From: Octopus vulgaris | Taxonomy: Eukaryota | Length of the DNA stretch: 64,000 nt | Reading direction: 5' to 3' | NCBI GenBank assembly: GCA_951406725.2 | Contig: OX597818.1 | Location: 103,106,001-103,170,000, forward strand | Part shown: positions 1-64,000 of the stretch, piece by piece | Layout of the letters: each line of letters opens with the position of its first letter | How positions within the stretch are numbered: the first letter of the stretch is position 1 | Program-made: the position numbers and the translations under genes | The notes under the pieces: generated by a model | Database searches by the model: none | Seen by the model: the letters and a program-made list of their open reading frames with translations, nothing else | What the model was told of the DNA's origin: nothing

Positions 1-14
1 AAAATCTAAATGTC

Positions 15-1139
15 TTGTGTTTGAATGAGATTGCCGAAAAAACATCACAAGTGGTCAACACACGATCCGTCAAACAGATTCGTAGCAAGTTGAAACATAT
101 CGAAGTATCTTTCAAACTGATAAGAGGCCATTATGAAAAGCTTCTACATATTTTCACAGTTCAAGAACAACAACAGCTAGAAAATCAGCAGCCACAACAA
201 CAACAACAACAGAATGAGCCACTCCTGGTTCCCAACACAATGGCTGACCCTGACATCGGTCAGGCACAACAACAACAACAACAGCCACAGCAACAAGAAC
301 AACAACAGCCACTCCTCAACTCTAGCTTACTAGACGATTCACTAAATGCCAGTATCTTTTCACCGCTCTCACAGCAACCACCACAATTATCATCATCATC
401 ATCACCACCGCTGCCACCATCGTCTTCTATCACCAAAAATACCAACAGAAAACCAAATAAGAAACCACTGCCCTCTTCCCCCACATCACCACCTCAATAC
501 TACTGCAGTAACAAAAACTTAAAGAAACATAGGAAGCAGAATGCGCCCCCCACGGCACAAACAAGAAATCCCCAAATATGCCGCTATTCACTGCGCCAGA
601 GACTCTGCACAAATAGTGACTGCATCTTCACGCATCTACCCGGCACTAGACGCACTACTGGCCAAGGCCAAAGCACGCATCCCACAATAACATCAACACC
701 ACCAAATAGTAAATCGAAATTCAAAACACACACAACTCGGAGTCCCAAAATCTGCCGGTATTCCCAACGTGAGAGAACATGTCTACTGAGTGACTGTCCC
801 TTCACTCATCTTCCAGGGACCCGACGCACAAACAGAAACGGGGCCTCAAGCCAACACACAAACCTGAATAACAATAAAAATAGAAACACACCATGCTGCA
901 GTAATGCTGGTCCAGTCTTTTCAGGAAGACACAAAAACAACAACAACAAAAGTGGAAACTACAACCCTATCCAACAGTGCAACCACACCTCCAGCCAAAA
1001 ACTGCTCCCTAAGCAGGAAAATTCTTTTTTAGCCATGTTGAACATGGCAAAAGAGATACACAAAAACATTCTAGCCATCACTCAACACCATCCTATGCTA
1101 TTACCCCAGTGCACCAATTCCCCACATTGCTGCCACTAA
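15..1139 (+). CDS. LINE ORF1 protein, 5'-incomplete; Q/P/S-rich linker with two C-x8-C-x4-C-x3-H zinc fingers
   Basis: Frame is open from the window start. Motifs CRYSLRQRLCTNSDCIFTH (579-635) and CRYSQRERTCLLSDCPFTH (753-809). Lies directly upstream of and overlaps the ORF2 frame. Confidence 0.8.
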   Translation: MCLNEIAEKTSQVVNTRSVKQIRSKLKHIEVSFKLIRGHYEKLLHIFTVQEQQQLENQQPQQQQQQNEPLLVPNTMADPDIGQAQQQQQQPQQQEQQQPLLNSSLLDDSLNASIFSPLSQQPPQLSSSSSPPLPPSSSITKNTNRKPNKKPLPSSPTSPPQYYCSNKNLKKHRKQNAPPTAQTRNPQICRYSLRQRLCTNSDCIFTHLPGTRRTTGQGQSTHPTITSTPPNSKSKFKTHTTRSPKICRYSQRERTCLLSDCPFTHLPGTRRTNRNGASSQHTNLNNNKNRNTPCCSNAGPVFSGRHKNNNNKSGNYNPIQQCNHTSSQKLLPKQENSFLAMLNMAKEIHKNILAITQHHPMLLPQCTNSPHCCH

Positions 1140-1870
1140 CACACACAAAAAATCCAAGCCCCCTGCAACAGTCAAAACCAGCCACTACACTAACCTCCAC
1201 ATTCCTACTCAATGCACAAGGTGTCAGCCCTTCCATCAATGCACAAAAATGGAAGGTCCAATTCATTGAAGACTGGGTTGGTAACCATTCACACCACATC
1301 CCTTTCTTCATTCTCACTGAGACCCACCTTGACAACTCCCACTTGGAAGCCGAAGTGAGAGTGAAGAATTTCACAACCATCCGCGCGGATCGTATCGGCA
1401 GGAGGAAGGGTGGAACTGCCATTTTCCTGCATGATTCATTTACGGCAGATGGAAATAGTATATTCTCCAACGGCTACTGTGAATCAGTCACCGTGCACAA
1501 CAAAGCCAATGATCTGACAGTAATTGGACTCTATAGGCCGCCCCAAACACCCATACTGTGCTTTAAAGAATGCCTCAACAGCATTAAGTGCTTTATTCAA
1601 CAGTGCCATTCTAGCAACATACTCATGATGGGAGACTTCAATCTACCCTGTGTTGACTGGACTACAAACTGTTTGAAACCAAGCAATCCCGCCTCAACCG
1701 CTGACAAAGAAGCAGCAGAGTCACTTTTCGACTTTACGAATGAGTTTTTCTTGTCCCAACTTGTCCTTGCACCAACAAGACATCAGAACATTTTGGACCT
1801 AGTGTTTAGTAACCACACTAACACTATACATAACGTTACAGTGGAAAAAAACCCTTCTTTCAGACCATGA
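1013..1870 (+). CDS. LINE ORF2 N-terminal part: AP-like endonuclease domain
   Basis: Motifs LLNAQG, ILTETHL, RADR..RKGGTAIF, LYRPP, MGDFN, NILDLVFSN. Frame open from 1013 (after TAA 1010-1012). The SDH motif falls in the next frame because of an extra A in the run at 1845-1851. Confidence 0.88.
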   Translation, partial: AGKFFFSHVEHGKRDTQKHSSHHSTPSYAITPVHQFPTLLPLTHTKNPSPLQQSKPATTLTSTFLLNAQGVSPSINAQKWKVQFIEDWVGNHSHHIPFFILTETHLDNSHLEAEVRVKNFTTIRADRIGRRKGGTAIFLHDSFTADGNSIFSNGYCESVTVHNKANDLTVIGLYRPPQTPILCFKECLNSIKCFIQQCHSSNILMMGDFNLPCVDWTTNCLKPSNPASTADKEAAESLFDFTNEFFLSQLVLAPTRHQNILDLVFSNHTNTIHNVTVEKNPSFRP

Positions 1871-1871
1871 C

Positions 1872-4145
1872 ATGGTTCTCTGTAACATGAAATTCCACCA
1901 GCCGAAAGCTAATCCTAGTGACCTTCCTCCAGCCCACCCATTTGACAACATGGATCTCCATAAAGCCAACTGGGATGCAATCAGGAACGAGCTATCAAAT
2001 GTTGACTGGTCCTTTACACATACACACATCTCCACCAACCATAAAACATCTTGGCAGATCTTTGTAGACACCGTCACAGACATATGTGCAAAACACTCCC
2101 CACCAAGACCTGTGAACAAAAAGTGCAGAATCCCCCAAAACAGAAAAACCATTATCAGAAAAATAAAAAGAACAAACAATAAAATTAACAAACTAAAGTA
2201 CTGCCAACAGCAACACACACATTCGACGGCTATCGCACTGCTTGAATCCAAAAAATATAACCTCCAACAATGCATGAAGTCCCTCATCAATAACCAAAGA
2301 TCAGCTGAGGAGAAGTGGGCCATTGAAAAAATCAAACTCAACCCCAAAGTGTTCTTTTCATTTGCGAGGAAACGCAGGGTCACTGTCTCCACTGTAGGCC
2401 CTCTAATTGACGAAACTGGCACTCTCCAAGATAATGCCAAATCCATGGCCGAGATACTGCAGAAACAATACTGCTCTGTTTTCAGCAATCCTGATATGGC
2501 CGATCTGGGCTGTATCAGTGATGTCAACCCCCAACACACTATATCGGACATAACGTTTAGTGCCCCTGATGTCTTAGCGGCGATAAACGAAATAAAACAC
2601 AATTCAGCAGTAGGCCCCGATAGGTTCCCTGCTTGTGTCCTGAAGGTGTGTCGACACCAACTTGCATCTCCCCTTGCTAATCTGTGGAGAAACTCACTGG
2701 ATGCTGGCTATATTCCAAAAAACCTTCTGTCCCAGTCTGTTGTCCCAGTTTTCAAAAAGGGAAACAAGTCCCTTGCAGTGAATTACCGTCCGATCTCACT
2801 CACCTCTCATATCATCAAGGTATTTGAGAGGGTGGTGAGATCTCAAATAACCCAATTTCTGGAAAGCAACAGACGGCTGATCTCCAACCAACATGGGTTC
2901 CGTAATGGAAGGGACTGCCTAACGCAGCTCCTGCATCACTTTGAGGACATTTTGAGAGCTTTGGGAGAGGGCTCCAACACCGATGTCATCTACCTTGATT
3001 TCAGTAAGGCCTTCGACAGGGTCGATCACAAGATCCTATTGAAAAAACTATCCAACATTGGTGTCTCTGGAAAGTTACTGAAATGGATTAAGTGTTTCCT
3101 GACAGACATATCTCAACATGTTGTAGTTGAAGGGGTAAGATCAAGCCCAGCCAAAGTCAGTAGTGGCGTTCCGCAAGGCACTGTGCTGGGCCCACTTCTT
3201 TTCATCATTTACATTAATGACATTAATGACATCATCAAGCACAGCAACATAAAAATCTTTGCAGATGACTCCAAGCTACAGAAGGTCATAAATGAGGCGA
3301 GTGACCGGACATGCCTTCAGTCAGATCTACTGGCTGTTATCCAATGGGCAGAAAAAAACAATATGCTGCTGAACGAGGATAAATTTGAGCTAATCCACTT
3401 TGGAAAAGAGGATGCCCTGAAACTCCCATACTCCCTTCCTTCAGGTGAAACTCTCACGGCGTCCAACAACATCAGAGACTTGGGAGTAATTGTGGACAAC
3501 AACGTAAGCTGGGCCACTCATATAAACACCAAAGTTGACATGGCCCGCAGAATGTGTTCCTGGATTCTCAGAACTTTCCAGTCGAGAGATATCCACACCA
3601 TTATCCTTCTCTTCTCCACTTTTGCCCGACCCCACCTTGAATACTGTTGTCCACTGTGGTCTCCCCACACAATACAAGGTATCATAAAAGTCGAAGCACC
3701 TCAAAGGGCAATCACAAAAAAGATAGATGGCATGACAGGCCTCGACTATTGGGGTCGACTAGAAAAGCTAAAACTCTATTCTCTCCAACGTCGTCGTGAG
3801 CGCTACATCATCTGCATGATGTGGAAAATATTCCATCAGCATTGCCCAAATGATGTTGGCATCACCTTTAAGGTACATCCAAGGCTTGGGCCCCGTGCCA
3901 TCCGCCCAAAACAAAAATCGCACTCTCATCTCATAACAACAATACGGCACAATTATTTCACCTCAATTGGCCCCGCTCTCTTTAACATTACACCAAAACA
4001 CATTAAAGCAGAAACTGACCCTATAGGGTTCAAGAAGTCTTTGGACAGATTCCTTCAAGAAATCCCGGATAAACCCCCTACACCCGGATATGTCTCTGTA
4101 AACAATAACTCTCTACTTGAGTGGGCCATAGTGCCCAAATTCTGA
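1872..4145 (+). CDS. LINE ORF2 C-terminal part: reverse transcriptase (CR1/L2 type)
   Basis: YRPISLTS, QHGFR, YLDFSKAFD, SGVPQGTVLGPLLF, FADD, RDLGV, RPHLEYCCPLWSP, LYSLQRRRER; 757 aa with no stops. Confidence 0.95.
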   Translation: MVLCNMKFHQPKANPSDLPPAHPFDNMDLHKANWDAIRNELSNVDWSFTHTHISTNHKTSWQIFVDTVTDICAKHSPPRPVNKKCRIPQNRKTIIRKIKRTNNKINKLKYCQQQHTHSTAIALLESKKYNLQQCMKSLINNQRSAEEKWAIEKIKLNPKVFFSFARKRRVTVSTVGPLIDETGTLQDNAKSMAEILQKQYCSVFSNPDMADLGCISDVNPQHTISDITFSAPDVLAAINEIKHNSAVGPDRFPACVLKVCRHQLASPLANLWRNSLDAGYIPKNLLSQSVVPVFKKGNKSLAVNYRPISLTSHIIKVFERVVRSQITQFLESNRRLISNQHGFRNGRDCLTQLLHHFEDILRALGEGSNTDVIYLDFSKAFDRVDHKILLKKLSNIGVSGKLLKWIKCFLTDISQHVVVEGVRSSPAKVSSGVPQGTVLGPLLFIIYINDINDIIKHSNIKIFADDSKLQKVINEASDRTCLQSDLLAVIQWAEKNNMLLNEDKFELIHFGKEDALKLPYSLPSGETLTASNNIRDLGVIVDNNVSWATHINTKVDMARRMCSWILRTFQSRDIHTIILLFSTFARPHLEYCCPLWSPHTIQGIIKVEAPQRAITKKIDGMTGLDYWGRLEKLKLYSLQRRRERYIICMMWKIFHQHCPNDVGITFKVHPRLGPRAIRPKQKSHSHLITTIRHNYFTSIGPALFNITPKHIKAETDPIGFKKSLDRFLQEIPDKPPTPGYVSVNNNSLLEWAIVPKF

Positions 4146-4234
4146 CTTGAAAGACTTCACCAGGTGGTGCTATTAAGTTAGACATGGCCTGGGCCAATAA
4201 TGGCCGAAACCTATCAAAGTATCAAAGTATCAAA

Positions 4235-4270
<36 letters not shown>

Positions 4271-5113
4271 TTCGTGTCCCCATCACAGACACAAGCATAT
4301 ACATTTATAGAAATATTGCCACAGAAATAGTTATATTAAATGCAGATGTATACGTATTTTTGATTTTAAATATATTGCGAATGTGTATGGTTTTATATCC
4401 GAATATATACCCGTAAGTTAAATTGATAATATACATAAAGATGTCCCTCTATACATAACTTAAAACAAGCCGATTCTATGAAATAAAATGCAGCACAATA
4501 TACATATATATATATATATATACATATGTACACACAGTCGCACATGAACGCCTACATAAATGCACACGCTCACACATATGCACACACATCACACAGACAC
4601 ACACACATAAATGTAAAACATTGTATATGTAGGCATGAATGTATTTATGTTGTGGAATGTACGTGTTTGTATGACTTCATCTCTCTCTTTCTTTGCGTAA
4701 TAAATCTGTAATTATGTATAACTATCCAAGCATCAAGCGCCTATGTATATTATTATGCAGATTAATTAATAACTTGTGTGTTTATATAACACAAATAATA
4801 TGTGTGTGTATTTGGGTGTTTCTGTGCATGTATGTATGTATATATACATATATATATGTATATATATATATATATATGTGTGTATATATATGTATATATA
4901 TGTATATATATATGTGTATATATATGTATATATATATGTATATATATATAATTTATATATATATGTGTGTATATATATATATATATATGTGTGTATATAT
5001 GTAGGTATATATGTATGAATGCATATGCGTATGTATACGCATGTGTATACATGTGTATGTATATATATATGTATGTATATATATGTGTTTATACATGTGT
5101 ATATATGTATGTG

Positions 5114-5153
<40 letters not shown>

Positions 5154-5213
5154 CACATAAATTATTATGCAGGTGGCTATTCGCAATTTACCACTGAAGT
5201 GCACAAGTATATA

Positions 5214-5276
<63 letters not shown>

Positions 5277-5324
5277 ACATATATATATATATATTAGTGT
5301 GTGTGTGTGTAATAAAAGAATAGA

Positions 5325-5610
5325 TGCAGGTGTGCGTTTTTGAGCAGCAATTTGATTCCCAACTACATGGTTCCGGGTTCAGTCCGACATTATACATTGT
5401 TGCCTAGGGACAACCAAAGTTCTGTGACCAGGTTTGTTCGTATATATATAAGCACACATTTTCGTGTGTGTTTATGTTTGTTACCTCGCTTGGCAATCGA
5501 CGTTTTTGTGTATATGTCCCCCTCAAGGAAGCAGGGGTGGGGCTAAAAAGACTGATAGAGAATATGTACCAGGCATTCTCGACTAAAAATTTTCAAGGCG
5601 GTGCCCCAAG
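5325..5610 (+). mobile_element. Degenerate tRNA-derived SINE, family A
   Basis: catggttccgggttcagtcc head and cgactaaaa...aaggcggtgcccc tail match the full copies at 12412 and 16550. Confidence 0.65.
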
Positions 5611-5628
5611 ATAATGAGTAGCTTAGAG

Positions 5629-5659
<31 letters not shown>

Positions 5660-5690
5660 GTGAATAAGTATATATATGTATATCTATATG

Positions 5691-5726
<36 letters not shown>

Positions 5727-5733
<7 letters not shown>

Positions 5734-5989
5734 GTTCTTGAGCAAGGCACTTTATTTCACGTTGCTCCAGTTCACTCAGCTGTAGAAATGAGTTGCGACG
5801 TCACTGGAGCCAAGCTGTATCGACCTTTGTCTTTCCCTTGGATAAAACTGGTGGCGTGGAGAGGGGAGGCTGGTATGCATGGGCGACTGCTGGTCTTCCA
5901 TAAACAACCTTGCCCGGACTTGTGTCTAGGAGGGTAACTTTCTAGGTGCAATCCCATGGTCATTCATGACCGAAGGGGGTCTTTACTTT

Positions 5990-5993
<4 letters not shown>
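5727..5993 (+). mobile_element. 5'-truncated SINE, family D body plus tail 3
   Basis: Closely similar to about 52776-53030. Confidence 0.8.
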
Positions 5994-6046
<53 letters not shown>

Positions 6047-6592
6047 ATATTATATATATATATATATATATATATTAATTCCTTTCTCTTTCTTAAGATA
6101 GACGCACACATTAACACATATTGACATGCTTACCTTCTCTCTATCTCTCTATCACGACCACACATACACACACCACACATATGTACAAATATATATGAAT
6201 ATACATATATATATAGGTATGCATACCTATATATATACATATATATATATATAGCTATGCATATATAGAGAGAGCTATGCATATATATATATATATATGT
6301 ATATGTATATATATATACATAAATATCTATATATACATATATACATATTTATGTTTATATATATATAAATATATATACATGTGCACGCACACATACACAC
6401 ATATATATATATATATATATGTATGTATATATATATATATATATATGTATGTATATATATATATATATATATATATGTACGCATACATACATATATTGTC
6501 GCACATACTCATGTAGGTATATAATTCAACTACGCATAAGCGCACTTATGTATATATATATGGACACACTCACACACACACACATACACACA

Positions 6593-6651
<59 letters not shown>

Positions 6652-7225
6652 GCATGCAGAAATGCGTCGATATTTTGGGTAATAATAGGATTGAACCACT
6701 CTCCAATGCACGGTATTATCTCGTAATTACCTAATTATCTCCCCTTTTACTTGTGGACATTGCTATCATTATCCAATCAGCCTCTTCTCTCTCCTATTCT
6801 GAATTCACCAGATTTCACTGAATAAATTGAAACCAAATAATACATTGTATGAAATTAGACATAAATATCTATGTAAATAGAAGTATAGCACATATATATG
6901 TAAAACACACACACACATATATAATATATAATATATTATATATAATAGATATGTATGTATATATATACACACACAAATACATAGGTCCATACATATAAAA
7001 CCAGTTGTATTGCCAAATCTCAGACGAAATAGCTGTAACACCATGAATATTGTTAACTTTAGTTTCGGTTAATGTAGACTGGGTATTTTGCGAAAATATA
7101 TCTTGACCAAGTATTCTTTATATTATTAATTACTGATGCTATATATATATATGAGAAGTTTTTGCGTAATAATATAAAAAAAAAACCCAACGCTGTGTTG
7201 TTTTTAGAGCATTTATAGATAGAAG

Positions 7226-7277
7226 GTCTTACAGCTGTGTCTAGAATATTAATTAATAATATCCCTTCATCGAAGAC
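7226..7277 (-). ncRNA. Degenerate minimal type I hammerhead motif
   Basis: Minus strand: gtct-TCGATGA-a-gggatatt..aatattct-a-GACA-CAGCTG-TA-agac; stems I and II pair, palindromic loop III, core mutated. Confidence 0.55.
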
Positions 7278-7297
7278 GGTGTGAGAGGAAAATTAAG

Positions 7298-7359
<62 letters not shown>

Positions 7360-7406
7360 GTATATATGTATGTATATGTATATATATATGTATATGTATA
7401 TATATA

Positions 7407-7557
<151 letters not shown>

Positions 7558-7585
7558 ATATATACATATACATACATATATACAT

Positions 7586-7629
<44 letters not shown>

Positions 7630-7663
7630 CTTAGTTTTCCTCTCACACTTTCTCCGGTGTATA

Positions 7664-7704
<41 letters not shown>

Positions 7705-7708
<4 letters not shown>

Positions 7709-7896
7709 AAACAAGAAAGCACAAAAAAACACAACAACGCGAGGACGTGGAACAAATATTTTTAATGGACGCTCAGGAAAGAAGGAAAGAAGGAGGGTTT
7801 AACGTTTCGAGCGGAGCTCTTCGTCGGAAACATAGGAGAAGAAAAGATCCAGAGAAGGGAAGACAGAGGAAAAAAATCGCCAACGATACACACGTG

Positions 7897-7900
<4 letters not shown>
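7705..7900 (-). mobile_element. Short non-autonomous repeat (family H1) with minimal hammerhead-like motif at 7797-7831
   Basis: Matches 47585-47785, 61445-61655 and fragment 29270-29360. Motif gttt-CCGACGA-a-gagc-tcc-gctc-GAAA-CG-TT-aaac. Confidence 0.75.
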
Positions 7901-7961
<61 letters not shown>

Positions 7962-9129
7962 GTATATATATAATGGAGTTCATAAAAGAGCTTAGAAATA
8001 AAATGAAAGAAAACACTAAGAATCCCCTTCAAGAAAAAAAATGTCGCATAGTCTTTCAGCTACATTATTATGCCTTTTACGAGCTGAATTTATCTGCTGC
8101 AAACACAGCTTTGTGTTTTCAGCCTTATTGGGTCAATGAGATAAACATCAGCGCATTAGCTTCATTGCCTCTAACCCATCTGCAACAACAACAATAAATA
8201 TTTCCTTCTATCGTCCCTGAAATATGTTATTGTTAATTATTCGAGATTTTTCTTTTCTGTCTTCAATTTGATTATCTGCAAAATGGTGCATAGCGAGAAT
8301 TACCCTGTTAGCTGCTTAATATGGTAGAAACGGTTTGTTATATTTCCATGAAAAATACCTCCACTTTTTTGTCTCAAACATAATAAATAACATTCTGGAT
8401 AATATAGTTCAATTTAGATTTTGCTTGGACATAAAGGTTTTAGTAAGACGGGAACGAAATCGATTGTGACATCTGCTCGAATACATCTCTATAAGCATAT
8501 GAGATGTTTTCACTCGGACGTTTGGTGATCCGACGCCGACCTTTTAGAGACCGGACATTTTATTGTTTCTCTCGTTTTAATATTTCTGATTCACTCTATC
8601 CTTTTCTTTTCTCTCTCCTCTCGGTGTTTAAGTGTGTTAGCATATTTTTATTTATGCGTATGAGGTGAGAGGTGGTGTTTATGCCTATCTCATTTAATTA
8701 GTAAATGCTAATGTATCACTTACCCCATTTAATTCCCTATCGTTCATTCTTTCTATCTGTAAGTATATATCACTGCATCTGCGTGCGCAGTTGTCTATGT
8801 GTATGCCTCCAACGTGAAAAGGGGTCGAGTGTCAAGTAAGCTGCGCCAAATTCCCTGTGTCGAAACAGCTGCGCTTTATTGTCATAATCCGTCTTGCGAC
8901 TATCACCGCAACTAACTACCAACAACAGCCAAATAACTCTTTTAACAAAATAAGTTCAACGTGTGATAATGAGTATAACATTGTATCTCGTGAATATCAC
9001 GTACTAATATGATACAAAAAATCTGAAGACATATCTCCTTGTATGTCAACAAAACCACTTACCAAAACGAAGGTGATCATAAATCACCCGCTTTTTATAA
9101 GGCTTTCATGTATATAAAAAGATTAGACC

Positions 9130-9720
9130 CTGGATCTTTTTATACAATCAGTGAGCGTGTTCAATGAAAATATTGGAATGTAATTTGGGAGTAAATAAGT
9201 GAATAGTAATAACTGGGAAGAGAAAACGGAAGGTAAACTCTGACAGCATTAAATTACCATTGCAAGACAACATAATTAGAACCTGTGAAATATTGAAGGG
9301 CACAATGTGTAGGAATATTGAAAGATGACAGGACAATGGAACGAAAAGTGAGAGAAAATGTCATTGAAGAGTACAAGAGGAGAATTTAGATGTTCGAAAC
9401 AAAATTAAGTGGAAGGAATATCATTAAGGCTATAAACACATGGGTTATATCACTAGTGAAATACCCTGTTCCCCTTCTGAAATGGACACAGGTCGAGCTA
9501 CAGAACTTGGATAGAAGAACTAAAAAGCCATTCACAATTCACAACGCATTACAACCTAAAATTATTATTGACTGACTACCAAGAAAGGAAGATAGATGAT
9601 AGGGGATTACAAAACCAAGAAGACTTAGTTAGTATTGCAATAGTAGGCCTGAAAAATTATGCTGTACAGAGTAAAGAAAGAATACTGTCGGTACCAGAGA
9701 TTCCAAAAGGGTGACTGAAA
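9130..9720 (+). pseudogene. Decayed R4/Dong-like non-LTR retrotransposon RT fragment
   Basis: Peptide KLSGRNIIKAINTWVISLVKY..KWTQVELQNLDRRTKK..HNALQPK plus upstream ENIGM*FG-like segment; multiple stops and frameshifts. Confidence 0.7.
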
Positions 9721-9744
9721 TTGTAGAATGCAAGTTCAGTGAAT

Positions 9745-9910
9745 TGGTTAAGTTAATTACGTCTACACCAGTGTTCAACTCGTCCTTATTTTATCGAATT
9801 CAATACGATGAAAGGCAACGTCTACCTCGGTAGACTCAGAACGTAAGGACGGATGAAATGCTGCTAAACGTTTTTTCCGACATGCTAATGATTCTACCAG
9901 CTCGCCACCC
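9745..9910 (-). mobile_element. Degenerate SINE family B, followed by (TAA)n at 9911-9965
   Basis: Reverse complement ggtggcgagctggtagaatcattagcatgtcgg matches the head of the 55451 copy. Confidence 0.7.
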
Positions 9911-9912
9911 TA

Positions 9913-9966
<54 letters not shown>

Positions 9967-10182
9967 TCAGGTGCTTTGGCGGGGGAACTGTCAAGTGCTT
10001 TGGCCTGTTAACTTAGAAAGAAGTGGGCTATTACCCACTGAACAGAAAGGGTGCCGAAAAGGAGCCGGGAAACGAAGGATCCGCTCTTAATTGATAATTT
10101 AATTATCAGGAACTGTAACAGAAGTCTTACAAACCTTAGTATGGCATGAGCTGACTATCGTAGAGCATACGATATGATACCA

Positions 10183-10539
10183 CCCTGCTGGTTTCAGTTG
10201 ATCCGATCAACGGAGCAGCCAGCTCGTGAAATTATTGTGCAAGTGGCTTATCACTCCAGAGACATGTACACTTAACGTAGTTTTCGTGGAGATTCAGCGT
10301 GACACAGCGTGTGACAAGGCTGGCCCTTAGAAATATAGGTACAACAGAAACAGGAAGAAAGAATGAGAGAAACTTGTTGAAAGAGTATAGCAGTATTCGC
10401 CACGACCCCCTGCCGGAGCCTGGTCGAGCTTTAGCTGTTTTCGCCGAATAAACACTCGCAACGCCCGGTCTGGTGACCGACACCGCAATCCTATGAGCGC
10501 GAGTCCGCTGGCCTAACCACTCGGCCATTGCGCCTCCAC
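10183..10539 (-). mobile_element. tRNA-derived SINE, head C plus tail 1
   Basis: Head ggaggcgcaatggccgagtggttagg (A box); homologous to 15946-16335 and 56119-56489. Confidence 0.85.
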
Positions 10540-11135
10540 AGTACATTTAATATCTGTGTAAGAACCTTATGAAGACAATGAAATTTTTTGGAAACTAGAG
10601 AAAACTGCTTCAGTTATATATTTTATAGATGCAGACATGTATAAAGCATACAATGTAGAATAGCTATGGAAGTGATACGAACATAGATCAACGAAAGGTG
10701 TCGAAAGCGACCATGCAAATGTATAATAGGACATGAATATCTAGACAGGCAAGGAAATATAACACTCAAAGCTGAATATTGTCACATTATAGAAAGATAA
10801 AATAACTGATAATAGATGTATCCCTGCAAACGAGACATCATTATAGAAGGAAGAAGAAAGATACATATCAGGATTTACAAAGGGTCTTAAAAAGAATTTG
10901 AAACTGCAAGATAGGAAAATTCTTGTCATAAGAGAGTAACCAAGCTACAGTTTTCAAAATATTACCAAATAACTTTTGGACAACAAGGGGAACTGTCTTT
11001 GTGACACTAAAGAATATATAGCTCGCTCGTTCAGACATAATCCTTTGATAGGCGCTGAATAAACTCATAAACTATAAAGGAATAGGAAGGGGAATGATGC
11101 TAAGCGTAACGCGTCTCCCCATAAAACAAAAAACA

Positions 11136-11602
11136 AATCGAACTGATAACAAGCTGGGTTCTCTTTCTTTTACGAGGCTGGAGTCTTTGACACCATCGTC
11201 AAAAAGTCTTGGGTTGTCCGGAAAGTTCGTACCGATTTATAGTAGCTTACCTTTCGACTTATTTTAGAACAGAGTTGAGTCCATAAAATAGGATTTTACT
11301 ACATCTCCATTTTAAGCAATTTTTCGTGGAAGAGAATTGAATACTTCTATCATCTTTACGGTGGTACATCCATATAGTGCTTTAACTTACTTGATCGAAT
11401 TCAGAATCGAACTGATAACAAGCTGGGTTCTCTTTCTTTTACGAGGCTGGAGTCTTTGACACCATCGTCAAAAAGTCTTGGGTTGTCCGGAAAGTTCGTA
11501 CCGATTTATAGTAGCTTACCTTTCGACTTATTTTAGAACAGAGTTGAGTCCATAAAATAGGATTTTACTACATCTCCATTTTAAGCAATTTTTCGTGGAA
11601 GA
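11136..11602 (+). repeat. Direct duplication of about 198 bp (11136-11333 and 11405-11602) including the mariner left end
   Basis: The two copies look identical by eye; 71-bp spacer. Confidence 0.9.
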
Positions 11603-12030
11603 AGGTTTGTGTTCCTATAACCTGTGTTAATTCTGTAACCCTTTAAAATGGAAGATAAGAAAATGCATTTTCGGCACTTGATGCTTTGGGAACCAGACAA
11701 AAATTGCTGCAGCTCGGTTGGGATGTGTTACCCCATCCTCCATATACGCCAGATATTGCTCCTTCGGATTTCCACTTATTCAGGTCTCTGCAGAATAGTC
11801 TTAATGGTAAAAATTTCAATTCCTTGGATGACGTAAAAAGATACCTTGATGAATTATTTGCCCTGAAACCACCGCAAATCTGTGAAGGGGGTATTTTCAA
11901 GTTAAAGGAAAGATGGAAACGCATTGTGCAACAAAATGGTTCATATTTGGTTGATAAAAAATGTAAAGGCAAGCTGTATTGACTTGTTTCTTTCCTTTAA
12001 AAATCGGCACGCATTTCCCGGACAACCCAA
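11478..12030 (+). mobile_element. Non-autonomous mariner (internally deleted transposase)
   Basis: TIRs ttgggttgtccggaaagttcgtaccgattt / aaatcggcacgcatttcccggacaacccaa followed by TA. N-terminal MEDKKMHFRHLML joined to C-terminal LGWDVLPHPPYTPDIAPSDFHLFRSLQN (YSPDLAPSD-type motif). Confidence 0.92.
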
Positions 12031-12411
12031 TATTTTTCTTATGACTTTCTATATGTATTTCTATGGTCATTGCATTGATGACATTTCTGGTCAAGTACAC
12101 TCTGATAAGGCATTTAAACGTGTACCCGTTTTGTTTCTCATGTGCATAGTTTCTCCGATAAGTTTCCTGTTATTCATAAGTCATTTTATTCATACGTTCT
12201 TTTCTAGATTTGTTTCTGTCTGGTACTCCTTGTCATATTCTTATTTCTCTCTGGTCTACAATATTGAGTCCTTTAAGCTTTCAGTTGATCGATCCACGTA
12301 TTTTGCATTTGTATGTCTCTCCTTCTTCGTCTTTGTCGTTCTCTATATTACAGTAACTTCAGACATTTGTAGGGACAAAATCGTATGAAAAATGTACATT
12401 TGCAAACCATG

Positions 12412-12825
12412 TCGCAGGAGTGGCTGTGTGGTAAGTAGCTTGCTAACCAACCACATGGTTCCGGGTTCAGTCCCATTGCGTGGCATCTTGGGCAAGTGTC
12501 TTCTGCTATAGCCTCGGGCCGACCAATGCCTTGTGAGTGGATTTGGTAGACGGAAACTGAAAGAAGCCTGTCGTATATATGTATATATATATATATATGT
12601 GTCTATGTGTTTGTGTGTCTGTGTTTGTCCCCCTAGCATTGCTTGACAACCGATGCTGGTGTGTTTACGTCCCCGTCACTTAGCGGTTCGGCAAAAGAGA
12701 CCGATAGAATAAGTTCTGGGCTTACAGAGAATAAGTCCCGGGGTTGATTTGCTCGACTAAAGGCGGTGATCCAGCATGGCCGCAGTCAAATGACTGAAAC
12801 AAGTAAAAGAGTAAAAAAAGAGAGT
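12412..12825 (+). mobile_element. Full-length tRNA-derived SINE family A (internal TA/TG microsatellite, CR1-like tail)
   Basis: A box tggctgtgtgg, B-box-like ggttcagtccc, cttgggcaagtgtctt core, tail ggcggtgatccagcatggccgcagtcaaatgactgaaac. Confidence 0.88.
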
Positions 12826-13409
12826 ATGTCGAGCACACTTATGGTCACTCACACTTAAAGATCCTCAAAGATCCTCCATCCGTGAAGATGCAGCTCCTTT
12901 GAACTAACATAATATGGCACCTAAAGTATTATCAAGATAAATGGGTAGAATTGCTAGAATGTTGGGAAGAATCACTCGAAGTTTTTGTACGAGCTCTCAT
13001 CGTTTCGAGTCGAAATCTTGCTGAGGTCATTTTTGCCTTTGATTCCTTTTGGGGTCGAAAACATTGTACCATCCAGGATGACAAACTGCTGGACATCGTG
13101 GTACTATGCAAATTTTCTTAGGACGTGTGCCATCTGTGAAAGCAGTGACATTTGTCGATTGCTACTGAGATATTGCATCAGCAATTTACAAAGTAATGTA
13201 GACGTAGCTTCGTTGTTTCAGTCGGAATACCGACTATTTACCACCGTAATATGAAATGCGTTGTTTTCTTAAGACATTAGGACATCAGTTCGAGTATATT
13301 TAGCTGTTACATCCTGACCGTTAAACGATTGCCTTGAAGAACCAAAGATTACTCGTCAAATCTAATTTTCTGCCAACTCGTCGCTTTCGTTTATTGTAAT
13401 ATTCACTTA

Positions 13410-13770
13410 TACTCTAAGCACAAGGCCCAAACTTTTTGGAGAGGGGGCTAGTCCTTTATTATAATATTACAATATTCTTTTCTATTCTAGGCACAAGGCT
13501 CGAAATTTTTGGTGAGTGGGCCAATCGATTAGATCGACCCCCAATGAGCAGTTGGTATTTAATTTGTCGGCTACGAAAGGAAGAAATGCAAAGTCGGCTT
13601 TGGCGGAATTTGAACTCACAATGTAAAGACAGATGAAATTCTGTTAATCATTTCGCCCGGCGTGCTAACGTTTCTGCCAGCTCGCCGCCTTCTTTTATTA
13701 TAATATTCTTCTCAACTTTAAGCACAAGGCCCGAAATTTAGGGAGAGGGGGCCAGTCGTTTATTATAATA
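13410..13770 (-). mobile_element. SINE family B (13475-13692) flanked by two extra isolated copies of its 3' tail
   Basis: Reverse complement aaggcggcgagctggcagaaacgttagcacgccgggcgaaat; tail gggccttgtgcttagag repeated at about 13410-13465 and 13715-13770. Confidence 0.75.
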
Positions 13771-14978
13771 TTTCAATATTACCTATTTTGCAAAGCCTTG
13801 GACATTCCTGGCTATTCCCCATTCTTTAAGATAAAAAGGAAATACGTAAAGACAAGCAAAATTTCTGAAAATTCAAATGGCGATATATTAGTGTTCAATA
13901 CAATAAACATAGTCACGTCAAACACCAGTAATTCTTTGTTCACATAGTCACACAAGTTTCGATTTATTAGTAATTTATGTGGCTAAGTTACTAAGATAAC
14001 TCCCTTATTTTTTTCTGGCGCCAAATATAAGGATGAACACCAGCTATAAACAAAACTGTAATTATTTTGTGAAAGAACATAAAACATTTTCAGATATCGA
14101 AAACAAATTAATCGCCTGTACAGTTGTAGAACTAGTAATACAAATTGTAGTTCGTTCGCCACAAATTGTCTACCTAACCATCACACACCGACATACCATA
14201 TATGGATACTAATACATATATGCGCATAGTAATATAATACGTGATTAAACACACACACACACACATTATGTATATATTTGTATGTATATATATATGCATG
14301 TTTAATCACATACATTATATATGCGTACATAGATATAGATTTAGATATAGATACAGATATAGATGGAAAAATAGATATGTAGCTATATATAAATACATAT
14401 GTATGTTTGATTTATATGCTTATTATAAATTTATATATACTATATATATATATATATATATACATCCCTTAGTATAAGCATGCCTTAGTTTGTATGTATA
14501 CTACACACATGTATATATGTAGATTGGTAGCTAGCTAGATATCTATGTGAATGCCTTTATGCCCGAGTATGCGTGTGTATATAGATATATGGTTGATTTA
14601 TTTTCACACAAACACACACATGTACATACATACATACACAAACAGACACACACACACACAAACACACATATATATGCATATATTCTACTCTATATGATTA
14701 TATATCTGTGCGGATGTGCATGTGTGAGTGAGTGTGTGCGCTTGGAGCCAAGGAAATACCATACATCATTTGCATATATAGTTCATTCACATTCTTTATG
14801 ATATAACGAAATATTACTATGTTCTTTATTCTGCATATACAAAAGCCAAGCGTATTCTTGTCAACCCTACAAATCCCATGTACATAAAACTCACATCCAT
14901 AATATATTCACTCCTGCTTGCACACCCCTTACGAGCCCGCACTAACACACACGTACGCACACAGACACACATATATAT

Positions 14979-15033
<55 letters not shown>

Positions 15034-15327
15034 ATGAATGTAGTACTTAATTTAGATACACCAGAATTCTGTATGGCGTTATCCATAAAATTCCGTGGGG
15101 TGATTATAATCAAAATAGGCAACCGGAGTCATTCTTGTTGCTTATTTTGAGTATGTATATATATGCACATATGCGTGTGTGTGCATACAGCAGTATGAAA
15201 GTATGAAGAGACAAGCAACTGGTATCTATGTAGATCATGGCCTTTATATATTTAAACATTATTATTATTGCTGAGTTGCAACAATGGAGCAGATCATAAA
15301 TAAGTCAGTGAAATTGTGTTCAGATAG

Positions 15328-15418
15328 ATCCTTACAGCTGTTTCAAGTATAGATGCACATATGTTACAACGAAAATGAGCTATCCTTATAGCGGCAGCTT
15401 ATTCCATCTTCAGAGAGA
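15328..15418 (-). ncRNA. Hammerhead-like motif with long domain II
   Basis: Minus strand: tctct-CTGAAGA-(about 60 nt)-GAAA-CAGCTG-TA-agga; weak stem I. Confidence 0.45.
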
Positions 15419-15945
15419 AAATGAATGTCTTTAGTTGCAGTTTAAATCGGTGTTTTACGTGGTAATTCAACTTGAGCAATTATAGTATTATTTTATCATA
15501 TTTTATCTATTTTATTTTATCTAGTTTCAGCTCACGAGCTATGGCCATGCTGGGGCAAAACATTTTCATTAGATGGAACATTATGTAATTTCTCTCTCTT
15601 CTTTCTCCCTCTCCCCACTCCACTCTTTGTCTCTATAATTTATGTTTGTGTGCGTATATTTGTACTTATATAATATAATACTGTTATCGACAGTACAATG
15701 TTGTACTTAGGCTGTACTATGAAGATTGCAAAAATCTTTCAAAGCAACGTCTAGAAATATGCGGGGTTCGTGAAAATTAGACAAAGACACTGGCTTAACG
15801 TAACATGGATAACATAAGAATCATTAATCAAATGGTATCTAATACTCCTTTCGTTTGGCAAACATTTTGAAGTTAAAAACCAAAGTATTAGCTGTAAGAT
15901 CCAGTGCATGTTTGGAATGTGGATAATATTTTAATATGAGCTATA

Positions 15946-16335
15946 GTGGAAGCACTCCGTCGGTTACGACGATGAGGGTTCCGGTTGATCCGACCAACGG
16001 AACAGCCTGCTCGTGAAATTAACGTGTAAGTGGCTGAGCACTCCACAGACACGTGTACCCTTAACGTAGTGCTCGGGGATATTCAGCGTGACACAGAGAT
16101 TGACAAGGCCGGCCCTTTGAAATACAGGTACAACAGAAACAGGAAGAAAGAGTGAGAGAGAGAAAGTTGTGGTGAAAGAGTACAGCAGGAATTACCACCA
16201 TGCCCTGCCGGAGCATCGTGGAGCTTTTAGGTGTTTTCGCTCAATAAACACTCACAACGCCCGGTCTGGGAATCGAAACAGCGATCCTACGACCGCGAGT
16301 CCGCTGCCCTAACCACTAGGTCATTGCGCCTCCAC
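15946..16335 (-). mobile_element. tRNA-derived SINE, head C plus tail 1
   Basis: Head ggaggcgcaatgacctagtggttagggcagcggactcgcggtcgtaggatcgctgtttcgattcccag; homologous to the 10183 and 56119 copies. Confidence 0.88.
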
Positions 16336-16549
16336 AATATAAGCTATGTATCCTGAAAAATAAGTTTACTGCACTTACGCTCATCCATAATTCCACCATA
16401 CTATCCGGCATTTAAAAACAAGTAGTGGGTCAATTCATTCGACTAAAACTTCTGAATGCAGTGCTCCAGCATGGTCGTAATCCAATGACTGAAAGGAGTG
16501 AAGTATAAAAAGTAGCGTAGTTAGAAATGTTTCAGCTATTTCGGATATA

Positions 16550-16978
16550 GGCGCAGGAGTGGCTGTATGGTTAGAAACTTGCTTCCCAACCACATGGTTC
16601 CAGGTTCAGTCCCACTGCGTGGCACTTTGGGCTAGTGTCATCTACTATAACCTCGGGCCGACCGAAGCCTTGTGAGTGGATTTGGTAGACGGAAGCTGAA
16701 AGAAGCCCGTCGTATATATGTATATGCATATATATATAGATGTGTGTGTGTGTGTGTTTGTGTCTGTGTTTGCCACCCTCCCCCCCCCAACATCGCTTGA
16801 CAACCGATGCTGGTGTGTTTACGCCCCCGTAACTTAGCGGTTCGGCAAAAAAGACCGATAGAATAAGTGCTAGGCTTACAAAGAATAAGTCCTGGGGTCG
16901 ATTTGCTCGACTAAAGGCGGTGCTCCAGCATGGCAGCAGTCAATGACTGAAACAAATAAAAGAGTAGGGAGTAAGAGT
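16550..16978 (+). mobile_element. Full-length SINE family A
   Basis: Colinear with 12412-12825. Confidence 0.88.
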
Positions 16979-17128
16979 ATATAAAAAATTTTAAATGTTA
17001 CAAATTTGGAGATAGGAGATTGCTCTGTACTTCTGCGTAAGTTTGGTCAAATGCACCCGAAAACAAAAACTGGAGATACTAGCAGTGCTTGAACTAGTTG
17101 CAATGGACCTAAAGGGTTAACATATGAA

Positions 17129-17252
<124 letters not shown>

Positions 17253-18051
17253 ATATAAAAAATATTGATGGATGAACTTTTGTGAATGGTTTCATATTAT
17301 CTGCTCAATTTATTATGAAGTACCATCCTGATTTTTTTCATCTACATCATCAATTGTGATATAAAATTTCTGTGTGTCAGTATATTCAATCTTTCGAACA
17401 GCATTGCACGTGTGTATGTATAAGTATTTATGCATGTATGTTTGTATGTATGTAGGTATGTATACACACAGACGCACTTTTGTTGAAACAGATATAGTGA
17501 TAGATAGCCAGATAGATGCATACATAGATGTGTATTAAATATTAAAAATGATATATTCAAAACAGTCACCTCAGGAATTTGTTCAAAACGATTACAATCA
17601 CTACTATCATCCAAAACGAGGCACTTATAGATCACTTGACCATTTAAGAGGATTCCGCGAAGATATACTGCTATTGTCATACGACTCGCGCATTCTTTTC
17701 TTCTTCTTCTTCTTCAGTTTCTTTCTCCACTACTACTGCTGCTTAACAATCAAAGACAAGAATTCATATCAAACTAGCTGCTGCTATCTACCTAGAACCC
17801 ATAAGAGTTAAAACAAAGACGGAGACAGGCAGAAAAAAAGGAAAATGTCACTTGAAAACTATGAAAATATATTAAAAATATATTTCATTTAATTTTTCCA
17901 CAGATTAATGACTGAAACTAATACTAAAATGTTCTTCATGATAGAAATATTCTAGCATTTTCTACGTTGTCTCATTTTCATTCTTTCTTTCTTTCTTTAT
18001 ATATATATGTATATATATATATATGTGTGTGTGTGTAAAGATATATAAATA

Positions 18052-18082
<31 letters not shown>

Positions 18083-18414
18083 TGTATATATATATGTATA
18101 TATATACATACATTTACACACATTCATTTATATTCATGTTTATTTATATAAACATGTATATATATATGTATGTATATATATGCGTGTATATATATGTCTG
18201 TATGTATATATTTATATATATACATACAAGCTTATATATACATATATATATATGTATATATATGTCTACATATAAAGTGATAAATACATGTGTATTCTGT
18301 GTATGAATATGCATAAGGATATTGTATTCATATATACGTATATGATGATATATGTGTATATACAAATATATGTTCACACGCACACACACACACACACACA
18401 TACACGTACACACA

Positions 18415-18491
<77 letters not shown>

Positions 18492-19380
18492 TTGTACATA
18501 CATATGCATCAAGAGACACCCACACACATATTGTACAGTGGAATAAAATTTGCATGTTTAAACAGACTCACAAAACATACTAAGAGACATTTTAGAATAT
18601 TTAAATTATTGCAGTTTTACACCTGAAGGACTCGTATCTAACACTACCGTATCTAAAAATATTAACAGAAAATAATTTCATCAAATCAGTCCTATGCGTG
18701 TTATTTGGGAAGTTCCATGCGGTTGGTGACTATTTTACTTACTGGTTGTTTTACGATTTTACGAACTGTTTAGTATTCTGCAATATACCTCGTGTTGAAG
18801 CTACAAATACAACATATACCACATCGCTTGTTTACCCCAATACTTTGAATTTATCCTCTGCCGGCAGAAATCAGAGAATTCCTATAGATACTTATCTCTA
18901 TAAAAACACGAGAGCTTCCTCCTTCAGGAAACATCTAGACAGATGCCGGAACACCTACAAAAAGATAACAGTCACAGTTGAGGCCAATGAAAGAAATTAG
19001 GGTAATTTAAGAATTAAGGAAGCTATACTCATACATAGACTACGGCTCCAAATTAACAACAGGCTGGAAGTTGGTAATCAATGCATTATTTAGATGCATC
19101 TGGATGCATGTAGATTAATTTTTGATATTATGCTCATCTGAAGTTTTGTAACAAAAAAAAGAAGAAAGAAGTGGGGAGGAAGCTGCGCGTATAATACGTA
19201 ACTTAGAAGCAGCGCTATGGATGTATCTGTACAGACGAGATTGAGACATGGCCGACCTCACACACTTCTCATGAGGAATTCCGGAAGGAGCGTCGTGAGA
19301 CCACTGCTGAGACGCTTCCAAAAGATAATAAAAGGAAAGCCGTTAGGAAACCGATTATAACAGCGACTCCATCTAAGAAT

Positions 19381-19420
19381 ATCTGAAGAAGGAATATAAT
19401 TCCGAAATATCATATCAGAC
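19381..19420 (+). ncRNA. Minimal hammerhead-like motif
   Basis: CTGAAGA-a-ggaat-ata-attcc-GAAA-tatcata-TC; core and stem II intact, stem I poor. Confidence 0.45.
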
Positions 19421-19778
19421 TATGGATAACTAAATTACAACAGGTATATAGCCCGTTGTCTGTATTATAGTGCATTGTTGCAACATTCAAAACATTTTAT
19501 TCTTTACAAACAATACACAGTGCTTCAAGCGAACTACATTACTCTCCTTTTTCTCTATAACTTTTAATTTAGCTTTATAGAAGATTGATATAGAGTGTTT
19601 GATGCATGGCACTGTGACACACTTATAAATTAATCTAATATATTTGTTAGAATATGCAAGCACAATACTAATGTAAATGTTAATGTGCTCTAGGTACCTG
19701 GTATGCAGCAGAAATATTACGGAGATGTACTTGCATAGCGTGGGACTTGATCTGGGATAGTGTGCTGCAACGAAAACA

Positions 19779-20054
19779 ATTGCAGTGTGAAAGGTGTTTA
19801 TAAGCCATTTAAGAAACGCTCAAAACCGTTAGATTCACTTTAACATTTAAATTTAATTTGTCAAAATATTTTCGTCGCTTTGAGACCGCGACTTGTTCAC
19901 TGACAAAACTTCGTGCTGCCCGAAGTTTTGTCAGTGAACAAGTCGTAGTCTCAAAGCGACGAAAATATTTTGACAAATTCAATTCAAATGTTGAAGTGAA
20001 TCTACGGTTTTGTGTGTTTCTTAAATGGCTTATAAACACCTTCCACACTGCGAT
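19779..20054. repeat. Near-perfect palindrome (about 135-bp arms, 7-nt spacer 19914-19920); each arm carries a variant hammerhead motif
   Basis: Arms are reverse complements with few mismatches. Right arm 19927-19977: tttgtca-GTGAACA-a-gtcg..cgac-GAAA-ATAT-TT-tgacaaa. Confidence 0.85.
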
Positions 20055-20185
20055 TTTTTTAATGGCTCTCTACATTCCAAGGAGTCATACATTCGATAAT
20101 TACAGCTGGATTTTCATATGAGTATTTCGTTTTTGGATTTGGCTTGCAAGATTCTTTATATGAGTTCGTGTGTTGAAGCATATTC

Positions 20186-20617
20186 TGTTGTGTCTGGGGA
20201 GAGTAATTTTCTTTTTGTGCCATATAATTTAACACTCACCGGTAAAATTTCCACATGAATATGCAGAATACATACATACATAGAGATGCACACACACACA
20301 TACATATATACACATGCATACACACTCGTATATACGTACACACACATGCATCCATACATACATACGTACATACACACATACATACGTACGTACATGCATG
20401 CATAGGTACACACACACACTCTGACCCACACACACATGCACAAACAAACAAACAAAAAACGCAGTGTAAATAACGGGCAGAGTCAAGACTATTGAAAAGG
20501 TTGCAAGGCACAACGAAAATTTTCGGAAAATAAAAATTAAAAATAAGTGGAAATTTTACCGGTGAGTGTGTTAAATTATAAGGCACAAAAAGAAAATGAC
20601 TCTCCCCAGGCACAACT
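20186..20617. repeat. Inverted repeat (about 70-bp arms, 20186-20254 and 20547-20617) around microsatellite
   Basis: gttgtgtctggggagagtaattttctttttgtgcc..ccggtaaaatttccac versus its reverse complement. Confidence 0.85.
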
Positions 20618-22403
20618 TCATATGAGTAGTTATTTGGGAAAAGAAAAGAAGAAACCCACTTTTTTGTAATATCATTGCCTGAAAGGAAATGACATATGGA
20701 TACTAGTATTTAAATATATTCTAATTTCACTTGAGACCTGTTTGTTTTGAAGATGTTCCGTGTTTTTGTCATCGAGGAAAAAGAAATTTGACCAACACCG
20801 CAATTAATTTATCCGAGATATGCATAGACCGACGGAACTCTTCTGCAAGTACTCATTAATTAAGATGAGCAACTGCTGTAATGGATAGATTCTTCTTTCA
20901 CATTGGTTACTTCTGTGAACAATGCAATGCTGCAGTAATGTTACGTATGAAGCTTACACATTTCTGAAGATTTGACAATGCATTTTAGCCATATAATTTA
21001 CACCAGGTTGCTTATAATCGCTTTTAATAACACGTACGTAAGATTGCATAACAGTGTATCTTAAAACCAATCTCTCATGTGTCTTTAAAATTTTTTTGAC
21101 ATGTACTCTATAACAAACCCATGCTCCAGAATCGTGCCAAATAATAAAAGTACAATAACAGGAAAATACATAGATTTCTCAATATTGTTTACTTACCTTA
21201 CAATTTGCTTTTTTAGCTTTATATTTAACTACACCCCGCAAAAAACTCACACGCACGTACACATACATGCACGCATACACACATTGGTATACACATACAT
21301 AATGGATATATGTACCTGTGGCATTTCGCCTTCTTTGCCTATCTTTACTTGCGACTCACCCAGTTTTTTACAATCTTTCTTGCAAGTATTCAATTATCTT
21401 TGTTTCACTATAATTTGGTATATATATTTTTTTACCTCTGTTTCGCAACGTTTTCCTTCTTTCACTAATTCCTTACTTTATTCTTTACTTCTTCCCCTTT
21501 TTGTGGCTTATCCATCACTGGTTATTTTTCTGTCTGTTTCCCTGAATCTCTTTCTATCCCTAATACACTCATACACACCATCTCCCAACTCATTTAAATC
21601 CTTACACACACACACACACAAGACCAAATATTCTCTTATTCAGTGCGGCTTACTATGTATTATACTGAACTGAATCATATTCAGTTGACTACAACTATCC
21701 AAACAGCAAACATACAGAATCCATTACTAAGTGTTTATGAAATCTAAAATAACAAATAAGGGACATAACCCCCATAAGATCAGATGACCGAAGTTTTTTT
21801 AATATTCTCACTTTCTTTTATTGTATGTACTTTACATACAAACACATTCAAATATTCTGTTTTCATCTTTAACTTACTTAATTTTATATATTGACAGGAG
21901 ACTCATTCAAAATTTCGTTTTATCTCATTTTTCACATTTTCTTTCTGTTTAATGTGTGTTTTTCGCGCCTAAATAATTCTCTCTGTTTCTCACAACAATA
22001 TTCACTGCTATACCAATCCTCATTAAACCGCACACATATACACCCAAATGTAGTATAGCTATTTAAAATATTCCCTGTTCGTTTGAGTCTATAATTCTTG
22101 CATTATCATCAGGGATCAAACTCTAACAGATTTAATAATTTACACGATAACTCATTCGCTGCTCTGTGTCTCATTCTTTCATTCTCTCCCTCATTGTATC
22201 CCTCTCCCGGCTAACCATAAATCTCTCACTTTCTCTTTCGTGTGCACCTTATCAACCGTTAACAATTTTACGCCAAGGTAATTTCTGCCATGTACCCTCT
22301 GGTTATTTTATTCCGGCATTGTTGTCCCTATATGTCTGTCTAAACACTCACGTATCGATCTACTTGTATGTCTGTCTCTGTCTCTCTCCCTCTGTCACTA
22401 TAC

Positions 22404-22493
<90 letters not shown>

Positions 22494-23269
22494 TTATCTA
22501 TCTATTTGTTTATCATTCTCTATCTCGCTTCGTCTTACTTAGACACACACATACACACACACACACATAAATATATATATATATATATGCATACACCTAC
22601 ACAAAGACACCCTTCCATTTGCATACACTAAACATAGCAGCCAAACAGATAGTCATAAACTCATAGACATACATACCCGCTCCCGCGGCAGTAAAACCCT
22701 CACAAAACAGATGTAACAATAAGAAAACAAAAAAAGCAAAGAAAAATGTAAACAAAAAATGAGAAAGAATAAAAATGAAATTAATAAAAAAAACCCAAAT
22801 AACCTTAATATCAACAACAAAACACCAGTGGGAACCACAAACAACAACAGACACGAAATTGCCTACTAAACAACAACAATTACAGCAACAACAACAAAAA
22901 CAAAATATCTCTATTTTACGACCGGCGAAATCTTTAGTCTCCACACTGTCTGAATAGCAAAGCAGCTGATTTCGATCATAGCTTGATAAAATAATCAAAT
23001 AAGATTAACTATTACTATAGTTCTTGATTTATATAACTGAAGATGTTTCTATCTATTGTCTCTATTTGACCAGAATGCCAAATCAATGGACTAGTCTAGC
23101 TCAAGATATTCATTGCTTTAAAACAAATAGCGAACAAACATCCCCCCGCCAAAAAAAGGGGAAAACTATTATAAAGTCCGAAACAAGAGGAACGCAAAAA
23201 AACAAAACAATCTTTAACTGGCATTTTGCTATTTTAAAATAACTTTGTGTTCAAATGTATGTTTGTGTG

Positions 23270-23357
<88 letters not shown>

Positions 23358-23563
23358 TATGCGTATATATATGTATATATATATATGTATATGTATATAT
23401 ATATATATGTTTGTATATATATATATATATATGTGCATGTATATATATATATGTATGTATATATATGCATATATGTGTGCATGTATATATATATGTATGT
23501 ATGCATACATATATATACACACATATATATGTATGTATATATATATACGTATGTGTCTATATG

Positions 23564-23595
<32 letters not shown>

Positions 23596-23916
23596 AATAT
23601 TTATATACATATAGACACATACGTATATATATATATGTATGTATATGTATGTGTGTAAGTATATATACAAATACAATCGCACACTTATATACCAACATAT
23701 ACTTCATTACTTGTTTTCGAGATAATATATAGTTTATTGCCTATTGCGGACTGTTTTATGTTTTTCTAAGAGGGATTCTGTGATGGAGACGAAGTAAAAT
23801 TAGTTGCTATTATGGAGCAAATCCCTTTAGCCGAAGTTACATAGAGTAATAGCATAATTTCTCAGCGATATTACGTCTCTGGAAACTGTTTATAAGAGGC
23901 TGTCAGTGAGTGAATC

Positions 23917-23996
<80 letters not shown>

Positions 23997-24095
23997 CTTT
24001 GTGTGAAATTTCGTTTTTCCATCTTCGAAAAGAAAAGCTCTACATTTGTATTTGTCCCCTCTGTGTTCAGCCCTGTGTGGCCAATAAACAAAGTT
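23997..24095 (+). mobile_element. 3'-terminal fragment of the Tx1-like LINE within (TATC)n
   Basis: aaaagaaaagctctac..ttgtcccctctgtgttcagccctgtgtggccaataaa matches 47013-47077; TATC repeats on both sides. Confidence 0.85.
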
Positions 24096-24300
24096 ATCTA
24101 TCTATCTATCTATTTATTTTTATACATAGATAGATAAATAAATATTTCTGTATCTATGTGTATACATATATATATGTTTATGTATAAATATATATGTTTG
24201 CGTGTCTGTATATATGCATATGCACATATACGGCGTACTTACATACACACGCGCACATACACACATGTCCATAATATACTTCAATATTTCTTTCCTACTA

Positions 24301-24333
<33 letters not shown>

Positions 24334-24626
24334 TGTATGTATGTATGTATGTATGTATGTATGTATGTATGCATGCATGCATGAATGTATGTATGTATGT
24401 ATGTATGTATGTATGTATGTATGTATGTTGGTAAGTATGTTTGTTTGTTTGTGTGAGTAGATAAGGTGCGGGTGTTTTGTTTGTCTGACTTATACTGGTT
24501 CTATTTAATTAACGTCCAATCTGTTTGGTATCTCTGTGACTGCCTGTCTCTCTATCATTCAATATTCTAAACTTAGCCTTCGCTCCTCCATACACATACA
24601 CAACACACACACACACACACACACAG

Positions 24627-24672
<46 letters not shown>

Positions 24673-24738
24673 AATATGTGTGTGTGTGTGTGTGTGTACA
24701 TATGAATATTTATATATCTATCAACCTCTGTGTCTATT

Positions 24739-24785
<47 letters not shown>

Positions 24786-24863
24786 ATCTGTCTATCTATA
24801 TATATATATGTATGTCTGTGTGTGTGTCTATGATTGTGTGTATAAATTTTGATGCATATGTAC

Positions 24864-24907
<44 letters not shown>

Positions 24908-24929
24908 TGTGTGTGTGTGTGTGTGTATG

Positions 24930-24968
<39 letters not shown>

Positions 24969-25084
24969 GCATACACACACACATATCCTCCGGATATGGT
25001 ATTACTTTTAATTAAGTTTAAATGAAAAACAACGTAACTTAAATATTTGTGGATCTCTTAAAATTTGAATAGAATATATATATG

Positions 25085-25139
<55 letters not shown>

Positions 25140-25154
25140 ATGTAATATATATAC

Positions 25155-25236
<82 letters not shown>

Positions 25237-25239
<3 letters not shown>

Positions 25240-25440
25240 AAAGTTTACGAAAAAGGCAATAGACGAAGACATGTGGCGTACAAAACAAACAGATGTATTA
25301 GTATAACGCTCAGGAATAGAAAAAAGTCTTTTACGTTTCGAGCCTACGCTCTTCTACAGAAAGGTACACAGAAAAAACAAGGAGAGAAAAAATTGTGTGT
25401 AGTGACTAACGATCTATCATGGCGACTAGTGCCGGACAGA
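25237..25440 (-). mobile_element. Short repeat family H2 with hammerhead-like motif at 25328-25363
   Basis: Minus strand cttt-CTGTAGA-a-gagc-gtag-gctc-GAAA-CG-TA-aaag; homologous to 43055-43270 and 61735-61860. Confidence 0.7.
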
Positions 25441-26257
25441 GGGGTTAGACAGGAGAAGGAAAGTGGGGGAGGTAACAAGGTAAAGATGACCTCCAACTCA
25501 GAGGAGCCACCAACACAAAGGTGCGTGTGTGTATAAGAGATTATGTATGTGCGTGTGAAAAAGGGCTGGTGGTCTGGACGTGTGTGTTTATGTATGTGTA
25601 GGTGTGAAGGTCACAATCCATACATATACATGCACACGCGCATATATATATATATATATATATATGCGTGTGTACATGTATATATGGATTGTGACTTTGT
25701 GTCTTCGTTTGTCCCACACTGCAGCTTCATATCTAGTGTTGCTGTTTTTAGACTCACGTCTAAAAGAGGTCACAATGAGTTTCAAGTGTGGAAAATAAAG
25801 GTGAATGTAATGAGGTGATCTTAAGCTAGCAAATATTTATATATTATATTAACATTTACAGAAGGATATTAGAAGCATGTAAGTGAAAAAAGGACAGCTA
25901 AATCAGCTTAAACCTTAATAGTGGATGGATTACTTTAACATACAAGAGAAAGTTTATAAGGACTTTTTCTAGCGTATTGCTAATGTGGTCGTATTAAAAC
26001 TATTCAACAATAAACCTGTACTCAAAATAATATATCATCAGGGTTGGAGTACATATTGAGTCAAAGCCAGAGATTAAAGGCTAAAAATAAGATATTTGTA
26101 TATCAGGTAAACTTATTTTAAAAACTTAAGAAAAATATTTTTTATATAAAAATTACCAACATTATGAAAACAACATGAAATGATATAAGAGGTATAAAAA
26201 TATAAAATATAAGAGGATATAAAAATACCACACATATATGCAAAGAACTATCGTATG

Positions 26258-26317
<60 letters not shown>

Positions 26318-26320
26318 CCT

Positions 26321-26620
26321 AATTTACAATATAAGGCCAAAAGAAAAATCCTAATGCCAAGTATGCCGAAAAAGTATGTCCTGCTCAGGACTTGGTGTTT
26401 GCTTTTTCCATGGGTATATATCTCGCGTATTTGCTGCTGAAGAGTAGAAAATTCTTATGAATTAACTCCGAAATTTGTCCAATGCGGTAATAACGAATTT
26501 TTTAGAAATTTGTATCGGTTTGTTTCGAGACGCATAAATTATAATGGTTAATTGACAATGTTTGTCTTTTTTTCGGCATACTTGGCATTAGAATTTTTTG
26601 TTTGCCCTTATATTGTAAAT
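26321..26620. repeat. Fold-back element (arms about 26321-26375 and 26566-26620) with internal CTGAAGA..GAAA..TC motif, between (TA)n tracts
   Basis: atttacaatataaggccaa..ctaatgccaagtatgccgaaaaa versus tttttcggcatacttggcattag..ccttatattgtaaat. Confidence 0.75.
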
Positions 26621-26716
26621 CATTTATAAATTCAACCTTTAAAGGTGTTTTTTGATATGCTGGCCATTGATAAAATCTTTTTCCCGAAAAAAATTTTATC
26701 CTAAATTAGTTATATG

Positions 26717-26792
<76 letters not shown>

Positions 26793-27450
26793 GGAATATT
26801 ATTCCAAACTTACTGGGAAAAGTTGAATTTAGAAATACTAAATGAAATTTCACAAAATATAATACATTCTACCAAATATATACGTTTTATTTATTATTTT
26901 GCACATTATTTAATCATTGTTATATGTTTTATCTTTGTATAATAGGTCATTTTTCTAAATGGTATAATATAAGTTTTCATTATTGAATTGATAAATGGTA
27001 GTTTTTTTATAATTTATATATATATATGCCTCTAAAACGTAATAGAATTTCTGAAATATATATATATATAGCACATTTATAAGTAAAAATATAAACACCA
27101 TATTGTATTATATTTTATCATGAGTTTTATTAAGAGAAGCTACACCTCCACCACAATTTAAAGAAATTTCACCTGTATATAAGTGGGTATATAGATATAA
27201 AAATACTATATTATAATATAAGATAAAATAATAAATAATATTAATAACAATGAATGAAAGACTAAAATGTTTTTTCAATAAAATTTTAATAAAAATTCAT
27301 AAAATAAACAAATAAAGTAAAGATAAAAAATTAAAATTGCAAAGCCATAAAATGTATAACGGATATGAAAAGAGATTAAAAAGTAAGGATAAGTCACGGT
27401 GTGTATAACAATAGCTAATTGAAAAATAAATAAAATAAGATAAAAATATC

Positions 27451-27518
<68 letters not shown>

Positions 27519-27694
27519 GTATATATATACACACGTGCATAGATACATATATGTATATCATGTATATATATTTATATATATATACATATATTATGTATAT
27601 ATATTTATGTATTTATATACGCATGTAGATATTTTCTCGGCCAACTTGGAAACGTCTGAACCACTCGTACACTTGTGTGCGGCTCCATACACTT

Positions 27695-28025
27695 GAGCAA
27701 CGTGAAATAAAGTGTCTTGCTCAAGAACACAACACGTAGCCCGGTCCGGGATTGGAACTCACAACCTCGTGATCGTAAGCTCGACGCTTCTAACCACCTT
27801 CTATATATAAGGGTCTAATGCAGCAAGGTGGCAGATCGCTAAACCTTAGGGCAAAATGCGCTTAACAGCACTTCCGGCTTTACGATCTAAGTTCAAATCC
27901 CGCTGAATTTGACTTTTCCTTTAATCCTTTTGTGATCGATAAAGTAAATACTAGTTCAGTACTGAGGTCGATGTAATCAGTTAATCCCCACCACCACGAA
28001 ATTGCTGTCTTCTGCAAAAAATTTA
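27695..28025. mobile_element. SINE D head fragment (minus, 27695-27797) and degenerate SINE B (plus, 27825-28025)
   Basis: Similarity to the 52699 and 55451 copies. Confidence 0.65.
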
Positions 28026-28037
28026 AAATACTGCATA

Positions 28038-28556
28038 CTGTAAATCCTCGAGTATAATCCGCATTTATTTCCCAAAATTTAAAGGTCAAAATACCTAGTG
28101 CGTACTATATACGACGTTAAAAATGAAAAATATTCTCTGAGCAATGTCCGAGTCTCTATTTGTTGTCTGGCTATGTTTATTCAGATGCATTTTGTGATAT
28201 CGGCTACGAAAATACCTTGAAAATACATGAAAGCAATGAAGTCATAAAAGAATAATCCATAACTTGCAGTAAGCAGCATTTATTAAACGTTATTACTGTT
28301 ATTATTGTTATTTCTTTATTTTCTACAAACAAAATGCACAAAAAGCTACACATTTGCATTATGTTATATATAAAGTAATAATAAAGGACGTTACCGTATA
28401 CATTTTTACAAACCAAGGACGTTATATAGACCTCCTTGACTCAAGTTAGAGAAGAGGTGTGTATTATACACAAGGTTTAGGTTTTTCAGAGGTACAGCCC
28501 CGTAAAGATCCTCTGCGTATTATAGTCAAGGGCGGACTATACTCGAAGATTTATGG
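28038..28556. mobile_element. MITE of Tc2/pogo (Tc1-mariner superfamily) type
   Basis: TIRs ctgtaaatcctcgagtataatccgc / gcggactatactcgaagatttatgg, TA on the left; no ORF; second copy at 31165-31681. Confidence 0.8.
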
Positions 28557-29508
28557 CACATGGTCACAATGAAAATTTTTGAAATGTAAATACGTGTTCC
28601 AAAATATAAATTTGGAAAGTATATATGCGAAACCCAATGCATAGCATTGCAACGTACACACGGCCACTAGTACGTAGCTTTGCAAGGAGTCTATTCCGGA
28701 GTTGCGGTAACACTGACGACACTTGAACAAAATAGTAATCTTTTGGAAGCAGTTAGTCATATCCAGAAATGCTAATATGTGTATTTTTTTGTTATCAACT
28801 TTCGTTTATCAGTTTCAGTTTTTGTTTACATCTTGATAAATATTATCAATAAATCATATTAAATAAGTTCTAAATAAGTTTGTAATATATATGGCCATAT
28901 TAAAGGTTATGAGACATTGTAGGTTGTTTTTTCAGCTCTTTTCAAATCTTCAGCAACATGAAGGAAATAAAGAGAAATATCAACTGCAATTAAAGAAATT
29001 TACGATGTTACGAAAATTATGATGCACTATATTCTAATTTTCTTTATTTCTGACATTTTCAATATACAGCAAAAAGAGAAAATACGCATTTTACATCGTG
29101 AATTTAATATCTTGGTTAAGAAAGAATTTATGACCAGTGCGGTATTTTGCCTTAGTAACGATGGATTGACTTGAAGATACATCGCACTAGCCACGAAATG
29201 ACCGGCAAAGTATATTGACCGAACAGCATACAGGCATATATACATACATATGTTCACATACACACACCCTTCCTTTCCTGAGCGTCCAATAACACTATAC
29301 TTGTTCCACGTCCTCGCGTTGTTGTGTTTTCTCTTTGTGTTTTCATGTTTGGATTAATTTTATATATATATATATACACAACGGGATTTGGTCGGCCCGA
29401 GCCTATACTAGAAGACACTTGCCCAAAGTGCCATGCTGTGGGAATGAACCCGGAACTATATGGTTGGTACGCAAGCTACTTACCAAACAGCCACTCCTTC
29501 GGCTATAT

Positions 29509-29561
<53 letters not shown>

Positions 29562-29648
29562 TATATATATATATACACACACATATATATATATATACAC
29601 ACATATATATATATATATACACACATATATATATATATATATATATTC

Positions 29649-30275
29649 TGCGTAAGTTGAGAAACGGTGACCAATAAAGATTTTGTAAATATGGACATAA
29701 GTTTTCACCGTATTTATTGACTATAGTAAGTACTGTAACATTGGGGCATTTAAGTGGCTAGTAGTAGGCGAGTGAATCGAACCTACGTCTCTTATTTTCG
29801 CGACAAATGTGCTAATTGATTACACAAGCATACCCACCTATTTGCGTTTCCTTAAATTTAAGAAATATGATTTGTTAGCTCTACGTGTGGAAACATGTGC
29901 ATGTCCTGCGTACGTTAAAAAAACGGTGACGAGTAAAAACTTTGCGGATCTGATTATAGAATTATAGAATTATAAGTTTCTTTCGTATATATCGATTTCT
30001 ACGCGTACCAAGAAGCATTATTCTCAGTCATGGTTTGATATGCCCCAATATTAGCATGTTTTCTATACCTAAAATATGCGGTGAAAGCGGGTAATTATAT
30101 TTACAAAATTTTCACCCGTCACATTTTTTTAACTTACGTAGATTAGGCACATGTTTTCACACTTACCGCTAAGACATAATAGTTCCTAAAAGTAACGGAA
30201 GGAACTCATAAGTATGATGGTGTAATCGGTAAGCTCACTTATCGGGAAAATGTGAGGTTTGAGTTCGATTCCAAT
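29649..30275. repeat. Old tandem-plus-inverted repeat with a tRNA-like A/B-box segment
   Basis: 29649-29752 inverts to 30040-30141 and 29770-29945 inverts to 30100-30275; tggtgtaatcgg..gagttcgattcc at about 30218-30272. Confidence 0.5.
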
Positions 30276-30478
30276 AAATTCTTATGGCCATTTCTTTCCG
30301 TCATGGGTTTAAGGCGGCGAGCTTGGCAGAAAAGACTGCCCCCACTCCTCAAAGGTTCCGGGCCTTCTACCTAGAGTAGAAAAGAATATTAGAATTTTAT
30401 ATAATTATAGGGTGAATAAGGCGGTGAGCTGGCAGGATTGTTAGTACGGCGTACCAAATGCTTAGCAGCATTTCCTCC

Positions 30479-30529
<51 letters not shown>

Positions 30530-30691
30530 TATATTATATTAAATTAGAGATAAAACCACTATTAGGCAAATCAAACAATGAAAAACATAAGCCAATACAT
30601 AAAATTAATTTAATTTATATTATTTTAAATATATATCAAAAGTATTAAAAGTTTAATAAAAGATAAAGAGTAAAACACTACGATCGTTTCA

Positions 30692-30731
<40 letters not shown>

Positions 30732-30990
30732 GAGTAAACACATAAATGTGAAACAAGGTGGAAAAAATAGTACTCAAATAACATTGGTAGAGTAATATGC
30801 TTTAAAGTATATATATATATATACTTTATTTTCTTTATTTTATTGTATATATTTATCGCTTAAAAATATTTATCTAAATATATGCATGAAGCTTACGTGT
30901 TTATATATATATGTGTGTGTGTGAGCCGTTTACTAATCCATAAGCCAGGATAAGTTGTACTCGTATAACTGTCAATAGCGTGGGCATAAT

Positions 30991-31156
30991 AATCGAAGTG
31001 TACAGTATTATATATATCCATTAAAACCAATCTTACCTATCTATTTTGCACTAGGGGTTACATAAGCGAACTGTTACCTAACACTACTGAACTCGCTGTG
31101 TAAAACCGATTGGTGAGATTGGATGTAATGGATATATAATACTGTGCAATTCAATT
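30991..31156. repeat. Short fold-back (arms about 30991-31044 and 31094-31156)
   Basis: gtacagtattatatatatccatta..ccaatctta versus tgagattgg..taatggatatataatactgtgc. Confidence 0.65.
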
Positions 31157-31164
31157 CATATATA

Positions 31165-31681
31165 CCGTAAATCCTATAATCAGCATTTTTTCCCCCGAAA
31201 TTTAAAGGTCAAAATACCTAGTGCGTACTATATACGGGGTTAACAATGAAAAATATTTTCTAAGCAATGTCCGAGTCTCTATTTGCTGTCCGGCAATATT
31301 TATTCAGACGCATTTTGTGATGTCGGGCGCGAAAATACCTTAAGCTAAGCCTGAAAGCAAGGGAGTCATAAAAGAATCATCCATAACTTGCAGTAAGCAA
31401 CATTTATTAAACGTTATTACTGTTATTACTGTTAATTCTTTATTTTCTGCAAACAAAATGTACGAAAAAGCTACATATTGGCATTATGTCATATATACAA
31501 TAATAATATAGGACGTTACCGTATACAGTTTTACAAACGAAGGACATTATATAGACCCCCATGACTCAAATTAGAGAAAGGGTGCGTATTATACACAAAG
31601 TTTAGTTTTTTCACAAGTACAGCACCCTAAAAATCCCCTACGTATCATACTCAAGGGCGGACTATACTCGAATATCTACGG
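31165..31681. mobile_element. MITE of Tc2/pogo type, second copy
   Basis: TA-ccgtaaatcc ... gcggactatactcgaatatctacgg-TA; colinear with 28038-28556. Confidence 0.82.
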
Positions 31682-31699
31682 TATATATATATATATATA

Positions 31700-31876
31700 T
31701 ATACACAAAATTAAGAGGAATGACCACTAAAGTGGACACCCTATATGTTAAACATAGACGTCAAATCACCATTACCACGAAGAATGTGTTCTCAAGAAAA
31801 ATAGTCTCATGAAAACGCCAAAATCTAAAAATGAGCAAGACAAATGAAAACATACGAAATATAAACGATTACCTAC

Positions 31877-31930
<54 letters not shown>

Positions 31931-32030
31931 AAATTAAGAGGAATGACCATTAAAGTGGACACCCTATATGTTAAACATAGACGTCAAATCACCATTACCA
32001 CGAAGAATGTGTTCTCAAAAAAAATAGTTA
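31700..32030 (+). repeat. Direct duplication of about 105 bp (31702-31806 and 31927-32028)
   Basis: acaaaattaagaggaatgacca..gtgttctcaa..aatagt occurs twice, each preceded by ctacgg(TA)n. Confidence 0.85.
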
Positions 32031-32609
32031 ATATCTACGTATATAAACACGCAGATATCTGCAAGATCATCAAAGTGAAGGCATTTGAAAAAATACACCC
32101 AAATATAATTTGTGGAACTTTATACTTCCTCGATTTCGGTTGAGCGTTCTGTATCTAGTTCTGGAAATTGTGTTTAGTAGGCGACAGACTACGCTATATA
32201 TTAATATATATCGTTGTTAAACAGTTGTATGTCCAGATTTTGCCAAATGCGTTTTTATCAATATGTAATTTTGCTTGCAAAAGTCGGTTCTTTTGGACAA
32301 ACTATCGTATCTCCAGCTGCTTCAGATACCAAGATAGGAAAACTGTTAAAGTGTTGTAAAACACTTTAACGTCTTTAAAAATTGTAGCATGCCCCAACTA
32401 CGACAGTTTTGCAAAAATATTTCCAACTGAAAATATCACACATGCATGGAGTTAAACTTTTCTGCACCCAACAAAGCCTTATTGTTAAGCTGAAACTGTT
32501 GTTTATGTAAAAGAGAATGGAATGGTGAAACTAACTTTTCGTTTTCTCAAAAAAAACAAAAAAACAAAGAAAAACAATGTTTTGTACTTACACTTTTGCA
32601 TAATAACAA

Positions 32610-32649
<40 letters not shown>

Positions 32650-33051
32650 TGCCTTGGGTTTGGGCTGGATGATGTAGACTGTATTAATATTAATACATAT
32701 TATAAAAGTAGCAAGGAGGCATGTACGGTGTGTAGATGTATCCGTATATATAAAGATATATATGGGTATTTTCTAATTTACTGAGATATCTGTATATTAT
32801 ATCTACATTATATTTTATTTTATCATATTGCACTAGATATTTCTCTCAAAAAAAATGATCAAGAATACACGTAAGAATGCATATAGGAATAGATATATGC
32901 ATATATTTTTTTTATTTTACTATCTGTTATTTCTATATTAAAAATTGTATGTATTTAACAGTATATGTATGAATCTATAAATATACAGGTATGTATATAT
33001 CTCGTTTTACTTTATTACACTATTTTTTCGCCCTCTTTCTCTCTCTCTCAT

Positions 33052-33110
<59 letters not shown>

Positions 33111-33221
33111 TATATGTTTATATAAATAAAGATACGACCGTTATTTAAATACCGATCTTATTAGGTGGCCAGCATGGGAATACAATCCTTCAATGGTAAT
33201 AATTATTATTAAAATGATAAC

Positions 33222-34070
<849 letters not shown>

Positions 34071-34082
34071 TATATATATATA

Positions 34083-34282
34083 ATCTTTTTTTCCTTTACT
34101 TGCTTCAGTCATTTGACTACGGCCCTACAAGTTTTAATTGAATAAATCATCTCCAGGACTTATTCATTGTAAGCCTAGTACTAATTCTAGCGGTCTATTT
34201 TGAAAAGCCGCTAAGTTACGGGAACATAAACATACCATGTGGTGAGACAAACACGGAAACAAATACACACACACATATATGC

Positions 34283-34290
<8 letters not shown>
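34083..34290 (-). mobile_element. SINE family A 3' half
   Basis: tttacttgcttcagtcatttgactacggcc..ccgctaagttacgggaacataaac is the reverse complement of the family A tail. Confidence 0.7.
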
Positions 34291-34314
<24 letters not shown>

Positions 34315-34368
34315 CTGCATATATGTATGTGTGTGTGTATGTGAGAGAGAGAGAGAGAGTGAGTATGA

Positions 34369-34407
<39 letters not shown>

Positions 34408-34570
34408 GCAATGAATATAAGTATATATATGTATGCATATATATATATATATATGTATATGTATGTATTTTTTATATATGTATGTATATGTATGTATATA
34501 TATATATATGTATATGTATGTATATATGTATATGTATGTATATATATATATATATATGTATATGTATATA

Positions 34571-34656
<86 letters not shown>

Positions 34657-36644
34657 GCGCAACACTCTAATTTGTATGTGGATAATAGAAAGACTGTTTA
34701 TGTATACGGAAGGTGGGTATGAGTACGTCTACTAACTTCCTTTTCTAATTGTTTGGAAAAAGGATATAAAAGCCAGACGGGAATCTATTAACATTCAATA
34801 GAGGTTAATTGGTGCGTAGAATGGAGCCAGTGGTTTCGTCGAGAAAAATAGAAGGTAATTTTAGATCCTTTAAACGAAGTAACAATTGATGAACAGAGAT
34901 ATGGTCAGTTTTAACCACTTTATCACTTTATGATCTGTGAACACCTAGTTCTTTATATTCATTCTGTTTAGCTCTTATTTCCTTGTAGTTTGACCATGAA
35001 GTTAGAGGTCAAAATTTATAGTTAACCTTATAGTCAACCTCTCTTTTTTATATTTATTTATTTTTGTATTTTGTCTGTCACGTGATCTACGGTTTTAGTT
35101 TGTTTTGTAAACTACTGACACAAAAAAAAACACTACTTTAGGTATATATTCTTACTCTGACTGAAATGACTGTAGGATCTAACGAAGGAATTAGTCAAGC
35201 AATCGACTGAGGAGGTGCATGTTATACCTTTGGCGCACGGAAATGATTACATAACATCTCACCAATCTAGTAAGATGTAAAATTGTGTCGAAACAATTGT
35301 AGTGGTTCTAAACAAAGAATGTTATTCCTTCTATTTTCTATCATTTATGTATTGCTATAAACTCCACAGATATTATGGAATTCCTGATGTATATCCAGTA
35401 GCATGAGCATTTCCATTGTTTGATGACATCAGGTGTCCAATAAGTGTGGAGCTTTGCATAACATACTATTAGGTGTTTACCTGTTTATTATATATATATT
35501 ATATATATAAGCGCGTGAGTGTGTGTGTGTGTGTGTGCAGACCATCACAGAAAGCGAGAGAGAGAGAGAAAGGAGTGAGAGAAAGAGACAGAGAGCGTGA
35601 ATTTCAAGATAAATCACAGATAATTTTCATGTGCAAGTTTAAAGTTTCCTTCGTGTACCTACAGATTTTCATTGGAAATAGAACGCACAGCTAACTACAA
35701 GCCTATCATTACGGATCTGAATTTCAACTTACCTTGTTCTAACCCTGGGGCTATTCATACACTGAGGCAAAATTAAGTGTGTATATGTAAATTACTTCCA
35801 AGCTTGTCCAGTAATATGCTATCAAAAGATATGGCAAATAATATGCTGTCAAAAGACATTTAAATGCAAATGATTAAAAGGAGAACTTCATTTCATTTCA
35901 CAAAAGTGGTTGCAAGTTATATCATACAACCATTTCTCTCTATTCTCATATATATATAAAACGGCTTGAACTTAAATGACACACAATTTATTCATAAAGT
36001 TTCCGTTGTGTGTTCCAGTTTTACGTTATTTTTAGCACGGAAATGATTGACAACTGCTTCAAAATCTCCTGGCCCACAACGTTCTGATGAGGGTTGCATA
36101 GGCAAAACGTCAAAGATTACTCAGCCACCTCCTTGAAAACATTATGTATATTTACCTGTGAGTGTGTGTGTATATGTGTGTATGAGTGTGTGTGTGTACG
36201 TTTGTATCTTAGTTTCAAATATTGGCACAGTGTTCAACTGGTAATTTTTTTATCGATCTTCAAGGGTGAAAAGTAAAGTCGATCCTGGTGGAGGCTGAAA
36301 TCTGAACGTGCAAAGACGGACGAAGACGCTAAGCATTTTGCGTGCGAACGATTCAGATTCGCCATCCTGTACATGTGTGAGTGGGTGCGTGTTTGTGCAC
36401 GTGCACGCGCGTGTGTTGCTTCCATGAATGTTTAAACCATATTAATCGAGATTAATATTAATGAAGTCTAAAGCAGAATTTTTATCTATCTAATCATAGT
36501 TCGCATATTAAAATATAACAAATAAAAAATCTGTTATAACAAAATAAAAATCAACATGTCGTTTATCTACATTGATATAAAGAAGTATGTATAACAATAT
36601 TTACATATATACATACATTATATATATATATATATATATATATC

Positions 36645-36793
36645 ATTCAAAGGAATTCCAACTCTGCCTGTTTTTTTATGTTTTATTTATATTCTTTATA
36701 ATGTTAATGTAGAATATTGAGTATATAGTATAAATAGTATACATAGTAAAATGAAAACATAAAAAAACAGACTAAGCTGGAATTCCTTTGAAT
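36645..36793. repeat. Short fold-back between (TA)n tracts
   Basis: attcaaaggaattcca..ctgtttttttatgtttt versus aaaacataaaaaaacag..tggaattcctttgaat. Confidence 0.75.
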
Positions 36794-36828
36794 AAAATAC
36801 ATCCCTCTATACAAAATCATACAAATCC

Positions 36829-36935
<107 letters not shown>

Positions 36936-37904
36936 TGTATGTATGCATGTATGTATATATATACATCGACATTGATATATATATGGGTATAGGCACATAT
37001 GACATGATTACATACTCATCTACACATGCACATGCGCACGTATGAATGGTATAATTGCATAAGAACTCAGGCAACATTGTATTCATTCATGTAAACAAGA
37101 AATGTAATCAATGAAAGTACACATGATCTCAACTTGTTATCAGTTCTAGGTATTTATATCATGTGCTTTATATGCTTCAAATAACGAATATATGCTATAT
37201 TTACCTTATATTAATTCACAGATGTCTGCGTGTGCGTGCGTATGTATACATATCAATTTATTTCTTCATTTTCCAAGCTGAGAATAAGTCCGTTTGTCAG
37301 TTACTTCAGCAGATGACGTTTAAACAAGGAACGTTGATAAAGAAGAAAACGAAATGAAAACACGAGGGAGATAACGAGCATTGCAATAAATAATGTCATA
37401 AGACATAATACAATGTTAATGGCTTACTATATGTCTGTTGGCCTATTTTTAGATTCTGCTAAAATGTATTTCTTAAAAATTGGACACAACAGATAAAATC
37501 TCGTTTCCAAAATTGGAATTTATGTGGTAGCTTGAGGCTCTTATGTTCTTTAAGAAATATATAACCTTTTATATACTGTCTAGCTTTGGAGATTATCTTT
37601 CATTTGATTTCGTAGTTGGTGCCTTCGTCTTTAAATCTCAAAATGAAAGCTGGTGATTTGTTGAAAAAGGGATACGAAATTTTAAAATGTGGATACGTAG
37701 ATTTTGACAGTATTACATCGTAATTTTATATGATCACGTCTATTTTAGGATGCAGAAAACCTAAATTGCTGGTGGCGAGCCAATGAAGGTAGGAATCACT
37801 GCGCTGAGTCTTTACATGATAGATTCTATAACCAAAGCTAAATATCCGTCAAATAACATAAAATCATAAATTAGGAAAATGTCGTTTCTAATATATAAAC
37901 AGTA

Positions 37905-38085
37905 TATATTTCTTTACTGCCCACAGGGGGCTAAACATAAAAGGGACAATCAAGGACAAAGGGATTAAGTCGATTACCACGACTGCAGTGCGAATGGTAC
38001 TTTATTTATCGATCTCGAGAGGATGAAACGCAAAGTCGACCTCGGCGGAAATTTTGGAGCAACGTGAAATAAAGTGTCTTGCTCC
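37905..38085 (-). mobile_element. Chimeric SINE fragment: family D core joined to family B body with Tx1-like tail
   Basis: Reverse complement gagcaagacactttatttcacgttgctcc / aattccgccgaggtcgactttgcg..tgtccctttatgtttagccccctgtgggcagtaaagaaata. Confidence 0.7.
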
Positions 38086-38347
38086 GTCTGCAGACAAATA
38101 CATAAGATTGTATATAATCCCACACGCGCATGGGGAAATTAAAAACAGCCTAATACACACCTGATGAATGAAAGTCTTTGCTTAATCACTTTTTCTGTTC
38201 ACAGCATTTTCAAAAAACGCATGAAGGGTTCTCATAACACGTATTTTTCAAAAATTGCTTTCGTTTCTTTCTATACGTTTTTATGCATTCAATATTACTT
38301 CCTCAAAGAAAAAAATATCAGAAAAATGCATTATTCAAATATTATGA

Positions 38348-38508
38348 TGCAGGAGTGATTGTGTGGTAAATAACTTGCTTACGAACCAAATGGTTCCGGG
38401 TTCAGTCCCACTGTGTGGCGCCTTGGGCAAGTGTCTTCTCCTATAGTCTCGAGCCGACCAAAGCCTTGTGAGTGGATTTGGTTAATTGAAACGGAAAGAG
38501 GTCCATCG

Positions 38509-38565
<57 letters not shown>

Positions 38566-38697
38566 TTGTGTATGTGTGTGTGTGTGTTTGTCCCCAACAT
38601 CACTTGACAACTAATGCTGGTGAGTTTACCTCCCCGTAAGTTAGCGGTTCGGTAAAAAAGAGACCGATAAAGTAAGTAGTAGGCTTACAAAGAATAA
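38348..38697 (+). mobile_element. SINE family A, 3'-truncated
   Basis: Colinear with the 12412 copy up to acaaagaataa. Confidence 0.82.
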
Positions 38698-39284
38698 TAC
38701 TTAGCTACGACCATGACCACTAACAACAACAACAATACTAAAGGTGATCAAGACGAAGATAGCAGGAAAATTATCTTATTTAGGGTTAAAAGTTCTATTG
38801 CCACCACCATCACCACTAGCAACAATAATTAAGGTGCTGACAATGATGATGATGACAATTGAAATATAAAAATATAAAAATCTCTGACAAAGGATATTTA
38901 CAACATTTCTAAAAATAACCCAACAATTGCTGCTTCGGCCAGGGTCAAGATACAGGACTCTTGACCTGTCCAACAAAGCGTGATGCCTAAACCAATCAGC
39001 TCAACCAACCAATCAGCTTAAGTAATTGAGTGATACTACACACTGATTGGTCAGAATACAGTTTGCAAAACCTAGCACTCTGGAGCCTACCCAGCTGTAT
39101 TTATAGCACAGAATCACTCATCTTGCTACAGTCAAAAATTGTGAAGCATGACTGTCAACAATAGAATCTACATGACGAGAAGTGCAAATATATGATCTCA
39201 ATAAAGCATAGAGTAAATCATACGGATATATATATATTATACATATACATAAATACGTGCATACATACATATATACACAACAAA

Positions 39285-39342
<58 letters not shown>

Positions 39343-40130
39343 CCGTCAACCTTCAGATAGAGAATCCACCCTTGTGATATATAGAAACATGTTAGGTGGC
39401 ATCATTGTAGTAGAGAGAAGATATATAAATATATTCACACACACACACACACACACACACGTGTGTATTCGACTGTCCACTAAAAATTTCCCATCTACTA
39501 AATCGTACTAACACCAGAGAAAACAAGATGACCATCGGAAGTTATAAGCGGAAAACATTTGTCCAATGTTTCGAGCCGCCAATTCGAAACAAGATTCACG
39601 TGAATGCAGAGCTAACTTCAGAACTTCACTTCCATACCATTTCCGTTATATGGGTATTTCTATGTAAATTTCGTACTTGGAAATCTAGTAGGTTCTGTGG
39701 TGCAGATCTCTTGTACATCGATATTTTTGGCCTTCAACGTAACATTTAACCGATGTATATTCTTAAATTCAGGTCCAAACCATGAAATTTATGTCCTTGT
39801 ATATTGCGTAAGGGATTGCTACATTTAGCAAATTCATCCAGTTTCAAAATATTGTGTTACAAATTTACAGTCATTCAGATACAATTCTCACAGATTGAGG
39901 TGTTGTGATGAAGCCTTAAAATGTTCTTCGACACCTCGTTATGTTTTGTGTCGGATATCTGCTACAATGTTATTATGAGAGTTTTAAAATTACAGTCGCG
40001 GTGTCCAATACATCATGACCAACGTGAATTTACAACACAACAAGCGTTCGAATATATTGCTGACGGAACTGAAGAAAAGCCTAAAAACTAATAAGCTGTG
40101 GCATTATTTCATTACTTATAATACATATAT

Positions 40131-40706
40131 ATTCTTCTCTTTTCCACTTTGAATACTGTTGTCCACTGTGGTCTTTCCACACGAAATAAAGTATCATGAA
40201 AATCGAAGCACTCAAAGGTCAACTACAAAAAAGATAAATGGCATGACAGGCCTTGACTATTGGGGTCAAACTTTATTCTCTCCAATGCTTCTGTGTGCGC
40301 TACATCATCTGCATGATGTGGGAAATATTCCATCAGCATTGCCCAAATGATGTTAACATCACTTTTAAGATACAACCGAGATTTGGGCCCCATGCTATAC
40401 GTCCACAACAAAAATCGTACTCGCATCACATAACAATACGGCACAACTATTTCATCTCAATTGGTCTCGCTCTCTTTAACTTTACCCCACAATACATTAA
40501 ATTGGAGTCAGACCTCATAAAGTTCAAGAAGTATTTGGATAAATTCCTTCAAAAAGTCCCAGATAAACCTCCTAAACTCGGACACGTCTCTATAAACAAT
40601 AACTCACTACTTTAGTGGGCCATGTTATCCAATTCCTGATTTGAGAGGCTTTGCCAGGTGGTGCTATTAAATTAGATATGACCTGGACCAATACTGGCTG
40701 AAACCT
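40131..40706 (+). mobile_element. Older 5'-truncated copy of the CR1-like LINE 3' end
   Basis: Aligns to about 3602-4212 (RYIICMMW.IFHQHCPNDV.ITFK, same 3' UTR) with indels; followed by (TA)n. Confidence 0.92.
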
Positions 40707-40708
40707 GT

Positions 40709-40749
<41 letters not shown>

Positions 40750-41106
40750 GTATGCGCAAATACACACACACACACACACACACATATATATGTGCATGTA
40801 TATATTTATATACACATACATATACATATATATGCGTGAATACACGCGCACACATATGCTTATATGGAGAATGTATAACCACACTACATTTTCTAAAACT
40901 GATAATTAAGGAATATATGACGCCATTATTTAAAATAATTGAACGATATATGAGTGCGTGTGTGTGTATGTTTGTGTGTGTGTGCATGCATACATGTTGA
41001 TTTATATACATACATAAATATATTTACATAGGTATATGTATATTCAGAGAGTGAGATGGGGAAAGGAAATGATACGCAAGTGTATGCCTATATGCATGCA
41101 TAGGCA

Positions 41107-41142
<36 letters not shown>

Positions 41143-41151
41143 CACACACAC

Positions 41152-41205
<54 letters not shown>

Positions 41206-41251
41206 GTATATACACACATATATACATATATATATATGTATATATATATAC

Positions 41252-41296
<45 letters not shown>

Positions 41297-41974
41297 CACA
41301 CACACAAATGCACACAATCAAATATCTTATTAAATCGTACAAAATTTGAAGGCAACGTATATGAAAGTTTGTCTGAGAGAGGGAAATAATAAATATCGCT
41401 CGATTAAGATAGATAATCAAACCGATAGAGACTCTATAAATATAACGACAATACAAAAAAAAATAATACAAGAACTAAAGAAGAAAAATGAACACGAAGA
41501 TTGCTTATTTCTTAGAAAATATCCAATTTGAAAGTTTTTATTTTTCTTTATCCATGAGATAAGATTTTGGAATAAATATGGAAAAGAAACAAAACCATAG
41601 ATTTCTGTGAAGTAAGATAGCAATAATTACCGTCGTTTTTGTTCGTTTTCATTTGTTGAATAAGAGTACATATTTGTTTTGGAAAACATTCCCCCGCTGC
41701 TTTCCTTTCTGTTAAATATTCTTCTTAATAAAGGAAGTATATAAATTGCAATCGAAATTAATTAACTTTTCTTACATTAATAGGTTTTGGTAATAAATAT
41801 CAAATTCGGCTTATTAACTGGGAACTGAAGCACGCGTAATTTTCTTTGGGAACTTAAACTTACCGGCGGCACACGCTCATACGCATGATAACAACACATG
41901 CACGCGCACAGAATGACACTTGCATACATATGCACATGTGTGCGTAATATAGGGGTGTATAAACATATATAAAC

Positions 41975-42045
<71 letters not shown>

Positions 42046-43054
42046 AATAGATAGATATATAAATCGATATATTCATCATCATCTATATATGCACGTTTAT
42101 ATATTTGTGTGCGTTTGCGAGAGTACACACGCGCGCACACACATATATATATATATATGCATACATACATATATGTGTGTATATATATAAAGATATATAT
42201 ATACATAAATTCATATACTCAAACACGTGCTTATATATATATATGTGTGTGTGTATGTATATATATATATGAAAACATGTAGTTTTATATATACGTGAGT
42301 GTGTGCGAGAGCATGTATGTATATAGATATATACATACGCACGTATATGTGTTTGTGTGCATATGTGTGTATGGTAGCATAAATACAGAGATATATATGC
42401 GTTTGCGCATATAATTAAACATAGACGGGCACATACACATACTCATGTACACTCACACGTACACACACACACACACACACACATACACAAACACACACAC
42501 ACATACACAGTTTTCAGATATAATTGCTGCTGACGTTATAAATATATCTTTAAAGATAAACGAATTTACAATCCAATAAATAAGAAATAAATAAAGCCAA
42601 GATTTTCCTCTTTAAAATGAGAAAATTCGATGCCGTTTTATTATTAGATATATATCTACACATACACACACATTGTGTATACATACATATATACACACAA
42701 ACACATATATGCATACATGTATACATATACATATGCATGTATGTATATGTGTATATATACATGTATACATATACATATGTATGTATATGTATATATAAAC
42801 ATACACATGCATATACGTACGATCATACGTATGGAACGTGTGAGATGCTGAAGTGTAGGTGAACGTACTACGATAATTATATGCGAATGTTTACTAGTAA
42901 GTAGTATTATATCTCTCTTATTTCAAGTAACCATTGATATAAACCATTCTCATATAATCATATGTATGTGAATACATGGATATATCTGTGTATGTGTGTG
43001 TGTGTGTGTGTATATGTATGTGTGGGTATATATGTCTATCTATCTATTTATGTC

Positions 43055-43270
43055 TGACCACCTCTGGCCGGCCTCCGCCTCGATTGACCGCTAGCTACTA
43101 AAGCTTTCATTCTTTATTCTCGCTCTGTTTAGTTTCTCGGGTTACTTTCTGTTGAAGAGCGTAGGCTCGAAACGTAAAAGATGTTCTCACATTCCTGAGC
43201 GTTAAACTAATACACCTCTTCGTTGTTTACACACCTGTCTTCGTTTTTCTTTTTTTGTAAATCCTAACTA
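43055..43270 (+). mobile_element. Repeat family H2 with hammerhead-like motif at 43145-43180
   Basis: cttt-CTGTTGA-a-gagc-gtag-gctc-GAAA-CG-TA-aaag; 3' end runs into (TA)n. Confidence 0.7.
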
Positions 43271-43931
43271 TATATATATATATGATTTAAAATAGATAGT
43301 TTCGGCTCAATGCGTGCCTATAACTGAAACCCGTCTAATTCAGGCTTGTTAGGTTATGGAACTGCATAATCTAAGCATTTAAAGATACGAGTTCCTGTTG
43401 GTGACCAGCGGAACACTACGTCGCATGGAGTCGAATAAAACAGTTTGAATATTAGATGTAACTCTCCTGCTTAAATGTGCTGAGTGCTATTTTCTTTCGC
43501 TTATTCACTCACTCGTGTCTCTTCCGTTCTTGTATTTTCTTTACTTGCTTCAGTAACGCCGAGGCACCCATGGTCAAGGCTTTCGGTCGAACAAGCGGAT
43601 ATCGAGGTTTTATTTTTTAGAACCTACTTCTTATTCTATTGGTATATTTTGCCGAATCACTAAGCTACGGGGACGTAACCACACAAACACCGGTTACCAA
43701 GCGTCTGTCTACAAAATCCCACTCATATGGGTCAGGTTGTCTAGAGAAGAGGGTTTAGTAGGAGACCGTTGTCAAACGTTTTACATGGTGAAACGTAACC
43801 CAAGACCTCGTCATTAGGAAATTAAGTTATTACAAGGCCTACACTATGTATATAAGTATATACATATATATTTATAGATATATATGCAGATATTTCACAG
43901 CATATGCATTCCTACATATATATTTTTTAAT

Positions 43932-44220
43932 GTGCCCTTTTTAAGTCTAGCCAGATTCATGGGCCCGGTTTCCAGGTTTCTAGACCGTACGTATCCCCCC
44001 CCCCCGGCTGTAGGGGACGCCAGACCATTACAGAGTTACTCAAGAAACAGGAACAGAGAGTGAGAGAAAGAGTACAACAAGGGTCACCCCACCCCTACCG
44101 AGACCTCATGGAACTCTAGGTGTTTTCGCTCGATAAACACATAACGCCCGGTCTAGGAATCGAAACCGCGGTCCTCCGACCGCGAGTCCTCAGCCCTAAC
44201 CACTGGGCCATTGCGCCTCC
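43932..44220 (-). mobile_element. SINE head C plus tail 2
   Basis: Head as in the 15946 copy; tail gagtaactctgtaatggtctggcgtccc..gaaaccgggcccatga..aaaaagggcac shared with the 62647 copy. Confidence 0.8.
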
Positions 44221-44262
44221 TCGTCCACATACACACATATGTATGTATGATGTATATATATA

Positions 44263-44304
<42 letters not shown>

Positions 44305-44446
44305 GCATACATACACACATATATTTATGCATATATACATACTTATACACACACATACACACCCATATATATATATATAATTGCAGCTGTTATTTTGCAC
44401 CCTTATTCATGTATTTTACGTTTTTGGGTTTTTAATTGTTATATTA

Positions 44447-44766
44447 ATCTCGTTCAGAGATTTATTATTGCTTGCAGACAGTTTTTCGAAATCAGTGACG
44501 GCAGTTACTAGAAAAACACTAAAGTATTTGCATACAGGCTTACCCTTTCATCGTAAACCGGTGATTACCGCCTGTTGACAAGAGGCAACAACCTCGACAC
44601 TGCGGTCCGTGCGTATCACTTAGGCTTACGAGAGAGGGATGGCCTCCCTTTGCAAATACCATAAGAGCACAGATAGTATGCCTAAAGCCAGCTGGAGACG
44701 ATGATCACCTGGGGCTAAAAGCTACAGTAACACCCACCCTTTGTGGTTAGCCATATTGAGATGGCT
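44447..44766 (+). mobile_element. Diverged monomer of the 355-bp hammerhead-bearing family
   Basis: Colinear with the reverse complement of about 50998-51313; decayed motif TTGACAA-gagg..cctc-GACA-CTGCGG-TC-cgtgc at about 44575-44612. Confidence 0.8.
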
Positions 44767-44857
44767 ATTATACTTTAAATTGTTATAGTGTATTTGATAT
44801 ATCATAATATATTTATTTATTGCTATAATATCTCAGATATTGTCTATCTATCTATCC

Positions 44858-44919
<62 letters not shown>

Positions 44920-44922
44920 ATG

Positions 44923-45028
<106 letters not shown>

Positions 45029-45045
45029 CATCTATCTATCTATCC

Positions 45046-45076
<31 letters not shown>

Positions 45077-47082
45077 GGTAGTTCGCGTAAATGGACATCT
45101 ATCGAGACCTTTCGACATCGCACGTTCGGTTCGACAGGGATGCCCCCTCTCGTCGCTTCTATACGTATTGACTCTCGAGCCACTATTGCGGAAGCTGGCA
45201 ACTCTGAGGGGCATCCCGCGAGAACTGGGATGCGGGACGAGCGTGTCTGCATACGCGGACGACGTCACCGTCATAGTGTCTAGCCACGAGCACATCGAGC
45301 AGGTCGGCGAGACACTGAAAAACTACGAAGCAGTGACAGGAGCAAAAATCAACCGGGAAAAGTCAGTGGGCTTGCGACTAGGCACCTGGAGAAGCAAGCC
45401 CATGCCGTCCACTAGCGCCTCCGTTGTGGGACGCTGGACCGACGGTCCGGTCGAGTTGATCAGGGTCTGGTTCGGTCCGGACCTCCAAGTGGAGAAGAAC
45501 TGGAACGAGATAACGAGTAGGGTGGTCACTCTCGCCCAGCAATGGGCCGAGAGGAAACTGTCCCTAAACGGTCGGGTGGAGGTGGCGAACACGTACATCG
45601 CGTCCGTCATCTAATACCGCCTGACCGTCGTGCCTTGTCCCGACCCTACCATCACCAAACTAGAACGCATTCTCTTTTGCTTCTTGTGGAAAGGATGCAT
45701 CCCGATGGTCAGGCGATCCATTTGCTGTCAACGGCCGTTAAAAGGAGGACTGGGCATGCCGTGGTTGATGATGCGCAGACACGCGCTGAAACTGCGACAT
45801 CTCGGGCTCGTAGACGACGGTGAACAGGTGTGGTCGCCGTTTGTGAGGCACGCTTTCCCGCAGCTCGTCTCCATGAACGAACTGCAATCGTGGATCAAAA
45901 AGAGGCCGAGGAAGGGCGAATGGCACCGCGAGTGTCGCGTTGCTCTCAAGCAACTCTGCCGTCCTGGGTCAACCTTGAGTGACTCCATCACAACCAAAGC
46001 ATTCTATAGGGAATTAGTGGAGGGGAGGTACGACGACGATCTTGGGGCGAAACTGGATGTCAACGAGGAATACCTGACCCGCCTGTTCGGGACGACTTTC
46101 GGGCCAGGGCCCATGGACAACATCCAGAGATCCCTGGCCTGGCAGTTCTACCGAGAAGTGCTACCCGTTCGGGATAAGCTCTACAGACACGGCTCGAGAA
46201 ACACGGGGCCGACCTGCCCGAGATGCGGTCAGAGCGACGAAACCGTTCTGCACGCACTCGTACAGTGTCCAACAATTTCCGACCTGTGGGCTTATGTCGA
46301 ACAACTACTGTCACGTGTGGACGAGTCGGTTTATCAGCTGAGTCTATCGTCAATATTGTCACGCCTCCTTCCTTCAAACGGGAAGGAAGAGCTATTTTCA
46401 TCATCCTTGTGGCTATGGCGAAAGAATGTATCTGGTGGACGCGTCTGAAAGGATTGGAGACAAACACTTTCCTCTCTGGTCAACCTCTCATCAACTTCTT
46501 CAAATACCACTTGAAAAGGAAAGTGAGAGTAGAGAGGCAAGTTTTGTCTAGCGAACGTTTTAAGAAAAGATGGGTGAATGTAGCAAGGATGGCACGTATG
46601 AATGACGAAGCCACCTTGAGCATAATCCTATGAACCCAGAAATTGAAAACAGAGGGTTACACACTTGCAAACAAATGTGGTAACATATAACAATATTGAC
46701 GAAGGTTACCGTGGTCTTTTTCCTAGGCTTTTCTTCCCACGGATAAACCTTACTTGCTTTCCCCTTTACACCATACACATTGACACTGTGATACACGATC
46801 CCTATTGATAATTCCCCCCCCCCTTTTTTCCTCTTTTCTCTTCTTTTTTCATTTTTCTTTTCTTTTTAAACCCTTTTTCTTTTTTTTCTTTTCCTTTTTT
46901 TCCTTTTTTCTTTTTTCTTTTCCTTTTTTCTTCTTTTCTTTTTTTTAGTTCTTTTTTCCATTTTACGATCCCTTTTGATCGAAAACCTACGCCACCTTTT
47001 TTTTTCTCCCCCAAAAGAAAAGCTCTACCTTGTAACTTGTCCCATCTGTGTGTAGCCCTGTGTGGCCAATAAAGAAACTTAA
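45077..47082 (+). mobile_element. 5'-truncated Tx1/L1-clade LINE inserted in (TATC)n
   Basis: RT motifs SVRQGCPLS and AYADD, KINREKS, GGLGMP, zinc knuckle CPRC..ETVLHALVQC; pyrimidine-rich 3' UTR and AATAAA; GC-rich against flanks; TATC arrays at 44842-45076 and 47083-47450. Confidence 0.92.
45078..46633 (+). pseudogene. Disrupted Tx1-like ORF2 (RT C-terminal half plus zinc knuckle)
   Basis: In-frame TAA at 45612-45614 and a frameshift near 46320 split it into track ORFs 45168-45614, 45630-46448 and 46223-46633. Confidence 0.88.
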
Positions 47083-47119
<37 letters not shown>

Positions 47120-47306
47120 CAACTATCTATCTATCCATCCATCTATCTATCTCTCTATCCATCTCTCTATCTATCTATCTATCTATCTATCTAGCTATCT
47201 ATCAATCTATCTATCTATCTATATATCTATCTATCTATCTATCTATCTATCCACCTATCTATCTATCCACCTATCTATCTATCCATCTATCCATCCCTCC
47301 ATCCAC

Positions 47307-47375
<69 letters not shown>

Positions 47376-47416
47376 CTTCCATCTATCTATGTATCTATCT
47401 ATCTATCTGTCCTTCC

Positions 47417-47528
<112 letters not shown>

Positions 47529-47584
47529 TTTGTTATCTCACTCAAATCATTGAAACAAGGATACCATTTAAGCTTTTAAATGTG

Positions 47585-47785
47585 CATTGTGTGTACCGTT
47601 GGCGATTTTTTTCCCTCTGTCTTCCGTTCTCTGGATCTTTCCTTCTCCTATGTTTCCGACGAAGAGGTCCGCTCGAAACGTTAAACCCTCCTTCTTTCCT
47701 TCATTCCTGAGCATCCAATAATACTATATTTGTTCAACGTCCTCGCGTTGTTGTTTTTTTGTGCTTTTTTGTTTGGATTAACTTT
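47585..47785 (+). mobile_element. Repeat family H1 with hammerhead-like motif at 47652-47686
   Basis: Homologous to 7705-7900 and 61445-61655. Confidence 0.75.
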
Positions 47786-48033
47786 TTATATATATATATA
47801 TATATAATTAATCAATATAGGGTGGCAAAAAAAAATTTTGTAGAATTCTTTTGCCACCAGCGGCCTAGTGGGAAAAAATTAAATAGTCATAAACCATTTT
47901 TAAGTTCAACATCACAATCAAGGAACGGCCATAATAGGCCATTCACCCACTAGAAATAACAGCCAAAAGCTTTAACCGCAAAATAACATCAATTCCGTAA
48001 ACCAGGAGAAAATTAAAAAACATTTACCCTGTA

Positions 48034-48140
48034 ATTTCTTAGACGATGCACCGTTTCATCTACTGTTTAATGGTAAACTAACCTGATTAAATTAAATCAA
48101 GCCAATCTACCATAGGCCCTTAGATTCATCAGTAAGAAAT
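48034..48140 (-). ncRNA. Type I hammerhead ribozyme, canonical core
   Basis: Reverse complement of 48810-48916. Confidence 0.9.
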
Positions 48141-48809
48141 AGCCAAGTCGGAACAGATATTTTTCACGAGGCATTCTCGTTGCTACCTCGGCAATATCTG
48201 ACCTAAAATTTTCAAATCGTCGCACTCGCGCCAAATTTATCGGCAGCAAATAAATATAAGCCGCCGATTCCATTACGTAATTAACCAGAAAATTCATAAT
48301 TAATCAATATAGGGTGGCAAAAAAAAATTTTGTAGAATTCTTTTGCCACCAGCGGCCTAGTGGGAAAAAATTAAATAGTCATAAACCATTTTTAAGTTCA
48401 ACATCACAATCAAGGAACGGCCATAATAGGCCATTCACCCACTAGAAATAACAGCCAAAAGCTTTAACCGCAAAATAACATCAATTCCGTAAACCAGGAG
48501 AAAATTAAAAAACATTTACCCTGATTGTGATTTACCTTGATTGTGATGTTGAACTTAAAAATGGTTTATGACTATTTAATTTTTTCCCACTAGGCCGCTG
48601 GTGGCAAAAGAATTCTACAAAATTTTTTTTTGCCACCCTATATTGATTAATTATGAATTTTCTGGTTAATTCCGTAATGGAATCGGCGGCTTATATTTAT
48701 TTGCTGCCGATAAATTTGGCGCGAGTGCGACGATTTGAAAATTTTAGGTCAGATATTGCCGAGGTAGCAACGAGAATGCCTCGTGAAAAATATCTGTTCC
48801 GACTTGGCT

Positions 48810-48916
48810 ATTTCTTACTGATGAATCTAAGGGCCTATGGTAGATTGGCTTGATTTAATTTAATCAGGTTAGTTTACCATTAAACAGTAGATGAAACGGT
48901 GCATCGTCTAAGAAAT
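48810..48916 (+). ncRNA. Type I hammerhead ribozyme, canonical core; predicted cleavage after GUC at 48908
   Basis: Stem I atttctta/taagaaat (8 bp); CTGATGA 48818-48824; stem II atcta/tagat, 7x7 internal loop, then about 19-bp extension; GAAA 48893-48896; stem III A-cggtgcatcg-T; C17. Confidence 0.92.
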
Positions 48917-49034
48917 TACAGGGTAAATGTTTTTTAATTTTCTCCTGGTTTACGGAATTGATGTTATTTTGCGGTTAAAGCTTTTGGCTGTTATTTCTAG
49001 TGGGTGAATGGCCTATTATGGCCGTTCCTTGATT

Positions 49035-49072
<38 letters not shown>

Positions 49073-49437
49073 CATACATAAATATATGCATATAAGTATA
49101 CATAAATTAATATCTGTATGCTGACACATTTCTGCACATATCTCTGCTTGCGCATATGCATTTATCACGTTATTTCAGGATACAGATATTCTCAGACCGT
49201 CACAAGCAATATCCGGGAAATTCAATTGTGGATTAAGTGATCTATTGGCTATAATCGATGTTGGTTTTCAGGCTTCCAATCAAATCGGTCCAGTGAAACG
49301 TAGTGATCTCCATCAGACCTCAGATGTTGGTCTTCTTACCCTATGAAGATGTTGCTCCCAAGATATGCTTTGTTCCTGTGAATTCCTTTGAATACATTTT
49401 TGTGGGATAACAGATTATAAAACGTTCTTAGAATATA

Positions 49438-50009
49438 TTGGGTTGTCCGGAAAGTTCGTGGCAATTTTTAAACGAAGGAAAAAGTTCAATAAATACTTAC
49501 CATTACATTTTTAATCAACCAAACATGAACCATTCTGTTGCACAATGCGTCTCCATCTTTCCTTTAACTTGAAAATACCTTCTTCATAGAATTGAGGTGG
49601 TTTCATGGCAAAGAATTCATCAAGGTATCTTTTTAAGTCATCTAAGCAATTGAAATTTTTACCATTAAGTCTATTATGCAGAGACCTGAATAAGGGGAAA
49701 TCCGAAGGGGCAATATCTGGTGAATATGGATGGTGAGGGTGGGGTAACACATCCCAGCCGAGCTGCAGCAATTTTTGTCTGGTTCCCAAAGCATCAATTG
49801 CCGAAAGAGAACTTTCTTATCTTCCATTTTAAAGGGTTACAGAATTAACACAGGTTATAGGAACATAAACCTTCTTCCACGAAAAGATAGCTTAAACTGT
49901 GCTCTAAATAGAGGTGTTGTCAAATCCTATTTTATGGATACAACCATGTTCTAAAATTAGTCGAAAGTTAAGCTACTATAAACCGGCATGAACTTTCCGG
50001 ACAACCCAA
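49438..50009 (-). mobile_element. Non-autonomous mariner, second copy
   Basis: TA-ttgggttgtccggaaagttc ... gaactttccggacaacccaa-TA; HPYSPDIAPSDF motif; same internal deletion as the 11478 copy. Confidence 0.92.
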
Positions 50010-50266
50010 TAAAATACACTAGGTGGGAAGGATTGTAAGTAAATTACTTACGTAGGATCGATGCAAATTAAGTTTCTTGTTGTGATGTAAGATATTATCT
50101 GGAGAACTACTAACCTAAAGGCTATATATAATGAAAATTTCGTTACACTCATTCACACGTATATATATATATATATACATGCATATACACCAATTTGTTT
50201 ATATATATATACAGGCATATATATTCTCATATATGGATATGTATGTATGCTACATATATATACTTG

Positions 50267-50343
<77 letters not shown>

Positions 50344-50891
50344 ATGTAGATAGATAGTGCTGTGCAATGGGTTATAAATTTTCGACATATGTGCAGTGTG
50401 CCACGATTGTCGGATATATTAAACTGGATTAATTGCTGTTTCCTGTTCAATGTCAGGTGAGTCGTTTTGTAATTAGTTTGCTCATAGATATTGATTGCAA
50501 TCTGCTATCTTCCCAAATAAACTATCTTAATTAGCTCAATCTATAATTATACCCTCTAACTGATAGACACAATTCAAGGAATAGCTGCTGTTTCCATATT
50601 TTCCCTTTCTATCCTTATTCTCCGCGGTAATTTTATCAGAAAGCCCATATATGGATGAAACTGCGCGTTCTTCCATTCCCCTACATCCTTCTTGCATCTA
50701 TGTATATTCACATACAAGATTCAAAACATCAATATATATAATATATATAAGTAGCTTATGGAATTCACGATGCACAAGAACCAAAAGTGTCAAACTCAAC
50801 GTTCATGTATTTACCAAGCAACACCTAAGGCTCCAGATAATTTATGATATCATTTCATATTTTCATTTCCAAACACCTGATCGTGGATTAA

Positions 50892-50938
<47 letters not shown>

Positions 50939-50939
<1 letters not shown>

Positions 50940-51497
50940 ATAATAAATCTCTGAACGAGGTATAAACAGTAACTGCACGACAATGTGAGATATACTTGCC
51001 ATCTCAATATGGCTAGCCACTAAGGGTGGGTGTTACTATAGCTTGTAGCCCCAGGAGAACATTGTCTCCAGCTGGCTTTAGGCACACTTTCTGTGCCGTT
51101 ATGGTATTTGCAAAGGGAGGTCACCCTTCCCTCGTCAACCTGAGTGATACGCACGGACTGCAGTTTCTAGGTTTTGACCTGTCATCAGCGTACGACAATC
51201 ACCGGTTTTCGATGAAGGGAGGTCCCAATGCAAATTCTGATATTGTTTTTCCAGTAACCTTTCGTCACTGATTTCGAAAAACTGTCTGCAAGCAATAATA
51301 AATCTCTGAACGCGGTATAAACAGTAACTGCACGACAATGTGAGGTATACTTGCCATCTCAATATGGCTAACCACTAAGGGTGAGTGAGGGAATGGTGAC
51401 CTCCCTTTGCAAATACCATAAGGGCACAGAAAGTGTGCCTAAAGCCAGCTGGAGATGATGTTCTCCTGGGGCTACAAGCTACAGTAACGCCCACCCT
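50939..51497. mobile_element. Second hammerhead-containing element: about 355-bp unit, 1.26 copies plus an inverted fragment
   Basis: 50939 repeats at 51294 (to about 51386); 51387-51497 is the reverse complement of about 51025-51134; left end abuts (TA)n. Confidence 0.85.
51151..51193 (-). ncRNA. Minimal type I hammerhead ribozyme
   Basis: Minus strand gtacg-CTGATGA-c-aggt-caaa-acct-a-GAAA-CTGCAG-TC-cgtgc; 5-bp stem I, palindromic loop III, GUC site. Confidence 0.8.
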
Positions 51498-52666
51498 GAA
51501 TTAAAATCTTCCACCAAACCTTAGTCACAATTTTTGTTCCTAACATTAATTTAATGAAAACTAAATTATTTTACTAAATTCTTTTTTTATATTTAAAATT
51601 AATTGGAAGAAATCCAGAGTATTTCAACATATATGTGGTAACAGAAGGGTTAAACAAGTCCTTCAGGTATTTAAGTTACAACTTGCCAGTTATCTGTCAC
51701 TGGTTTCTCACTGATACCTTCATGAGTGTATTTCAATAACTTTTACGTCTCGTTTGATACTAATATGAATAGCTCATTCTATGTAACAGAAACAGGATTC
51801 TTGGGTTGATCTTTCCACGCTTCTCTTCTCGCGCATATTTTCATTATTAATATAAACTGGTGTACTAATTTTTGCTTCCTTCTAAATAATTTCACACACC
51901 TGGAAACGGTGAAGCAGCAGGAAGGTAGCAGAAGTAAGAAACTGCATGGAGAATTGAACAGAAGGTTCTCAGAAAAGAAACACCCAAGTTCACGTACTTA
52001 AATCGTTGCCCTCTAAGAGAGCTGGGCTGCATTCAGGTCTCGATTCCTGATTACGCCTTTTGCTACTACATTCTGTACTACTATCTGCATTGCAAACATC
52101 CTGAGGTCTTAAAGTGTCCCAAATACAAGTTACCTTGAGTGGTGTAACCAGTCTAATCTAGAATACCATTTGACCGTAGGGTAAAATTGCCTTCCAGACT
52201 TCATTTCCATTCTTCTTTAAAGAGATTCTCTTTGAACACTTTTCAGCTGCTTTCGCCATTGATTAAAAACCTTCTGGTTCTTTTTCTTAGAGTTACATCG
52301 AGATCATTACCGTGCAATTTTCTGTTACATTCTATGTTTCCAAGAGACGTTAGCTCTGCCTTGTAAACAATGAGAATCCATGAAAAGTACATGAAAATAT
52401 ACGACATACTTATAATGTTTCTACCAACGTTTCAATAACAACGGATATTGACATTTTATTGAAGTGTCCGAGAAGCTTTACATTTGTGTGTCCAATTTTA
52501 GGATATTGGATAATTTAGATAATTAAGAGAAAGAAATCTTACAAGAACTTGCAGTAGTTTTTTTCAATAACTGATTCTACTTATCAATATTACTCTTTAT
52601 TTGTCTACGTAATTTCAGAACTCATCTTGCTCCCCGTGTATGTATGTATGTATGTATGTATGTATG

Positions 52667-52698
<32 letters not shown>

Positions 52699-53030
52699 GG
52701 CGCATGGCTCAGTGGTTAGAGCGTCGAGCTTACGATCGTGAGGTTGTGAGCGCGAATCCCGGACAGGGCTGCGTGTTGTGTTCTTGAGCAAGAAACTTTA
52801 TTTCACGTTGCTCTAGTTCACTCAGCTGTAGAAATGAGTTGCGACGTCACAGGTGCCAAACAGTATCGGCCCTTGCCATTCCCTTGGATAAGACTGGTGG
52901 CATGGAGAGGCGAGGCCGGTATGCATGGGTGACTGCTGGTCTTCCATAAACAACCTTGCCCGGACTTGTGCTCTGGAGGATAACTTTCTAGGTACAATCT
53001 CATGGTCAGTGTCGTGGTCGAAGGGAGTCT
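52699..53030 (+). mobile_element. Full tRNA-derived SINE, head D plus tail 3, within (TATG)n
   Basis: ggcgcatggctcagtggttagagcg (A box), gcgcgaatccc (decayed B box); (TATG)n on both sides. Confidence 0.88.
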
Positions 53031-53037
53031 CAGACTC

Positions 53038-53068
<31 letters not shown>

Positions 53069-53150
53069 TGTATGTATGTATGTATGTACGTATGTTTGTA
53101 TGTATGTATGTATGTATGTATGTATGTATGTATGTATGTATGTATGTATG

Positions 53151-53183
<33 letters not shown>

Positions 53184-53204
53184 GTACATATACAAACATA
53201 TGTG

Positions 53205-53610
53205 TACATATACATCTGGAATATCCTAGGAGGATTTGTATCAAACTCTGGCATTGAAATTTTACACAAACAGCAGAACGGGCGTTAACACGTAATGCCA
53301 AATACCATAACATCGGCATCAAGATGCAGGACAAAATACTGCATCAGCTTGGGTTTCAAGGGCCTAGAGCAGTTCAATATCCTTCCAAAATCCCTGAATG
53401 ATCTGCATGGTGTGGATGTAATTATGTTCGAAACAAAACTGGATCTTCTGTCAAAGATTCCGAATGAGCTTTAAGGGTAGCAAATACGAACCCACTCAGT
53501 CAGCAAATGCCAGATACCAGAGGATGTTTCATGTAACAAAGGTGTAATAGTAAGGCGAACAACAGCGCCCCAGAATAGTATCAGCTCCTGAGCAGAAATT
53601 AGTTAAAGAG
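53205..53610 (+). pseudogene. Decayed 3' end of another CR1-like LINE family
   Basis: Fragments YIWNIL.G..SN, SLGFKG..QFNILPKSL.DLHGVDV..F.TKLDLL; terminal gcgccccag..agctc..gagc.gaaa resembles the tail at 15521-15557 (minus). Confidence 0.6.
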
Positions 53611-54234
53611 TTATATTATATGATGCTTCGCTTCCAGAGATTTATACGCGCTTCATTATAAGGACTCCGAGGAAGATAATTGTTATTGCTCAAGCACTCA
53701 CTTCTGAATGCAATATTTCTTATAGCGGAAACAGCGGTAAGCTAACGAAGAGGAATATCTATTATTTTGTCACCCACTTTGTGCATTATAATTTTGTACC
53801 ATCTTCTCTTCATTCATTGAACAATTTTCAGTTTCTTTGCTGCCAATTATCAGACAGTAACTATCTTGACGGAGTCTGTTTGTTTGGCTCTAAAAGTGTT
53901 TGCCTTTCTAATTGATTAAGTTCCCAAAATCATGAAATAGTTTTTATTTTGCTTCATATTTTCAATTCTACTCCTCTTATTCACTTAGGATATATCTACA
54001 CACACACGTACAAACACACACACTTACACAAACACACACAAGAACACACAGACACATACATACATATATACATATATACATACATTTATCTGAGGTACTA
54101 AACTTTTAAAAGGTTTTATTCCAGTGTTCTATATTCCTTTAGTTAGTTTGCTTAGAGATAATTACGTGTTTTGCTTACCGTCAATGCGATAGTTGGTATC
54201 ACTCTTATTTTTCAATATATAAAGATTTATACTG

Positions 54235-55170
54235 GTTTCAAATTTTGTCACTAGGCCAGCAAGTTTGAGGGAGGGGCAAATCAATTACGTCGACCCCAGT
54301 GCTGAACTAGTACTTATTTTATCGACCCCAAAAGGATGTAAGGTAAGTCGGCCTCGACAGAATTTGACAGACGAAATGCCTCTAAGCATTTTGCCCGGCG
54401 TGCTAACGATTCTGCCATCCTTAACAATTTATTCAGAGTAGCTAACGGTTTTGTCCTCTCGTCGCCTTCGCATTCTCTTTGTACTTATAGTGTCTAATAT
54501 TTTTTTACGTTCAAACTCCTCCCAGGTAATCCATTACAAATATAACTTATAACCAAAAAAGTTTAAGTTAATTATATATCTGTATAGTTGACTATATATC
54601 TGATACAAAAATTTAGACGGTAGGGTTGCAGTTCTTATTAGCGGGATCGTTTCTTTTCACCTAGCCATTGATATATCGTAAGGGTTCCACCAATTTTCTC
54701 CATTTTTGTCTCAGATTGTTTCATATCAAAGACAGCGAGCTAGCAGAGACGTTAAGCACGCCGGGCGAAATGCTTTGCTGTATTTCGTCTGTTTTTACCT
54801 TCTGAGTTCAAATTCCGCCGAGGTCGACTTTACCTTTCATCCTTTCGGGGTACCAGTTGCGTACTGGGGTTGATCTTATCGACTGCCCCCCTCCTCCAAA
54901 GTTTCGGGCCTTGTGCCTATAGTAGAAAAATATTTCATATCAAAATACATTAAAATTAAGGCGTCGATGTAACAGAATCACCACAGTGCTTTAAAAATTG
55001 TTAAGTGGTAATTCGTTTGGCTCTTTACGTCCTGAAGTCAAATGCCATAGAGTACGACTACACCTTTCATTCTCTAGAGGTCGATAAAATAAGTACCAGT
55101 TAAGCACTGACATCGATCCAATTGACTTACTCTTCCATCAAAATCTCTGGCTTTGGGCCAAAACTAGAAA
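54235..55170. mobile_element. Cluster of SINE family B copies (54235-54420 minus, 54731-54929 plus, 54958-55170 plus)
   Basis: Shared ttcaaattccgccgaggtcgacttt.cctttcatcctttcgggg core and gggccttgtgcctatagtagaa tail. Confidence 0.78.
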
Positions 55171-55450
55171 GAAAAACATACATTGGAATTGAAGTTCTGT
55201 ACATGCTTCCTTGTTTCGTAGAGTTCGCATAGGGGGAACACGCTATTCATTATCTTAAGTCTGCTATCAGTATGCTGATTTTCGTATTGTGTGACAAAGC
55301 TGAGTTCTTATGAACAACATATTTAGAAGCTATGGGTTTCGGGTTATAGGAGTCGAGGAGCTGCACTCTGTGCTTTACAGTCTCCAATCAAATTTCAGCA
55401 TTAATGTCGCAGAGTCTATTGTTGGGGTGCCTAGTGTGGTAATCTATAGT

Positions 55451-55682
55451 GGCGGTGAGCTGGCAGAAACGTTAGCACGCCGGGCGAAATGCGTAGCCGT
55501 ATTTCGTCTGCCGTTACGTTCTGAGTTAAAATTCCGCCGAGGTCGACTTTGCCTTTCATCCTTTCGGGGTCGATTAAATAAGTACCGGTTACGCATTGGG
55601 GTAGATGTACTCGACTTAATCCGTTTGTCTGTCCTTGTTTATCCTCTCCGTGTTTAGCCCTTGTGGGTAATAAAGACATAGG
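55451..55682 (+). mobile_element. Full SINE family B with Tx1-like 3' tail
   Basis: Head ggcggtgagctggcagaaacgttagcacgcc..gagttaaaattcc; tail tcctctccgtgtttagcccttgtgggtaataaaga. Confidence 0.85.
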
Positions 55683-56118
55683 TAATCTATAGTTACTTTG
55701 ATAGTTTGTAGAAATCGAGAGGAGTAAAACAGAGAGCATCCAACACGTAGCTAACTCAAAATACCAAAGTATCATAGTAACTGTAGATTACTTCACTAGG
55801 TACCTTAACATTGATACTGAACTATGGTTAGAGACTGTAAACAGCAGAGTTCAGCTCCTCCACTCCTATAACATGAAACCCATAGATTATAAATACGCCG
55901 TTCATAAGAACTCAGCTTTGTCACACAATACTAATATCAGCATAATGATAGCAGACGTAATTAGGATAATGAATAACGCGTTCCCTCTATGCGAACCTTG
56001 TGAAACAAGAAAACGTACAGAACTATATGCACTGCATGCAGTTCTCTGGATATGATACATTAGGATTATTTGCAGTTAAATCATTATTTCTTTCTCTTCC
56101 CACACTTTCGGCATCGTA

Positions 56119-56489
56119 GCACTCAGTCGGTTACGACGACGAGGGTTCCAGTTGATCCGGTCTACGGAACAGCCTGCTTGTGAAATTAACGTGCAAGTGA
56201 CAGAGCACTCCACAGACAGGTGTACCCTTAACGTAGTACTCGGGGAGCTTCAGCGTGTACAGAGTGTGACAAGTCTGGTCCTTTGAAATACAGGCATAAC
56301 AGAAACAGGAAGAAAGAGTGAGAGAAAGCTGTGGCGAAAGAATACAGCAGGGATCACCATCACCCCCTCCTGGAGCCTCGTGGAGCATAAGGTGTTTTCC
56401 CTCAATAAACACTCAAAACGCCCGGTCTGGAAATGGAAACAGCGATCCTACGACCGCGTGACCACTGCTCTAACCACTAGGCCTCCACA
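56119..56489 (-). mobile_element. SINE head C plus tail 1
   Basis: Homologous to 15946-16335. Confidence 0.85.
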
Positions 56490-56550
56490 TTTTCGGCATA
56501 CATATGAACTATATATAATACTTTCGCTGTATATTCTCTAACTGAAGATT

Positions 56551-56842
56551 CGTGGCTTAGTGGCTAGGGCATTCGACTCACGATTGTAAGGTTGTGAGTT
56601 CAATTCCCGGCGATGCAAGACACTTTATTTCACGTTGCTCCAGTTCACTCAGCTGGCAAAAATGAGTTGTACCTGTATTTCAAAGGGCCAGCCTTGTCAT
56701 ACTCTCTGTTTCGTTGAATTTCCCGAGAACTACGTTAGGGGCACACGTGTCTGCGGATTGCTCAGCCACTTAAACGTTAATTTCACGAGCAAGCTGTTCC
56801 GTTGATCGTATCAGCTGGGACCCTCGTCGTCGACGGAGTGCT
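56551..56842 (+). mobile_element. SINE head D plus tail 1
   Basis: cgtggcttagtggctagggc..gagttcaattccc head, family D core, then tgtacctgtatttcaaagggcc..gacggagtgc tail shared with head-C copies. Confidence 0.82.
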
Positions 56843-57226
56843 CCTCAAACATTCTCTATATATATGCTATATATTACACTCAGTAACTGGCTGCTTAACA
56901 TTATTCTTCCTAAAGGAAATCTGCAAATTTTGTTAGTAAAAACCTGCGCATTGATAACAGATATTTGGTATTTCTTAGTTTCGTATGATTCATGAATTTT
57001 CGTTCAGTGAAGAAACATTTATGCCCTACACGATATTTCTCATAAGTTTTGTATCTAATATCCTTCCAAATCTTCTAATATATTCTTCTGCAAATTCTGT
57101 TTCAGATTAAATATTTTCAAATGTTTGTATGTCCTCTGTCAACCTCCTGTAGTTGTCATATTGCCAGTTTCTCGAGAAACGTGATTTCGGAATATCCTGT
57201 TATGTCTGTGCTCTAACATGTTTATT

Positions 57227-57269
<43 letters not shown>

Positions 57270-57381
57270 AGCTGCTCCTGCTGCTGATATTACTACTACT
57301 ACTACGACTACTACCACTACTACTACTAGTGCTGCTACTGCTGCTGATACTACTACTGCTACTGCTGCCGCTTCTGCTGCA

Positions 57382-57443
<62 letters not shown>
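57227..57443. repeat. (TAC)n/(TGC)n compound trinucleotide microsatellite
   Basis: Directly visible; produces poly-L and poly-V pseudo-ORFs. Confidence 0.95.
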
Positions 57444-57829
57444 CAGTTGGTCACGCTTACAAATATCGTGCTGCATTCCATTATTTCTATTGAAAATCCA
57501 AAGGGGAGAATCATGATTTTTCTGCTTTGGAACTAATATTTTCGGGCATCCATAAACGCCAGAAGGTAAATAACCTCATTAATTCTGTCTTAACACGATC
57601 GTAGTTTTGCTGTTTTGTAACACGTAAGAAAGAACTAAAGGACACCCGAGTAGGATAATTATCTCTAGCAAAGTCTCTCTTAATCTCAATTTAAACGCAA
57701 CCACATTTGTGATTCATGTCAGCTTGACTCCGCAAGACCTGATACTTGCCGGAATAAAATGTGTTTTATAGCTTTTATAGTAGATGCTATATGTTTGCAC
57801 ATCCTCGAAAATTCACAGATTAGGGACAA

Positions 57830-58226
57830 TCTCTCTCTATATAAAGCTGAAGTTGTCTGTGTGTGTGGCAGGTTTGGCAGTCTTCAACTAACACTATCTG
57901 TTCCGAGATCCTGCGGCGCAAGTTGACCAAAATTGAGAGTATGATAGAAGAAGGCTAGCTCTTCATTCCGTACAAGAAGTTCAAATTGGACCATGTTAAG
58001 ACCAAAAATTATTTACATCAAAAAGGTGCTTTTTTTTCTATGAAAATCCTTATTTTTTACAATTTTTTGACTGCTATATCGCCATTTTTCGGTGTATTTC
58101 AAACAGAAAATGTTCACTTAAAGAGAATAAGAAGCTACATAATGCAAAATTTTTACTTTTCAAAAGTTCCAATTCTAAAGGGTCGAAAAGAAAACAAATC
58201 CGAGCAACGCTGGGCTATACTGCTAG
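57830..58226 (+). mobile_element. Non-autonomous Helitron
   Basis: A|TC start (tctctctctatataaagctgaagttgtctgt), subterminal hairpin ccgagc-aac-gctggg, CTAG|T end, no target duplication. Confidence 0.82.
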
Positions 58227-58499
58227 TATATATTAAATGTATAAGTGGTGATATGAATTGAATAGTGATAATTACAAAATTATAATTATTGTAATAATGT
58301 GTCAAGATTACATATCATCACTTCATAATTATCTCATTGAGGTTACGCTGGGGTACAAATATACGGAGACGAATAAGCCTATTATAACTATCCGTGTGTT
58401 AAGGAAATAAAGGGCACATGCATCACAACCATATAGTGACCTCATATCATGATAAACAGTGCATGATCATGTAGGTGGAACCCAGTTAGAATGTTCTTC

Positions 58500-59160
58500 C
58501 TCTCCATAAATTAAGTACCAGTTACGCACTGGGGTGGATGTAATCGATTTACTCCCTTTGTCTATCCTTGTTTGTCTCCTCTGTGTTTAGACCCTTGTGG
58601 ACAATAAAAAAATAAGCAACGTTAGCACGCCGGGCGAAATACTTAGCAAGTTCAAATCCCGCTGAGATCGACCACGCCTTTCATCCTTTCGGGGTTGATA
58701 AATTAAGTACTAGTTTCATACCGGGGTTTATCTAATCGACTGGTCTCTTCCCCAAAAATTTCGGGCTTTGTGCCTAGAGTAGAAAATAATATGATTGACA
58801 TAAAGTGGAAACCATAAGGAAGCATTAGTTTGATGGCCGTGAAGATCAGACATTATGATATGCAATTACATAGCGTCCCTAACAAGTAATTTTGAATAAT
58901 GGCCATGTTTAAGAGTCTGTGAATTGTTATAAGTTAGACAAAAAATTAAAAATGGTTTCAAATTTTGACACAAGGCCAGGAAGTTCTAAGGAGAGGTAAG
59001 TCGATTACATCAATTCCAACGCTCAACTGTTAGTTGCCTTATCGACCTAGATCGTAGGAAAGGCAAAGTCTACCTCGGCGGAATTGGAACTCAGAACGTA
59101 ATGACAGACGAAACACTGCTAAGTGTTTCGGACGGTATGTTAACAATTCTGCCAAATCGT
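58500..59160. mobile_element. SINE family B pieces (58500-58615 with Tx1-like tail, 58617-58790 plus, 58950-59160 minus)
   Basis: Similarity to the 55451 and 54731 copies. Confidence 0.75.
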
Positions 59161-59721
59161 TAATGATACTGAAAAAGTCTCAGTTTATAGTTATCTTGCA
59201 ACATTCTCCACATCCATAATAATCTTTCGTTTCCTGATCGATTAATTTTCATTTGAGAAAATGGTTGAAAATTTTACTTAAAGTGAGTAAATTTCAAGTC
59301 ACGTTGTTTTCAGAGAAAAAAATAATTTGGAATATAACGAATACTGGAGAATACCACCGTCCACGGTCCATCTGTCACCGTAGATGACTTGTTCTCGTCT
59401 CCCAGCAGATTACTGACGGATTGTCGCAAACTGTTGGAGGGTGAACGACGTAAATGTGTATTTCTATTGGTCCCGCCGTCGACTTCCTCGACTCTATCGT
59501 ACTGGTGATGTCAACGCGGCTCCTCTCTTGTGTTTCACCACCGGCTCTTGTTGACTTTCTACACGCGCTCCGAACATAGATTTACTACCAAACATCGATG
59601 CAAAGGTCTCACAAATTCATTAGATTACGATACTTCCAAAATGCTGAACCACTGCTATGGTTCCCTAGTATTTTCCTTGACTGGTATATGTTAACTATAT
59701 ATATATCCATATAATCCATAT

Positions 59722-59805
<84 letters not shown>

Positions 59806-59806
<1 letters not shown>

Positions 59807-60008
59807 TAATCAAAATAAGCAACAAGGATATCCAGAGGTAATGCAGTATAATCGTTTCATGCGACTCCATTTAATTGAACAATGCAAATATTACATCAGT
59901 TTTAAAATGTAGAGCAATCTTCAGCTGTATGAAAATATAGAATTTTTCTATATCTTTATAGATCGTACTGCATTACTCCTAGATATCCTTGTTGCTTATT
60001 TTTATTGT
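59806..60008. repeat. Fold-back element with minus-strand hammerhead motif at 59841-59930
   Basis: Arms aaaataagcaacaaggatatc..gtaatgcagta versus tactgcattac..gatatccttgttgcttatttt. Motif atacag-CTGAAGA-ttgc..gcat-GAAA-CGATTA-TA-ctgcat; the other arm retains GATCG-TA. Confidence 0.72.
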
Positions 60009-60105
60009 AATCACCCCATTATGAATTATATGGATAATACCATACTAAATTCTTGTGCCTTTAACTTAAGTACCATATTCAACTGAATCTAAATTTTACT
60101 GAACT

Positions 60106-60159
<54 letters not shown>

Positions 60160-61444
60160 TTTAACAGTCGTGATGGCATCAGAATTTGAAGCTATATTTG
60201 ACGCCGATGTTGATTGAAACACCGAAGTCAATGTATTTTGGGAAATATTGACGTAGGAGAAGTAAATTGTTATAAAAAATGTTTTTGGTATCTAATAGTA
60301 AAGTACTAAAAAGATGAAAATATAGTTGCATAAACATCGCAGAAGACAAAATGTCTTTCAGTAGTTAGTTTTGTTCTATTACAACTAATTAGATATCTCA
60401 AATTTTAATTAGGTTCACTTTCAATAATTCTATGTAGTCAGTTACATCTGTCCCCCTGCAAAATATTTCTTTCTATCTAATTAGAAATATTCTGTAATAT
60501 AATAAAATTGGTATATGAACATAGATAAGGAGAACATATAAGATCAAAAACCTGAGATATAGTCGTTCTTTATTGAAGAAATTTTGTATTGTGAAGCTAC
60601 GCAAATAATAACGATACTAAAGTAATTCCTGTATGATTCAAGACGAATCAATGATTTATAAAATGCATCGTATCGTAATGCATCGTATCGACATATTCAT
60701 ATCAAATTCTTGATAACACACGTATATATTTTATACTTAGTGGAACTCTCATAACAGCCTATGATCAAGTATATTTTCTGTATACACTATACCAAATCGT
60801 AACTCATTTCATTTATACTTTCCCCTGATAAAAATTTTTCGGGCTGTTAACAAACTCAGAATTCATATAAATATTATATTCATATCATATTGTTTTAGCT
60901 ATTTACTGTGTTAAAACCACTTACAATGTACATTCACTTGTGCACATTTCTATTACTATTAAGAATGCTTCTTGAACATCAGTCTCTTGTCTCGCACTTT
61001 GATGTTTATTTCAGTCGTAAGATAATTTGATAGGTTGGGTATAAAGTGCCTTTGTATTCTAACATTGATTCTGATGATAAAGCATCTCTGTCTAGTTTAA
61101 ACGTTTGAAGAGTTATGGATTCCTCAAAGCAGACTATTTTAAAGCGGAAACTTGTTACGAGATGAGATCACGAAGATTTCTTTTACATTGTATTTCTAAA
61201 GCAAATGCTTCGTGTCCAGTTTTGAACCACACACGTTAATGTCACTGACCCAAATTATTCGTCCTTTACATGATTGTTCGTGGAAGGAGCAATACTAGTG
61301 AGAAACAACTTCTTACTTTTAACTATGATATATACGTCATGCATAACATGTATGTTACAGTATGGATATGCGTATATTTACACTGTTTATACATACACGC
61401 ACAATCCATATATATGTATATATACATATATATATATTAATTTC

Positions 61445-61649
61445 AATATGTGACCGCGTGTGTATCATTGGCGATTTTCTTTCTCCGTCTTCTCTTCCTT
61501 GGACCTTTACTTTTTCTATGTTTCTGACGAAGAGCTCCGCCCGAAACGTTAAATCCTCCTTTCTTTCCTTTCCTGAGCTTCCAATTACTGTATACTTGTT
61601 CCACGTCCTCGCGTTGTTGTGTTTTCTCATTGTGTTTTCATGTTTGGAT

Positions 61650-61655
<6 letters not shown>
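61445..61655 (+). mobile_element. Repeat family H1 with hammerhead motif (intact CTGACGA) at 61520-61554
   Basis: gttt-CTGACGA-a-gagc-tcc-gccc-GAAA-CG-TT-aaat; 3' end gtttggattaact runs into (AT)n. Confidence 0.78.
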
Positions 61656-61726
<71 letters not shown>

Positions 61727-61734
61727 CTGGACTG

Positions 61735-61860
61735 CTGAAGTCTACAAGTTATTTTCATTCTCTCTTTATTTTCAGTTTTTCCTTTCTGTTGAACAGCGCA
61801 GGCTCGAAACGTAAAATACTTCCATTTTTCCCGAGCGTCAAACTAATACATTTCCTTGAA
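61735..61860 (+). mobile_element. Repeat family H2 fragment with hammerhead-like motif at 61782-61817
   Basis: cttt-CTGTTGA-acagcgcaggctc-GAAA-CG-TA-aaat. Confidence 0.65.
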
Positions 61861-61861
61861 G

Positions 61862-61900
<39 letters not shown>

Positions 61901-62229
61901 AGAGAGAGAGTGGGATGGAGATTATACATAAATATATATGCGTGTGTATATGTGTGTTTATATGTATCTTTATCTGTGAGTGTTTGTATGTACGAGTGTG
62001 TGTGTGTGTGTGTGTCTGTGCACGGGCGCGTGCGTGCTAAGTTTGGATGAGATTCTTTGCAGAAAATGTCCATTTTATGTTTTCCATTGTTAATCATTCT
62101 GAACATTTATCACAGTATGAATAAGGTTTTCATATCGATAACGAAGAAACGAACTGCTAGTATGAATATGTTTTGGGCGAATAAAAAAACGGTAGTAGAG
62201 TAATACGCGTCTATAATGCCGTTGCTTGG

Positions 62230-62600
62230 AACAGCTGAACCACGAAAATTGCAAATTGGAAATTATCCACGAAGAATTTTACAACTTCCCTTACAGTCCC
62301 ACTACTTGACGCCTTGGCAACATGGCTTCTGCTATAGCCCCGTTGACCAATGCTTTGTTCGTGTATTCGGTAGATGCCTAACTGGGGACAAGCCCTTCAT
62401 GTTTATGTGTGGGAGCCTTTCTGTTTGTGTTTGATCTCCACACATACAAAAACGCCACTTGACAAACGCTGTCAGTCTGTCCAGGTGCCCTAAGTTAGTA
62501 GTCTGACAAATTAAGTAAGACACTTAGAATAAGTATTAGAGGTGATTTATTCGACGAAACCCTCCAAGCCAGTACTCCAGAGCGGCCGCAGTACAGTGAC
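62230..62600 (+). mobile_element. Highly degenerate SINE family A
   Basis: ccttggcaa..cttctgctatagccc..gaccaatgctttgt; tail gtactccagagcggccgcagt. Confidence 0.6.
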
Positions 62601-62646
62601 ATCAATTGATCAATTGCAGTGTGCGTTAATGAGAGCCATGAAATAC

Positions 62647-62912
62647 ATAGCAGTATAAAATAAATAGATGCGCCCTTTTAAAGCCGAGCCAGGCTCATGG
62701 GCCCGGTTTCCCGGTTTCTGTGGCGTATGTTTTCCCCAACTGGACTGGACGCCAGTCCATCGCAGCGTTACTCATTTTTGCCAGCTGACTGGACTAGAAG
62801 CACGTGAAATGAAGTGTTTTGCTCAAGAACACAACGCGTCGTGCGGTCCAGGAATCGAAACCACAATCTTACGATCATGATGCTGACATCCTAACCACTA
62901 AGCCACGCGCCT
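62647..62912 (-). mobile_element. SINE head D plus tail 2
   Basis: Reverse complement ggcgcgtggcttagtggttagg..gtttcgattcc, core gttcttgagcaaaacacttcatttcacg, tail tgcgatggactggcgtccagtccag..gaaaccgggcccatgagcc. Confidence 0.85.
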
Positions 62913-64000
62913 ACACACATGGCAGTATAGTCCACGTATATATATCTCTGATTTTCTGGACTGAAAGCACTACAGTGGTTATGTCCCTTTGTTCTATTAA
63001 TCTAACTCATTTTTCATGATCTGCATAAATATAAAGTAATATAATCTTCCAATTCAGCGCATTGATTAGAGACCTCATGTCGAAACTCTCCGTCAGTATA
63101 TTTAATAATAATATGCTTAAATACATACAAAAAATATTGTTTTGACTTATTTACTTGTTAGTCATAATTTGAAGCAAAAACAAAATATATTTTCACCCAA
63201 TTCTTTCGTTTGCACAAAAAGGATAGACTTCCCTAATATATATTTGTATATACACATATCTGTATATATCTATATCTATCTGTATACATATATGTATATA
63301 TGTATATTGTGATATTTATTATGAATAACCAATAATCTTTCTTCGTAACTAGTAGATTACATCTTACCACCTACCAAAACAAATAATTTAATTATATATG
63401 AGTTCAACGAAAAAAGAGCCCCGAGTTTGATGGAAAACTTTTAAAATCAAATCATGTATATTGATTGCTAACTTTTGTCGATAACAGATATCAAATTTTA
63501 GATACATTTATTGAATTAAATTTCATTTCAGATAATTTTACGTGGAGAAAAAGAAGCAAAGAAAATTAAACAGTATAAGAAAGTAAAAACATAAAGGTTT
63601 TCACAGTAGCTGCATAGTATGTCGGCATCTTTACAACACATCAAATAAGAACTATTTTAGTCAAATTCACAAACTGAAAATGCAGTTATCGATCAAACAA
63701 AATTTCTGACTGCCAAAGTCTACATTTTCTGATGTTGCTTTCAAGGAATAAACTTTCATGTGACGGCATTTCTAAAAGAGGCTTTCAAAATCTTTGACGA
63801 TTATAACACCAAACACCGTTATTGGTGTATTAGAAACAGGAAATCTATATGATTGGAGTGTTAACAGAATAATATACACTTCTTAGAAACTGAAAATACA
63901 AACGCAAGCACACATACAAACACAAACAACCACACACACACAAACACGCAATTAATCCTACACGTAGTCAAAGATATATACATCCATATATCCATGTGAA

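Follow-up and report, generated by a model that had tools for sequence, protein, structure and literature searches.

Non-LTR retrozymes of animals, and their link to Penelope-like elements (PLEs), have already been published (PMC7229834; bioRxiv 10.64898/2026.07.22.740005). Self-cleavage and circular RNAs were shown in coral, mussel and axolotl, and PLEs were named as strong candidates (PMC7229834, Cervera and de la Pena 2020); retrozymes have also been linked to pLTRs, and growth of their arrays by unequal crossover has been proposed (bioRxiv 10.64898/2026.07.22.740005; Li, Clavereau and Pollet 2026). An inverted copy together with a tail is described as the insertion pattern characteristic of PLEs (PMC8557442), and a purified PLE protein is reported to cut and extend both strands, with synthesis beginning at two sites within the RNA that delimit the tail (PMC11167929).

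The window analysed here is a stretch of 64,000 nucleotides from Octopus vulgaris (contig OX597818.1), in which a 492-nt repeat carries a hammerhead. The 492-nt family is likely to be an animal non-LTR retrozyme, judged from its sequence, and thus to belong to a class already known. An initial sequence-only reading had proposed an undescribed system, a claim that is not supported, given what the two retrozyme papers already report (PMC7229834; bioRxiv 10.64898/2026.07.22.740005). A literature search found no description of the 492-nt family itself, although repeat databases and supplements may hold one.

The insertion in the window

The insertion consists of a 720-nt minus-strand arm and a 505-nt plus-strand arm, placed head-to-head inside (TA)n and holding 1.46 and 1.03 units with one difference. 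It is flanked by a left (TA)n target tract (47786..47803), which is also the end of another small high-copy repeat, and by a right (AT)n tract (49040..49066). With unit positions counted from the predicted cut of the hammerhead, the Long-end (L) arm (47804..48523, minus strand) has its outer 3' end at position 238 and its inner 5' end at position 11, and the Short-end (S) arm (48535..49039, plus strand) has its outer 3' end at position 131 and its inner 5' end at position 119. The head-to-head junction between them spans 11 nt (48524..48534), the first 8 bases of which repeat S-end sequence. Between the two fixed ends lies a 107-nt 'tail' (47804..47910, minus strand), on the reading of S and L as probable reverse-transcription starts after PMC11167929. 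A hairpin lies just inside the L end (47820..47856, minus strand), as a similar one does before the long end of related families, and a 17-nt motif is found about 40 nt inside the S site (47951..47967, minus strand), with a second copy at 48983-48999 on the plus strand.

The repeat period is 492 nt, and a 228-nt direct repeat within the L arm (47804-48031 and 48296-48523) is 100% identical; the single mismatch between the arms is at 48672. Read round the circle, the longest stop-free frame of the unit is 68 codons, and neither a tRNA gene nor a B box was found in the 492-nt unit. The fold of the whole unit has a z of -6.6 against shuffles, none of which was as stable. The non-coding 492-nt unit and the near-identity of its copies, to about one base, were correctly read at the outset, but the locus is not a simple tandem, the arms standing head-to-head.

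Other repeats were observed in the window. The small, very high-copy repeat whose TA tail hosts the insertion (47590-47785) carries a degenerate hammerhead-like motif at about 47655-47690 and has a second copy near 7822 on the minus strand. A separate cluster of direct and inverted repeats at 50936-51497 contains a minimal hammerhead-like core at 51188 (minus strand). Translations of 1013-4145 and 45090-46480 (both plus strand) resemble fragments of LINE-like endonuclease and reverse transcriptase (RT), unrelated to the unit.

The ribozyme and its conservation

A type I hammerhead motif is located at 48810..48916 on the plus strand, with a cut predicted after 48908, and a second copy at 48034..48140 on the minus strand, with the predicted cut between 48042 and 48041; both are complete and present as originally claimed. 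The parts are an 8-bp stem I, CUGAUGA, a domain II of 68 nt whose 7x7 internal loop is separated from the core by 5 bp, GAAAC and GUC, and stem III is self-complementary. Folding of the ribozyme gives a z of -5.4, and no shuffle was as stable. The Rfam model Hammerhead_1, a check suggested by the sequence-only reading, aligns to 48812-48914 with 20.5 bits (E = 0.0084) but falls under its gathering score of 34, and a scan of 5 kb did not report the hammerhead. The score below threshold is attributed to the long domain II, and because of it such families are easily missed.

The catalytic fold lies 3.2 kcal/mol above the monomer minimum, which counts against the explanation preferred below. For the 12-nt strand of stem III, self-pairing has an energy of -17.5 kcal/mol. 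This strong self-pairing and the costly catalytic fold of the monomer suggest that the ribozyme may act as a double hammerhead in tandem transcripts. Action as a dimer has been described for amphibian retrozymes (PMC7229834).

The catalytic core shows signs of selection for cleavage, since inherited core changes in the copies compared occur only at the tolerant positions N7 and H17. A comparison of 252 copies from 77 loci shows 7 substitutions at the 11 invariant core positions, in 2-3 insertions and with no identical change shared between insertions. At N7, 22 copies from 7 insertions have C or G, and at H17, 52 copies from 21 insertions have A. Variants common to at least three insertions were found at none of 37 sites in the core and stems I and III, at 6 of 68 domain II sites and at 56 of 385 sites outside the ribozyme, counts that reflect few inherited events and are not independent. 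The domain II pair 425-460 is broken in 112 of 228 copies, and 29 of 252 carry A-C at pair 10.1-11.1. Compensatory change at 425/460 was considered and ruled out; the common domain II variants are not compensatory, which counts against the preferred explanation.

Fixed ends, arms and template

The family was searched for in the 2.8-Gb assembly. The unit returned 1278 candidates, the best 40 of which were scored and gave 217 matches at 95-100%. Genome-wide counts of exact patterns yielded 620 hammerhead pieces, 415 short-end/TA junctions and 681 long-end/TA junctions, with 0 matches for reversed-pattern controls, so that the genome holds at least 681 insertion ends. The unit is contained in 20 of 24 listed sequencing runs, which fall under three organism labels and one further small share. 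The 492-nt repeat is a young dispersed family, and the sequence-only reading of a recently mobile, non-autonomous, hammerhead-bearing element is supported. Nor is the unit single-copy or misassembled, since the family is dispersed over many contigs and present in independent sequencing runs.

For detailed mapping, 82 insertions were assembled from the window, 39 top-scoring loci, 31 hammerhead-pattern loci (C1-C3) and 11 end-pattern loci, a sample biased to loci with a hammerhead or a full unit; 77 of the 82 loci hold the 252 hammerhead copies. At least two units are contained in 43 of 146 arms, and arm length has a median of 658 nt and a maximum of 5156 nt (up to 10.5 units). Three sequencing runs presumed to be RNA have contigs that cover the unit, at less than 1% of the depth of a neighbouring repeat, versus about 30% in a DNA run, contig depth being a poor measure of expression here and poly(A) libraries being expected to miss circles.

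Of 151 arms in the 82 insertions, 146 terminate at S or L. The S ends fall at unit 124-138, mostly 131, and the L ends at 225-248, mostly 235-238, the two sites being 107 nt apart. Head-to-head pairs combine one S with one L end in 61 of 66 cases; the other 5 involve another end, and neither S+S nor L+L was found. In the first 71 loci, 122 of 125 S or L ends adjoin a TA run, and 34 of 56 head-to-head junctions overlap by 1-17 bases as judged from BLAST ends. The outer ends adjoin the TA runs directly, which speaks for an element that lacks an LTR, a primer-binding site and a polypurine tract. Inner ends are spread all round the unit, and 133 of 146 arms span at least one cut site. Two loci (L053, L333) hold single arms flanked by TA at either end, which start 7 nt past the cut site.

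The combination of S and L ends, inverted arms and TA targets is the PLE signature of an inverted copy plus a tail, and the mobilisation by a Penelope-type enzyme that had been suggested for the unit is backed by these same features. Because a PLE protein starts at two tail-bounding RNA sites (PMC11167929), S and L may by analogy be two reverse-transcription start sites, one for each target strand.

Three further non-coding families with the two-arm TA anatomy were sampled (1776, 1419 and 955 candidates), and a fifth family was seen in two loci. A hammerhead with a long domain II occurs in family 2 (L114:6055-6348, L180:958-1690); family 3 (L237, L257) apparently has a variant core and family 4 (L297, L203:5625-5880) a hammerhead core, and family 5 is exemplified by L077:2500-2790. 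The tails of these four related families are about 100-120 nt. The 17-nt motif before the short end and the hairpin before the long end are common to the unit and all four, and the motif is a candidate RT-binding signal. The architecture common to the five families rests on single-sequence folds and motifs, their consensus fold being weak, at -1.79 kcal/mol and with compensatory changes in 3 of its 7 pairs.

The explanation that we consider fairly probable is that of a young, protein-free non-LTR retrozyme, copied in trans by a PLE RT from a predicted circular RNA and giving rise to two-arm insertions in (TA)n. Tandem copies would be transcribed and the ribozyme would release monomers, probably as a double hammerhead via stem III, which a host ligase would then close into 492-nt circles. 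A PLE RT-endonuclease, with the Hydra clade as its most likely source, would bind the structured unit positions 65-238 and cut both strands of a TA tract. At the fixed ends observed, one DNA end would prime at 131 and the other at 238; each RT would travel round the template, the number of laps varying (arms of up to 10.5 units are seen), and then stop. The two cDNA ends would finally be joined head-to-head, often via a few shared bases, as the observed overlaps suggest. Two published results count against this explanation: 1 of 9 predicted Xenopus retrozymes was reported to cleave in vitro (bioRxiv 10.64898/2026.07.22.740005), and cleavage was described as dispensable for PLE insertion in vitro (PMC11167929).

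Both arms of an insertion carry one haplotype. Divergence between units is 0.65% within an arm (310 pairs) and 0.74% across arms (192), compared with 2.4% between insertions (2302). Of 1087 comparisons of common variants between arms, 27 are discordant, and one locus with two insertions accounts for 15 of these; a private variant is found on both arms in 6 of 55 two-strand loci. At L051 two variants differ between the arms, possibly reflecting two templates. All 142 unit-unit junctions are exact at the cut site and of the same length, a regularity that speaks against imprecise template jumping from one linear monomer to another. The haplotype and junction data do not separate a circle from a linear multimer.

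The positions at which arms stop were also profiled, leaving out an arm at a locus edge (L132). Among S arms, stops at 195-241, the region of the other putative start site, are in 2.8-fold excess (17/73, p = 0.0001), most windows of this profile having been picked after the data were seen. Such an excess near the L site would be expected if both RTs share one circle and is suggestive of it; a strong hairpin lies there, and the difference between S and L arms at 195-241 is not significant (p = 0.08). L arms stop 3.2-fold too often at 127-133 (4/70), and both arm types stop at 293-298. Inner ends at the cut site number 11 of 125 in the first 71 loci and 12 of 146 in the 82 insertions, and a hotspot of equal size lies at 198-226.

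A more specific form of the preferred explanation is put forward tentatively, at somewhat short of an even chance: two RTs, primed from both ends of one TA break, would roll round a single 492-nt circle, and in the unit and its four sister families the enzyme would be recruited by a shared RNA domain, not by a copied terminal repeat. If true, this would be genomic evidence for the formation of retrozyme arrays during insertion, through rolling-circle reverse transcription, and a single step would account for both the tail and the inversion of PLEs.

The main alternative, which is unlikely but the best placed of the rivals, is that a genomic array is transcribed into a linear multimer which, only partly cleaved, serves as the template, the PLE machinery being unchanged and circles rare or irrelevant. 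L arms stop 4.35-fold too often 1-15 nt past the cut site (10/70, against 2/73 for S arms), as would be the case if some templates were linear and cleaved or if synthesis stalled at stem I. A linear multimer would also give shared haplotypes and exact junctions, the monomer has a weak stem III and a catalytic fold that is not its minimum, and uncleaved RNA is described as the dominant PLE substrate in vitro (PMC11167929). However, linear arrays would shrink in each generation by random 5' truncation, whereas several different haplotypes include arms of 2.4-5.2 kb, and among the 100 of 620 hammerhead matches listed (C1 to part of C3) no cluster exceeds 8 copies. The putative selection on the core likewise implies that cleavage matters for spread.

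Candidate partners, remaining alternatives and known systems

The genome contains many young intact PLEs, with open frames of 727, 781, 842, 899, 980 and 1312 codons; active Penelope-like families are listed for Octopus vulgaris (PMC13282606), and the words ribozyme and retrozyme are absent from the portions of that paper's text and supplement consulted. In each PLE search the best 63-150 of 6,000-34,000 candidates were scored. All PLE families viewed have two ends in TA. Tails read from their printed ends are about 39 nt (781-codon Neptune-like), 58 nt (1312), 70 nt (727), 70-90 nt (842), 115 nt (980) and 150-160 nt (899 group). The Hydra-like 899, 778, 842 and 980 groups have hammerheads with a domain II of 47-60 nt. 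Long domain II is therefore a local Hydra trait, and the claim that the extension of the unit's domain II is unusual is not sustained against the autonomous Hydra-type PLEs of the same genome.

Several further features of these PLEs were observed. At L191-L205 and L270-L293 there are several young intact Hydra-like PLEs (727, 842, 899, 980 codons), some in full tandem with a 3.6-kb period, with tails far above the 30-40 bp of the literature and with long-domain-II hammerheads. A very young PLE with a frame of about 1312 codons and a 58-nt tail, often in head-to-head pairs, is found at L206-L234. The Neptune-like elements at L100-L108 (781 codons) have an upstream frame of up to 479 codons, and their hammerhead-like motif departs from the usual CUGANGA core.

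The unit gave no significant match to the Neptune-like (781), Hydra-like (899, 778, 842, 980, 727) or 1312-codon PLEs that were sampled; Naiads are described as long inactive in cephalopods (PMC8557442). Because none of the autonomous families compared shares sequence with the unit, a partner can be assigned by resemblance only, and on that basis the 980 group, with its tail length and ribozyme shape, comes nearest. Three apparent leads were rejected. A 53-nt match beside a GIY-YIG fragment (L072) is a separate tiny insertion, and a match of 22 nt between family 2 and the 842 family lies mid-UTR; neither is a partner link. P0001, considered as a Naiad, has a C-terminal nuclease and DKT in its full ORF and is Hydra-like by motif; a Pfam search of P0001 returned no family.

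It is improbable that the unit is the pseudo-LTR of an overlooked autonomous PLE, the insertions being its truncated ends. The hammerhead geometry, tail length and TA targeting do resemble those of local Hydra-type pLTRs, Xenopus retrozymes are reported to match PLE pLTRs (bioRxiv 10.64898/2026.07.22.740005), and each PLE search scored only its best 63-150 candidates. On the other hand, arms span several whole laps of the unit without other sequence, and in 81 fetched loci, which include hammerhead-pattern loci of two chromosomes chosen regardless of score, neither an ORF nor PLE coding sequence was found between or joined to the arms. PLE coding fragments do occur beside the unit in 9 of 70 loci, all outside the outer ends, and in none of 11 further loci. 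The sequence-only reading had noted the absence of a transposase or RT, and no RT plus GIY-YIG ORF between or joined to the arms was found in these 81 loci; its question whether the unit is the terminal repeat of an autonomous Penelope element was answered by no match in the sampled families.

Very improbable is the model, stated for vertebrate retrozymes in bioRxiv 10.64898/2026.07.22.740005, in which single units insert and arrays grow later by unequal crossing-over. Nested differences among the units of the long arrays L046, L049 and L143 are what it predicts, and from these nested variants some long arrays do appear to have been reshuffled later. Yet both opposed arms are multimeric and of one haplotype, with 0.74% divergence across and 0.65% within arms, inner ends lie all round the unit, and the window locus already has 1.46 + 1.03 units with one difference. 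As both arms carry one haplotype, the data favour arrays that mostly arise at insertion. That the inverted tandem is an assembly artefact can be dismissed: inverted repeats in TA tracts do assemble poorly, and the T-tract at unit 206-217 is noisy among copies, but the S+L anatomy is repeated in 61 of 66 pairs, which are spread over many contigs and have junctions and haplotypes of their own.

Under the preferred explanation of a PLE-copied retrozyme, the 492-nt family would be a minimal PLE-priming substrate with two mapped start sites and hundreds of young insertions, and it argues that arrays form mainly at insertion and not by later crossing-over. Its arms are readable as single events, and several intact candidate enzymes are present in the same genome. 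The insertions show unusually clearly how the copying likely proceeds, and the family bears on which enzyme mobilises animal retrozymes, whether circles serve as template and how the tails and inversions of PLEs come about. In L1 twin priming, a single RNA is primed by both target ends and the products are joined through microhomology, which results in an inversion; the position of the second site varies, and there is no overlap between the two parts. In the octopus family, by contrast, both sites are fixed and both arms repeat one unit.

With the animal non-LTR retrozymes described so far, the family shares a non-coding tandem unit of a few hundred bases with one type I hammerhead each, low GC, strong self-pairing, dispersed multimers and co-occurrence with PLEs. 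The unit is longer than the 170-400 nt circles reported in PMC7229834 and within the 51-972 bp range of bioRxiv 10.64898/2026.07.22.740005. It differs in its 68-nt domain II, below the Rfam threshold, and in that no matching autonomous pLTR was found among the families sampled. Inverted arms, two fixed ends or tails, (TA)n targeting and octopus are absent from the main texts of both papers, as far as these were consulted.

PLEs as described in PMC8557442 have in common with the family (TA)n targets, hammerheads, an inverted 5'-truncated partner and a tail on one end, and the local PLEs with a DKT motif and C-terminal nuclease come close with a domain II of 47-60 nt and tails of about 70-160 nt. 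Unlike these elements, the unit has no ORF and no significant match to their ends, and its 107-nt tail contrasts with the 30-40 bp given for PLEs in general (PMC8557442). Non-autonomous PLE derivatives with multicopy head-to-tail insertions are represented by the Chlamys MRC1-type elements (PMC8557442). Poseidon PAc of Anolis (Frangieh et al. 2024, PMC11167929) is alike in its two internal start sites that bound the tail, its AT-rich targets and the cutting and extension of both strands. PAc, however, is autonomous with start sites inside its ORF, whereas those of the unit would lie in a non-coding structured region, and it is for the 492-nt family that strict pairing of one S with one L end is seen in the genome.

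Follow-up and report, generated by a model that had tools for sequence, protein, structure and literature searches.

The element at positions 47804-49039 is a recent insertion of a small non-coding retroelement with a predicted self-cutting ribozyme, present as two back-to-back copies in an AT microsatellite. Its breakpoints, together with those of its family in public contigs, suggest that what is copied into the genome is linear RNA cut by the ribozyme and not an RNA circle. The stretch of DNA that was analyzed, referred to here as the window, comprises 64,000 nucleotides of Octopus vulgaris and is rich in microsatellites. The anatomy of the element had been described in an earlier, sequence-only reading and proved to be real, although the interval given there, 48296..48546, takes in just a 228-nt repeat and the junction rather than the whole element.

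The unit period, seen in both arms, is 492 nt. Units are numbered from window position 48909, the first base past the predicted GUC cut of a hammerhead ribozyme, which is unit 1. The main parts of the element are as follows.

47804..48523, minus strand: left arm, 720 nt; 48523 to 47804 corresponds to unit 11 to 492+238
48278: the sole base that differs between the arms, unit 256
48524..48534: filler of 11 nt, pieced together from the start of the right arm and the end of the left arm via 2-nt microhomologies
48535..49039, plus strand: right arm, 505 nt, unit 119 to 492+131

As had been claimed, two arms diverge from a central junction, a minus arm and a plus arm, both of them longer than one unit (720 and 505 nt against a period of 492), and the 5' end of the left arm, at 48523, maps to unit 11, 10 nt downstream of the predicted cleavage site. 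The left arm contains a direct repeat of 228 nt (47804-48031 and 48296-48523). The length of the right arm exceeds one unit by 13 nt, and this arm starts and finishes with the same 13 nt (the 48524-48547 and 49027-49039 region). The flanks of the element are two unrelated unique sequences. No poly(A) was found in them; on both sides the element adjoins (AT)n, in which a target duplication is not discernible. A MITE-like or TIR reading was rejected because the arms are permutations of a tandem unit, staggered against each other and without fixed termini.

Public runs were queried with 47527-49500, and 48470-49300 was aligned to the contigs of four of the 24 runs (X1, X2, X4 and X10), the letters 49028-49092 being skipped as repeats. 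X1, X2 and X4 are DNA-type runs and X10 was taken as RNA by guess; the runs guessed as RNA, with shares of 0.27-0.30, were left out except X10. The X10 contigs cover the unit, and the X4 contigs leave the right flank uncovered, a gap that is uninformative. The family is present in high copy, with one 72-nt contig reaching a depth of 3457 compared with 21.3 for the unique flank in X2. Public contigs run on from 48535 into upstream unit sequence, that is, into head-to-tail units. A pattern of 23 nt from the unit gave no stretches in metagenome contigs.

The two arms are identical at 46 of 46 variable places and thus carry one haplotype; the base at 48278 is not listed among the read-derived variable places. 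The window carries the minor allele at three of these places (14-38% in X1). These observations are best explained if both arms derive from one donor haplotype, either as one trimer or as two sister RNAs. In a scan of the window, no stop-free frame of at least 130 codons overlapped the element, and the GC content is 0.36 over 48001-50000. Each arm has one hammerhead, in opposite orientation, so that there are no two consecutive ribozyme-bearing units at the locus, the arrangement that is called an 'active' retrozyme in the available text of bioRxiv 10.64898/2026.07.22.740005. The focal copy is therefore an offspring and not a donor array.

The hammerhead elements of the two arms are listed below.

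48810..48916, plus strand: type I hammerhead of the right arm, found by direct inspection, predicted cut between 48908 and 48909
48810-17 with 48909-16, plus strand: stem I
48818-24, plus strand: CUGAUGA
48825-29 with 48888-92, plus strand: stem II, which carries a long inserted hairpin
48893-95, plus strand: GAA
48896-99 with 48904-07, plus strand: stem III, with a palindromic UGCA loop
48042..48132, minus strand: left-arm core of the type I hammerhead, which was read through and is hence uncut in the template

The hammerhead was called by direct inspection and by a strict type I descriptor, and self-cleavage is predicted. The descriptor found three sites in 64 kb, one in each focal arm and one in another family. 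At the gathering score nothing in Rfam matched, and matches with E up to 10 were chance microsatellite matches only. All three stems pair, and the hammerhead fold lies 3.3 kcal/mol above the minimum. When the unit was folded as a circle, the sense strand had a z of -7.8 and the antisense strand -5.0 (30 shuffles each). The public contigs contain 36 variable places, which include none of the 11 invariant core bases (P=0.44, not significant alone) and both of the free hammerhead positions, 7 and 17 (P about 0.005). By eye, the sequence at a loose end seen at 48864 in both X1 and X4 looks like a variant of the long hairpin (48836-48877) in which G-U pairs are replaced by Watson-Crick pairs. A short stem III with a palindromic loop is described in PMC4209133 as a hammerhead form said to need dimers; by analogy, multimers of the focal unit would stay partly uncut.

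The contigs were then read for joints between unit sequences. Twenty joints were detected and 19 were readable, 15 of them displayed and four taken from the filler table. Fifteen of the 19, across the three DNA-type runs, are head-to-head: they leave a left-arm stub and enter the right arm, and so are inversions like that of the window. The sequence-only reading had proposed that 5' ends should lie near the cleavage site, and this was borne out in the contigs, where all 15 have one arm, on the stub side, that starts at unit 11-33. Their partners start at unit 6-31 in seven cases and are scattered over 95-449 in eight; the scattered 5' ends are no nearer to start sites than expected by chance (P=0.16). 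At 7/15 head-to-head joints, then, neither arm begins more than 33 nt from the cut. After merging three near-identical rows, 13 events remain, 5/13 with both ends at most 33 nt from it (P about 0.001). Among the four non-stub joints, two restart exactly at unit 1 on the same strand (P about 4e-4), the third has its landing point 4-6 nt before the cut, and the fourth is of an undisplayed kind. All three same-strand joints are marked 'between: not known'. The ratio of joint depth to single-copy depth is 0.40-1.27 in X1 (9 joints) and 0.26-0.47 in X2 (3 joints), as for germline alleles, and two joints recur in two runs from different studies.

The possibility was considered that the clustering reflects how the joints were found. 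The stub covers unit 11-64 only, so that ends at unit 1-10 are invisible on the stub side and ends at unit 11-45 are favored. However, 0/13 events fall at unit 34-45 although they would be detectable there (P about 0.004). Furthermore, uniform ends predict about 94 inversions elsewhere, compared with at most two possible joints, the sensitivity of the tool in that region being uncertain. The clustering on the partner side is independent of the stub and speaks against a pure bias. Since ends pile up at the cut, linear cut RNA is favored over a circle as the template. Of the circular or multimeric RNA proposed in the sequence-only reading, the circle is disfavored by these ends and the multimers are retained, as cut linear RNA.

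The filler at the central junction had been said to be patched from both arms, and this holds. Together with two flanking bases per side, it shares 10 nt with the start of the right arm and 7 nt with the end of the left arm, and random fillers matched both ends as well in 7 of 100,000 trials. The first patch of the filler stops at unit 131, as the right arm does. Filler that is templated from within about 30 nt of both ends is the signature of polymerase-theta-type end joining. The focal filler, templated near both ends, fits this pattern, and two read-derived fillers from other joints are likewise copied from the arms; RT could also produce templated filler. The focal filler junction appears in no displayed contig-joint row; confirmation in reads is confined to analogous junctions of the family.

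The outer 3' ends of the arms lie at the following features.

47787..47806: left (AT)n target tract, 20 nt, the last 3 nt common to the left-arm 3' end
47810..47813, minus strand: GATT, unit 229-232, ending 6 nt before the left-arm 3' end
49031..49034, plus strand: GATT, unit 123-126, ending 5 nt before the right-arm 3' end
49038..49065: right (AT)n target tract, 28 nt, the first 2 nt common to the right-arm 3' end

Both ends had been read as finishing on AT microhomology. The overlaps of 3 and 2 nt are present, but they are so short that both would occur together by chance with a probability of about 0.02-0.03, which by itself makes weak evidence; the ends appear to be linked to GATT and not placed by AT microhomology alone. 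The unit has five GATT sites, and both 3' ends in the window are 5-6 nt past one. The rule that a 3' end lies 3-7 nt past GATT was drawn post hoc from these two ends and then proved true of 3/3 same-strand joints (P about 0.002-0.004 given their microhomology), in which the upstream pieces end at unit 233-235, 326-327 and 444-447. Only GATT and the overlapping TTGA fit all five 3' ends. One X10 contig passes from unit 238 into (AT)n, and may be the focal allele itself or a repeat event. As a general rule at (AT)n edges GATT was rejected: it was found at 9/66 sides, 8 of those 9 seen beforehand, and at new (AT)n sides in 1/58, against a background of 4.65%. At the same-strand joints, GATT could alternatively be the site where the DNA of an older copy was nicked; the anole PLE enzyme is reported to prefer ATT (PMC11167929).

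Additional hammerhead-bearing repeats were present in the window.

50936..51497: second hammerhead family, 355-nt unit, core 51188-51156 on the minus strand, left end in (TA)n
47589..47782, plus strand: older repeat with a minimal hammerhead-like core at 47656-47679, which ends GGATTAAC before (TA)n

The 355-nt unit of the second family is unrelated to the 492-nt unit. Its minus arm runs from unit 124-128 to 355+219, through an uncut ribozyme, and its plus arm from unit 23 to 133, i.e., it starts at cut+23 and ends without a preceding GATT. The arms are 92% alike and overlap by 6-10 nt, as in L1 (chance about 0.005, post hoc); the right flank is not (AT)n. This geometry is what twin priming would leave on a single linear RNA that starts at the cut. 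A further copy of the second family, 83% alike and with a decayed core, lies at 44451-44783.

The older repeat in the left flank, labeled a pLTR-like 3' fragment by inference, has further copies at 7705-7893, 61458-61653 and 29275-29366, and the family has an almost fixed 3' end before (TA)n. These are probably Penelope-like pLTR copies that have lost their 5' parts, and they would form a candidate partner lineage. The family reads through its minimal core, so that stopping at the cut is not universal in the window. Comparison of the focal unit with two pLTR-like fragments and the second family gave a best E of 1.6, none significant. Small head-to-head elements by (AT)n, with arms that have matching 3' ends, were also seen at 59805-60009 and 26311-26631; near 26437-26480 the latter contains a hammerhead-like core, which the strict descriptor does not accept, and the former also lacks a strict hammerhead. 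Elsewhere in the window are a near-perfect palindrome of 280 nt that is 92% self-complementary and MITE-like (19773-20060) and an exact direct repeat of 198 nt (11136-11333 and 11405-11602).

By its features the focal element would be a copy of a non-LTR retrozyme. Metazoan non-LTR retrozymes are reported to have units of about 170-400 nt, and PLEs have been proposed as the partner that mobilizes them (PMC7229834; bioRxiv 10.64898/2026.07.22.740005). The focal unit resembles them in being short, non-coding, AT-rich and multicopy and in having a type I hammerhead, and it differs in its length of 492 nt, the long hairpin in stem II and the head-to-head copies in (AT)n. In the retrozyme model as presented in PMC7229834, RT acts on circles, whereas the breakpoints of the focal family point to cut linear RNA. 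Insertions of Neptune and Naiad PLEs are described as including partial tandems, as carrying at their 5' end an inverted copy that is itself 5'-truncated, and as biased toward (TA)n (PMC8557442). The focal family likewise shows partial tandems, inverted copies in (TA)n and undiscernible target duplications; unlike these PLEs, the focal element has no ORF, its arms start at different 3' points, and its 5' ends are tied to the cut.

For the PLE machinery itself, purified anole Poseidon PAc is reported to cut and extend both strands of AT-rich DNA and is a predicted dimer; its RT starts internally at a few defined RNA sites, and its priming requires no homology (PMC11167929). By analogy, cutting and extension of both strands, internal starts and a predicted dimer would make two-ended priming plausible. 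In contrast to anole PAc, the ends of the focal family cluster at the cut and have an AT overlap of 2-3 nt. The same source reports that ribozyme cutting is dispensable in vitro and that no RNA-seq ends lie at the cut, and this dispensability is in real tension with a model based on cut linear RNA.

The mechanism that is preferred, and held with slightly more belief than doubt, is that the focal element is a non-LTR retrozyme copy in which a Penelope-like enzyme, acting in trans, primed both ends of a (TA)n break on cut linear multimers, the resulting cDNAs being linked by end-joining. Tandem donors would be transcribed into multimeric RNA, in which the weak, dimer-type hammerhead would cut at some sites only, leaving linear RNAs with the cut as 5' end and with uncut internal ribozymes. 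A Penelope-like RT/GIY-YIG enzyme would break (TA)n and extend both ends, RT starting on the RNA 3-7 nt past a GAUU motif with the aid of 2-3 nt of AT pairing. The breakpoints support the next step, in which cDNA would pass internal ribozymes up to the cut end or stop early. The two cDNA 3' ends would then be trimmed by about 5-30 nt and joined by microhomology with templated fillers, a pattern that is seen at the junctions, presumably by an end-joining enzyme. A jump of RT from the cut end to another start site would yield a same-strand partial tandem. The more specific proposal, that the hammerhead sets the template 5' end in vivo, that GAUU sets the RT start, and that a dimeric Penelope-like enzyme copies ribozyme-cut linear multimers at both ends of a (TA)n break, so that retrozymes of this animal would spread from these and not from circles, is tentative and given somewhat less than an even chance.

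No PLE ORF with RT plus GIY-YIG was found in the focal element, and the seven window ORFs scanned gave LINE-type domains or nothing. A LINE-type element with long open frames lies at 3-4142, with endonuclease (PF14529, PF03372) and RT (PF00078) in overlapping frames, and a second LINE fragment with RT and zf-RVT domains at 45075-46445 begins directly after a (TCTA)n tract.

The focal insertion would work like twin priming, yet it is no L1 event. In L1 twin priming, opposite cDNAs are described as joined at their 3' ends by microcomplementarity (bioRxiv 10.1101/2024.08.27.596794; PMC12016303), and the median inversion overlaps are given as 22 and 12 nt, respectively. The 6-10-nt overlap of the second family is similar, and the focal overlap of 120 nt is atypical; set beside the L1 medians of 12-22 nt in the same two sources, it counts against a two-ended model on a single RNA. 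The focal copy also differs from L1 in that it lacks poly(A) and a TTTT/A site, and a target duplication is not visible. Moreover, some copies have two arms that both extend to the RNA 5' end, a structure that a single linear monomer cannot yield. The claim of a twin-primed insertion is upheld in part: the recurrent head-to-head joints at the cut, the patched fillers and the geometry of the second family agree with it, and the junction is fitted by a snap-back as well.

In such a snap-back, a single cDNA, the left arm, would reach the cut end, fold back at unit 119, copy itself for 505 nt and be joined by microhomology to the far (AT)n. The right arm does lie wholly within the span of the left arm and shares its haplotype, the focal filler parses equally well, and the short loops that a fold-back is expected to form have a counterpart in the five of 13 events with both ends near the cut. 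Snap-back is known in R2 insertions, chiefly after full-length cDNA (PMC11371274), and the focal element resembles those described there in having an antisense-sense junction after full-length cDNA on a ribozyme-cut template. It differs from them in that the second arm is long, 505 nt being a long self-copy, and in that this arm ends at a motif-linked site: its 3' end is 5 nt past GATT, a placement of only 7/50 AT sites of the unit. A snap-back also leaves the coincidences of the second family unexplained, where one arm starts at cut+23 and ends at the start of the other. Snap-back, the main rival, is judged unlikely, while keeping an appreciable chance of being correct. The cut linear RNA as template holds under both the two-ended and the snap-back model.

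It is improbable that twin priming took place on an RNA circle that was covalently closed, with RT rolling around it and the 5' ends clustering through stalling at hammerhead stem I. The circle is the template in the published model, as set out in PMC7229834, and the strong folding of the sense unit as a circle agrees with it. The best hint of such a circle, which counts against the linear template, is the length of the right arm, 13 nt more than one turn (chance about 13/492, post hoc). In addition, the left end at unit 11 is at the edge of extended stem I, and stalling at this stem (unit 1-14) could mimic run-off at the cut. However, two joints restart exactly at unit 1, although a circle would offer no 5' end there; each arm passed one ribozyme without stopping; and two cDNAs of more than one turn would collide on one 492-nt circle.

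Finally, an inversion that arose after insertion, through fold-back or template switching at the DNA level, or else a chimera of the assembly or the library, would account for the near-identical arms and for a focal junction seen in no displayed joint row, and recurrent fold-backs in a high-copy family could attain depths of 20-80, but this is the least probable explanation, indeed very improbable, given that the flanks are unrelated unique sequences, that the filler is templated from both ends, that many distinct joints tied to the ribozyme cut occur at allele-like depth in three studies, and that some joints have unique fillers and distant partners.

The ingredients of the preferred mechanism, two-ended priming on cut linear RNA, are all known separately, and a link of breakpoints to the ribozyme cut was not found in print. 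The literature searched, to which most subscription papers, including older Penelope reviews that may already make such a proposal, did not belong, contained nothing that ties PLEs or retrozymes to twin priming, and nothing that links retrozyme 5' ends to the ribozyme cut. The mechanism of tandem and inverted PLE insertions is called still undefined in PMC8557442, and how PLEs make such insertions and the purpose of their hammerhead are stated as open questions (PMC8557442; PMC11167929). A young, high-copy family with a short unit records both cDNA ends, which makes both questions countable in one assembly. If the mechanism is true, it would provide a breakpoint-level explanation for the inverted and partial-tandem structures of PLEs, and a function for the PLE ribozyme.
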